This document shows positions 1-64,000 of a DNA stretch of 64,000 bases, piece by piece (position 1 is the stretch's first letter; the number at the start of each line of letters is the position of its first letter). Location: assembly GCF_016432865.1 (NCBI RefSeq), contig NC_067401.1, positions 238,452,001 to 238,516,000 of the forward strand, read 5' to 3'. The DNA comes from Antechinus flavipes (Eukaryota). The notes below the pieces were generated by a model that searched no databases, was not told where the DNA came from, and saw nothing but the letters and a program-made list of their open reading frames with translations. Position numbers and translations under genes: made by a program.

Positions 1-25
1 TGTTTTCCTTTACATTGCTGTAGTC

Positions 26-81
<56 letters not shown>

Positions 82-560
82 TTTCCTCTTTTGCCCACTT
101 CATTCTGATTCTTCCCAGTTTTGCTGAAAATGTCCCCCTTTTTTGATTTCTTTTGAGTATAAGGCTAATAATGGTATTATTAGGCCAAAGGTTATGATCA
201 GTTTAGTAAATATTTAGGCATAATTGAAAATTAATTTTTAGCATGGCTATACCATATCACAATTCCACTACAGAATTGATATTCCTGATTTTCTTCAGGT
301 CCTCCAGCATTTGTCTTTCCCTTTTTGTCAGCTTTCCCAATGTGATAGGTATGAAGTAAAACTTCAGAGTTGCATTAATTTGCATTTCTCTAATAATGAT
401 TTGTAGCATTTTTTTCACGTGCCTATTGATAACTTATATTTTGTTGTTAGAAAACTGCTCTTCATATCCTTTAACCATACATAAATTGTTTCTAAATGTT
501 TATAAACATAACTCATATTTATTATTTATTCACTGTGAAAAAATTAAACATTATTATTAA
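1..560 (-). mobile_element. L1 LINE 3' region fragment (old), interrupted by (AC)n
   Basis: Contains the reverse-L1 string ttaatttgcatttctctaataatgatttgtagcatttttttcac, shared with the L1 copy ending near 3370. Confidence 0.7.
31..77. repeat. (AC)n microsatellite
   Basis: Uninterrupted AC run. Confidence 0.98.
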
Positions 561-789
561 AACAATATTGAGTACAGAGTTTTATTTTAGTTCCATTAAT
601 TATTGTTCTTTGTTTATCAGTGTTGATATTCTGTCCATGGTTGGTGTGCTTTGAATTATTGTTCTATTAGTAATGATAGATTTATAGTAAACTCAACACT
701 TTGATAACTGATGCCATTTAAAATAAATTTATTTTAATGTTTTAAATAAATTGAATTTGAGACACCTATGGGACATCCAGGCAAAGATG

Positions 790-980
790 TTATAGCAAAA
801 GTAGCTCACATTTATATAGTCCTTCAAAATGTGCTACTACACACATTTGATTTTTAGAACAATCTTATGAGTTAAGTGCTGTTGTTAAGTATGTTTTATA
901 AATGAGGAAACAAAAGGTTAGAGATGTTCAATGAATTGCCCAGGACACACAATTGATAACTGGATGAAGCAGAATTTGTT
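790..980 (-). mobile_element. MIR/CORE-SINE fragment
   Basis: ttttataaatgaggaaac...gaattgcccaggacacac is the degenerate reverse CORE-SINE core. Confidence 0.55.
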
Positions 981-1009
981 TTGCTCTATCCCATATCAAA
1001 AATTATCAA

Positions 1010-1170
1010 TCTTGGATCCATGAACTTTAAAAACTTTTTGGTAAATGTACTTCAATATAATTGGTTTCCTTTGTAATCATATGCTTTTCATTCTATGCAT
1101 TTGGAAACATTTTTCTGAGAAGGGATCCATAAACTTTATTAGATTGCCAAAAGAGTCCATGATATACAAA
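1010..1170. mobile_element. Non-autonomous hAT (Charlie/MER5-group-like) DNA transposon fragment
   Basis: caatataattggtttcctttgtaatc...ttctgagaagggatccata...gattgccaaaagagtccatga; similar copies at ~30075-30262 (opposite orientation) and ~38880-39078. Confidence 0.5.
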
Positions 1171-1914
1171 TTTGTTACAAATATTATACATAACAAATAT
1201 ATTTGTTGTATATAATCTATGATATGGGCACTTTTAAAACTTAAATATGAAATAATTAGTTTTATTTCCTCTGCCAGGAAATGGTATAGTTTCTTTTAAG
1301 TCAGGTAGTTTGTTGTTTTGGAATTTTAAAAGTTTTTTTGATAGTCTATCAATGATTCAGTTTATGTAAGTACATTTGGGCCACTGGAGTGCCTGTATTT
1401 TTATTAAATTATTTACTGCTTGTCAAGTATCAAAGTAAATGAAGCTTAGCTCAAGGAAGGAAATTGTGCATCTACTCAATGTGACTTGTAATCTCTGGAA
1501 CAAGAGACTCCAGGACTTGTACCATTGCTTTATTCTTCTGCACATCAGGTATCAACAACAACAGCCTGAGTCTCTGAGACTACTGCTTTAGTCACAAAAA
1601 GTGAACATCAGGAAGCCTTGGTTCTGAAGTAGGAATAGGAGTTACAGCCCACATAAGGTTTGTGGGATTGAGGTCATTATTTTATAAGAAAAGCTCTTGG
1701 GGTTTTGTTTAAATAAAAGGCCAGTTAACCCATGAAAATTCTTAGTGCCACAGTTCAGCATAATTGCTAAGAAACCATTTTAAATAAAAAAAGCTCACTA
1801 CCCTTCTCCCATCTTAGAAAAATTGATAACCAGATCTAGAATGAACCTCATATATCAGTATACTCTCCATGCTCTCTATACTGTAATTTTAGAACACATA
1901 AATATGGAAAACGT

Positions 1915-2110
1915 GTATTTTTTAAAGAGCTTTAAGTTTTTTCAAATTGCTTTATGTATATTATCTTATTTGATCTTAACAATAATCTTTTGAGATAGAT
2001 TCTGTTATCATCTTTTTGCAAAAGAGGAAACTGAGTCACAAACTAGTTAAATAATTCATTCAGGGTCATACAGCTAGATAGTATCTTAGGCTGGATGCCA
2101 ACTTAGGTCT
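1915..2110 (-). mobile_element. MIR/CORE-SINE
   Basis: gaggaaactgagtcaca...cagggtcatacagctag reverse core. Confidence 0.6.
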
Positions 2111-2254
2111 TCCTGATTTCAAAGTATTCAAAAGTCTTTCAAAAAGTCCATCTTAGAGAATGAATGGCAGAAACTTAAGCAAGTTGAATAAATATTAATC
2201 AACTAAAAATTCAACTTCAGTGCTTGAGCTAACTTTCACTAAAGTTGTCTTTTT

Positions 2255-3370
2255 CTTTTTTTTTTTTTACATAATAGTATTTTATTTTTTCCCAATTACA
2301 TGTAAAGATAATCATTTTTTAAAACTGAGGCAATTGAGGTTAAGTCACTTGCCCAAGGATCACACAGCTAGGAAGTGTTAAATTCTGAGACCAGATTTGA
2401 ACCCAGGTCCTCCTGATTTCAGGGCTGATGATCTATATACTGCACCACCTAGCTATCCCAAGATAGTTTTCAACATTCATTTTTTGTAAGATTTTGAGTT
2501 CCAAATTTTTCTCTTTTCCTTCCTTTCCTCTTTTCCCCAACACAGCAAGCAATATGATATAGATTATACATGTACAATCAAACATATTTCTACATTACTC
2601 ATGTGGTGCAAGAAGAATCAGAACAAAAAGAAAAAAAAACTATGAGGATGAAAAAACCCCAACAAAAAAGTGAAAATAGTATGCTTTGATTTGCATTCAG
2701 CTTCCATAGTTCTTTCTCTAGTTGGGGATAGAATTTTCCATCATGAGTCTTTTGGAATTGTCTTAGATCACTGTATTATTGAGAAGAACTAAGTCTATCA
2801 TAGTTGATAATTGTACAATTTTGTTAGCATGTACAAAATTTTCTTGGTTCTGCTCACTTCATTCACTCAGCATTAGTTCATGTTAAGTCTCTTCCAGGTT
2901 TTTCTGAAATCAGCCTACTTATCATTTTTTATTGAAGGATATCATTCCATTACATTCAAATATTACTTGTTCAGCCATTCCCCAATTAATGGGTGTCCCT
3001 TCAATTTCCAATTTTTTGCCACTGCAAAAAGAGCTGCTATAAATATTTTTGTACAATTCTTTTTGGGGATTCAGTACACTAGTACTATGGTATTGCTGGA
3101 TCAAAGGGTATGCACAGTTTGATTTCCTTTTGGGCATAGTTCTAAATTGCTCTCCAGAATGGTTGGATCAGTTCACAACTCCACAATGAATTAATGTTCC
3201 AATTTTCCAACATCTCCAATATTTGTCATCTTTCTTTTCTGTCATATTAGTTAATCTGATAGGTTGTGAGGTAGTACTTCAAAGTGTCTTTAATTTGCAT
3301 TCTCTAATCAATAATGATTTAGAACTTTTTTTTCATATGATTATAGATAGCTTTAATTTCTTCATTTAAA
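2255..3370 (-). mobile_element. L1 LINE 3' end (marsupial type) with nested WSINE1
   Basis: T-rich tail at left, then reverse L1 3'UTR/ORF2-end strings (ttcagccattccccaatt, gctgctataaatatttt, gggcatagttctaaattgctctccagaatggttggatc). Confidence 0.85.
2314..2459 (-). mobile_element. WSINE1-type tRNA/CORE SINE
   Basis: Reverse of ggg..agctaggtggtgcagt...tcaaatctgg...aagtgacttaacc.caattgcctca; flanking aagata(a/g)t duplication. Confidence 0.85.
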
Positions 3371-3499
3371 ATGAGATTGTATTTGGAAAGAGCTTAGCAT
3401 ATTGCTTGGCATATAATAGGTGCCTAATAAATATTTGTTTCCTTCCTCTGACTCCAAATTTAAAGCTCTTTCCACTTTACTACCTGGCCTAGGGATTTT

Positions 3500-4011
3500 T
3501 GCTATTTTTCAATCCCTAGGAAATTCTGGAGCTCCTTAGCCTGTTCTGACTAACAATTTGTAATCACCTCCTATAGCCAAGGTAAACTGGGAATCTCTGC
3601 TGTGGCCATCAGCTTCTAACTGCCCATGGTCCTTGATTGAAATAATTCCAAGGAGACTTCTGCAACTCCTTTCCTTCCTGTAAATTCAGCTATTCTGATG
3701 ACCTAAAGGTGACCCTGATTTGGGGCACAGTCAGAGGTCTGTCACTGTTGGCTAGGAGTGCTGAAAGCAATCCCGTGATTTTTCCAAGAATGTGATAGCT
3801 CCCTGCAATAAAAAACTTGTGAACTGCTATTCCATTTTTCTACCTCTGCCCCTTTTTGAGTATTTAATTGCTGTTTGTAACTTGTCACTGAACTTCCCTG
3901 CCTGTGTAAGACAGAGTACATTGTTCCAGATTACAATTCCTTGACCTTGAATAAATACATTACTTTTATTTATTGGTCACCTTGTTGATATGATTTTTAT
4001 GCATGCTTGAC
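3500..4011 (+). mobile_element. Possible old solo LTR
   Basis: Non-SINE/LINE block ending gaataaatac...tgcttgaca (AATAAA then terminal CA); family not recognised. Confidence 0.25.
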
Positions 4012-4461
4012 ATCTAAAGAAATTACAATTTATAAAGCACTTCTTTTTTGATAGGCAGGGCGGGCATTATGATTTCAGTTTTTCAGCTGAGGAAACAAGC
4101 TTGAAGAGCCACTCTATAAGTGACTGCCCAAAGGCACAAAGCTAGGAAGTGATAAGAGTAAAAATGAAAACCACAATTTTCTAACTTATATCCCTGGGCT
4201 TTTTTCACTATAATATGCTAAACATTTCTGAGATTCATTACAAATGAATCAGTTTTGCTATGAGTCAGTTACTAAAAGGGCTACTAAAAAAAATGAGGAG
4301 GAACACCAAATTGATTTTAATTGGAAAGAAAGCAATATGGCCAGAGGATAAAATTGTAACAAATTCAGTATGAGATCTGAATTGTAATCCTTTTATTGCC
4401 AATGACTTGAGAAAATCAAAGGAGAATTAAACACTTACCTGCTCCTACTTTAAAAGCAGCA

Positions 4462-4660
4462 GCAGGATGTAGTGGATAAAGGACTGGCTTGAGAATCAGG
4501 AAGACTTGGATTCAAATCCTGCCTTGACACAAACTAATTTTGGTTCCATAGGAAAGTCATTTCACATAACAGTGCCACACACAATTATGAATTTGAGTTA
4601 TAGATGAGTTGTTGATTTATATTAGTGAAGGAAATTGCTCCCCCTGATAAATGTTAGGGC
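4462..4660 (+). mobile_element. MdoRep1-like SINE
   Basis: CORE head (tagtggataaaggactggc...tcaggaagacttggattcaaatcc) plus tail gttgatttatattagtgaaggaaattgctc resembling the MdoRep1 3' part. Confidence 0.55.
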
Positions 4661-4719
4661 TAAAACAAAACAAAATCTCATAGAGAAGATTAAATTTGAA
4701 AAAGTATGAATTTTGTAGC

Positions 4720-5130
4720 AGTTTTCTTTATATTGGCAAACAGCTAGAAATTTCTCTAGGGCTGGGGGGAGGTTTTAAAAAAAGCCAACAGAGGCAAGAA
4801 AACAATATTCATAGTATCTACAAAAATGTAAATGGAAAGAACAATTTCAAAAAATGAACAACCAAAGGACTCAAATGAGATATGAGAGGATACTGCAACC
4901 CATTCCTTCATAGAAATGGAAGGTCCAGTGGTATTACACATCGTGTATATTTTTGGACTTTTCCAGTACATTAATTATCCTAGTTTTTTTGTTTTGCTCT
5001 TTAAAGAAATCCTTTTTCTTATATAGGATTACTGTCTGGGAGGGAAAGAGGAAGAGTTCATGGGATAATTATGATGATGTAAGAAATAAAAGATATCAAT
5101 AAAAACATGTTGAAAATGAAAAAAAAAAGA
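4720..5130 (+). mobile_element. Old L1 3' end fragment
   Basis: gtagcagttttctttatattggcaaac... to gggagggaaagagg...aaagatatcaataaaaac followed by an A-rich tail. Confidence 0.5.
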
Positions 5131-6082
5131 GAAAAGAAAAAGGATGAAATGTATTTTATAAATGAAAAGTACTAGATAATTGTGTGGGATATTGCCAAAT
5201 TCCAAAGTTACTTTATGGTAGATTCATTACAATGGCATAACTGTTTTGACTTAAGTTATTGGAATTGATGTGAAATAAACAAGCCCATTTCATAATTGTT
5301 CATCAGATTAAAGCTATGAAGCTAATTGAAGTGTTCTTAATATGGTTTAATTATTCCTTTTGCCCATTATTTCTGCTATATCATTTTATAAGTTCCATAT
5401 CATTTCAGAAAATTTAAGTTGAGAGTATATTAAGTTACTTGGTATAACTTTTAATAAAATCCAATAAGATTTAATTTTTCAACAAAGTAATTAACTACCT
5501 TCCTATCTTGCCCACTGAAGATGAGATATTGTATAATTCTCAAATAATGTAATTAATATTTTATTCGACGGGTCTATATTGTCCCTCTTGTCTAGGAAAA
5601 GCAATATTGCTTTATTAAATATGCCATTTATTATATCACATTTATCTTAATCACATTTCACTTTATTCCATTTGTTTACTGTATTGCTTTTCAGCTCCAC
5701 AGTCTGCTCACTCTCCTGTACATAAATTGAAAATTTTATGAAAGGTAGTTTTCTCCTATTAAATGCAAAAGCTTTCTATACTATAGAATTACAACAGCAC
5801 AGTTAGTCACACCTAAATTAGGAAATGAAAATGTCGATGTCCTTTTACTAACATTAATTTAGAAAAAAAAAGAACTGCTAAAAAAACGCATTAATTTAGG
5901 AACATCATGACAATTTCTAACTTAGATTTAACAGTCTACCAACCCAGAACAATGGGAAAATGCAATGTGGATGACTTAATACTGCTAAAAAGCTCAATAA
6001 ATTTAAATGTTTGGATCACTGAACCTTTTATGACCTATTATGTGAAAAAATTGAGGGAACTGAGGGTATTAGAGCAGTAAGT

Positions 6083-6620
6083 TGTAGGGGGAATTGAGTG
6101 AACCACGCTGACTCCATCTTGTGACTCAATCCTGAATCTAATTCAGTTCCCTTTCTATTCAATTATGGGTCTAGTCCAATTTCTGTCTTGTGAGAAAACT
6201 TTATTCAATTGTGGGAATTAGGAGAAACTTTGTTGCATTGTTTGAACCTGCATGGCTGGGAAGCTGGACCACCTCTAACTGTTGCTTAGAGACCCTTCAC
6301 TAAGAACCTAGGTTATACTGACCAGAAATTCAGTCAGATCTGAGAATTGACACAGAATTTTCTCACAATTTTACATTTCAAGCAACCATATAATTTATCT
6401 GAAAACTGGCCCCATATTGATTAATTATTGTTTCCTTGTTCCTTGATTGTGCACAGACACATATTTATACACATACACACATACATGCGTGTTTTGTTTC
6501 CCCTGATATGTATGATTTCATTTTTGTGTTTGTGTTTGTACTCCCATTTCCTATAGCCTGAAATACGGTGGGAATTTCTATATAAAACCTTTCCTGATCA
6601 TCCCAACTGCTATTGCCTCC
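6083..6620 (+). mobile_element. LTR-like sequence (ERV solo-LTR candidate, 3' end unclear)
   Basis: Starts TGT, has gactccatcttgtgac (typical of ERV1 LTR 5' parts) and tatataaaacc near 6580; no clear terminal CA. Confidence 0.35.
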
Positions 6621-7126
6621 CATTCTTAACAATCCTGTATCCATCTATCCATCCATCCATCCATCCATCTATTTATCTTTTAATCTGTCTTTCTATCTAT
6701 CAATCTGTCTGTTTATGTTGGTTCTATGTTTGTACATATATTTGTTGTCTCCCTCATTAGAATGTAAGCTCCTTGAAAATAAGAATTGTTTTATTCTTAG
6801 TATTTTATATCCTCAGTAAATTGCCCTCAGTATTGGGCAATAAAATAATATTGCTGTCACCTTATACAATTACAACAATCACATTTTTTTTAGTAGCCCT
6901 TTTAGTAACTGACTTATAGCAAAACTGATTCATTTGTAATGAATCTCAGAAATGTTTAGCATATTATAGTGAAAAAAGCCCAGGGATAGAAATTAGAAAA
7001 TTGTGGTTTTCATTTTTACTCTTATCACTTCCTAGCTTTGTGCCTTTGGGCAATCACTTATAGAGTGGCTCTTCAAGCTTGTTTCCTCAGCTGAAACTCT
7101 AGAGAGGTCTGCCATTAGACACTTAC

Positions 7127-7183
<57 letters not shown>

Positions 7184-7192
7184 TGTATGTGT
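7127..7192. repeat. (TA)n(TG)n microsatellite
   Basis: Direct reading. Confidence 0.95.
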
Positions 7193-7410
7193 ATAATTAT
7201 TCTATATATATTTCTATTTATCAGTTCTTTCTTTGGATACAGATAACTTTTTCTTCATAAGTCCTTTGTAGTGAATTTGGGTATTAATAATAGACAAAAG
7301 AATTCAATTTGCTCAAATTCATTCTTAAAATAATATTGCTGTCACCATATACAATTACAACAGTAGATGTTTAATAAATACTTGTTTATTATTTGACAAA
7401 TGCTTGCTGA

Positions 7411-7562
7411 TTTTTTTTTTTTTTTTTTTGCTGAGACAATTGGGGTTACATGACTTGCCCAGGGTCACACAGCCAAGAAATGTTAAGTGTCTGGGACCAG
7501 ATTTGAACTCAAGTCCTCCTGATTTCAGGGCTGGTGCTTTATTTATTACACCAACTAGCTGC
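7411..7562 (-). mobile_element. WSINE1-type SINE
   Basis: Poly-T, then caattggggttacatgacttgcccagggtcacacagc...ctagctgcc; inserted in an L2 tail. Confidence 0.85.
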
Positions 7563-8059
7563 CTGTTGATTGATTTTTTAAAAAAGATTTCCTTAGGGTA
7601 GGAGCTTCATATTGATAGGAGTGATGTCACAAAATTTCTTAAACATGTTCTATAATATAGGTATCAAAGTGGTAGTTCTCAGGTGTAAGTTAAAGTCTTA
7701 TGATTGTGGTAGTTTACGTTATATATATGCTTATTTTGTCTTTAGGGCTTCCCCTAATTTTTCAATGATTATAAATGTCTTATTCAATATTATATGATAA
7801 TTTGGAATTCCCATGTTGGGTGGCAGTGACAATCTCCTTTCCTTACACTGTTCCTATTTCTTTGTTCTATTAAATCTATTCTTTAATCTCTTTGGTGTTC
7901 CCAGGCATTTGGCTGCTTCCAACCCTCTCCCATCCTCCTACTCCCCATCCCCTTTCATTACTCCCATGCTGGCTTCAATTCCCTCACTTCCTTGTCTAAG
8001 ACAAGAGAAACATAGCTTTCAAAATTGAGCAGAGGAGGATTTCTCTGTATATTGCTCTG

Positions 8060-8250
8060 TATAGGCCACGTTTGTTGCTTTTTCTTAAATTTTGGATGCA
8101 AATGTATCAGAAGGTAATTAATTGATTGGAGTATGTCCAAACCAGGGCAACCTGACCTTGAGTTCATGTCAAATAAAGATTGGTTGAAGGAATTGGGATT
8201 GTTCAACTTAGAGAAGAAAAGATAGAGGGATAAATATGTTGTTGTTGAAC
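8060..8250 (+). mobile_element. L3/CR1 LINE fragment
   Basis: ggttgaaggaattgggattgttcaacttagagaagaaaagat resembles the CR1/L3 ORF2 3' region. Confidence 0.55.
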
Positions 8251-8349
8251 CCTTTAGTTATATACTGTAACACTCCAGTCCTTTCTATCTTCTATATCTC
8301 TAGAAGTTTGTCCATGATACTATCTATCTATCTCATATTTTCATCTCCT

Positions 8350-8720
8350 TTTACTTTTGCCTTCAATCTTTCTTAGCATTGGGGTCTTTTCCTAATTTTT
8401 CCTCATTATAACTTGATTTTTGAATTCCTTTTTATTTTCTTTCTTATGATTTTATATTTCTTTTCTAATTGTTTTTTTAATTTCACAGTTTTCTTGAATT
8501 GCTTTTTAAAAATTGTTCCTTATTTTCTTTTATTATTTCTAAATTCCTTTTAAAGTTATTACAAGATTTCTTTTTGGACTTATGATCATTTAATGTTACT
8601 CTGTAGAGTAGGAATGACTTTTTTTTAAAAAAACCTATCTTCCTTTGAATATGAACTCAAATATTCTTTTATACCAACACAAGTATCCATATTTGTGTTC
8701 TTTTTCCTTTGCTTACTCAT
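8350..8720 (-). mobile_element. L1 ORF1 N-terminal remnant
   Basis: Reverse strand reads aaaATGAGTAAGCAAAGG (MSKQR...) followed by A-rich coding-like sequence, typical of marsupial L1 ORF1 starts. Confidence 0.45.
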
Positions 8721-9149
8721 TTTTATTTTTTATTTGTCTTATTTTGTTTTTAGCAGCTTAATGTTATTATACTCAAGTTTTGAGAGTCCCCATCCACTTC
8801 TAACAACCAGGGATTCCTTGACTCCCTGGTTAGTTTCTCATTTCCTTGACTGATGGTTTTGACCGCATAATCCCCAAGCCTCTTTTAGCCTTTCTTTCCA
8901 TTTTTGTCTATAGCTCTATCCTAGATTGAAATCTCCTCAGCACATCAATTTCCCAGATTTGCCCCAAATCATTAACTTCTCCAGCAGCTTCTTTTACATG
9001 TGCTTTCTCTGCCTCTGTTACTAGATTCTCCAGTACAAGTGGAGAAAATTGGAGAATTTTGCTGATGGAGTCCATTACAAATTTCTGATTTGTTATGTCA
9101 GTGAGACTTTTGTTACTATCTAGTAATCCTTTTATTCATCTTTTATCAA

Positions 9150-9662
9150 TTCCTTTTCTTTTTAAAATTTTTTTTTACTTTGTTACTCTTCACATGCACA
9201 TTATTTTTTAAAATTATTATTTATTTTTTATTATTATAGCTTTTTATTTACAAAACATATGCATGGGTAATTTTTCAACATTGATCCTTGCAAAATCTTC
9301 TGTTCCAAATTTTCCCGTCCTTCTCCCCACCCCCTCTCCTAGATGGCAGATAGTCCAATACATGTTAAATATGTTAAAATATGTTAAATCCAATATATGT
9401 ATACATATTTATACAGTTATCTTGTTGTACAAGGAAAAAATGGATCTAAAAAGAAAGAAAAAAACCTGAGAAGGAAAACAAAAAATACAAACAAACAATA
9501 ACAGAAAGAATGAAAATGCTATGTTGTGATTCACAGTCATTTGTCATAGTCCTCTCTTGGTATAGATGACTCTCTTCATTACTGAACAATTGGAACTGGT
9601 TTGAATCATCTCACTGTTGAAGAGAGCCACGTCCATCACAATTGACCATCATATAGTCTTGT
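9150..9662 (-). mobile_element. L1 3' end
   Basis: catatgcatgggtaatttttcaacattgatccttgcaaa...cctctcctagatggcagatagtcc... Confidence 0.85.
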
Positions 9663-9829
9663 TTATTAATTCCTTTTCTTATTCTCCAATACCAAAGCTT
9701 TATCCATTTTCTTCCAATATCTCATACTAACTTTGTTTCTTTCTTTCTCTCACCTGCTCACTTCACCTCTTGATTTCTTAAGAGATTGAGACCATTAGAT
9801 TTGATTATCTTCTAATAAATCCAACCATT

Positions 9830-10590
9830 CTGGAGAGAAATTTGGAACTATGCCCAAAAGGCTATAAAACTATGCATACCCTTTGATCCAACTGGGTCCC
9901 AAAGAGATTATAAAGGAGGGGAAAGGACCACAATTACAAAATGTTTGTAGTAGCCCTGTTTGTAGTGGCAAGGAAATTGAGTGGATTACTAGAAGTTGGG
10001 GAATGGCTGAATAAGTTAAGGATAAGAATATAATAGAATATTATTGTTGTATAAAAAATGATGAGTAAGTTGATTTTAGAAAAGCCTGGAAAGGCATGAA
10101 CTAATGCTAAGTGAAGTGAGCAGAACAAGAAAATATTGTACACAGCATCAACAAGATTAAGTGATGATCAACTGTGATGGATTTGATTCTTTTCAACAAT
10201 GAGGTGATTGATTCAAGGCAGTTCCAATACACTTGTGCTGGAAAGTACCATCCACATTCAGAGAGAGAACCAAGGAGTCTGCTTATGCATCAAAACATAG
10301 TGTTTTTACCTTTTTTACTTTTTTTTTTTTTGGTTGTTGTTTGTTTGTTGCATTTTTTCTTGTGATTTTTTTATTTTTAATCTGATTTTTCTTGCACAGC
10401 ATGAAAAATATGGAAATTTATTTAGGAGAATTGCACATGTTTAACCTATATCAGATTGCTTGTTGTCTAAGGGAGGGAGGAAGGGCAGGAGAGAGAGAGA
10501 GAGAAAAATTTGGAACACAAGGTTTTGCAAAGGTGAATGTTTAAAGTTATCTTTGCATCTATTTGGTAAAACAAAATACTATTTAAAAAT
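9830..10590 (+). mobile_element. L1 3' end
   Basis: ccaaccattctggagagaaatttggaactatgccc...aatttggaacacaaggttttgcaaagg and an A-rich end. Confidence 0.85.
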
Positions 10591-11299
10591 ATTTGCATGT
10601 CCTCAACTTTCTTCCAACCTATAAAACTTTTCCTTATTTTCACTTATTTTTTCCTCTTTCCTTCCAATTTCAGTGGAAAAGATGGCTAATTCTTCCATTT
10701 CTGCCCTTAATCCTATTCCCGTTCCTGTTCCCATCTAGGAACCAACTCCAATGATCATCCCTCTACTGAATTATAAACTCTCAAATGACATGGTCATGAC
10801 AGAATATATGACATTTCATGCCTGTGATTCTCTTCTTTTCCAACAAAAGGAAAGTGATGTATTTCTTAATCTCTTAAATAGTATTTGGCTTCATTTGAGT
10901 GGTTCCCCCCCACCCCCATTTTAAACTTTGCCAATTCACAGATCCATCAACAATCTTAACTAGTGAAAGTCTCTCTTCTCTTGGCTAGCAAACATGTCAT
11001 ATAATTGTAGAAGATCCACCTTCCTTCTTTTAATCCATTTATTCTGATGTTTTGCTCCAGTCTCCCTATTTTCAAAATAGGTTATGAATTCCTGCCCTAA
11101 AATGGGTTTTGTGAGACTAGATGGCACTGATTAGTCAGCACTATCACCTTGGTTTTTTTTTTTTTTTGATTGTTGTTCCCAGATAGATATTATTACTTGC
11201 CAGGAAGAGATGTCGTAAGATGGGTATAAATGTGGGAATCAGAATATCTGAGCTTTAATGTGTAATTTTGGGTAAATCAGGTAACCTCTCTGAACCTCA

Positions 11300-11510
11300 T
11301 TAGTATAGCACAATGTGCCAGGCACTGTGCTATGTACCTTATCATTTATTATCTCATTTTGGCCCCACAACCACGTGATAGAGGTATGTGATATTATTAG
11401 TCCCATTTTTTAGATAAGGAAACTGTGGGAAACAGAGGTTAAGTACTTGCCTAGGGTCACACAGTTAGTATCTGAGACAGAATTTGAACTCAGGTCTTCT
11501 TTGACTCCAT
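11300..11510 (-). mobile_element. MIR/CORE-SINE
   Basis: gataaggaaactg...aggttaagtacttgcctagggtcacacag...gaatttgaactcaggtctt. Confidence 0.65.
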
Positions 11511-12061
11511 TCTAGCCAAAGAGCTCCTTCCTTATAATTCGAGTGTCCTCTGCCTATAATCCTGAAAGCTGTTGCAATGATGTTCTTTCACTAGCTAATC
11601 CTTATAAGGATCCCATAACATCAGACTGGTAGGATCCTATTTCCTCTGACAGAGGCAGGTTCAAGAGAATAGACTCAGGAGATAACATCAAAGATGCAAT
11701 GGTTACTGACCTTGTGGCAAGCATTTTTACTGCCAGTATATTTTGTTCTGGGGATTTTAAGCTGCTTACAGTATATAATCTTTTCTATAGCTAGGTGGGC
11801 ACAGTGGGTACAGTGCTGAACTTGGTATCAACAAGATCCAGGTGTGAATCCTGCCTCAGATACTTTATTAGCCCTGGGCAAAATCATAATCTCTCTCAGT
11901 CTCTATAAAATAGGTAAAATAATAGCATCCACGTTGAAAGTATTGTGAGGGCCAAATACAAATTCCTTTTAAGGCTGTTGTAAAACATGAAATGTTAGAG
12001 CATGAAATAAATCCTAGGCATTATTACTACTATAGTCCAAAGCATAATTCTTCCTCCTCAG

Positions 12062-12186
12062 GCAATATAACAGAAAATTGGATATCCTGGGAGAGCTATG
12101 AGGGGAATCATCCTCCCAGGATTACCCTGCCATGTCACAAAGAAGGCCCACTGGTTCTCCTACCTTCCCATCTGCCCACACATCCA
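12062..12186 (+). other. Candidate internal exon (125 nt; coding status unknown)
   Basis: Acceptor ataattcttcctcctcag|G and donor CCA|gtaagt in unique sequence; fully open only in phase 1->0. Confidence 0.3.
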
Positions 12187-13220
12187 GTAAGTTAGTTTAA
12201 GGAAAGTTTAAAAAACTCCAGGCTAGAATACTGTGCTACTTTTGTTTTAGAAGATGGCCAAGGACAGCCTCCAAGTGTAAGAAGGCATCTTGGCAATATG
12301 GTATTACTGCTCTAGAGATAATTTTTTGCCTTCTAGAACCATAGGATAGTGGGGGTAAAAACAATCACTGGACTTAGAATCAGTGGAGCTGAGTTTGACT
12401 TGTGTGAAATTCTGCGAAATAAACAATAATAGCATTATTTTAAAGTTTGCCAAGTACTTTACATAGATTAATTTATTTGATCCTCACAATAAAAAGTAAA
12501 TGCTATTTTTGTTCCCATTTTTCAGATGAGGAAACTGAGTTTGAGATAGATTAAATGACTTATTCAGGATACATAGCCAAGTAAGTATCTGAGGTAGGAT
12601 CTGAGTTCAGGTCTTCTAGTGTCTCAGAGTAATAGTATGCATTATAACCACTTAACTGCCTCTAGGCCTCATGTGGTTCATCTGTAAAATGGTAATAATA
12701 ATACTACTATTTCTCAAGATCATCTACTCCTAATTGAGGCATGGAAGGGTTTCTTTCTATAATAACTGGAAAGAGTTACCAAAAATGGAAACATTGATAA
12801 AGATTCTTTAAAATTTTTTTTGTTCATACATATTTAACCTATATCAGATTGCTTGATGTCTTGGGGAAGGGAGGAAAGAAGAAAAATTTAGAACACAGTT
12901 TTACAAAAATTAATGTTAAAAACTATCTTTATATGTATTTGGAAAAAGAAAATACTACTGAAAAAATATTTTTAAATTTCTTAACTTTTATTGATTTTTA
13001 AAAAAATATTACTTTCAGCTCTGGATCTAATCTTGCCCTTTCACTTGCCCAGTAACTCACTCCCCCCATCTTTTAATACAAAAAGTCAAAAGAAAGAGAA
13101 AGAGATAGTCTAAGCAAACCCAACAAAGTATATACAATATTAAACATCCATAGAATTCCTCTTTGTAAAGCAAAATGGAGTATATCTTCTCAATTTTCTC
13201 TAGTGCCAATCTTGGTTTAC

Positions 13221-13366
13221 TTTTTTTCCCCCTGAGGCAATTAGGGTTAAGTGAATTGCCCAGGGTCACACAGCTAGGACATGTTAAGTGTCTGAGGCCA
13301 GATTTGAATTCAGGTCTTCCTGACTTCAGGGCTGGTGCTCTATCCACTGGGTCACCTAGCTACCCC
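13221..13366 (-). mobile_element. WSINE1-type SINE inside an L1 fragment
   Basis: Reverse consensus match; flanks ttggtttactt / ttgctttactt form a near-perfect TSD. Confidence 0.88.
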
Positions 13367-13839
13367 TTGCTTTACTTAAAAAATTTTTTTTCATGTCATC
13401 ATTTTGGGTGGTTTCCATCCAATATAAATGAGGTATTCTTGTTTTTATTGTTATTTGTTCTTAATATCCAACACTTCTCTAACAAATATCAATACTTGAA
13501 AAATAAAGGAGAATTTTTGTAAGAGGAAATAATGCAGTAAAATCTCAATTAATAAAAATGTTTAGGGAAAGAGATGTATGTTCTGTTGACTTGTATTTTT
13601 TTGGCCAATTCAGGATTAACAAGAAAAACCTGTTGGTTTCAACTGTCAAAATCTTTAAAAAATATAATAGTTCATTTTTCTGTCTTTGTTAAGAATGACA
13701 TAATGAATGCAATTGAATCTTTCTTTGATAATTGAGGATCCTGAAGTATGTGAGACCATAATTCTGATTATAGTGTACAGGCAGACATAAGGTATTTAGA
13801 AGATTAGGCTAAATTTGCAATAACCCTATTGTAACCTGA

Positions 13840-13871
<32 letters not shown>

Positions 13872-15213
13872 TTCTTTCTCCTAAAAACAGAATGTAGCCA
13901 AATAATCCAGCAGAGAGTTTCAGGTAGTAGGTTTTTGTTAATTGAGCTTTAACTGTATATCATAATGAATTTAATTTTTTTGAGCAAACTGAATGAAAAA
14001 AATTATGTGAGGTTTGTTTTTTTTTTTTTTTTGGTGAGGGAGGGAGGGATTTTGTCAAACAGTAAGAAACAATTCTGTTATGTAGAGGCAGTTGTTTTAA
14101 AAGAGACCCATTTAATTACAACTTTAGGACCATGGCATAAGAGCTAGCTCAGCTATTACCTATTTCTAAGGAAGAATTAACATTTTGGAAAAAAATCTCA
14201 GTTGCAGAATTAATGTCTTTGAAAATTTAGCAAAATACTGTTTGGGAATCTAAAAATTAAATGAGCCAAGTATTTTTTAGTAGCAATAACAAATGGAAAG
14301 TGTGGCAATGAAAACCAAAATAGGTGTGGGGGATGGGGAAAGCCTCAGCTTTCCAGAGTATGATAATTAGAGACTTCTGAGAATCATTAACCCTCATAGA
14401 GAAAATTACATGAGTTTCTGACTCAATGTACAATAACTTTTTGCTTATTTGTTGGTCAAGTGTCTTGCAATTTCAGCATTTTTGTCTAGTAATCTCCAAA
14501 GAAGGTCTGTGCTTTCTCCTGCTCCCCACCCCCATCAAAGGTAGGGAAAATAGATTTCGTCCCACTCCACCACTTGCAAGCTTATTTTCAACAGAACCAT
14601 CCCCATCCTTCTTTCCCAAACCTTATGTATTCCACAAACTTCCTCTGAATGCAAGCTTCCACTTTCTATCATCTGAACTGCTATTCAGGGAACCCAAAGT
14701 GGCAATTACACAGATGCTAATGGAAAAACTATCTTCTCACCCTCTCCCCTCACCTGCATCACCCCCAGTTTCCACCATGCTTATATGATAGGTGCTCTAA
14801 AGACTGCATTCTAGAGGCAGTAATAGGTGAACAAGGACTCTGCTTCTCTTGGATTCCTTATTCTCTTTCATCCCAAATATCCAACAAGGTGCTAAACCTA
14901 TCCTAGTTTATGTCCTTTCAAATGGACTATTTCAATAGATTCCTAATTTGTCTTCCTGCCTCAAGTATCTGCTCTCTACTCCAATATTCTTTTACCTGTG
15001 AAATTGATTTTCCCTAAATGTACATTTGACCATGCTTCTCTCCTTCTCAGTAAACTTTTGGCTAAGATAAAATATTGCTTTTTCTTTATCTCTTCCATTT
15101 CTATTTCAATTTTTGTCTATATACATGTATATATACACACATATTTGGGGGATGTAAATTTTTTTCTTACTAATATGTGTGCAATGTTAAAAAGGTCTGG
15201 AGATCACTAATCT

Positions 15214-15317
15214 CTTTATTTATTTTTATTTTATAGTTTGTATTTAATATTTTTATCTTCCCCAGTTATATACAAAGCAATTTTTTACATTTGTTTTTAA
15301 AACTTTGAGTTCCAGAT
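15214..15317 (-). mobile_element. 5'-truncated L1 3' terminus with perfect 18-bp TSD
   Basis: tctggagatcactaatct at 15196-15213 and 15318-15335 flanks a T-rich tail plus L1 end. Confidence 0.85.
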
Positions 15318-16350
15318 TCTGGAGATCACTAATCTTGAAACTAGAAGGAAGATTAAAAAGGCCTTTAAGCAATGAGAAAAATGGCTATCATAATGCCTGT
15401 GTATTTAATTCTAAAGTCAAAAAACATTTACTAAGGTTTTTCTATTTATGAGTCATTGTGCTAAGTGCTGTGTATATGAAGAAGGCAAAAAACATATAGT
15501 CCTGGCTCTCAAGTTCACAATCTAATGATGGAAGCAAGTATGAAAATAGGCATGCAGACATATGTGTATAACATATACAAATGTGGGTATGTATATACAG
15601 GGCACAGATAAAATAGATAAAAGATAATCTCACAGGGGAAATCACTAGCAGCCAGATGGGGAGAGGTAGAGTCTCTTGTAGATGGTGGGAATTGAGATGC
15701 ACCTTGAAATTTGATGAACCTTTGCATATTTGAATAATATATATTTGCATATTTGGGTAATATACCTTTCCCTAATGATGCTAGTTAAGATAGATATCAT
15801 TCTATTTGGCTAAAATATACAGTTCATAATATGATAATTAATAATAAACATTTACATACCATTTACTATGGGCTAGACACTGTATTAAGCACTTTACAAA
15901 TACCATCTCATTTGATTATCAGAATATCAGCAGAGCATATAATCCTCATTTTGTAGGTGAGAAAACTGAAGCAAGTGGCTTGCCCAAAGTGTCACAGTAA
16001 GCAGATATTTGATACAAGATTTGAACTTCTGACTCTAGGTCTTGTGCTCTAGCCATTGTTTCACCTAACTTCCTCCAGTTTGTGAATGTCTGAGTGGACA
16101 GACATGGTGATGGTTTCCTCTTTGTGGGGAACTCCTGGTATTGAAACTCCTTCATGAAAACTCATCTGTCCTTTATAGTCTTAGATAGTTGGCTGATTCT
16201 CTCTGAGGTTAAGTGTTTTGCTTAGGGTCAATATATCTTATAAAATGTCAGAGGAAGACTTGAATCCAAGACTTTTTGATTCCATGGCAAGTTATTGATT
16301 GATTACTTAATAAATTTAATTATTTATGTATATTTTATCATCATTCTTTT

Positions 16351-16456
16351 CAAAAGTTCTTTTCAAAGACAACTAGCAGTATTATAACCAATTCATTATA
16401 GAATTCATTATAAAATTGTATATAATACTGCTAGTTGTCTTTGAAAAGAACTTTTG
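16351..16456. repeat. Perfect inverted repeat: 36-bp arms, 34-nt spacer
   Basis: caaaagttcttttcaaagacaactagcagtattata (16351-16386) is the exact reverse complement of 16421-16456. Confidence 0.97.
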
Positions 16457-16914
16457 CATTAGGGGTCAACTTTAATGGAAAATCATGATAAAATATACAG
16501 AAATAATTAAATTTATTAAGTACAAAAATTTTTAAATGATCATTGTTTATAAAAATCCATAGGTTCCTTTTTAATTGATATCTAAATAAAGGTCCCTCTG
16601 GATGTAATAGAACACCAGAGTATAGTGTAATTGCAAATGATTTAACAGTAAACATTCTCTCGTATTCTCTGAATGTAAACAAGTGAATATGTCTACTAGA
16701 CCTTGTTGGTATATGGGAACAAATATCAAGCTAGCCCTAAAAATGTGTCAACATCCAATGTAATTTCATCTTTTATTTAAAAAATTGATTTGAATTTTAA
16801 AAATTGATGTTCCCTTGGAGGCATACTTCTTTTCATTCACTCCTAGGTATGCTTTTGAAAAGTCTTCATGGGAATTAGTGAGATAGGGTTATAGTTGTGC
16901 TAATGTTAATATAT

Positions 16915-16949
16915 ACACACACACACACACACACACATACACACACACA
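16915..16949. repeat. (AC)n microsatellite
   Basis: Direct reading. Confidence 0.93.
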
Positions 16950-17239
16950 TATATTTAGTCATAGGGCTCCTTTTCTTCTCCGAGACCATGCTTGCTTTGT
17001 TCATGTACTCTGTTCTCTCTGATGAACACTTTGCGCCCTATTTCCTCCTCTAAAAGCTACTACCTGACAAATTCTGTTTGCTCTTTTTCTTTCATATAAT
17101 AGAGGGACTGATAATAGTCCACAAAAAAATTCAGCAAACATCTCTTTAAGGTCTGACTAAATAAATATGGTAGCATTGTACACTAAGGGACAAAAATAGG
17201 GCAGTAGACATAAAGACACTTATCAAATTTTGTTGTTCA

Positions 17240-17440
17240 GTCAATCCAGTCCTGTCTCATTCTTTGTGATTTCATTTGGAAGTTTTCTTGGCAAAGATAC
17301 TAAAAAAATGGTTTGCCTCTTTCTTCAGCTCATTTTTTTTGCAAGTGAGGAAACTGAGGCAGGATCTCACAATTAGTAATTGTCTGAGGCCGGATTTGAA
17401 TTCACATCTTCCTGACTTCAAGTCTGCTTCTCTATCCACT
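17240..17440 (-). mobile_element. MAR1-type CORE-SINE (BovB-like tail)
   Basis: ttttcttggcaaagatact...tggtttgcc...gaggaaactgaggc is reverse MAR1. Confidence 0.75.
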
Positions 17441-17488
17441 TATTAAATTGGGGCACTCTCCTTTTCACTTTTTTGTTTTCTTTTTTTT

Positions 17489-17950
17489 GAATGAATACTT
17501 AATGTGGCACAAAACATAGTTTCTTCACCCTTTTTTGTTATTGTTTCTTGTTTTCCCCTCTTTGATCTGATTTTCTTGCTCAGCATGAAGAATATGGAAA
17601 TTTATTTAGAATTGCACATATTTAACATGTGTTTGATTGCTTGCTGTCTAGGGAACAGGGGAAGGTAGGAGAGAAGGAGAAAAATTTGGAACACAAAGTT
17701 TTGCAGAATTGAATGTTGAAAATTATTTTTGCATGCATTTTGAAAAATAAAATATTATTAAAAATAAATTTCTTTATTCATTCTCCATAATTTTCTCCCT
17801 AGATATAGCTGGCTTTTCTATCCTGAGTCTATTGGAATTTCCTTGAATCACTTCACTGTTGAAAAGAGCCATGTCCATTATAATTGATCATCATATAATC
17901 TTGTTGTTCCTATGTATAATGTTCTCTTGGTTCTGCTCACTTTACTTGCA
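17489..17950. mobile_element. L1 3' pieces in opposite orientations (possible micro-inversion)
   Basis: 17489-17768 is the plus-strand L1 terminus; 17775-17950 is the immediately upstream L1 segment on the minus strand. Confidence 0.7.
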
Positions 17951-18169
17951 TTCAACTTTCCTTAATTCCAAGGTGAGACCTTATACCATGGTGCTTCATA
18001 TCATGTTTCCTTTTTTCTATTTGATCTAATTTGTCTAATATGCTTTGATTTACATTTGGTCTGATACTAGTAACAAAAAACCTAATTTAATGTCTTAGTC
18101 CTAAATGACTGGGCTGCAAAAACTAAAAAAAAAAAAAAAAAAAAAAAAATTCATATATGCTAAAATACT

Positions 18170-19570
18170 TAGGGTGGCAAATTATATGGAAAGAAATGGA
18201 AATAAATTAAATGTCCATTGAATAGGAAATGGATACACAAGTTGTGTTGCATGAATGTAATGGAAAATTACTGTGCTGTAAAAAATGATAAGCATGATAA
18301 AGTCAAGAAATTTAAAGACTTTTGCAAACTGCTACAGAAAGAAGGGAGAAGAGCCATGAAAGCAATAAGCACACTGACTACAACAATAGAAATGCAAAGA
18401 ATAGCAACCACAAAGCATTGAAATTTGGCTTTATGAAATTATGGAGAACAGATTTGGCCTTATGGAAGAGATTTGGGAACACACTTACCCTGCTCCTTTG
18501 TACAGATTGGGGTTCATGAGTGTGGAACATTGCATATAATGTTAGGTTTTTTTAAAATTTCTTTTTTTGTTAAATCTTTTTATTTTCAAAATATATGCAT
18601 GGATTATTTTTGTTTTGCGGGTTTTTTATGTGTAGTTGATTTTGCTGAATTATTTCTTTTTCTTTCCCTTTTTCTTTTTTTAAAAATTTTTTTATGCTCT
18701 AAATCACTATTGTTTAAAGAAATGCATATTAAGGCAACTCTGAGAGACCACGTCACACCTTTCAGATTGGCTAAAATGATAGGAAAAGATATGATAAATG
18801 TTGGACAGAATATGGGAAAACTGGGACACTAATACAGTGTTGTGGAATTGTGAATCAATTCAACCATTTTGGAGAACAATTTGGAATTCTGCCCAAAATG
18901 CTGTCAAAGAATCCTCATGTACAAAAATGTTTGTGGTAGCCTTTTTGTAGTGGCAAGGAATTGGAAACTGAGTAGATGCCCATCAGCTGGGGAATAGTTG
19001 AATAAATTATGGTATATGAATGTTATGGAATATTATTATTCTGTAAGAAATGATGAACTGGTTTCAGAAAAGCCTGGAAAGACTTATATGAACTGATGCT
19101 AAGTGAAGTGAGCAGAACCAAGAGAATATTGTCCATAGTAACAGTAAGATTTTGTAATGATCAGCTGTGATGGACTTGGCTCTTTTCAATAATGAGATGA
19201 TGCAAGGCAGTTCCAATAGACTTGTAATGGAAAATGCCATTAGCATTTAGAAAAAGAATTATGGAGACAATGTGGATCAAAGCATAGTATTTTCATCTTT
19301 GTTGGTTGTTTGCTTGATTTTTTTCTTTCTTGTGTCCCCCCCCCCTCCCCGCTTTGATCTGATTTTTCTTGCACAGCATGATGAATATGGAAATTTATTT
19401 AAAAGAATTGCTTATGTTTAATCTACATCAGATTGTTTGCTGTCCAAGGGAGGGCAGAGGGTAGGAGAAAAATTTGGAACACAAGGTTTTGCAAAGGTTA
19501 ATATTGAAAATTTTCTCTTTATGTGTTTGGAAAAATAAAATATTACTAAAAATAAAATAAAAAATTATAA
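18170..19570 (+). mobile_element. Two tandem L1 3' regions of different subfamilies
   Basis: L1 ORF2-end/3'UTR strings at 18170-18710 and 18720-19570 (ccacgtcacacctttcagattggctaaaatg...tttggaacacaagg). Confidence 0.85.
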
Positions 19571-19929
19571 GAGATAGCTCTCTGGGATGGAGTTGGGGGA
19601 AAATATAGAAGTAAATCTAGGTAATGTAAAAACAAAAACAAGCAGTAAAATTTTATTTAAAAGGAAATATGAAGTATGACCATAAAGTAATGTGGTGAAT
19701 TTTATTAATTGTTTAAGGTGTGACCATTCAAAATAAAATTTCTTCTTTTCAAAGTAGCCACATTAGAAAGCTACATATTTACTTCAAACAATGCTATTTG
19801 GCTCATAATTGTTCTATATATCCTCACTTTAGAGCCTCAAGAAGTCTACATCTGTTAGAGTGGCTAGTTTTTTAAAAAAAATTATACTTTCAGGGTATAT
19901 TTGAGATTAACCAAAAATCTGTTTCCCTT

Positions 19930-20420
19930 AGTCCACTCAAGAATGAAATAGCAAAACATTCCACTATCTTTGCCAAGAAAACTCCATGGACATGGATTCA
20001 TGGTTCATGGAGTCATAAATAGTTGGACATGACCAAACTAACAATAACAACAATTATTTTGAGCAGCTAGAGGACAAAATTGATAAAAGTGCTGGGCCTG
20101 GAATCAAGAAAACTTATCTTCCTCAGTTCAAATCTGGACTTAGATACTTACTAGCTATGAGACCTTGAGCAAGTCCCTTAATCTATTTGCTTCAGTTTTC
20201 TCATGTGTAAAATGAATTGTAGATTGCTTTTCAGTCATTCCTAGTTCTTTATGACTCCATGGACCAAAGCATACCATGCCCTCCTAATATCCCACTATCT
20301 CTTGAAGGAAATTAGAGAAGAAACTAGCTAACCATTCCAATGGCTTTGCCTAGAAAACCTCAAATGGGGTTATGAAGAGTTGGACATGATCAAAATAACT
20401 AATCAATAACAACAACAAAA
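19930..20420. mobile_element. Cluster of nested MAR1-type SINE pieces
   Basis: Several BovB-like tails (tttgccaagaaaact...gttggacatga) and a CORE head at ~20060. Confidence 0.65.
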
Positions 20421-20849
20421 ATCTGTACTCAAGACTGATGAAGAAAATGAATATAGATTCCAGATGATAACATTTAAGATCAAAAATGACATTTGATTCT
20501 AGAGTAACGAAATTCAAGTCAACGAACTTTTATTATTTGCAAGGCACTTTGCTAAATGCTTAGCATATAAAGAAAGGTGAAAAGAAAGACAATCTCCATC
20601 CTCAAAGAACTTACATTATATTTAATGAAGAAAGACAACATATAAAAGGGAGCTGAAAAGTGTTTATGTAGTGAAAAGAAAGGTGCTGATGAATTATGGG
20701 GGAGGGACTCTGATGAGGAAATAGAACCTTTCTTCAAAATGAAGGTTCTAGGAGGAACTTGCCAATAGCAAAATGAGGCTTCAGAAGCATAGAGAAAAAG
20801 CAGCTGAAGCATGTGGTAAAGTCTGGAGAGATTTTTTTTTTGGTGTGCA

Positions 20850-21050
20850 GCATGATTGAATTTGGAGGTGAATACTGAAGAGGATTTCCAACATTTTAAA
20901 GTTATGGATATACTACTGAGATACTTGTTTAACCTCCTATAATAAGGGTATATAATATTTGCATTACCTTCAATGGTGACTACTTTGAAGGAGATTTTAG
21001 GAATATCTATTGAAGATATTAGCCGTATTACTTTAGAGTCATACAATTCA
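20850..21050 (+). mobile_element. Mariner (MARNA-like) 3' end remnant
   Basis: TGC ATT ACC TTC AAT GGT GAC TAC TTT GAA GGA GAT = CITFNGDYFEGD (20960-20995), the mariner transposase C-terminal motif, followed by a TIR-like attactttagagtcatac. Confidence 0.6.
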
Positions 21051-21359
21051 CAATATTCACAATTCACATTCAAATATTTTTATGCTTATCTAAATAAATG
21101 GGTAAGTTTGCTTATTTTTAGATTAGATTTCTTTTTTCCTTTTTGCTTGGATTTGCTTTGTTCTAATTTTTGATTCTGCACAAGTATTTGGACCCTCACT
21201 GTCCTTGAAGACCACATAAAAATCACTCAAAAGGGGAAGAATGACAGCCATTGCCCAGTTAGAAAGCCAGTAAGTTAGTTGGGTAGCTGAAGGGTCATAG
21301 CTGCAGGACTACAGTTAACCTTGACTAGACAGAGTGGCAGTTAGAAACTTAAATTTTTT

Positions 21360-21962
21360 AAAAAATAATAACTTTTAAAAAAATTAAAATTAAAAAAATA
21401 TAATAGCTTTTTCATTTTCAAAATACATGCAAAGATAGTTTTCAACATTCACCCTTGCAAAACATTGTGTTCCAATTTTTTCTCCCTCCTTTTCCCACCC
21501 ACTCCCCTAGATAGCAAATAATCCAGTGTATGTTAAACACGTACAATTCTTCTGTACATATCTCTACATTTATCATGCTGCACAAGAAAAATCAGATCAA
21601 AAAGGAAAAAAAAAAGAGAAAGAAAGCAAAAAAGCAGGCAAACAACAACAAAAAGGTGAAAAAACTATGTTGTTCCAACATATAAAGGACTGCTTGCCAT
21701 CTAGGGGAGGGGGTGGAGGGAGGAAGGGGAAAAAAAATCGGAAAAGAAACGAGTGCAAGGGATAATGTTGTCAATATAAAGTAATCATTAAATAAAAAAT
21801 AAAAATTAAAAAAAAAAAGAAAAAGAAAAAACTATGTTGTGATCCACATTCAGTCCCCAGAGTTCTCTATCTGGATACAGATGTCTCTCTTCATCACAAG
21901 TCTATTGGAATTGGCCTGAATCACCTCATTGTTGAAAAGAGCCACATCCATCATAGTTGATC
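21360..21962 (-). mobile_element. L1 3' end hosting a younger L1 insertion
   Basis: tagctttttcattttcaaaatacatgcaaagatag...gagccacatccatcatagttgatca. Confidence 0.85.
21674..21824 (+). mobile_element. Young 5'-truncated L1 (151 bp) with perfect 16-bp TSD
   Basis: TSD gaaaaaactatgttgt at 21658-21673 and 21825-21840; ggactgcttgccatctaggggagg..., CpGs retained, A-rich tail. Confidence 0.88.
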
Positions 21963-22157
21963 AGGAGATGAGGTTTTTATTATGAATAAGTAAATAAAGT
22001 TGCTGTATCTTTTCCTTTCACAGTAGTTAAGGGGTTAGATTGCTGCTGGGATTTTATTTGGTTAGGGGCACTGCGTAACAGGCCAATAGTTCTGGCTGAA
22101 AAATTTAAAACCAGAACTCTCTGGGGTTCCTGTTCACATGAATGCTTTCCCTTTCAG

Positions 22158-22237
22158 AGCCACAACCATGAAGATTTTAGCCATAGTAACTCAATTACTT
22201 TTATGTTATATTTTGATTCCAAATGGGCCAAATTCAG
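22158..22237 (+). CDS. Candidate exon with ATG (22168) encoding signal-peptide-like MKILAIVTQLLLCYILIPNGPNS; unverified
   Basis: Acceptor tgctttccctttcag|, Kozak-like ACAACCATGA, hydrophobic core, phase-1 donor CAG|gtagct (weak, +5 is not G). No known gene recognised. Confidence 0.25.
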
Positions 22238-22499
22238 GTAGCTATACAGCCTTGAGCTCGCTAAATTGCTGTGACTATCAAGTGAAGATATGGATTTTGG
22301 GGAGGTTGTAGGAATCTCTGTTTTGTATTTTAAGCAAAATTAAATGGGCACAGAAAGCAAAAGCAATATTCCTCATCTCCTTCCTATGCCAATGCACCAT
22401 TCAGTCCCTTGCTTCAACTCTTTGTATCATTTAAAAAAAAATTCAATGCTCTTTTTTGCATATAATTTATTAATTACTCTTCCAATGAGTAAAAAGCAA

Positions 22500-22680
22500 A
22501 ATAGTGCTGAGTTCAAATTTGGCCTTACACTTTGCTAGCTGCATGATCCTGGGCAAGTCACTTAGCCCTCTTTGCCTCAGTTTGTTTATCTGTAAAATGA
22601 ACTGGGCAAGGAAATAGCAAACCATTCTGGTACCTTTGTCCGGAAAACCCCAAATGAAATCATGAAGAATCAGAGAAAGA
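22500..22680 (+). mobile_element. MAR1-type SINE (partial)
   Basis: gagttcaaatttggcc...ctgggcaagtcactta...ggaaatagcaaaccattc. Confidence 0.75.
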
Positions 22681-22683
22681 AGT

Positions 22684-22770
22684 CCTTCCTTCCTTCTTTC
22701 CTTCCTTCCTTCCTTTTCTTTCCTTCCTTCCTTCTTTCCTACCCCTCTCTTCCTCCTTTTCTTCCTCCTC
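22684..22770. repeat. (TTCC)n-rich polypyrimidine tract
   Basis: Direct reading. Confidence 0.85.
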
Positions 22771-23482
22771 CCACTAACTCAACCATCATACTAACTTTTT
22801 AAAAAACTTTGCATCTCAGGAATTTCCTGAACTTTGTGCTTTTATGACAATGGCTATTCTATCTTTATTGCTTTTCCAACCACAAGCATATTCTCAATAT
22901 TCAGAGCTTGTGATTTTCTTGTGCAAACAGATGCTTTAGTTAGTACATAAATGATTTCCTAATGTAATTGAAACAGAGCCCATTTATTAAAAATCAAGTA
23001 TCCTTTAATTTTGAAAACTAAGGCCATAATAAGAGAATAATAGCATAGGTTTCTTTTGCTTGGTGTTTCTGTGCAATAATTATAGTGTTCTTGAATCAAT
23101 GAACTAAGTCTTTCATCAAAACATTTTGCCTGTATTTTCATCATTTTGCTTTATGTTTTAGCAGAAGTGCTGAGCATTCATTACTCTTGCCATTTTAAAC
23201 TATTCTATATGTACAAATTTAATGATTCTGGGTGAATAGGAAGTTTTAAAATTAAAAAAAATTTCATCCACCTCTTTATTTTGATATTTCTTTCTCTCTG
23301 TGTTGCTGTTCACTGGACATTTCTGCTGCTGACATAGAAATAATGAATGATGTACACTGAGACCAAAGAATAAGTATCAAAATAATGAAAAAAGCCTACA
23401 TGAGTATTGACTGGCAGACATATATCTGTGTATATGTATATATGCACACTCATATATATATATATATATGTATGTATGCACA

Positions 23483-23556
23483 CAGGGTGTTTCAAAAGTC
23501 TTAGTGCAGATGTAAGCTATTCAAGCTTAAAATTGCACTGACTTTCAGGACACTAT
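23483..23556. mobile_element. Tc1/mariner-type palindromic MITE (~75 bp)
   Basis: cagggtgtttcaaaagtcttagtgcag...aagct...agcttaaaattgcactgactttcaggacact is an imperfect palindrome with a CAGGGTG terminus next to a TA run. Confidence 0.7.
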
Positions 23557-25149
23557 TTGTGAAATGAAATGAAGATTCATTGTTGCATAATAATCCAACC
23601 TGATTAATTGCTTTTCACATCCTGATATGATGTGAAGCAATTGACAATGTAAAATCCAATGGAGAAAAATTCAGATGCTAGATATAGCATACCATAGGTG
23701 GTGGTTTAAAAAAAAAATCCCAAACCCAAACCAAACCTGAATGCTAATGTAAAACCTTTCTAGAGTTTCTCTATTTACATAAAATAAGGAGATATGTCTG
23801 TGCCCAAACTTATTATCTCATTATTGAGAGTCCAGATGATAAGAAAAAAATGGTACTAACTCATTATTATTACTTGATAAGATCCAAATGAGTCACTTTT
23901 GCTACTAGATCCACGTTATTTAGATGACCAATGGGACAACTAAATTCGCTGTGAATCGGTACAATCATTCATTCTCAAGTTAGGATTCTCAAAGCTAATT
24001 GTTAATCTTGAAACTGTATAACATCATTGCCTGTCATCTATCTCCTGCTTGGCATCCTCTCTGATCTTTTTTTCTTAGATATCTAAGATTACACTTAAAC
24101 ATGACAATTTTTAAAAATTAGGTAGCATTCAAGGGAAATTCTGAATATAAAGATTTTAATTAGCCATATGGATCTAAGTTTAAAAGGCAGTTTCTCTTGC
24201 TATCTGACCACAACATGAAGCAAAGCAAGAAGACGCCTTGGGGAGGTTTTTCTCCAAACAAGGATGTCATTAATTTAGTATAAAGCTCCAGCTCAAATGA
24301 AAGACTGGTAAAGTAAGAGCAGAGAGATCGTTTAACCTTTTGTACTTAACGAAACCATGCTTTCAGTGTTATATTGGGTTCCACAAATCTTTTTATCACT
24401 GCTTCCTCTAAAACATTTGGTACATTAAAAGGAAAGAAAGAATGTAAAAACATGGACACCAAGGTTCAGAAGATATTTACTTCAGCTTGCTACCCAAACA
24501 GTTTCTATGCCTAAACGGCAAAAAGAGAAAGGAAGGAGGAGGAAAAGACTGAGGAAACAGAAAGAAGAGGAGGCATAAGAACATAGGGGCATAGTTGTAG
24601 AACTGGAAAGGACTTAAACAGACATCTAATCCAACAGCTGTATTTTGCAGGAAAGATGGCCAGAAGCTGAAGTGACTTGCCTAGTGTCACATAGATGAGA
24701 AGTATTAAGTGGGAAGAGGTTGGGTTTGAATTTAGATCCTCTGATTCAGAGCTAGAGTTCTATCCCTTGTCACATGCTTTTAAAAATATTTATTTTATTC
24801 TGACCTTAAGAAACAAAACAAAATTTTCATAGAACAGTAAGGTAGAAAAAAAGATGATTGTGTCTGAACTTGTAAATCTATTATGTTCATATTCTTTTAA
24901 AATATATCATAAATTTATCATGTAACTTTTCCTCTCCCTTTTTGCCCCTTCTTTCCATGCATTAAGAACAGAGAAGTGTTGTTCTGATGACAGAATGACT
25001 AGTTGGAAGAACTGGATGGGGAACAAATGCAGAAGAACTAGCAGAAGCTAATTTTAAATAACTTGGCCTTTGGGAGGTCACATAGTTCTTTTAGTGACCT
25101 CAAGATTTTTCCTGAAACACATGATATCTTTTTAAATGTAATAAATCAT

Positions 25150-25880
25150 CTAGTGTTGTATTACTTTGTGTCTGTAGAACTAAAGTTAGAAGATACCCCA
25201 AAAGACAATGGAAGAATCTGTATCCCAAAGATCTCATAAAAAGGGAAAAGGACCCACACGTAGAAAATATTCATAGCAGCTCTTTTTGTGATGGGGCAGA
25301 ATTGGAAATTAAGGGAATGCTCCTCAACTGGGAAATGACTGAACAAGTTGTGATATACAAATATAATGGAATATTATTGTTCTGTAAGAAATGATGAGCA
25401 AGTGGGTTGCAGAAAAACCTGGAAAGACTTACATGAATTGATGCTGAGTGGAATGAGCAGAACCAGGAGAACATTGTGCAGAGTAACAGCTACATTGTGT
25501 GATGATCAACTATGATGGACTTAGCTCTTCTCAACAATACAGTGATCCAGGACAATTCCAAAAGACTCATGATGGAAAATGATAATCCACATCCAGAGAA
25601 AGAACTATGGAGACTGAATATAAATTGAAGCATACTATTTCCACTTTTTTGTTTTTTGTTTTTCTTTCTTATAATTTTTCTCTTTTATTCTGATTCTTTT
25701 TTTCACAATATAACTAATGTGGAAATATGCTCAAAATGCTTTCTGTTTTGGAGAAGGAGAAGGAAGGCAGGAAGGGAAAACAATCTGGAACTCAAAATTG
25801 TACAAAACAAATGTTGAAAACTGTCTTTACATGTGTTAATTGAAAAAAATAAAATATTAAGTATAAAAAAATAAAAAAGG
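25150..25880 (+). mobile_element. L1 3' end
   Basis: gaatctgtatcccaaagatctc...aatctggaactcaaaattgtacaaaac and an A-rich tail. Confidence 0.85.
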
Positions 25881-25939
25881 CAATGGAGGAATGAATGGTA
25901 GATGTGGTCCACCTGTTTCTTATTACAATTAAGAATCAT

Positions 25940-26260
25940 GCAGGAGATGTAAAGTAAAGGATGTCATTAAAGAAATGTATGACTAGAAGAATATATGGAC
26001 TGATCACGTAGCGAGCAAGAGCAAGGGAAGACTAATTGACCAATAGTTCATAAAGTTCATCAGTATTCCAGGACTATCAGGAGATCTAGAGGAAAGTCCC
26101 TAGTTTGTTGATTAATGGAAGGACATGGAGAAGAGCTACACAATAAAGCATCCATATAGATAGGCTGCTGTGTGCATTTTTGGAAGCAGTCCCAACATCA
26201 TTGAGATTATGGAGGGATTGGAGAATTAGAGACTATTTTAAATAATAGTTCCAGGAAGAA
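25940..26260 (+). mobile_element. Old RTE-clade LINE 3' fragment
   Basis: tggactgatcacgtagcgag (degenerate WAGHVAR motif)...agatctagaggaaagtccc (KRxRGRP-like) and an RTE-type tail. Confidence 0.55.
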
Positions 26261-26949
26261 TAGGAATGTCTGAGTAGGAATTGCAACGAACACTGGGCTT
26301 TGTAAATGTTATTTGCAATTTAAGAACCAAACACATTCTCATGTTTATGGAATAAAAAACATTTGGATGTCTTTTTATACAAATATACACACATACATAT
26401 GCACACACATAACAATAGCTACTATTTATATGGTTTGCAAAGTACTTTATTATGTTATGTTAAATATTATCTTATTTGACCCTCACAACAATCCTGGGAG
26501 GGAGATGCTATCTTTATTCCAATTTTACAGATAAGGAAAATGGAGGTTAACTGACTTGCCTGAAGTCACATCATAAGTGTATAAAGCAGTAATTACATTT
26601 AGGTCTTCAATGCTCTATTGTGCCATCTATATAATTATTATTCACTATTAGAAACAAGAAAAATTGATCAGGGAAGGCAGAAATCCAATTAAAATATATA
26701 AACTTTTCATATAAAGATAATAGATCACTCATGACCCCCTCAATTTTCTCATCTCTCATTTCCCTTTCATTGTCAGAATTCTTGAATAGATTACAATCAC
26801 CCTTTATATTCCTTCACCTATTCCTTCCAGCTAAACAATACACTCTACCTGTTTTCCCTATCACTCATTGGAACTAGTCTTTCAAAGGTCATTGATAACT
26901 TGCTGATCGCCAAACTAATGGGTGAAACAGTTGACCTTTAAACACATAA

Positions 26950-27195
26950 AGGCAGCTAGATGGTACAGTGGATAGAGCATTGGGTCTAAAGAAAGAAGGA
27001 CTATTCCTAAATTCAAATCTGACCTCAGAGACTTATTTGCCAGGTGACCTTGGGCAAGTCGTTTAAACTTTTTTGTCTTAGTTTCTTCAACTATAAAATG
27101 AGCTGGAGAAGGAAATAGTAAACCATTCCAGTATCTATGTCAAGAAAACTCCGAATGCGGTCATGAAGAATCTGAAGCAACTGAACAACAACACA
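26950..27195 (+). mobile_element. MAR1-type SINE
   Basis: ggcagctagatggtacagtggatagagc...gagaaggaaatagtaaacc...ctgaacaacaac. Confidence 0.85.
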
Positions 27196-29660
27196 ACAAT
27201 TAAGATGACCTTATTTTTTGAATCAAAATTTGAAACACAAAGGATGTTTTTCTTTTCTGTGAATGTATTGTTCAAATTTGCTTTGTAGCTAAATTTCAGG
27301 GTTTTTTCTATTAGTATATGCAGCCCAGGAGCTAATTGTCATCTTAACCACACTCAGTGGACTGCCTGCCCATCATGCACCACAGGTATACCTAATGCAA
27401 ACATTGTTATAGATGAAATAATATGCAAGCATTCTCATGAGCAATCACAGCCAGTGATTCAGAGCTACCTCTTTTGGATCTCAATCTTTTGTGACGTACA
27501 CATTTTGATTGCAAAGCTGACAATTCATTCAGTGCCTGAAATATCCCGGAATTTTCAGTGCATTTAGATGGCTGATGGAGACAAAAAGATAGAATATTTT
27601 AGATTGTGATTGTACTGGAAAACAAAAATGTATAATTATTGAATAGAGATTGTATCTTATTTATCCATTTCCTCCAGTACTCAATAAGTAAGGAATGAAT
27701 GAATGGATAAATGAAAAAAAAACAAAACCTTTCTTTTATGTACAAATCTAAGTTCAATACAGTGTTCTCTCGTTTTCTAACAGTATGGGGCTTTTTGCTT
27801 CACTCTGTGTAGATTTAGCACTGGAAAGGACCTTACAGACAATCTAGTCCTATTTATTTTACAAATGAGAAAAATGAAAACAAGAGAAAGTATTTAAGCA
27901 AGGATTTGGATCCAGGTCTTCTGACACCACATTCAGCCTTTGTTAAATGTTATGTTCACACATATACAAATGCAGAAACATAAGCATCATGCAGACTAAC
28001 TCATTTACCTTTCCTTTCCCATAATCATTTGCAAGGTCCACTAATCTTGTCCACTACTTTTATTTAGCTTTTGATTTTATTGATAATCAGTGCAATATGG
28101 AATATTAAGAAGGCAGCAGGGTACCAGTTTAATATAGGGACAAATGGAAAATGTTTGCAAATGCTAGTCCATGATCTGGGGGAAATTACTCCCTACTTCC
28201 TCTTCTCTCCCCTCCCCCCGCCCCCCCAGCATTGTTTTGTTTATTTCTCTAGTTAATTTTCAGTCATCTTCAATCATTTGGTCCAAAGGACTAGACAAAA
28301 CAAAATGAAAACCCTCTTATTCTGGTTTGGCGTAACTATGAGCAGTTTCTTAACAGTAAGAAATGGGTAATGGTTTGTATTTTTTTCCTGGCTGCTTTCT
28401 TACTTCTTCCTTTGCTGTCTCACCATTACGCTGTATACACAAACTTTTTGATTCTACTTCCTTTTGGTTTATTCCTAATCCTCAGTTAATCTTTCCCTAC
28501 TTTTCTTGTCTTTGATATTAAATCATTCCAGAAAAATAAAAACAACACATTTCATGTATTTGAATTCTCAGATAGGCTTTTGTAGATGTACTGGAATCTT
28601 TTCTCTCTGCTCAGACTACCTTCTCCCTCACTGAATCCGTAGACTGGAGCTGAGCCACATGTGGCCCAAGAGGATGCAACTGAATCAATCCCATTGTCCC
28701 AATGTCCATCTGTCAAGATTGACATGCCAAATGGCTAATGCAGGATTAGTGATACCATTTCCCAAAGTGAGTTAACAATATAATTTGAAACCAGCGGAAG
28801 GGATGGTGGTGGTCAATTGCAAATAAGGTTAATTTGACTTTGTTAAATGGATAGGAACCTGATGCTGTTGCTTCAAGCTGGATTAGCCAGATTTATGCTA
28901 TCAATTAAAAAGGTCCAGAAACAAAACAAAGCAGAAGAATGTAATATAAAACAGAACAACAGAATTAACCTTTGTAGAAAAGAGAATTCAGATTTTTTTT
29001 TTTTCTAAAGAGGCAGCATTTCTCACTCATCTTTTTCCCTTCTTTTCTCCAACCTGCCTAGCAACAATCTAGTAGAAATACCTGGAGGGGAAGTTTCTTG
29101 TATTCAGTTAAGATAAATACAAGGCCCTTATTGAAACACGAATTGGATCTTGAAGTAAAAGAAGCTACTTACTATGAGAAGCCTCATCCCTGGCATTATT
29201 TCTACTTTGCTTTTTTTTTCTACAGGGTATTACAAGATGTAGAACAATTAATGGAGTCCCCAAGAACGGAGCCAACCGATTTTTACTAAGACTTGTCTCC
29301 TGAGATCACAAAACATACTTTTAAGCATTAGGTGTCAGAAATAGTTTTCTTTTAGGAGAGTATTAATTGTTATTTGTTGAGTAAACAGCTGCTTTATTTA
29401 TGCATAGAGGCGCCAGGAGATACTTGTTCTGGAAATGTGTGTGTCCCATGTGGCCAGATGTAATAAATGAGTAGGCAGGTTGTAAATTTACATTCACTTG
29501 AATGGACCTTTTATTCAAATGCCTGCCAAGACACATGCACAGACAGGAGTGTTTAAAGGATTAACTTCCATAAATTTTAAACATTCTCTGGTGTTTCACC
29601 TGTCTATATTTTTCACTCATCTGTCTACCAGCCCAATGAACTGTTGCAAATACAAGACGA

Positions 29661-29677
29661 GAGCACCATCTAGTGGA
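29661..29677 (-). promoter_or_regulatory. CTCF-like binding motif
   Basis: Reverse strand TCCACTAGATGGTGCTC versus core consensus CCACYAGRKGGCRC (one C>T change); lies in unique sequence. Confidence 0.5.
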
Positions 29678-30074
29678 GAGGAAAGGGGGGCATTGTGGAG
29701 ATATTGGCTATAAATAAAGCTAAAGACCAAATTTAAGCCTTGCCAAATTTCCCATGGAATGGTAAAACCATATTATGAGTGAGAATACGTTAGGAAATTA
29801 AATGAGAGCTTGTGGAGGAAGGTACTGCTGGCCATGTTTTAGCTGTGTCATCATCTATCACTCACAGGACTAGCACCAAATTCAGTTTATCGATTTATGC
29901 ATTTTGATCACTGGAAAATCAGTTATTAATCAACAAAGAACTATTGATTTTTCCAGCAGAGTCACAGCCAGGAAGAAGTGTATCAGCTGTTACTATTAAC
30001 AGCCAGTGCTGTGGAAAGTTAACCACCAGCAGCTATGCCTCTGGCTTCAGATGCAAAGGTGATGAATCCTCTAG

Positions 30075-30262
30075 AGCAGAGGCTCTTATAAGGCCTTATA
30101 GCCTTTTCTGAGAGTCTAGCAAAGCCTCACAGATTAATGATTTCAAATTCATAAAATAAATATATAGAATTACAAAGTAAACTAATTATGTTGAAATAGT
30201 TATCAAAATATTAAATAAAAATTCACATGCATCTCTTCCTCCCCCAGTTTATCTCCCCTTAA
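30075..30262. mobile_element. Non-autonomous hAT fragment (same family as 1010-1170, opposite orientation)
   Basis: cataaaataaatatatagaattacaaagtaaactaattatgttgaaatagttatcaaaat. Confidence 0.5.
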
Positions 30263-32209
30263 GAACTCTTACTCAAGAATTAGGAGGTGAAATAGAATAA
30301 ATGCTCAAAAATCACCCAACTTAAAAAAAAATTGTCAGGATATATATTAGGCATTAATTTTTTTTTTTAGAAAAAATGGACATTTAGAATTTATTTCATC
30401 AATAAAATCAACAAGCATTTATTAAATGACTACTATGTGTCAGGTACTATGGATGTTCTCTTGGGTACATTATGGATGAACCCTTGAGTTCATATGGGTT
30501 ATGTGGGAACTGACCGAATTGTATATTTGTATATTTGTAAGAGGTATGGATGATTGGGGAATCAATAATCAGGACCAAGGAGAAAATCACATGGCTATTT
30601 TTCCTATTTCCTATTTATATTTAATTTTTAAAGGATAAACTTGTTATATTATTATTCTCTAATTCTAAGAAATGGTAGATAGGATGAAGATAATAAATAA
30701 GTCTCAATTCCAGGTTTGTGACAACCAAGAAAGATAGCAAGATTGGGAATTCAGTGGAGAGACTACCTGTGTCTATGAAATTATGGATCTTTTAAAGTAT
30801 TGAGGTCATTACCAGCCTTAATCTATGTCATGTGATGTTTTTAAAAGAATGAGGAATATTGTGAAATGAAATAATAATTAATTACATGCCTTCCTGTTAT
30901 TTTCCGAATTCTGTTCACAGGCTTAACTTCAGGGACTCCTCTAAGCCACAGTTAGGATGCTCAGCTGTGCTCTCCTGAAAATGTTTTTGTCCCTAGAAGT
31001 TTGGAAATCACTATACTAAGTCATTCACTCAATTTTAAAATTAAAGTGTGCCATTGCACATCCAGGCATACTTGCTTAGCTTTCAGACTCTACCAAAAAG
31101 CAATATTCCATCTTGCTGGCAAGGAAGGCATGCTGAATATGGAGTCAGAGGCTAATAAGACAAAAAGATCCTAGATCAAGATTTGGAAGAAACACTAGAG
31201 GCCCTCTTGTCCAAATTTGTTATTTTACAGATGAAGAAACTGAGGTAAAAGGAGGTCAAATAAATTGCCTGAGGTCGCCGAGGTAATAAAGTCAGAGGTT
31301 GGATTTGAATTTAGATCCTCTGACTATAGATCCTGGGTTCAAATTGAAATCTGACTGACTGACTGTATGTATGTATGTATGTGTATGTTCCAGAGTAAGT
31401 AATTTATTCTCTCTGGGTTTCTATTTCCTTATTTTTGAGATAGCCTCAAAGGTCTCATGCTGAACTAAATCCATGTGCCACTCTATGGACATCAAGTAGG
31501 TAAAGCTATGTCCTGGCAAATATGGGAGACAAGTAAAAGAACTAATTTAGCTCTTCATTCTATCTAAAATAAGCTAGAGGGATAGAAATGGGATAGAGTT
31601 AAAGTCCGAAAGTAGAACTTAGATTGTATAATTCTTAAATCATTATGGAATTTATCTATCAGAAGGGTCCTTTGAAATGATCTTATCTGAGATCACAGTG
31701 TAGTCAAATAGCTTTAGAACTGTGATTAAAACCTAGGTCTTGGTTCTTGGTTCAGTATTCTTTCTAGCATACCACAGTGACTCTGCCTCCACATAGATTT
31801 AGTCTGGCAATGATCTCAGTACTTTAAAAGATCCATGATTTCACAGGCATGGATAACTTTCCCATTGAAATTACAATCTTGCTGTCCTTTGGCAAATAGT
31901 TTTATGACTTCCTTTTATTCTCTTCCTCCAAAAATATAATTTTTCAATTAACTAAGGTAAAATTAGTTTTAGTTTAAGAATCTTATGATGCCTTGAGAAA
32001 TAGATGGAGATTCCTTGGTTGTCACAAACTTGGAGTTGGGACTTACTATCTTCCTCATCCTATATATGGCTTCTTAGAATCAGAAAATGATAATAATATA
32101 TACTACAATAATTGCATTCAATTTGGAGAAGGAAACAGGCTATAATGTATCAATTCATGGCTCTTGTAACCCTTATAATCAGGCCCATCACAGATTCATC
32201 ATTTCTTAG

Positions 32210-32720
32210 ACTTTTTTTTTTTTAAAGAAAACAAACAAAAAAGATGAAAATACTAAGCTCTGTTCCACATTCAGTCTCTGTGATTTTTTATCTAGATGTG
32301 AATGGCATATTTCATCCCAAGTGTACTAGAATTGTCTTGAATCACTGCGTTTGTGGAAAGAGCCAAATCCATCACAGTTGATCATCATGTAATCCTGTTG
32401 CTACTATGTGCAATCTTCTCTTAGTTCTGTTCAGCATCAGTTCATATAATTCTGAAATCAGCCTGCTCATCATTTCTTATAGAACAATAATATTCCATGA
32501 CATTCATATACCATAACTTATTCAGCCATTCCCCAAATGATGAGCAACCACTCAATTTCCAGTTCCTTGCCACTACAAAAAGAGCTGCCACAAACATTTT
32601 TGCACATGAGAATTCTTTCCTTCTTTTATGATCTCTTTGGGATATAGACTCACTATAGTTCTTTGATCTTCCAAATTGTTCTCCAGAATGATTGGATCAT
32701 TTTACAATGCATTATGTTTC
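32210..32720 (-). mobile_element. L1 3' region
   Basis: gttccacattcagtctc...ccataacttattcagccattcccc...ctccagaatgattggatc. Confidence 0.85.
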
Positions 32721-32765
32721 TAAGCTAGGGGACCTTCCTGAGAGAAAAGACTACATTTATTAGTG

Positions 32766-32799
<34 letters not shown>

Positions 32800-32955
32800 T
32801 TTTTGGTATGTGTCCTCATTATTTGCCACAGTGGTTAAAATATAGTAAACACTTAAAAATGTTTGACTGACTTGCTTGCTGATTTTCAAAAAAGTAATAC
32901 AGCAAGAATATTTCAGTATTTAGACTCAGATGTTCATTGCCCCACCTCTAAGTAA

Positions 32956-33010
32956 TAGTATAGTGGTAAAATGTTTAACAACTAGCTCTCTCTGTGTGTG
33001 CGTGTGTGCA

Positions 33011-33041
<31 letters not shown>

Positions 33042-33217
33042 ATACCTACACCTTGTAAATTGAATCTACAAATTAACATTTTCCATCACTTTCTTAAATC
33101 TAGATAATCAATAAAACAGTAAATCAAGCCCATATTTGCATTTGTTTGCTGATTTCTGAGGTGTATATGCTCACACTGAAAATTTAACAGTTGGGAAGAG
33201 CTCATTTTAGCACATTC
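32956..33217. mobile_element. MER63-like (hAT-Blackjack) non-autonomous element with internal (TG)n
   Basis: Ends tggtaaaatgtttaacaactagctctc and gaaaatttaacagttgg...tagcac resemble MER63 termini (recalled consensus). Confidence 0.65.
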
Positions 33218-34319
33218 CTTTTTCCAAGATCCCTTCAAACTCCATACCTCTGAGCCTATAAACTTAAGTTAATAAGAACCAAAATAAATGGGGGAGTGGC
33301 AATTTACACCTGAGTTAATTGGCCCACAATGGCTTTTTCAGAATTCCCAGAATGGCACAGATCTTTATGTCAACACCTCTTTTACATTTAAGGTGTACAG
33401 CCATGTTTCTCCTTACCCATCATTAATTTCATCAGTTGCCTTGCTATAAGGCATATATCCTCTCTCCACTCTCACTTTCCAGTTCTAGGACTTTCATAAA
33501 ATCAATAGTGCCATTGCTATTAGAAAGGGTGTGCCTGTTAAACTGCTCAATGGCTCCATTCATCATCCTGATGACTTTCCAATCCAAAATGCCTTCTGTC
33601 CACCTCTTCTTTCTGTTGTCTTCTCTAAAATGTAAGCTTCTTGAGGGCAGGGGCAGTACTCAGTTTTGTATTTCTATCCTAGGTATTTAGGAAAGTGTTT
33701 GGCATATAATAAGCACTTAAAATTTTTTTCATATAATTTCAAACATTTTTTTCTCAAGACTATTATGCTACTGTTACAGTATCTGCATATAAAGTATTGC
33801 AAAATTAAAACATTAGTATGGATGAGTGCAATTCAATGTTCTAAAGCTGCCACTGAGTCATTGTCCCACTGAGATGATTGGGAAAACCAAGAACTTCCCC
33901 AATGTTTCATAAATGTACTTCAGAGATGATGTTACATCGTTACAAACTGTGTAGGGGCCTGGAGTGTTTGATGGAACATCTGGAATTTAACATATTTATT
34001 CTAAGATCAAATATACACTTCTCTATTTGGCATTAAAAGCTTTTTAAAAGCTGATCCCTTCTTGCCTCTCCAGTCTCTTCCTCATGTTATTCCTCACCAT
34101 GTATTTCATATTGGTCTACTGGTTATTACTTTTACATGATGTTTTTGTACTGGATGTCCCCTATAACTAGAATCCTCTTCCCTTGCATTTTCTTCTCCTG
34201 GAAATCCGTGGTAACACCTCAAGAATCAATTCAGTGACACAGTCTGTAAGAGGCATTTCTTCATCCTCCAGCTGGAAGTGCCTTACTATCTAAGTTACTT
34301 TTTGTCTCCTTTATATATT

Positions 34320-35900
34320 TTTTAAAATAAATTTTTATTGCTATCGTTTGCTTTTTTTCACTTCACCAAAATATTTACCACTATTGCTCCTTCTTTTCCT
34401 CCCAGAGAGCTGTCTCATCTAACGAATAATATATTCTATTCTCATGGTATATTTGTTTTTTAGATAAGTTTTTATTTCTGTCTTCTTTTTTATATCATCA
34501 TAGTTACTCCCTCAGTATTCTCACATTTTCCCCTTCAAGATAACCATCTCATATAACAATTTTTTTTAAAGACAAAAAGAGAAAAAACTACATCAGTGCC
34601 ACTGATCAATACATTGAAAAAGTCTGAAAGCATATGTAATATGTAACATGTGACTCTCCATGAAGGGGTAGGTTGGAGGTATTCTTTTGCATCTCTTTAT
34701 TCAGTCCTGCTTGCTCTTTATAATTTTGTTGCATCTGCCTTTGATTTTTTTGGTTTGTGACTGTTTTTTTCATTTATATAGCAGTTATTGTATATTTTTT
34801 TGTCTCTTCCTTCATTCTGCATCAGTTTATATAGAACTTTCTATATTTCTTTGCTTTCATCATATATGCAATTTCTTTTTAGCACAGCAACATTCTATTA
34901 TATCCATGTAGCACAATTTGTTTAGTCATTCTCCAGTTAACGAGCATCTATATTATTTCCATTTTTTTTTTTGCCATTACAAAAAAGTGCTACTCTTAAT
35001 ATTTTGGTAGAGATGGTGACTTGTTTTTTATCTATAGCTTCTTTGAGGTGTAAGTCCAGTAAGGAAGTTTCTGGTTCAAAGAGTATAGACATTGTAGTCA
35101 CTTTGTTGGCATAATTCCAAATTTCTTACCAAAATGATTGTATCACTCCACATATCCAATAACAATATATTAGCATATCTATCATTCTACAGTTTCTCCA
35201 AAATTGATACTGCCATTTTGGGTCATCTTTGTCAATGTTCAGAGTATGAAGAAAAGTCTCAGGGTTGTTTTTATTTACATTTCTCTTTTTATTAATATTC
35301 TTGAGAATTCTTTTATATTGTTGTATATGCTTTGCAGTGCTTTTGAGAACTAATTGTTTATATCATATGGAAAATGACTATTATATCATAGCTATGTATA
35401 CATATATACATACATACATCTATATCTATATCTATATCTATATCTATCTATCTATCTATATATATATATCTTCGATACCAAATCTTCTTAGAGAAATTTG
35501 TTATGAAGATTTTTCTTCCATTCAACCATTTCCTTTCTTATCCTATATGCATTAATTTTGTCTGTGCAGAAGAAGCACTGATTTTTCAAGTAGTCAAAGT
35601 TATCTATTTCTCATTTTTAATTGTCTTTATCTCATTTGGTTAAGAATACATTTCTTATCTATAGCTAGGAGAGCTGTATAATTTTCTATTTTAATCACTT
35701 TTATATTATGATCTACAGTATTAAAGGCAGTGTATGTATTTAGAATGTATTGTATAATATGGTGTAAGGTGTTAGCCTAAGTTTAGTTTTTTGTCAGACT
35801 GCTTTACAGTTTTACCAGAAGTTTTAATCAAATAAAGAGTTATTCCTTGGTCATTTATATTTTCCAATTTTTCTAACACTAAGTTATTAATTTTCCTTGT
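34320..35900 (-). mobile_element. Old L1 3' region with compound TA/TCTA microsatellite (~35395-35470)
   Basis: Reverse L1 strings (tgctactcttaatattttggta, ttccaaatttcttaccaaaatgattg, tgcattaattttgtctgtgcagaa). Confidence 0.75.
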
Positions 35901-37169
35901 TTCTGAGTCTACTGAGTCTATCCAAATGATTTTGATGATTTTTGGTGCTTTATACTATTTTATATGTTTTTTTGTTTATGCCTGTATGTCTGCGTGTTGT
36001 CTTCTTGAGGTCAGGAACTATTGCTTTTTTGTCTTTGTATTACTAAACTTAGTATAGTGCCTGACACATAGTAATTACTTAATAAATGTTTGTTGATTGA
36101 TTGCTTGTTTTTTCTCCTTGCTTTGACTTTATTGGAAATTCTACATTGAAGATATTGAAGCTGACGATCACAAATACTGGGAGCTGAAGAAGAATAATTT
36201 TCTAGAAGTCCCTTGGTCTCTTGAAGCCCCATTCTGTTATCTGGATATTCCTTGACTGATAGGAGAAAATTCATACTGCTTTCTAATTATTTGCTTGAGG
36301 TGCTAAGCAAAATGTGTATCTATTATTTCTGGCTCCTGATTACAATGCAGAATATCTCACTTACTATGTCGAAACAAAGTTTGGTGATTATTCTAAGCTT
36401 TGGGTACTTTGATCATTGTCTATCTTCCTAGAAAAATGCTTCCTCCCTGGACTGAGATCCATCATGCAAGGAAGGGGAGGCAGTGTGATACAATGTAGTA
36501 GGTTGAATATTGGACAGGAAATGAAGAGGTCTGGGCTCCAATTTTAGGTTTGTCATACTTGCTGTAAGACTAGATGTCTTGGTTACACCATACTTCTAAG
36601 TCTTAATTTCCTCATGTTAAAATAAAGAGGTTGTATTAGATCCTCTCTTGAGTCCACTGTATTTTAAGTTACTACTTCTGGTTTTAAGTTAGCTATCTAG
36701 GCAGCAAAGAGAATGAGAAATAACCTGGAAGAATAAAAGAAAAGACATATCCTAGTATCAAAATTGCAATTTAAATAATATTTTTGGAAAATTTTGGCAA
36801 TAATGATTCACAAAGAAGAATTGACCTTTGTATCAGTGAAAGAAGTTCCTATTCTTATAAAATCATAGAGTCATTGAAGTGTGATAGTTGGGCACCCAAG
36901 TTGTCACAAAAATGTACTAAAAGCACAGAAAGGGCAGAGGAAACTCCCAAGAACAGAGAGACTGACAACAGAATTTCTGTTTCTATTATAAATTTCTTAT
37001 TCATCTTTCCTCAGAGAACTTGTGACCTTGACCCCAGTTTGATAAATGGCAAAGAGAGTTACCCGAAGGTTGGGTGACATCTCTCTTCTCCCCTCTTTCC
37101 TTAGCCAATTTATAGAAGGAGAGTCACAGAGGATGAGTAGATGCCAATGGTTTGATATCTGATTTGTTG

Positions 37170-37650
37170 GGGGGAATATTCATGTTGGCTCTGTTTGAAT
37201 TTTAAAGCATTTCATAACCTGCCTCCACCCTACCTTTCCAGAATTCCTACATCTTAACTTTTCTCAGCATCCACTGATCTAGGGCTCTTGTTGTTCTTCA
37301 CACAGAATACTCCATCTCTTGACTGAGTGTTTTCAGTAGCTGTCCCCAATTTCTTAATGTTCTCTCCTCATTTTTCCCTCCTGGTTTCTCTGGCTTACTT
37401 CAAGTCTCAGCTAATATTCTATCTTCTGCAAGAAGCCTTTCCTAGTCCATCTTAATTTAAGTATTTTTTTTTTCTGTAAAACTACCCTCAATTTATTCTG
37501 TATATATTTTGTTTGTACATAGTTGTTTGTGTGTCCACCCCGCTCCCATTAGATTATGAGTTCCTTGAGAGCAGAGTGGGTTTATGGTTTTCTTTGGCCT
37601 TTCTTTGTATCCTCAGCAATTAGCACAGTACTTCATATATATTGGTACTT
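37170..37650 (+). mobile_element. L2 LINE 3' end
   Basis: ccattagattatgagttccttgagagcag...tttgtatcctcagcaattagcacagt. Confidence 0.7.
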
Positions 37651-37809
37651 AATGTATAGTAATTGACACTGATGAACTTACATATTCATCAGGGTACGGC
37701 AGTGACTTAAATACAAGAAGTCTATTTGAGAGTGGGTATTAAAAAGGGGATTTAAAGCTGGGAAATGATATTAGCTACATAAAACAAGTTATACTAGTAA
37801 TATAAGAAA

Positions 37810-38030
37810 TGGCATAGTGTGGTATGTAGAACTGACCTTGAAGTCAGGAAGATTTGGATTATTATTCTCCCTCCGTTGGCTGTGTGATCTTGGTCACATC
37901 ACTTAATTTCTGTTTTCCAGACAACTCTCAAAGCCTATGAATTTCAGAGAAGCTGTTAATTTGAATTGGTAGACAGAATTTCCTCAATTGGGACTTCCTA
38001 CATCAATAAAATCACAAATCAGGTCCCCAA
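37810..38030 (+). mobile_element. MdoRep1-like SINE
   Basis: CORE head plus caactctcaaagcc...gaatttcctcaattgggacttccctacatcaataaaatcac tail. Confidence 0.7.
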
Positions 38031-38403
38031 ATCCTTCATTTATTTATATAATACCTGGGATATTGTGAGACTCTCAAATGAAATAATGTTGTGCAAATTG
38101 CTTTGCAAATTGTAAGGCATTACCTAAATGTCAGTTCTTATTCTCATTAGTTATTATACTACATAGAGAAACGGGAGAAATATCATTAGAATCCAATAGA
38201 AGGCAAACTCAAAACAATATAAAGAATCAAGGACTGTATCATTTAAAATCTTTGAATCCCTTATTCCTAGAATAGTGACTGTCATATAAGGTGCTTAATA
38301 AATGCTTATTGGTTGACAGAAGCATAGAATATTTTAATGAGAGAAAAAAATAACCTTGGATAAGACAGATGGGAACAGAATTATTTGATTTTGAAATCAC
38401 AAG

Positions 38404-38404
<1 letters not shown>

Positions 38405-38436
<32 letters not shown>
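38405..38436. repeat. (TA)n microsatellite
   Basis: Direct reading. Confidence 0.95.
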
Positions 38437-38438
<2 letters not shown>

Positions 38439-38879
38439 AAACATCTGTACAGTTCTTTAAGGCAAAGACCCATAGAAATAGAACCAACTGTAACCAAGCT
38501 CATAAAAAAAGAACAAAAGCAAATCAAGTGTAAGTAATAGTAAAAACCTAATGGGTGACCTAAATGTTTCAATCATATGCTCACCAGACACACAGGGTAA
38601 GCTCACTGGGTCTGTATCTGATTTCCTAGAAACAGATCTTCATTCAGCTCACAAACTACAGTATTTCTAAGAAGGAATGAACCTCACATTCAACATTTTA
38701 CAGTCCAAGCAAAATCTGGAAGTACATTCAGTATATGCCTCTATAAATTCTAGTGACTGGATATTTTCATCATGTGTGTTAGTAGAAAAATGTAATAGGA
38801 TGCCATTTTACTTGGCCAATATTAAGGAGGACAAAAAGAGTGACATAATGGATGGATTAGGGATTCTTAACCTGGTGTC

Positions 38880-39078
38880 TATCAGTCTTCAATGAATCAG
38901 TAGAAAGATTTCAGGGGGTCTCTAAACTTGAATAGGAAAAAAAATCCTACATTTTTATTTTCACTGATCTTTCCCTTGCAATCTTGTGTATTTTATTTTA
39001 TGCAATTAAAACATTCTGGAAAGGCTTCCCTATATTGCCAAAAAGATACATAACACACAAAAAAGTTAAGAACCCCTA
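38880..39078. mobile_element. Non-autonomous hAT fragment (third copy)
   Basis: tgtattttattttatgcaattaaaacattc...aaaaagttaagaacccct. Confidence 0.55.
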
Positions 39079-39849
39079 AGTTCACATCCTTCTTATAATG
39101 TGTATGAACTCTGTGTTCACAGGCAAATCACTTTATATAAACTATTAGTGCCCCCAGGAAAATCTCTTAGACTATTAAATTACAGATGAGAGCTTTCTCT
39201 CCATCACTGAAAACAGTTTGTGTATATAGAGTTCCCAATGTTGATGACATAACAGATTTGGGTGCACACATATACAAATTCCCCCTACATATATGTCAAG
39301 TAAATAAGAGATACCTATGAAATATGAATTGTGGCATAATGAATAGAGCTTTATACTTGGAATCAGGAAGACCTGAATTCAAATCTTGCCTCTGCTACTT
39401 AGCTGTTAAATCCTTGGCAGGATCTTTATCTTTACTTTGCCTTAGTTTTCTCCTCATAAAATGAGGGGTTTCAATTCAGCCTCTAAGTTCCTGGTTCTAA
39501 ATCTATGATCCTAATAGAGCATTTATGAAACACTGATTTTGCATAGGACACTGTAGTAGGTGCTGAGAATCCTGCCCTCATAAAGTTTGCGTCTGATAAA
39601 GAAATATGAATATACAGATAACTATAAAAGGCATATATAAAATAAAATACATGTGTTTGTATGTATATATTCAATATATAAATATAGAATGTTCATATAT
39701 ACACACACATATATACATGTACACACAAACATATATATATATTTATATATATATATATATAAACATAAACACAAATAATAAAACTACTAGGTGAGAACTA
39801 GTAGAGGGAAGAAAGTATTCATGGACCAGAGGTTTATGAAATGTGTGGA

Positions 39850-40025
39850 CTGAGTTCAGATCTGACCTCAGACACATAATAGCTGTGTGGTCCTGGGTAA
39901 GTCACTTAATCCAGTTTGCCTCAGTTTCTTCATCTGCAAAATGAGCTGGAGAAGGAAATAGCAAACCCAGAAACCAAGAAAATCCCAAATGGAGTCATAA
40001 AGAGACAACTGAAAAATGACTCAAT
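39850..40025 (+). mobile_element. MAR1-type SINE (5'-truncated)
   Basis: gagttcagatctgacctcagacac...gagctggagaaggaaatagcaaacc. Confidence 0.85.
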
Positions 40026-41689
40026 CATGGAGTAAGTGGCATTTGAAGTATTGAAATGATCTCCTAGGTAACTGATGATTGTCAGCACCCTGGGCCAATG
40101 AGCAGAGTTGTAAGAGGAAGAAGAGGTCAACAAGAAATCCAACTGTGATATTGGCAAAGCTGAATTTATAGAGGGCCTATAGCCATTTCTCAAGCAATTG
40201 TCAGGCATGCCTAAAGCTACAGCTGTGATTCATTTAATGCAATAGATATATTTTTGAAAAGTTTTATTTTAACTAGATTTTTGTAAATCCAATCACATTT
40301 TAAATACCCAAGGGAAACTTGCTGTTTAAAGGATTCCCAAGGTAATTTAAGAAAAGAAGTAAAACATCCTTTTGTAAATTGAGTAATTATTCTCTAATCT
40401 TTTTGGGGAAGTTTAGGGTTTCACATCACAGGTTTACATTTTATAGATTGTTATTCATAATTACATGGTATTAAGTAAGGAGAGCAAATTGTACTAGCAT
40501 TCAGCCATCCTTGAAAAAAAGTTAACATGTAAGGAGATAATAAATAGGGAGTGCTTTCCTTTTTGAAATCAATCTTCAAGCATTTAATAATAATAAATCA
40601 TAACAATATCATGCTTACATATAGTATTTCATTTGATCCTTAAACAACCCAGGGATGATGGTACCATTACTATTCTTATGTTAAAGATGAGGAAACCAAA
40701 TTTAGGAGGAGTTAGGAGAGTTGCCTAGAGTTACAGAGGAAGGAAGTATCTGAGGTAGCTTTTGAAATCAAGACTTCAAATCCAGCTTTCTATCCACTGC
40801 ACCATCTAAGAAATGAAATCATTACTATGGGCCTGGTACCATGGAGTACAAAAACAAATAGGAAAGTCTTCCTGCCCTCAAGAGACTTACATTACATTTG
40901 GGGAAATAAAATGTATGGATATAAGAATATATATAAACCATATGCAAAGCTAATTCAAGGTAATCTTAAAATGTGGGTGAGGCAGCAGCAACAAATGTTT
41001 AGTAGGAAGTTACTGAAAGCTTTGAAAAATCTATGCAAAAGTTGCTAAATAAGCCATTAGTTAACTACTTGTAAAAGCTCTATTCAAAAGAAACCCTCAA
41101 AACACTCAAAACTGTAATCTATAAAATAATCTAACATGTAAGGAATGCAGTAGGCAGCCAAATTTGTTTTATGCAGTGATATAGGTTAGTTATAGACTTT
41201 CTAACAAGCTGTGCACTGGACAGAGCACACATCATGTTTACCATTCATATTTCTCTTGTATAGTAGTAATTTAAAGCCCAAGACCTTTGGCTGTGAATTC
41301 ATCCTTCCATTTGAACTAATGAGAATCTGCAAGTTCTTTTCAGTGCCAGGACTGTGTCCTTCCCCATAAAAGAGCCAGCCAGTGAACAGTGCTGTCCAAT
41401 AACACCCTTCAGGAGGTAAAAGAGAGAGAGCTGAAACATTGCAGGCTAAAGGCAGGAAGAAGGATGGAGGGCACTGGAAGGATAAAAAGGCAGAGGCAAG
41501 GATATATGCTATAGCTAAAGGAGGGAAAGCAAATAATCTGATTCTTTTTTTAAATTTCATTTTTTCAATTACTGAACATTTCTTTCTTTTCTTTCTCCCA
41601 TTTCTACCCCACCCTCAATGAAAAATGATAAGAAAAACAAAACCATTGTAACAAATAGATGTGGTCAAGCAAAGCAAATTCTCACAACA

Positions 41690-41935
41690 TTGTTGTTTAG
41701 TCATTTTTCAGTTGTGTTTGATTTCTTTGTTACCGCATTTGGAGTTTTCTTGGTAGAGATACTGGAGTGGTGTGCTATTTGTTCTTCAATTCATTTGACA
41801 GATGGGGAACTGAGGCAAACAGGATTGTGACTTGCCTAGAGTCATACAGCTAATAAGTGAACTTATTTGAACTCAGGAAGACAATCTTCCTGACTCTAAG
41901 CACATTGCTCCATTCATTGGGCAATCTAGCTCTCC
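41690..41935 (-). mobile_element. MAR1-type SINE
   Basis: ttgttgtttagtcatttttcagtt...ggaactgaggcaaacagg. Confidence 0.8.
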
Positions 41936-41940
41936 TATAT

Positions 41941-41948
41941 TTTCTCTC

Positions 41949-41979
<31 letters not shown>

Positions 41980-42127
41980 CTCTCTCTCTCTGCTCAGGCA
42001 ATTGGGGTTAAGTGACTTGCCCTGGGTCACACAGCCAGGAAGTGTTAAATGTCTGAGGGCACATTTGAACTCAGGTCCTCCTGACTTGAGGGCTGGTGCT
42101 CTATCCACTGCACCACCTAGCTGCCCC
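41941..42127 (-). mobile_element. WSINE1-type SINE with tail converted to (TC)n
   Basis: Close reverse consensus match; (TC)n at ~41943-41990. Confidence 0.9.
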
Positions 42128-43329
42128 ACTATCCTTTATTCTCACATTGGCCATGTCCAAACACACAAATCTCATTCATTTTTCATCCTGAGTCTATCAC
42201 CTCTCTTTTGGAAATGGGATGCATGCATCCTCACTGGTCACCTGGAATCACTGTTAGTCATTATGTTGATTAAATTTCTTATTTTTTTTCAAAGTTAAAG
42301 GGGAACATTTCAGAGAAAACTGGAAAGACTTTTATGATCGATATAGAGTGATGTGAGTAGAACCAGGAAAACAATTTATATAATTGTAGAGAAACTACCC
42401 CCTATCTGTAGCATGGGGATAGAGGACGTCATGTATGACTCGAAGCAAGATAAGAATAGTTATGTTTCTAATATCTCTCCCCCGCCCCCATCCTTCTCCA
42501 AGGGAAATATTAATTCCTACCAGGAGGGAAGCAAGAAGTTGGGGCCAGAGTCATATAACTAGCAAGTGAGGTGACAGGACTTGAACCCTGGTCTTCCTGA
42601 TTTTCAAGCTAGCTTTAATGTACTATGTCATGCTGCCAGTCTTCAAAATTAGAGACTTTTTGAGTTCAACATAGGTATCTAGTTAGTGATCTTGATATAA
42701 TCCTTTTAAAAAAATATAGCTAGGTGGTATAATGGTTGGAGAACTGCACCTAGAATTAGGAAGACCCTGTGTGTTGCGGGATAAGACATGTAATCTCTGT
42801 CTACCTCTGTTCTACAACTGTAAAATGGGGATGATGATAGTACCTACTCCTAGAATTGTTGTGAAAATCAAGTGAGATATTTATAAAAGCACAGTGCCTA
42901 CCACATAGTAGGTACTTCATAAATGCTTATTTCCTCCCTTCCTTCCTATAAAGGGAAGCTGGAATTGTGCTTTGAAACACCCATTTTTGAAAAGATAGTA
43001 TAATGATCTGAAAAGTCTTAAAAATGTGTGATCTCTTTTACACTGAAAAGCAAATGGTAGAGGGAAAGCTTAGCTTTTTTAGACAAGCTTCACATCTAAA
43101 GAAAGCTTGTTGTAGCTTCCAAACCCCATTTGTTTCTCTGCTGAATACAAATCCCAGTTTATCAGTTTGCATTTATCTCCTGAAGAATAACTCTGAAGTC
43201 AAGAATTAATTCTCAATTCTTTAGGGAAAACTTCCATGTTCAGCATTAATAACTAAGAGACACCACCATCTTTTTCAGCAAACATTGAAGATGAATAATT
43301 TTTTGCTATAATTTCTGACCTAGAGTCAG

Positions 43330-43560
43330 CAGTGCCTGGCAGATAGAAAGCCCACCTTATAATCAGAAAGAACTGGGTTCAAGACCTTGAGTCTTCTGGG
43401 TTTCTAACACATGCTGTTTATATGACCCTGGACAAATCAGTTAACTTCTCAGTGCCCCAGGCCACTCCCTAAGGATACAATTTACAAATTACTGATCTAC
43501 ATTAGTGGAAGCAATTTCCACACTGGAGCTACCTCATACCAATAAAATCATAGGTCTGAA
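43330..43560 (+). mobile_element. MdoRep1-like SINE
   Basis: ttaacttctcagtgccccaggccactcc...ctacattagtggaagcaatttccacac...accaataaaatcataggtc. Confidence 0.7.
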
Positions 43561-45624
43561 TCCTTCACTTTCCCAACTAGAAAGAAATGATTGGCTACTC
43601 CTGTTAAATAGAATTTTGAAGACTGCACACTTCTAACATAATGCCTGTTATTCAGACACGTTTTCCCCATGATGGTTCTTGTTATATGCCTCTTAAAGGA
43701 TTTACTAGAGTATAAAATATAAAAGAAGAAAACTATCACCGAGTGATCTATACTGGTCTATCATTTTTCCTATAAAAGGTAAGCTCTCAAAAGTTCCATA
43801 TCTATTCAAGGCTCTATGATAGTGACTGCATGGGTCAGTTGTTCTCTTGTCCTGCTTCCTACTTTTCTCACCACTCCTGCTCCTTAATTCTTACTTCAGT
43901 CTGGTAATCTACTTTACCCCCATTTAGCCATGACTGGGAACTGACTATTGTCTTAAATGGTACATTGATAGATATTCCCAATCCAGGTGAAGTACTGGTT
44001 CAGTACCATTTCCCCCACATCTGTTGTTCAGTCTCTTTGTTAAGATTCTGATTCTTATTGCTTAAATTTTCTCATATGGGTCACTCATATTCCTACTGTT
44101 TCCCTAGATTTTTTTTTACCTGAGCTTCTGATCTCTGCTGCTTAGGTTGTCTTTCTGAATTCCAAGCTCACTCTAATCTCTGAGAACTGAATTCTGAGTC
44201 TTGTTTGATTATCTAGTTATGAGTTCTTTCTTGCTCTGATCTTGGATATTGATATATTCCTCTACTTTAAACTCCTCACTTGGTTCCATCATGGTCCAAT
44301 GCTGGATTTGGAGTTAGAAAGACTTGGTTCAAATTCTCACCTCTTAATACTCACTAGTCCCATGTTTGCAGCTAAGTCATTTATTTCCTGAGTCTTGGTT
44401 TCCTTATTTCTAAAATGGTGATAATAATAGTTGTATTAAAATTTTTTGAGGCTTAAATGACATAATAGAATATTTTGCAAACTTTAAAGTGCAGTGATCA
44501 TTCTTCTTTTTCTAGATTTCTGAATTTACTTTGACTGCCAGAATCGTCTTTTTCTGTTTCCTGGGGTCTATTCTTTGTGTTGTCGATTCTCTTTCCCAAA
44601 AACCTTGTTTCAGCTATTCTAGTTACTGCTCTCTCAAGCCTCCTGTTTGCCCAGCCTGTTACTGTCTATGTGCATAGCACTGACATCAAAACCCTGCCAA
44701 GAAGCACGCCTCTAGCCATTATGGATAATGTTAATGGATGGAGATGGGTCAGATGCTACCTTTTGAAAGGGGAAAAAATAACTGTCAGAACTTTCAGTTA
44801 TCCTCAGAAACCTAATGAAAGTAGTTAAAGACTCCTGTGGGATCTGACGTTCAGTATTTTTATATCTAGTAGAAGTGGTTTGCAGCTTTATCCTTGAGAA
44901 ATGTACAATCGGTTTTCAATGATTAGCTAACTTCATCCAGAGAGCCACACTTGAGTAATTTCCTGCACTCAAGGTATCTTATTCTAGCTTCAAAAGGCAT
45001 AATGGGTTCCCCAGTAATTTTCTTCCATAAAAGCATATTGATGGCTTGCTAAACTGGGACTAATGCGACCTAAACCATTTTATGGTTCTCTTGAAAATAC
45101 CCATAGTCTGATGTTAAAAAAAAGATAAATTAATGGTTTTTGTAACAGTGGAAATCACTTTAGTGCAGTGGTCAGGGTGAGACAAGTCTTAGGTTGGTCT
45201 TAAAGATCAACTCTGTGACCTAATCTACATGTACCTCTGCATTCCAACGTGGCAGGGGTGGAAAGAGAAGGAAGGAACAGGAATAAATTTACTGCTGAGT
45301 TGGAGGTAGGGGTTGCAACAACTTTCCTCCTGTGGAATACAAATATGAATATACTTAAAATGTAGGGCCTAAATAGGAAGATAATAAGGTAAATAGAGTA
45401 AAATAGTTAATAGAAACTGCACTTATGAAAGAATGCTAGGTTTTCCAAGCAGTAGGTGAACCTATAATGCAACTGATCCATTAGTGTGGATAGGGATTCA
45501 TGGAGGGATTAGAAACAGGACTATAACAATGGAATTTTGTCTAAAAGTGTTGACTTTAAATAGTACTGATAGTACTTGTAGACTTCTGATAGGAAAGAAA
45601 AAGCAGTGAATTATCTTGTTGTTG

Positions 45625-45860
45625 TTGTTTAGTTATGTCCAATTATTTTTAACCCCATTTCGGGTTTTCTTGGCATAGATACTGGAGTGAGTTGCCATTT
45701 CCTTCTCCAACTCATTTCAGAGAGGAAACAGCAAATAGGGTTAAGCGACTTGCCAAGGTTACACAGCTAATAAGTGTTTAAAGCCAGATTTAAACTCAAG
45801 AAGTTGAGTCTTTCCTGACTCCAGGCCCATCACTTTATTTATTGCACCACCTAGTTGCCT
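45625..45860 (-). mobile_element. MAR1-type SINE
   Basis: gttgttgtttagttatgtcc...ccatttccttctcca...gcaccacctagttgcc. Confidence 0.85.
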
Positions 45861-46739
45861 CACCACCTTGTTAGCAAAAATAATTAATTAAAATACGAAG
45901 CTACCAGATGGCTGGCAAGGGTGAGCTTTTTACCCATATGTTATAGCCCCCCTTGTAGATGAAACAGGATAGTGCCTTGGGGTCTCTCTCTTGTGTTTTG
46001 CCTCAATTTGATGTGGCACTTCTCCTGTTGACAGCACAAAAATTCCTAATGATAGTTCTGATGGTCAGATAGAATTGCTAATATTATGGCCATTTCTTCT
46101 CTGCCTTTTCAGTTGAACATTGTGCCATTAATTGAACAGGTGCTTTTTTCTCAGTTGAGTAGAGTGTCCCTAAAGTCAAAATATGGCCATAGAAGCACAA
46201 CTGTTAGACTAAACCAAATTTGGTCACTCTCTGCTATGGCATTGGAAAATGTCACTGAGAAAGTACATAGGACCTGAAGTTGCCAATGAAACCAGCAAAG
46301 CCACCCAGAATGTTGGGTGGTCTGGTACAACCAAGGCAAGTTGATGGCCTTGCCTCTGTGAGATGGACCTGGGTGGGAAAAAATAGTCGTTTTCTAACTA
46401 TAACTAAGTTGTCCATCTACCACAAATATATCTTTTGTTTCTAATAGAAAAGTATATCACTTTATAGGTCGCTGAAACATTTCAAATCATAAGTCAATAA
46501 ATGAAATGCATTAATTATGCTCTTATTATTTGCTATCTACTGTGCTAAGTGCTGATGATAAAATACAAAAGTAAAACAATCTCTGCCTTCAAAGTGGTTA
46601 CATTCCAATAAGGAAGAGAACATATGGAGAGGAGCGGTGGCTAGAGAAAGAATTATGGTGAGGGGTATAACAGGATAATAATTGACAAAACTTTTCCAGT
46701 GACATTTGTAGTATTGATTTATTTGATTTCTAGAGCAAG

Positions 46740-46940
46740 TGAGGCAGTATGGCATGGTGGATAGAGAGCCAACCTTAATGTCAGGCAGACTGATTCATTT
46801 CTTCCTTTGATGTACTTAACCCTTTAGTGTTCTAGACAATTTTAAGCCTTTAAGTTGCAGAGAAGGTATGAAGTGCAATGGTAGAATGAATTATGTGGCC
46901 ATAAATTTCCCTTTATCAGTGATATCACAGGTCTGGTTCC
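46740..46940 (+). mobile_element. MdoRep1-like SINE
   Basis: ggcatggtggatagagagcc...taagttgcagagaaggt...gatatcacaggtctggttcc. Confidence 0.7.
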
Positions 46941-47381
46941 TATCTCAGACAAAGAAAGGAAGGGAACCCATGGGGGTAGGGAGGAAAACAACTGGGGAAA
47001 GGTAAAGCTATATTGTCCCAGGGAGTACAAGCCCATGACTTAGCTCTATTCAGGCATTGTGTAATGCCGATTGATGTGATATAATAGATCAGACATAAGA
47101 CAGATCCCTTTGGTTGTCTTAATAGACTGCATATAGTCAGCTGGGACTTTCTGGGTCCCTTTGACATAGTCTGAAAATGAAAGATACAATGAATTATTTG
47201 GATTAAATGTTTCAGCCTCATTCATTCCATCAGTACTTGTACAGACACAGAGAGCAGGTCATTGTTTCCTTTTTCCCAGTGAGCCTTTTTGATGATGTGA
47301 GGTTGGGTCAGGATTTACTTTTTACTTACATATGCAGTTTTAAAGCCATCTCTGGGAGGTGTGTATATAGCTTCTATGTGA

Positions 47382-47416
<35 letters not shown>

Positions 47417-47634
47417 ATGTGTATATAAGTGACTCTATACATTCTATTAAGATAGACAGCCAAAGGTCTGATCTATTATATAATATCAGAAACATTACAC
47501 AATGCCTGAATGGAGCTAAACCATTAGGCTTGCTTCCCTGGGAATGTAACCTCATCTTTATCCAGCTGTTTTTCTCCCTGCCCCCATGGATACCCTTCCT
47601 TTCCTTCTCTAAGTTAAGATAATACCGTGATATC
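46921..47634. repeat. Long imperfect inverted repeat (~200-bp arms, ~290-bp spacer)
   Basis: 46921-47138 aligns to the reverse complement of 47431-47634, including perfect 19-bp (47048-47066/47493-47511) and 16-bp (47079-47094/47466-47481) blocks. Confidence 0.93.
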
Positions 47635-48779
47635 ATTAGTTATTGTGTGTGAAACTTTCATGTATTATAAGTCACAAAGCTAGATTAACTTTTATATATA
47701 GATTACATGTAAATCTTATACCTCTAAGGCAGATTTGGTCTTTTTTTTGAGTTGTGTGAGTAATATGTTGAAAATGGTTATGATTTTCCTTTATATAACA
47801 AGAGTGAATAATTTATTAGATACAAAGCTATGGATTCTGTGATGGTCTCGACTTGGAAAGAACCCACTTGCCCCATAATAAATTTGCTAGTTACTGTTTA
47901 AGTAACATTGCCACTTTTACAAACTCATGCTTCTCAGTCTCACCTGGATGAAAGATAGTCCCCAACCAGTAGTTAAATGCCAGAGAAATCCTGGAAAGAA
48001 AAATAACTTACTTCTGACAAACCTTGTAGTTTCTAGGAAGAGAAGCTTTGTTAATTCCTGTTTTGATAGTGTTCTCTTCATAATCACATTTTATTTCTTA
48101 GATCTTACTTTCTTGTTAATAATACTTAGTTATCATACATATCCAGATTCTTGGGAGGTAAGTTAATGTTATTCTTACTATCAAACCCTCTTTCATTTGG
48201 ACTCCCTTATTGTATGCTAAATAGCAGAGATGTTCAGGTCACAGTCTTATGAATTGGCTAATGACTCCCAGGTTCTAAGTTGATAAATTTCTTGGGGTTT
48301 GTGAAATGTGTCCCCAGAGCAACTGTTGACCAAATCTGGCAATCAGCCATATTTGAATATTCACATTCTTCTCAGAACAGCTGGAAACCCAGCAGTACAT
48401 GATTCATTGGCTTTATCGGTGGTTTCATATTGAATAAAGTAGCTTTATGAAAATCAATAGAGTGACTACAATTACCAAGTGCATTACTTCAGAGATATTA
48501 AGAATCATAAATCAAATGTGACAGCTGAAGAATAATGATATTATGTACAAACAAGAAGGAGTGCTATCAGCAGGGTCAGAATACTTTTCTATTATTTCTT
48601 AGATATTTCTTTTTGAAAATAAGCTAATGATATTTGTTTTGTTTTTTATCTGACACTATTAAGATACTTTTTATGATATTTGCCAAGGTCAAACATATAA
48701 CTCTGCAACCACTGGTAGGCTGTTGGAAGGGTGAAATAATTTAATTTTAAGAAAATTTTGTTAAAATGCTTTCTATTTG

Positions 48780-49350
48780 ACTACTCATACTTCAATTCCA
48801 TTTAAGTAAATACATTTATTAAGGACTTACTGTCTGTCAAGTACTGTACTAGGTACCAGAGATACACAAATAAAAATGAAATGGTCCCTAACTCCTAAGA
48901 GCTTACATTATCCTTAGAGGAAGCAACATATACAACATGTGCAACATATACAAAAATATATACCAAATCAGTGCAAAGTAATTTTATGGAGGGCTGGGAT
49001 CACTAATAACTAGGGGGAATCATGGAAAGACTTTTGTAGGAGGTAGCACTTACACTGAGTTTTGAAAAGAGCTACAGATATAGAGATGAGAAAGAAGAAC
49101 ATTATAGGTTGAGGAATCAGCTTATGCAGAGAGCCAAAGGTGGGAAGTGAGATGTCACATATGATAAAGGTTTGTATAAACCAGTTTGGCTAGAAGTGGG
49201 TATGTGAGGAGGAGTGAAGTCAAGCTGGAAAGATAGATTGGAATCCAGTTGTGAAGGGCTTTAAATGCCAAATTTGTATCTGATTTGTATCTGACAGTCC
49301 AGGCAATGGGAAGTCCTTGCTGTTTCTTGTACAAAGAAATGGCATGGTCT
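48780..49350 (-). mobile_element. L2 LINE fragment
   Basis: catttattaaggacttactgtctgtcaagtactgtactaggtacc...gttgtgaagggctttaaatgcca. Confidence 0.7.
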
Positions 49351-49757
49351 ACTCAACGACTGACTTTCTGAGGTGGGGATCTCCTCTAACTGGTTGACCT
49401 GCCATAGAAATATCCTAGCTGCAAGAAACCAGAGAAATAAATTAGTACAACTATTTCATTTTCAGATGAGGAAATTGAGAACCAGTGAGGTGAAATAACT
49501 TGCTCATATTGCATAGCTAGCTTGTGAAAAAGCTAGAGCTAGAACCTAATTTTACTGACCCTCAGTATAATATTCTTTCAGTGATACCCTTGAAAATTTC
49601 TACTATTAAAATTAGATTTTGTTTTCATGAAAAGACATGTTTTATAAACTTAACAAACCATCAAATAAGATAAAGTGTGTTGGACATGTTTGCTATTTTA
49701 CTTTAATGTGTTAAAAGTGTTAAGATTTTCTTTTTAATAAATTTCCATGTACAAGAA

Positions 49758-50005
49758 GGGCAGCTAGTTGGCAGTAGATAGAATGCCAGGTCTGGAGTCA
49801 GGAACATCTGAGTTCTAATATTACCTCAGGCACTTTTTAGCTATCTGATCCTGGATGAGTTCTTAATCCTGTTTGCCATAGTTTCTTCATCTGTAAAATG
49901 AGTTGGAAAAGGGAATGGCAAACCACTTTAGAATCTTTGCCATGCAAACCATGGAGATAATTATGAAGATTCAGGCCCAACTGAAATGACTGAATAGCAA
50001 CAACA
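49758..50005 (+). mobile_element. MAR1-type SINE
   Basis: gggcagctagttggcagtagatagaatgcc...ggaatggcaaaccac...ctgaatagcaacaac. Confidence 0.85.
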
Positions 50006-50049
50006 GTGTTTAAGAGGGAATTCACCTAGTGTCTCAGAGGTAACAGCAT

Positions 50050-52000
50050 ATAATTATGCAGTTTAGAAGCTTGGCATTGAATAATTCAGCAAGTTTCTCT
50101 GTTTCTACTTAGTTGCCTACTTAGAATCTCTTCCTAACCTCATTCTCCCCCATCCTTTAACTCTCCTCCCTCTCCTCAATTGTTGCCATGCCTTTAATGT
50201 TTACATCTCAATATGATGCTTACCTATTCCCCATTACACTCAGCCTTCCTCTCAGCAGCCTATTGGCCTCTTGGAGATAAAGCCATTCTTTTACCTCATC
50301 TTTTCCCTAACCTTGTCACTGTCATTTACTAAATTCCAGGTTGGTTTTCTTTCTTCCTTATTGAATTTTCAACCTTGTATACAAACTTTATTTTAAACTG
50401 TCCCGGGACATATCTTCAATATCCATTGGAAAGCTCACCTAACATCCTGATTATATGTCTTCTATTTATGGCCTCTATCTTAATTCTTCTTTGAATTCCC
50501 CTCCTCTCCCCCAACACCAACATCATCCTCATCATCACCACATAGCACCTATATAGCATCTTCATCACTACATCACTACTTTCAATGCATTACTCTTATT
50601 TTGTCTCCACTGATTCCATGGTCATCCATTTCTATGATCCCATGTTCTTACTTTCATTATGGAGTTCCTCTCTTTTTTTTAGTATTTTACCACTCCTGCT
50701 CTATTAAATCCAATTCTGGGTAATTTTCTTCATTTTTTTTCTCACTCCTGCTCTAAGGTCAATCTCTAAGTGTTGCTGGATAAAGTTGTAAACCTCTGTT
50801 GATGGGTTTGTGATACCTAATCTCTCTATTCTCACTATTGCATAGAAGTCTTTTTTAAAAAAAAAATCAGTTCCTTTTCACATTCCTTATAGAAGGTCTT
50901 CAAGCCTTCTCCACTTTCTCACTTTAATATTTGCCCCCTCATTCTAAGTAGGTGCTTTCACTATCCACTTTACTGAGAAAGTTCAAGGACCATTGATTTA
51001 CAGGCATCTTATCAGCTCTTTTAATCCATAGTCTTCTTCTTTGGATTTTCCTCTTTTCCACTTGTTTTAAAATATTGTCCCTTGTCTTGGCTAAGGTTAG
51101 TTTTTCCTTTTATGCCTTTGACCTCATCTTCTAAGGCTCTCATGATCAGTCATCCTTTATCTCTCTTGCATTTTATTTTTTTCCACTTGTAAAAAAATAA
51201 ATTCATATATGCAAAATAGCTTAATTAAATTTTAATGTCAATTTCAAGTAGACAAACATAAGAAATTTAGTTGATTTTTAATACCACTACAATATAATCC
51301 TATTGAATCAATCAAGATATCAAACATTCTGCTATCTTAATATACAATAAAATACATCTAAAAAGTTTACCATTTCTAAATATTTCTAATTTTATATTAT
51401 TGGCATAGCTACTATAGTTGCACATAATTTGTGGGTATTAATTTTGTATTCATATATAATAAACATAATCTCAATATTCAAAAGAGTAAATATTTAATTA
51501 AATACTGCATAATTATATTCAAAAATAACAAAAGGACAACTTCTGTATTGAAGTTTCTTGTAAAGGTAGCATATGCAAACCATTCATTGCACATAAAGGA
51601 ACATATTCTGATTTTAAGACATGGCTTGCAATTTGCATTGTTCGAAAGAACTTCTGAACTGTCTCTTGCACCTTAAATTTCTCCCCCTTCACTGACCCCT
51701 TCTCTGTAAAAACACTTCTCTTGACCCAGATACTCTTCAATTTACTGTCCTATAACTTTCTCCTTCATTGCCAAAGAGTAGTCCATGCCCACCCACTTCC
51801 TATACTTCCTTAGTACTCAACTTAATCCCTAACTTCTTGCAATCTGTTTTCTATTTCTACCACTTACTGAAAAGTTTATAAAAGCCTCTGAATTCTCCTA
51901 CACTAGCAAACTTTATTTTTCACTTATCTTTCTTGATTTTTCTGTAGCATTTAATATTTAATATTCTTGATTCCTTTCCTTCTTGGTATATTCTCCTCTC
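50050..52000 (+). mobile_element. L2 LINE ORF2 region (pyrimidine-rich), interrupted at 51171-51661
   Basis: CT-rich L2-like strings (ttgtcccttgtcttggctaagg, aatctgttttctatttctaccac, ttgatttttctgtagcattt). Confidence 0.6.
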
Positions 52001-52005
52001 TTGCC

Positions 52006-52152
52006 TTTTCTTTTGTTTTTTAGATTACTGTGTCCTTTTTTCCACCCAGATCAGAAATGCAGTGGTCAATCATGGGCTAGCACTAAAGCTTTGACTTGGT
52101 CCATATCTGATCTGAGCCAGCTTTCTCCTTAGATAGCTTCATGGTCTCCTGT
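52006..52152 (-). mobile_element. 7SL RNA-derived retroposon (P7SL-like), 3' half
   Basis: cacccagatcagaaatgcagtgg...agctttgacttggtccatatctgatctgagccag...ctccttag aligns to the reverse complement of 7SL (gcccaggctggagtgcagtgg...gttttgacctgctccgtttccgacctgggccgg...ctccttagg), with a T-rich tail at left. Confidence 0.75.
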
Positions 52153-52659
52153 TACTGGTCTTTATCTAGATGATCTAAAAGATCATCTTTGTATTCTAAC
52201 CTATGATCCTATAAGTCATTTAGTAAATATTTATTAAATGTCTACTCTACCAAGCAGTGTTCTAAGTACTGAGAATATGAAATATAAAAATGATAGTCCC
52301 TGTTCTCATGGAGCTTATATTCTATCCTGTCATATCATTTTGATTCAGGTGTTCACTGCATTTTATCTGGGCTAGCCTCCTATAGGCAGAGAGCATATCT
52401 CTCTGCCTCAGTTATACTGCTCCTATCCCATACACTCCCTTCACCCAATTCCACTGCCCAGACAAGCTTCCTAATTCACAGTTTTGTTGATATGACTCTA
52501 CTTTTAAAAACTTTAATGAGTTCTTATTAGTTATTGAATAAATAAAAACTAGGCTCTATAGCCTAGAAATTCTTCACAATATAATTTCCTTCATTATCTC
52601 ATATTACTGCCCTTTATATAGTCTTTATTCCATCAAAACTGAACTATTTGCTATTCTTA

Positions 52660-53180
52660 GGATATACGGGATATTTAGAGAGGACTGGTACTTCTAGTCT
52701 GAGGGTTTTGCCTAGCCCTTTTCATGGCTACTGACCCACTTTTGGTGTCTACCTAGCTCTCACCTGTGGCTCTAAGAAACTGCAGCATGTGCAGTAGCCT
52801 GGTAAAACTGATAGATGGGCTAAACCAGGTTAAGAGTAATTTAAACCCAATCAGTGAGTTAAAGGGATGTCTTCCTCAAGCATGTGAATGCTTCCCCTGG
52901 TGGAATGTCAAATAAAAACATTTTTTTCCAATGGTCATGAAAGTGACTCAAACAGGCACTATAGAGTGCTTACTTGGTCAGACATCAAAGAAACCAAGGT
53001 CATTCACTGTATCCTGGTCTATTGCCAATTGTTGATTTTTGTCTTGACACTGGGCTTCAATGACTTTGAAAGACATTTGTGGTTGAAGATTTTGTGCAAC
53101 TCTGACTCACTTAAATCCAATTCATGTGAAAGTGAAGACATTATCCATTAGTCCTTTTTGAAAACAAGGGGTGAATAACA
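52660..53180 (+). mobile_element. WALLSI-type RTE-derived non-autonomous retroposon
   Basis: ctctcacctgtggctctaagaa...gggctaaaccaggtt...cacttaaatccaattca...; ends in an RTE-like tail with aacaac repeats. Confidence 0.75.
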
Positions 53181-54424
53181 AACAACTCACTATTCCCTGA
53201 AATTGACCTTTTCTGTCTTTTCTCTATCCTTTGTTCAGTTTTATCCCTGGAATGCATTACTTCCTCCTTGTTCCTTGTCTCTATATTCTGAAATCTTTTC
53301 CATCATTTATGACTTCCTTCAAAAGCCACCTCTTTCACATAGTTATTCCTGAAATGCCAAATGGAAGTACTCTTCCCATCTCAGAAATCTTTGTAACATA
53401 GTGCTTTTTTTCCTCACCTCATTTCAATTCAATTTGACAAATATTTATTAGTTATTTACTATATGTAAAACAATATGTTAGGTATGAAGGGGGAAAAAAA
53501 GATAGATTTGATAGAAGCTTTGCTTTCAGGTAGCTTATGTTTTCTTGGTTGGGGACAAGTACAAAAATAACTATGAAAGAAGGGATCATGGGACAAATAA
53601 AAAAGAGAGCACCACAAAATACTTTGAGAAATATGAGAAAGGAGAGCTCATTTTCTTCTGGGGTTGAGGACAGTCAAGAAAGCCTTGAAGAAGAAGGTGA
53701 GTTGAGTCTTAAGGGAAAGGAATGATATTCTAATTTATAGCTATTTGTCTCTTTGTTTTCCCCTGATAAAAAGCTTATTGAGGGTAGGGACTGCATCTTA
53801 CGCAGTGACTGTGTATCTATACAAAGCCTGATGTGATACTTTGTTTAATAGGCACTCAATAAATCTTTATGTTAGGATTTTTTGATTGATTATAGATTAT
53901 CTGGGCTTTCTGGATTCTGATGCTAAGGAAAAAGGGACAGATCAAGGTGAGTTCAAGGACAGTTGTTACTGACCTGATTTATCACTTATGATAGATTCAT
54001 CATATAGTATAGGTAGAACATACTCCCTGACATGTAGGGGAAAGCATAGGCAATACTACTTCATTACAATGATGCCCATTTCTTTCTTTCTTGCTCTCTC
54101 TTCCAAGGTTAATAAAACTCTTAGAAGCAGTGTGATTAGTGCAAGTCTTCAAAATGCCAGCAGGAAAAACTCTACTTCTTCCTCATTTTATGTGCTGGCT
54201 ATCAGCAATCCTAAAATAGGAAAGAGGTAAAAATTTCTGGGGGTGTTTTCTAAAGCTGCTACTTTCCTGTCCTCACAATATAGTTGTGTGATTGTTCTCT
54301 CTGCACTTTTGTTAATCATATTGAGTTTTGATAGCTATTATTCATAACTCAAATTTATATGAAAGATAGATCTTTTTGTTTTGTTTTGTTTTGTTTTTAA
54401 AGAATGAGCTTTCTTTTCAAAGAA

Positions 54425-54975
54425 GTTGCTGTTCATCCTTTGTACTTGAAGAGGTCCAATGACATCATGTATGGGTTTGGAAGTCTGTATCATAGGTTGG
54501 GCACAGGTAGTTCATTAAAATATTTGGGATGGATTTACCTCTAGATTTGTACATCTCAAGTTTCCCCTGTGTTTCTGTGATTCTGCTCATAGAGCACAGC
54601 ATCTTCTTGTATATGGGCATGCCCAGCTGAGTGGTTCTGTGTCAGGGTCTCCCATGTCTCACAATTTATCGCAAAGTTCTTCAGAGAGAACTTCATTGTC
54701 CTTGTATCACTTCTTGAACTTCTATGTGAGCACTTGCTTTGTGTGAGTTCTCTGTAAAAGAATCTTTTTAGCAAATGTATGTTTAACCTTCAAACAATGT
54801 GGCCAGCCCATCAGAGTTGTGTTCTCTGCAGTAGACTTTGAACTCTTGGAGTTCAGCTCGAGAAAGCATCTCAATGTCCGGAACCTAATCTTGCTAAGTG
54901 ATCTTCAGAATCTTCCGAAGATAATTCAAATGGAAGCTGTTCAGTTTCCTAGCATGGTGTTGGTATACTGTCCAG
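54425..54975 (-). mobile_element. RTE-clade LINE 3' end (decayed ORF2 C-terminus)
   Basis: Minus strand reads WTVYQHHARKLNSFHLNYLRKILKIT*QD*VPDIEMLSRAEL, then FYRELTQSKCSH...WETLTQ, matching the RTE ORF2 C-terminus with stops and frameshifts. Confidence 0.88.
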
Positions 54976-55798
54976 AAGTAGCTTTCTTAAAGAATGAAAA
55001 GAAGAAAGATTACTTAAATTTAATTCAACAGTTCAGCAAACATTCAATAAATGCTTACTATGTATAAGACACTGTGCTAAGATTACAGACATACAAATAT
55101 AATACTGACATCTGCTCTGCCTTCAAAGAAATCCTTTTCTACTGGAGTTGGGAATTTGAGGGGTTGGGGAATGGACAAGGGAATGGCAATACAGAATACA
55201 TAAATTAATATAAAATCTGATAGATTTTGTAGATTGTGATAGAATACAAAGTGTTCTAAGAATATTTGAGGAGGAAAAAATACTTTTAGCCAAGGTAGAG
55301 AAAGGGATATAGAACAGCTACATGGAAAAGATAGCATCTAACTTGAACCTTGAAAGAAGGAAAGGATTCTGAAAGAAGGAAATGAGATGAATGCATTTCA
55401 AGTATGGTAGATGACCTGAATGAATAGATTGAGGAAATAGCATGCAGAGCTTAATGACTAACTAATAATTCCATTTAGCTGGAACCTATAGTGAATGAAT
55501 TTATGTGTATGTATATATGCACATACATGTCATATACATGTATGTGTACACATAAATATAAGTATGCATATGTTTACATATACCTATATTTGTATAAACA
55601 TGTACATATATGAATACATGAAATAAAAAGTAGAAAAGTAGGTTGGAACAAGATTGTGGAGAGTATTATTAGGCTAGAGAGTATATTTTTATCCTAGAGG
55701 TAGGAAATTACAAGGAATTTCTGAGCATGGGAGCACCATGGCTGATCTTATACCATGGCAAAATCATTTTGGAAATTGAAAGCAGAGAAGTCAATTAA

Positions 55799-55930
55799 NN
55801 NNNNNNNNNNNNNNNNNNNNNNNNNNNNNNNNNNNNNNNNNNNNNNNNNNNNNNNNNNNNNNNNNNNNNNNNNNNNNNNNNNNNNNNNNNNNNNNNNNNN
55901 NNNNNNNNNNNNNNNNNNNNNNNNNNNNNN
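55799..55930. other. Assembly gap (132 N) inside L2 sequence
   Basis: Direct reading. Confidence 1.
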
Positions 55931-56214
55931 AACTTGACCAGGAGTTATGCAAATGGAGGTCACAAGCAAAGCAAGAAACAAGAGGACCTTTTTACAGAAG
56001 ATAGAATCCAGGAGTTGACAGGAATTGACTGGGGCGATCAAAGCTGACTAGAAAGATGTACTGCCATTTTGCTGGAAGCCATGCTGATTGTTGAGAGCTG
56101 ATTGGCAGAAGAAAAGCAGTTGTATTTTTTAGTGCCATCTACAACACAAATATGCAGCTATGTGATTCAATGAGAGTATTAGGACTGAAGTCAAAATTAT
56201 AGTTTTTTTTTTAC

Positions 56215-56385
56215 TTCAAATGCTGCCTCAGACACTTATTAGCTATGTGATCCTGGGTGAGTGATTTAACTCTGTTTGCCTCAGTTTCCTCTTGTAAAAT
56301 GATTTGGAGAAGGAAATAGCTTTGCCAAGAAAGCTCCAAATGGGGTCACAAAGAGTCAGACATGACTGAAAATGACTAAACAGCA
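56215..56385 (+). mobile_element. MAR1-type SINE (5'-truncated)
   Basis: ctcagacacttattagctatgtg...aaatggggtcacaaagagtcagacatgactgaa. Confidence 0.85.
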
Positions 56386-56632
56386 CAGCTTGAGTCCTTT
56401 CTGGTTTGAGAGTGAAAAACAGAAGGGGGAAACAAAGCCTTTCCATCTGCTTTGCTGAAAGGGTTTTTTGAAGAGCTGGATGGGAATAGAGTATATGATC
56501 CTATTTCTATCTACAACTTGAGATGGAGAAACTCCTCAGAACTCCAGAAGAGATATAAGAAATCTTAGCAGTTCTATTTTTTAGGGGAAATACTTGACAC
56601 ACAAAACACATAATACTTTCCCAGTACACTGC

Positions 56633-56635
56633 TGT

Positions 56636-56678
<43 letters not shown>
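56633..56678. repeat. (TG)n microsatellite
   Basis: Direct reading. Confidence 0.95.
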
Positions 56679-56681
<3 letters not shown>

Positions 56682-56847
56682 AAAATGGTTTTCACTATGT
56701 CATCGACCTAAGAATAGTAGAGAAGTGGCTTTGTCAGTAGCTGACAATATAATTTATACATAAATTTATATACCATTGCACATTGGTGAGAGATTGTTGT
56801 CTACTTTATTCGTAAATTGTTATTTTTTGGTTGTTCTTACACCCACA

Positions 56848-56849
56848 TT

Positions 56850-56916
<67 letters not shown>
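56848..56916. repeat. (TTTC)n tetranucleotide microsatellite
   Basis: Long uninterrupted TTTC run. Confidence 0.97.
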
Positions 56917-56917
<1 letters not shown>

Positions 56918-58199
56918 TTTTTCTTTCTATATTTTTGTAACTATAAAGTATACAAAAAGTATTTAGGAGCTATAGTGGTGAGCAGGAGGAATGTATACCC
57001 CTTATAACAGGATTCTTTTAGAATTCTCAGTTTTTGAACCAGTAGCCACATAGCTACTCCTCTGTTAGTACTATCTCCATCTGCCAGCAAGGTTTGAGTA
57101 GAGTGAGTTAAACCAGCTTCTGATAGAAAGAGTGATTCTCTAGAGAGTTGAAGTTATCACCATACCTAGCCTACAAGATGATAACTGAGCCTATGGGAAT
57201 AGGAAAAATCATTAAAGAAGAAGCTGTAGGGAGAGATACTCACATATAGGAAACAACTTATGGATAGTGAATGAACAAAGAAAATAGAAAAGAAGAAAGT
57301 AGAAAGATATTTAGGAAAATATAATGACACAGAAGTTGGAGAGGAGAGAGTATCCATTCAAAAACTTCAGTTCAAATGAAAATTTTATTCAAAATATTGT
57401 GTATAGTCAAAGGTAGTATGAATAACATATGCAATGTCCGTTGCTATTCATGGAAGGTAAAAATGGAAATCCTTAGATCTGACTCTAAAAATTTAACCTT
57501 TAAAATTCAACTTGAATTTATAAATGTAGTCACGTACTATGCATATAAAGTAACTTGTCTCAGTCTATCTTAAAATCAGATATCTTGAAATGTAGAAGGT
57601 AGGCTCCCTATGGGCATTCATGAAACGTATCTAAAAGCAAGACCAGATTTGAGAAGAATTTCTTCAACAGTATAATGCATCAGTAATAATGTCAGCTATT
57701 GGCAAATGAGCTGTCATGTATGAGATTGACCTAGATTCCAACAAGGACTTCACATTTTTACCTGTTGTTAGATGAAGATAGAAAAAACTACAATAAAGAA
57801 GATTCAGCTATTTTGTTGATCTTTGGAAAGGACTAGGTTGTTTCAGGGAAGAGTGGGTTCTATATTTTACTTAGGCTATATCTACAAAGAGCAAAATAAA
57901 GAGGAATTTCCCCTATTATTTGAATGAATTAGTTACTATTTTAATTATATTAAGCCAAGTAATTCTGAAATTTTATGAATTCTGTTTCTGTGAAATCAAA
58001 ATACCTTGAAGCCAAGGACTATTCCATTTTCTCTTTGCATACACAATGATTATAATATTGCTTTGTACCCAATGGGTGTTTACTAAGTATTATAAAGAAT
58101 GACTAAATTAATATTATTTAAAATTTTTATTAATTCTTATTTGTGATGATAGATGGGAGCATTGGAATGTATAATGAAAATAGCAGCTAAAAATCACTT

Positions 58200-58910
58200 G
58201 TACTTGTGAAGGAAGAACTACAGAACTCTTCTTCTATATGGGTATAGACCTTGATCCTTTGGAATAGGTACATGTGCTAGAAGAAACTGGCCATTCCCCT
58301 TCAAAATTAATCTGTAAAAACTGGAGAGCATCCTGGATGAGAGCAGCCACCAGACTAAAGAGACTTAAGTATATATCATGGGAAGGTCAATGAAAAGAAT
58401 GAAGATGTTTATCCTAGAAAAGAGAAGACTCAGGATAGACTTGCTAGGTGTTCTCAAGAGTTTAAACATCTTCCCTTTGAGCATGTTTAGAGGAATAAAG
58501 ATGTCAGGAAAGACTTCTTAAAGATTTATTGTGTTCAGATGTCTTTTACTTCTATTCCTCTTTTTGTGATCCTATTTGGGGTTTCTTGACAAATATACTA
58601 CAGTGGTTTGCCATTTCCTTCTTTAGTTCATTTTACAGAGGAGGAAACTGAGGCAAACAGAGTTAAGTGACTTGTTCAGGGTCATATGGCTAGTAAGGGT
58701 CAGAGATCAGATTTAAACTCAGAAAGATGAGTCTTCCTCATGCCAGGCCTGGAACACTATGCCTTGTACCATCATTAGAGCTATCTAAAAATGTAAGGGG
58801 CTATTTTGAGATATAGTATATTTTCTTCATAAAAGGTTTTCAGGCAGATTCTGATCAAACACTAGTCAGGTATGTTAGTGGACATTTCTTTCAGGTATGG
58901 GTCAATCTAG
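58200..58910 (+). mobile_element. L3/CR1 3' region interrupted by a minus-strand MAR1 (~58510-58780)
   Basis: aaactggagagcatcc...gatgtttatcctagaaaagagaagactcagg... and ctttcaggtatgggtcaatctagat at the end. Confidence 0.65.
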
Positions 58911-58911
58911 A

Positions 58912-59040
58912 TCAATAGTTTTTAAACTTTTTGGTCTTATTATTCTTAAAAATTACCAATGACCTTCCTACCCATCCAAGAGCTATTGTTTATATGGATT
59001 GTGGTTATATAAATAGTGTTTTAGTATTATCAAGAAAATA
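58912..59040. mobile_element. hAT-type DNA transposon end fragment
   Basis: caatagtttttaaactttttggtct...ttcttaaaaatta...aagagctattgtttatatgg resembles Charlie-group termini. Confidence 0.45.
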
Positions 59041-59044
59041 GCTA

Positions 59045-60710
59045 AAAACCCAGAAAAAACACAATTATATCTCTATGTGCAAAAAAAATCTTTGACAAAT
59101 TCCAACAAGCTTTTATGACAAAACACTTAAAAAATAGAAATATAACAGAGGTTTTTCTCAGCAAAGTATAAAGTATATACTTTAATCTAAAAACATGTGA
59201 TAGACAAACATTAAAACATCCCCACTCAAAACATAAATAAAGCATAGCTGTTTATGTTTACTGTTTTAATTTGACATAGTATTGGCAATTCCATTAATTG
59301 TATTAAGACAAGAAAAATAGAGGATTAACTTTAGAAGCAAAGGTATCAAATATCATTATCTTTAAAAGAATATAGATTATTAGGGTAGAACTGAATATGA
59401 TGTGATTCTAAAAAAGAAAACCAAAACCATGTTGGAAACACAGAGGAATTAGATGGCAGGAAGCGGTAAATGGGGGTTTTCAGAGCCCTATTCTCATTGG
59501 GAATGGGCTAAAGAGGGAGCAATACAAATATATCTAGAAAGGTAGTAAACTCTTCTAAACTCAGAAAGAAGTAAGAAGCTAAGGGAATAGGGAGGGAGAG
59601 AATAAGGATGAGATTTTTAGAGAGAACCCTATTCACATTATATTAGGGTTAAAGAGAGACAACATAGGGGCAGTTAGGTGGTGCAGTGGATAGAGCACCA
59701 GCCCTGAAGTCAGGAGGACCTGAGTTTAAATCTGAACTCAGAAATTTCTATTTCTAGCTGTGTGACCCTGGGCAAGTCCCTCAACCCTGATTGCCATAGG
59801 GGAAAAAAAAAAGAGAATGAGAACATATGCAGTTAGAAGGTAATTTAAAGTCTTCTAAATTTATAAAGAAATAAGAGGGTGAGAGACAAGATAAAGGGGG
59901 CTGTTAATGGAAATGAGATAAGGTATGTAAGGTAATGGAAATGGGATAAGGTTAGTAAGAGAGGATAAGGGAAGGATTCTTGGTGGATTTGGTTAAATAA
60001 TAGGAGGTCAAGGAGATGGACAGAAGTAAAGCAAAGGAATCAGGAGGGATAAAAAATAAGAGAAACACAGAAACATAAAATAAAGATAAGGATTATAATT
60101 TATTAGGTTAAAACAAAAGCAGATTTCAGAAAAAGTTAAAAGTAAAATAGAGTAATCAAAATAGAAAAATAGGGAAACTACCTTACATATCAGCCATATT
60201 AATCAATATTGTTTTGGGCTATTTAAAATAATTAGACAGTATAAGATTGGAGTATTGCTATAGTGTAGAAAATGATGAGTTGGTAGATTTAGAAACATAT
60301 GGAAAGACTTGGACTTGTGAACAATGATGTTATCCACCTTCAGAGAAATGGAGAACAAACAAGTGTATTATATAGATATAATATGTGATTATAGATATAT
60401 ATGTGATTATAGATATCTATGTATGTGTATATATACATATAAATATATCTGTGCTTAATTGTAACCTTCTCAAGGGGAACTAAAGGGGGAAAAGAAGCAA
60501 AAAGTAAAAAATGCACAGCATAGAACAAAGAAAACATGGCCAGCTCTGAACACAATATGTAGTATTTATCATTTAGGCTTTCTTGAAATGGAAATTTATT
60601 GCTTTATATTTTGAATCCTCTCATTTTCTATTGTGCAATTTTTCTATTTTTTTCTATTTTGTATTTAAGTTCTGAACAAATAAATAAAATTTAAAAAGAA
60701 GAATATAGCT
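59045..60710 (+). mobile_element. Mosaic of L1 fragments: RT region (59045-59400), purine-rich inter-ORF-like region, 3' end (60240-60710)
   Basis: tctctatgtgcaaaaaaaatctttgacaaattccaac (decayed ISIDAEKAFDKIQH) and attaagacaagaaaaatagaggatt (IRQEKEIKGI-like). Confidence 0.7.
59667..59812 (+). mobile_element. WSINE1-type SINE
   Basis: ggggcagttaggtggtgcagtggatagagcaccagccctgaagtcaggaggacctgag...ccctgattgcc plus A tail. Confidence 0.9.
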
Positions 60711-61034
60711 TGTGCTAAGAATGTTTTTTAAGGTTGGGATGGACTAGATTATTGGTTCCCAATTTTTATTTGTTCCATGAATTTCTTTAAACAACAACCA
60801 AAAAATGTGTTGTAAACTCTCATGATAATTTAACTACTCACAACATTTTGCAATTATTTTCCATTTAAGGGACAATTAAATAATTTTTAGCATAAATTTC
60901 AAAAGGGTTAACAAAGCATTGGATGAAATAGACACTGAAGTACTTTTCAAATCCAAAATTCTGTGAGAGGGTAAGACTTTAAAAGTTCTGGTGTGTAACA
61001 GCCTGTTTTAATTAGATCCTAGGTATTCTGGTCT

Positions 61035-61220
61035 AAGTGCAGCTAGGTGCCAGCCAGGAACACCTGAGTTCAAATTTGACTTCAGACACTTGTGTGACCC
61101 TGGGCATCTTTCCTCAACTATAAAAGGAACTGCAGAAGGAAATGGCAAACCATTTCAATATCTTTGCTTAAATAGGATCATGGAAAGTTGGACATGACTA
61201 AAATGACTTGAAAACAAATT
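61035..61220 (+). mobile_element. MAR1-type SINE
   Basis: cctgagttcaaatttgacttcagacac...gaaggaaatggcaaacc...gttggacatgact. Confidence 0.75.
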
Positions 61221-62139
61221 CTGACCCACATAATATAAAATCAGTAAAATGTCCAGAATAATCCTTTCAACATTTATCTTGGAATGCAAGATTTCTTTCT
61301 AGAAACTACTACCACTTTGAAAAGTTGGGAAGCAGAACTAGGAGTGAGGACAGAAGTTCTGTCTTCATGCAAGAGTGTTGAAAAGGACCTAAGACTGAGA
61401 GGAAAGAAGAAGGCTAGCAGAATGGTAAAGCAGATGGGAGAGAGGCTGGTTAAAGAGAAATATGGCAAAGAGCCAGAGGGAAGAGGCTGGCACCAAAGAA
61501 AAATGCAATATCAGAGCACTGGCTTGGAAGAGTGAATTCCAAATCCTTTCTTCTTGTTAGGTCCCCCTATAGTATCACTCTAAATAAGCGTTATTGTATA
61601 AGGCCCCAAGAGGAAAGTGGTCTATGAGTGGGAAAGGACATTATGACTTTTTTTGGGATTCTGTTCTATGTCTTTACTGTGCAAATAAAACTGCTCTGTT
61701 GTGAGAGTTTTTGAAAAGGACCTATTGGCTACCTTTGGGAGTGCCAGATCCAGAAATTTCCAGCTTTGATTCCAGTGAAGACAATAAGCCAGATTAGTAA
61801 GAGATCCCCTAAGCACTTTATGTTCAGAATGTAATTTTTTTGAGGGGGTTATTTCATTTTTTTGGTGTTTATATCCTTAGAACCTGGCATATAGCAGATG
61901 TTGAAAAGATGCTCTTTGATTGATTTAGGAATTACTTGGCTTTGGGGTGCACGATAGAATGTTTTGTTGTTGGATATTGTTTGCCTAATTGATTCCTTAG
62001 ATTATTAATTAAATTAATATTTATTTGATATCTATTGTGTACAATACATTATACTGAACAGTAAGGATAGCAAACAAATCTAATTCCTACTTCCCACCCT
62101 AGAGATATATTTTGGAAAATAAGAAAATTATATTGGTAA

Positions 62140-63460
62140 TCATGATATATTTTAAAGTCGGTAACTAGGAGATTAAAAAATTACTTATATTAGAGATTCA
62201 AGGAGAGGTACAGAATACTTTTAGTAAGGAAACCAAAGAAGATTGAAAGAGAGAGAACATTTAAGTAGGGACCATAAGGAAAGTAAGGATTTGATCAAGT
62301 GAAAATGTAGAGACAGAATACACAAAGAGGTGAGGTGGGAAAGGGCACAAGGAATAGTCCAATTTGGCAAAAATATAGTTTATAAAAGGGAGTAAAATAT
62401 GATTAGTCTCAAAAGGTATTTGGAGCTAAATTGTGGAAGGTCTTGAATGCTAGGGTAGGAAATTTGGTTTTATCCCATAGGAATTGGGGAATCACAGAAA
62501 ATTTTAAATCTTGAGTTGGGTGGGATCTGTGCATCAGGGAAGATTACCTGGACAACATAAAGGATGGATTAGAGAAGAGATGGACTAGATAAAATGGTAT
62601 CTATTAGTAGCTATTAATAATTTGAGCTGGGTATTAAAAAGAAACTGGACTAGAGTAGTGATAGTAGGAATAGAAATTAGGGATTTGATGAGAAACCTAG
62701 TGGGAGAATCTGCAAACAATTGATTGAGGGCTAGGGAGGATAAGGAAGAAGAAGATTCAAAAGTGACTATACCCATCTTCTCTTTTCTCACATTGGTACC
62801 AATAGTTTGGGCCCTCATCTTCCCTTGCCTGTTATTGCTATGGCTTCCTAATTCTTCTGCCCATTTTAATTCTTTAAATTCCAAGCCATTTTTCACAGAG
62901 GTGGCAGTGAGTTTCCTAAATTATAGATCTGACTTTATTATTCCCCCTCCCATTTAATTAACTACACTGGCTCCCTAATTCCTCTAGAATGCAATAACAA
63001 GTATCTTGTTTACCATTTAAAGGTCTATATAATAGAATTCCCTCATATCCTACATTTCAATCCCCCTCTAAGCTTCTTTTGCTTACTTTTTCTTTTCTTT
63101 TTTTTTTTCTTCCCGGGTTATTTATACCTTCTGAATCCAATTCTCCCTATGCAACAAGAGAACTGTTCGGTTCTGCTTACTTTTTCTAAATGCTCTATAC
63201 TCCACATTTATAGGTATGCTTGCTTTTTCTCACATATGACAGTCCATCTCCCAACTTTGTGATTTTATTTTTTTCTGGACCCTATACCTCTAATGCTTTC
63301 CTTCTACATTTCTACTTTTTGGAATCCTTCCTTGCTTCCCCCACCCCCCCTGCAGATTCAGTTCTAGTGTAATCTTCTGCAAGAGGGCCTTCTTGGTGCT
63401 TTGAGAGCTTTGTCTTTCTATCCAAGGTTACTTTATATCTGCTTTGTATATATCTATAGT
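62140..63460. mobile_element. L2 fragments (purine-rich then pyrimidine-rich orientation)
   Basis: ttggagctaaattgtggaaggtcttgaatgc... and ttcctaaattatagatctgac...ctggctccctaatt. Confidence 0.6.
63085..63177 (+). mobile_element. Young L1 3'UTR internal fragment without tail
   Basis: ttcccgggttatttataccttctgaatccaattctccctatgcaacaagagaactgttcggttctgc with CpGs retained. Confidence 0.6.
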
Positions 63461-63463
63461 ATA

Positions 63464-64000
63464 TAGGCTTGTGTCAGAGATGTTATGGGTTTAGTTCCAG
63501 ATCACTGCAATGAAGCAAATATTGCAATAAAGTAACAATTTTTTCAGTTTCCCAGTATATATGAAAGTTATGGTTATACTATACTGTAGGTAGAATCTTA
63601 AGTGTGCAATATTATATCTAAAAAACAAAGTATATATCTTAATTTAAAAATTCTTTATTTTGAAAAATTCTAACCATCATGTGATTCTTTGCAAGTTAAG
63701 GTTTTTTGCTGGTGTATGGTTTTGCCTAGGTATTGATGGCTGCTGACTGATCAGTGTAGTGGTTGCTAAAGGTTGGGGTGGAGTAGTGATTTCCTGAAAT
63801 AAGATGGCAATGAAGTTTAACCATAAACTGACTTTTTCTTTCACTTGAATGTTTTGAAGTAATTGAAGAGTTTTAATGGGTCCATTTTCAATATTGTTTT
63901 GTCTCAAGCAATAGGGAGACACAAGGAAAGGGAGATTGGGGAACTGCCAGTCAGTGGAGCGGTCAGAACACATACAACATTTATCAATTAAATTTGCAGT
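63464..64000 (-). mobile_element. Internally deleted Tigger1 (Tigger1a_Mars-like) DNA transposon, runs off the window end
   Basis: TA, then taggcttgtgtcagagatgttatgggtttagttccagatcactgcaat matches the reverse Tigger1 3' TIR region; continues into the Tigger1 5' part after a deletion junction near 63830. Confidence 0.85.

What the first reader, a model, noticed from the sequence alone, without database searches (positions are those of the whole stretch)
46921..47634. Large diverged fold-back: ~200-bp inverted arms around a ~290-bp spacer
The arms are roughly 75-80% identical in the core by hand alignment, with perfect 19- and 16-bp blocks, and are not any SINE/LINE I recognise. This is therefore not the usual pair of oppositely oriented repeats. 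The outer ends share gatatcac, which on the left is the tail of the adjacent MdoRep1-like SINE, suggesting a local inverted duplication after the SINE inserted. The alternative is an undescribed long-TIR fold-back transposon. If transcribed, it would form a long dsRNA stem (potential ADAR substrate, endo-siRNA source, or splicing/circRNA-modulating structure). Mismatches are a mix of G-U-compatible and incompatible, so I see no strand-specific selection signal.
Basis: partly seen in the sequence, partly recalled or inferred. Interest (0 to 1): 0.7.

Follow-up and report, generated by a model that had tools for sequence, protein, structure and literature searches.

The report
Old local inverted duplication beside SINE
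About 215 bases of non-coding marsupial DNA, including the last 20 or so bases of a neighbouring SINE, were copied backwards and pasted 290 bases downstream tens of millions of years ago; the two copies have since drifted apart like neutral DNA, so this is a real but ordinary scar of DNA copying, not a new transposon or a shown RNA structure.

Summary
The fold-back is real. The arms are 46920-47139 and 47430-47635. They align over 201 positions at 82% identity (73-78% with gaps; blastn E 8e-30), around a 290-nt spacer holding (TG)16.

It is not a transposon. The outer 18-25 nt of the left arm are the 3' tail of a complete CORE-type SINE (46745-46942), and four other copies in the window end at the same point. 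The right arm carries only that tail piece plus a reversed copy of the SINE's downstream flank. So the repeat formed after the SINE landed, by a local inverted duplication with the left arm as source.

The shared "gatatcac" lies in a palindrome (TGATATCA). It therefore also reads as a 9-bp direct repeat and mimics a hAT-type target duplication; that reading fails.

The pasted copy is abutted on both sides by a roughly 30-bp direct repeat (47406-47433 and 47644-47675; 2 of 4774 genomic controls score as high). This suggests a target duplication.

Divergence (K2P 0.21, 8 indels, G.U 9 vs A.C 13, longest perfect run as expected) looks neutral, and the age is roughly 30-47 My.

Other agents of this scan have noted similar local inverted duplications elsewhere in this genome.

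The parts
46745..46942 (+). Complete tRNA-head/CORE-type SINE. Its 3' tail (...ATCAGTGATATCACAGGTCTGG) forms the outer end of the left arm.
   Evidence: An iterated nhmmer profile aligns model positions 1-208 to 46745-46937. Other tail-bearing copies (43327-43559, 37809-38024, 39063-39262, 16293-16111 minus strand) stop aligning at the equivalent of 46941-46944 and have unrelated downstream flanks.
46920..47139 (+). Left arm, the source copy: the last ~20 nt of the SINE plus ~197 nt of its unique 3' flank.
   Evidence: It is contiguous with the full SINE, and it aligns to the reverse complement of 47430-47635.
46919..46928 (.). 10-nt perfect palindrome GTGATATCAC at the outer edge of the left arm. 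The counterpart GTGATATCA is at 47627-47635. Because it is a palindrome it also reads as a 9-bp direct repeat.
   Evidence: Read from the sequence. The TSD scan found GTGATATCA at 46919-46927 and 47627-47635.
47140..47429 (.). Spacer: original sequence between the source and the insertion point. It contains (TG)16 at 47384-47415.
   Evidence: No significant similarity to the arms or flanks. TRF finds the microsatellite.
47430..47643 (-). Right arm, the pasted reverse-complement copy. The strict alignment ends at 47635. Positions 47636-47643 may still be SINE-tail derived.
   Evidence: The copy keeps the SINE-consensus AATGA where the left arm has AGTGA, and it shares the derived T in GATATCAC.
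47406..47433 (+). Direct repeat copy A, abutting the inner end of the pasted copy and overlapping it by 4 nt (TGAC). Its TG run has since expanded.
   Evidence: Local alignment with 47644-47675, score 15 against 6.6 +/- 1.7 for junction-sized genomic controls; 2 of 4774 controls reach it.
47644..47675 (+). Direct repeat copy B, abutting the outer end of the pasted copy (TGTGTGTG AAACTTT CATGTATTATAAGTCAC).

Best explanation
This is an old, single-locus, DNA-level inverted duplication. A CORE-type SINE inserted first. [quoted passage not shown] About 30 nt of the target were duplicated on either side of the insert. That points to fill-in of a staggered break, or to a return upstream of the departure point. 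The two arms have since diverged neutrally (K2P about 0.21, several indels), and the TG run expanded to (TG)16. Shown here: the inverted repeat, the SINE tail inside both arms, the polarity (left is the source), and the neutral-looking divergence. Supported but post hoc: the flanking direct repeat. Inferred: the molecular pathway and the age (about 30-47 My). No function is indicated. If the region is transcribed the RNA would fold into an imperfect ~200-bp stem, as any inverted repeat would.
For: (1) The inverted repeat is highly significant. (2) The left arm begins inside the SINE. Four other SINE copies share homology up to ...ATCACAGGTCTGG and then diverge. So 46920-46942 is SINE sequence, and the right arm's outer end is a copy of it. 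(3) The right flank holds no more of the SINE: there is no SINE-profile hit on the minus strand at 47644-47900. The left arm is therefore the source. (4) Both arms carry T in GATATCAC where the family consensus and the other copies have A. The right arm keeps the consensus AATGA. (5) No other copy of the arms occurs in 64 kb, whereas a control inverted pair at 17814/19101 belongs to a family with 8 copies in the window. (6) A direct repeat abuts both ends of the pasted copy. (7) Decay looks neutral: ts:tv is 22:14, there are 24 gap columns, G.U vs A.C is 9:13 (p 0.52), and a longest perfect run of 19 or more is expected in 58% of simulations. (8) The four-point template-switch model allows inverted plus direct repeats from one switch-and-return event (PMC5453318).
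Against: There is no outgroup or orthologous locus, no genome-wide copy count, and no repeat library, so 'single locus' rests on 64 kb and on the SINE-tail argument. The direct repeat was found post hoc, includes a low-complexity TG run, and is not significant when wide windows are used (7.6% of controls). If the direct repeat is real, the switch-point order is 3-2-4-1. Types in which point 4 precedes point 1 were not observed among short human-chimp events (PMC5453318), so a simple fork switch may not be the pathway. An 8-10-nt palindrome sitting exactly at the outer boundary is unexplained.
Confidence: 0.8

Rival explanations
1. A non-autonomous DNA transposon or fold-back element with ~200-bp terminal inverted repeats, for example hAT-like with an 8-bp target duplication TGATATCA flanking 46928-47627.
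For: GTGATATCA occurs as a perfect 9-bp direct repeat at 46919-46927 and 47627-47635. The sequence after it starts CAGG, a hAT-like terminus (my own knowledge, not tested). hAT elements and their MITEs are present in dasyurid genomes (PMC4408412).
Against: TGATATCA is a palindrome, so the direct repeat follows automatically from the inverted repeat. The supposed left terminus CAGGTCTGG is the normal continuation of the SINE tail seen in four other copies. If an element had inserted into the SINE tail, that remainder should lie to the right of the element, but the right flank is TTAGTTATTGTG. No other copy exists in the window. DNA transposons cover only 1.13% of the devil genome (PMC4408412).
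Confidence: 0.04
2. An RNA-mediated copy. A read-through transcript starting in the SINE carried its 3' flank (3' transduction), was reverse-transcribed with severe 5' truncation, and inserted nearby in the opposite orientation with a target-site duplication.
For: The copy starts inside the SINE tail and runs into the flank. A ~30-bp flanking direct repeat resembles a target-site duplication. In the copy's sense orientation a (CA)16 run lies 14 nt past its 3' end. Such runs can arise from A-rich tails (my own knowledge).
Against: There is no poly(A) or A-rich run at the 3' junction. The + strand has no run of four or more T between the SINE end and 47270, so a Pol III transcript would not end at 47139. 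SINEs with LINE-derived tails are recognised through that tail (PMC3403934), and a read-through RNA would lack it at its 3' end. Landing 290 nt from the source is very improbable for retrotransposition but expected for repair synthesis.
Confidence: 0.05
3. Two independent insertions, in opposite orientation, of an interspersed repeat family that I cannot name without Dfam or Repbase.
For: Inverted pairs of repeats are common, for example 17814/19101 in this window. No repeat library was available.
Against: The shared segment spans a SINE-tail/flank junction. No family other than the SINE plus this particular flank would reproduce that junction. Other SINE copies do not continue into arm-like sequence. 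There is no further copy in 64 kb.
Confidence: 0.03
4. Whatever its origin, the hairpin is maintained by selection as a dsRNA element (editing substrate, small-RNA source or splicing modulator).
For: The predicted stem is very stable.
Against: Eighteen per cent of aligned positions mismatch and there are 8 indel events. There is no excess of wobble-compatible changes on either strand. The perfect blocks are no longer than chance predicts. There is no Rfam family match beyond a sub-threshold hit on the TG run. No evidence of a gene or of transcription was found.
Confidence: 0.05

Closest known systems
Template-switch mutations (four-point model; Loytynoja & Goldman 2017, PMC5453318; Monttinen & Loytynoja 2022, PMC8794818)
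   Same: One switch-and-return event places a reverse-complement copy of nearby sequence and creates a hairpin-capable inverted repeat. The model also allows an accompanying direct repeat.
   Different: The copied fragment here is ~215 nt, whereas that work addresses short events. If the flanking direct repeat is real, the order of switch points is 3-2-4-1, and types in which point 4 precedes point 1 were not observed in human-chimp or human-human comparisons.
Microhomology-mediated replicative repair (FoSTeS/MMBIR) and templated insertions at double-strand breaks
   Same: These produce a local templated copy in inverted orientation, bounded on both sides, with a possible duplication of the target. 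This comparison rests on established knowledge, which PMC5453318 names as related mechanisms.
   Different: Junction microhomology cannot be scored after ~20% divergence. Only a 4-nt overlap (TGAC) at the inner junction is visible.
Long-TIR or fold-back DNA transposons and MITEs (e.g. hAT-derived MITEs of marsupials, PMC4408412)
   Same: They share the fold-back shape, and an apparent 8-9-bp direct repeat sits at the ends.
   Different: The ends here are SINE-derived, the direct repeat is a palindrome artefact, no second copy was found, and there is no true target duplication outside the arms.
Inverted SINE pairs (Alu-type inverted repeats that form dsRNA)
   Same: Both give a potential long dsRNA stem in a transcript.
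   Different: Only ~20 nt of each arm is SINE. The rest is unique flank.

Membership tests
Local inverted duplication (template switch / templated repair insertion) | A reverse-complement copy of nearby, otherwise unique sequence | tested here: met
   The arms match each other only. No other copy exists in the window. The metagenome scan gave only 19-21-nt chance matches.
Local inverted duplication (template switch / templated repair insertion) | Source and copy can be told apart by continuity with older sequence | tested here: met
   The left arm is continuous with a complete SINE. The right arm has only the last ~20-25 nt of the SINE.
Local inverted duplication (template switch / templated repair insertion) | An outgroup shows the pre-duplication state (an empty site) | not testable with these tools
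Short template-switch mutation sensu Loytynoja & Goldman | The return point (4) lies downstream of the departure point (1), as in all observed types | tested here: not met
   If the flanking direct repeat is taken as real, point 4 precedes point 1. The test is inconclusive if the direct repeat is chance.
Cut-and-paste DNA transposon with long TIRs / MITE | A target-site duplication immediately outside the inverted termini | tested here: not met
   The only flanking direct repeat is the palindrome GTGATATCA, which lies inside the arms. Nothing outside 46919/47636 matches.
Cut-and-paste DNA transposon with long TIRs / MITE | The termini belong to the element, not to a neighbouring repeat | tested here: not met
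   The outer 18-25 nt of the arm are the SINE's 3' tail.
Cut-and-paste DNA transposon with long TIRs / MITE | Multiple dispersed copies in the genome | tested here: inconclusive
   There are none in 64 kb. That only excludes families with far more than ~50,000 copies.
LINE-mediated retrocopy with 3' transduction | A poly(A) or LINE-type tail at the 3' junction | tested here: not met
   In the copy's sense orientation the 3' end ...GAGTCA is followed by CTTATATACACATG and then (CA)16. There is no A run.
LINE-mediated retrocopy with 3' transduction | A target-site duplication flanking the insert | tested here: inconclusive
   A ~30-bp direct repeat is present. It was found post hoc and is long for a target-site duplication.
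Inverted pair of a known SINE | Both arms align to the SINE family over most of their length | tested here: not met
   The SINE profile covers only the outer ~20 nt of the left arm and gives no hit on the right arm.

The most novel reading that the evidence does not exclude
This locus may be one instance of a recurrent class in this dasyurid genome: templated inverted insertions of 100-300 bp of local unique sequence, flanked by target duplications of tens of bases. Short template-switch events in primates were not seen to produce that geometry (return upstream of departure), so it could point to a distinct repair pathway or a reverse-transcriptase-assisted one. Supporting hints are two more unique-sequence fold-backs in the same 64 kb and many similar, unchecked notes from this scan.
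Probability: 0.12. Interest if true: 0.5.

Novelty: new member of a known kind. Interest (0 to 1): 0.15.

Why it matters
By itself it matters little. It is a dated, well-resolved example of how a long hairpin-capable inverted repeat arises in one mutational step from unique sequence and then decays. The SINE tail serves as an internal marker that settles source, copy and order of events. It is a useful caution that a palindromic end can mimic a transposon's target duplication. It would matter more if a genome-wide census showed that such inverted pastes with target duplications are unusually frequent in dasyurids.

Tried and rejected
There is no read depth, expression, editing or small-RNA evidence.

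2. A metagenome scan with the 19-nt perfect core gave six contigs, all 19-21-nt chance matches.

3. An exact look-up of eight ORF translations from the region found none in the protein collection. The costly homology search would therefore have been uninformative, and I skipped it.

4. The Rfam scan gave only a far-sub-threshold mir-297 hit on the TG run.

5. Pfam on the five longest ORFs of the window found nothing. The bacterial promoter/terminator scan is irrelevant here and also found nothing.

6. A full-text search for the SINE tail and the arm core sequences in papers found nothing relevant.

7. The search of earlier findings by sequence came back blank, which means nothing.

8. The weak direct repeat 46866-46898 vs 47169-47201 scores about z 3 against shuffles, and one of 100 shuffles equals it. 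I treat it as probably chance.

9. The hAT-like 8-bp target-duplication reading was considered and rejected because of the SINE-tail continuity.

Full report
**Observation**

The region was read directly. The repeat finder reports four collinear inverted segments between 46938-47139 and 47430-47619. blastn of 46900-47660 against the whole window gives the two reciprocal minus-strand matches at 73-78% identity, E 8e-30. nhmmer gives E 5e-26.

A gapped local alignment runs 46920-47139 against the reverse complement of 47430-47635:
- 201 aligned positions, 165 identical (82.1%)
- 22 transitions and 14 transversions
- 24 gap columns in about 8 events
- K2P distance 0.208

The spacer is 47140-47429 and contains a perfect (TG)16 at 47384-47415. 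Folded as RNA the element gives -303.5 kcal/mol against -195 +/- 6 for shuffles. That follows directly from the inverted repeat.

**What the arms are**

Neither arm has any other match in the 64-kb window. A control inverted pair at 17814-17947/19101-19234 belongs to a family with eight copies in the window. This excludes only very abundant families. The decisive evidence comes from the SINE on the left.

An iterated nhmmer profile started from 46735-46945 finds 34 tRNA-head SINE copies in the window. A handful of them carry the same tail. The copy next to the fold-back aligns over model positions 1-208 at 46745-46937.

With a longer query (46700-46960), the other tail-bearing copies stop aligning at the equivalents of 46941-46944. 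Alignments show them sharing ...CAATGAAATCACAGGTCTGG and then running into unrelated flanks.

So 46920-46942, the outer end of the left arm, is SINE sequence. The right arm (as reverse complement..TAATGATATCAC-GGTAT-TATC..) contains a copy of that tail piece and nothing more of the SINE. The SINE profile gives no minus-strand hit to the right of 47643.

Both arms have T in GATATCAC where the family has A. The right arm keeps the family's AATGA where the left arm now has AGTGA.

The repeat therefore formed after the SINE inserted. It copied a SINE-tail/flank junction that exists only at this locus. The left arm, continuous with the whole SINE, is the source.

**The transposon reading**

A scan for target duplications found a perfect 9-bp direct repeat, GTGATATCA, at 46919-46927 and 47627-47635. 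At first sight this looks like a hAT-type 8-bp target duplication around an element starting CAGG.

But TGATATCA is its own reverse complement (on the left, GTGATATCAC is a 10-nt palindrome). The direct repeat is therefore an automatic consequence of the inverted repeat.

The supposed left terminus CAGGTCTGG is exactly what follows in the other SINE copies. An element inserted into a SINE tail would leave that remainder to its right, where the sequence is instead TTAGTTATTGTG.

I reject this reading. Why a palindrome sits exactly at the outer boundary is unexplained.

**How the copy was placed**

The pasted copy (47430/47434 to 47635/47643) is abutted on both sides by a direct repeat: 47406-47433 (TGTGTGTG..TGCATGTGTATATAAGTGAC) and 47644-47675 (TGTGTGTGAAACTTTCATGTATTATAAGTCAC).
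- Using 40-nt windows that abut the two junctions, 2 of 4774 equally spaced genomic controls reach the observed score.
- Without the TG run, 5 of 4812 controls reach it.
- With wide windows the signal is not significant, at 7.6% of controls.

The repeat was found post hoc, so I rate it as likely but not certain.

It implies that about 30 nt of the target were duplicated. In the four-point description of template switching (PMC5453318) the order of points is 3-2-4-1. That paper reports that types in which point 4 precedes point 1 were not seen in human-chimp or human-human data, because the return would require reopening the new duplex. So a staggered break filled in around a templated insert, or an MMBIR-like event, fits at least as well as a simple fork switch.

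A (TG)n tract at the target is a plausible stalling or breakage site. That is inference only.

**RNA-mediated rival**

A read-through SINE transcript with 3' transduction would explain a copy that starts inside the SINE tail and a target duplication. Several points count against it:
- There is no poly(A) at the 3' junction.
- The + strand has no run of four or more T between the SINE end and 47270 that would end a Pol III transcript at 47139.
- Tail-recognising LINE partners (PMC3403934) would not see their tail at the end of such an RNA.
- A landing 290 nt from the source is very improbable.

**Selection and age**

- Transition mismatches split 9 (G.U on the + strand RNA) to 13 (G.U on the - strand RNA), p 0.52.
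- A perfect run of 19 or more is expected in 58% of simulations at this identity and length.
- Identity is uneven (57-87% in 30-column windows) but shows no layered core.
- Nothing suggests maintenance of pairing.

In the Tasmanian devil, hAT-1_MEu copies differ by 0.35. The paper takes that high distance as a sign of an ancient transfer and puts the common ancestor of the four Australian orders that carry the element at about 60 Ma (PMC4408412). Pairing the two figures is my own step, and the distance is a gamma-corrected ML estimate, not a K2P value; it gives about 2.9e-9 per site per year. At rates of 2.2-3.5e-9 the arms' K2P of 0.208 corresponds to roughly 30-47 My. This is a rough inference.

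**Context**

No ORF in the region looks coding. The five ORFs of 110 aa or more in the window have no Pfam match. Rfam gives nothing real. Whether the locus is intronic or transcribed is unknown.

Notes from other agents of this scan say the genome is a dasyurid marsupial and list many local inverted duplications elsewhere in it. These notes are unchecked leads, not evidence.

**Limits**

The N run at 55799-55930 was not touched. The six metagenome contigs fetched were compared with the element only once and were chance matches.

**Verdict**

This is a real, old, local inverted duplication that includes the end of a SINE, probably with a ~30-bp target duplication, and it is decaying neutrally. 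It is an ordinary member of a known class of mutation. The transposon alternative is contradicted, and function is neither shown nor suggested.

Noticed in passing
window 30522-30828 and 31791-32092: Another inverted repeat that is unique within the window: ~300-nt arms, 72% identity, 962-nt spacer, no other copy in the window. Possibly another old local inverted duplication.
   Followed up: partly
window 16270-16400 and 16409-16557: A near-palindrome with ~130-nt arms (84.5% identity) and an 8-nt spacer. The inner 43 nt are 95% complementary, so identity is layered. The left arm may overlap the head of the minus-strand SINE at 16111-16293.
   Followed up: partly
window 46866-46898 vs 47169-47201: A weak 33-nt direct repeat (73%) between the SINE body and the spacer. 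It scores about z 3 against shuffles and is probably chance, but it remains unexplained.
   Followed up: partly
window 17814-17947 / 19101-19234: An inverted pair of an interspersed family with 8 copies in the window (e.g. 25448-25578, 32312-32434, 10110-10243). An ordinary repeat pair, used here as a control.
   Followed up: partly
window 21476-21534 / 21677-21735: A 59-nt inverted repeat (76%) of purine/pyrimidine-rich low-complexity sequence, 142 nt apart.
   Followed up: no
window, whole: There are 34 tRNA-head SINE copies in 64 kb, and only about five or six of them carry the ...GAAATCACAGGTCTGG tail. GC content is 34%.
   Followed up: partly
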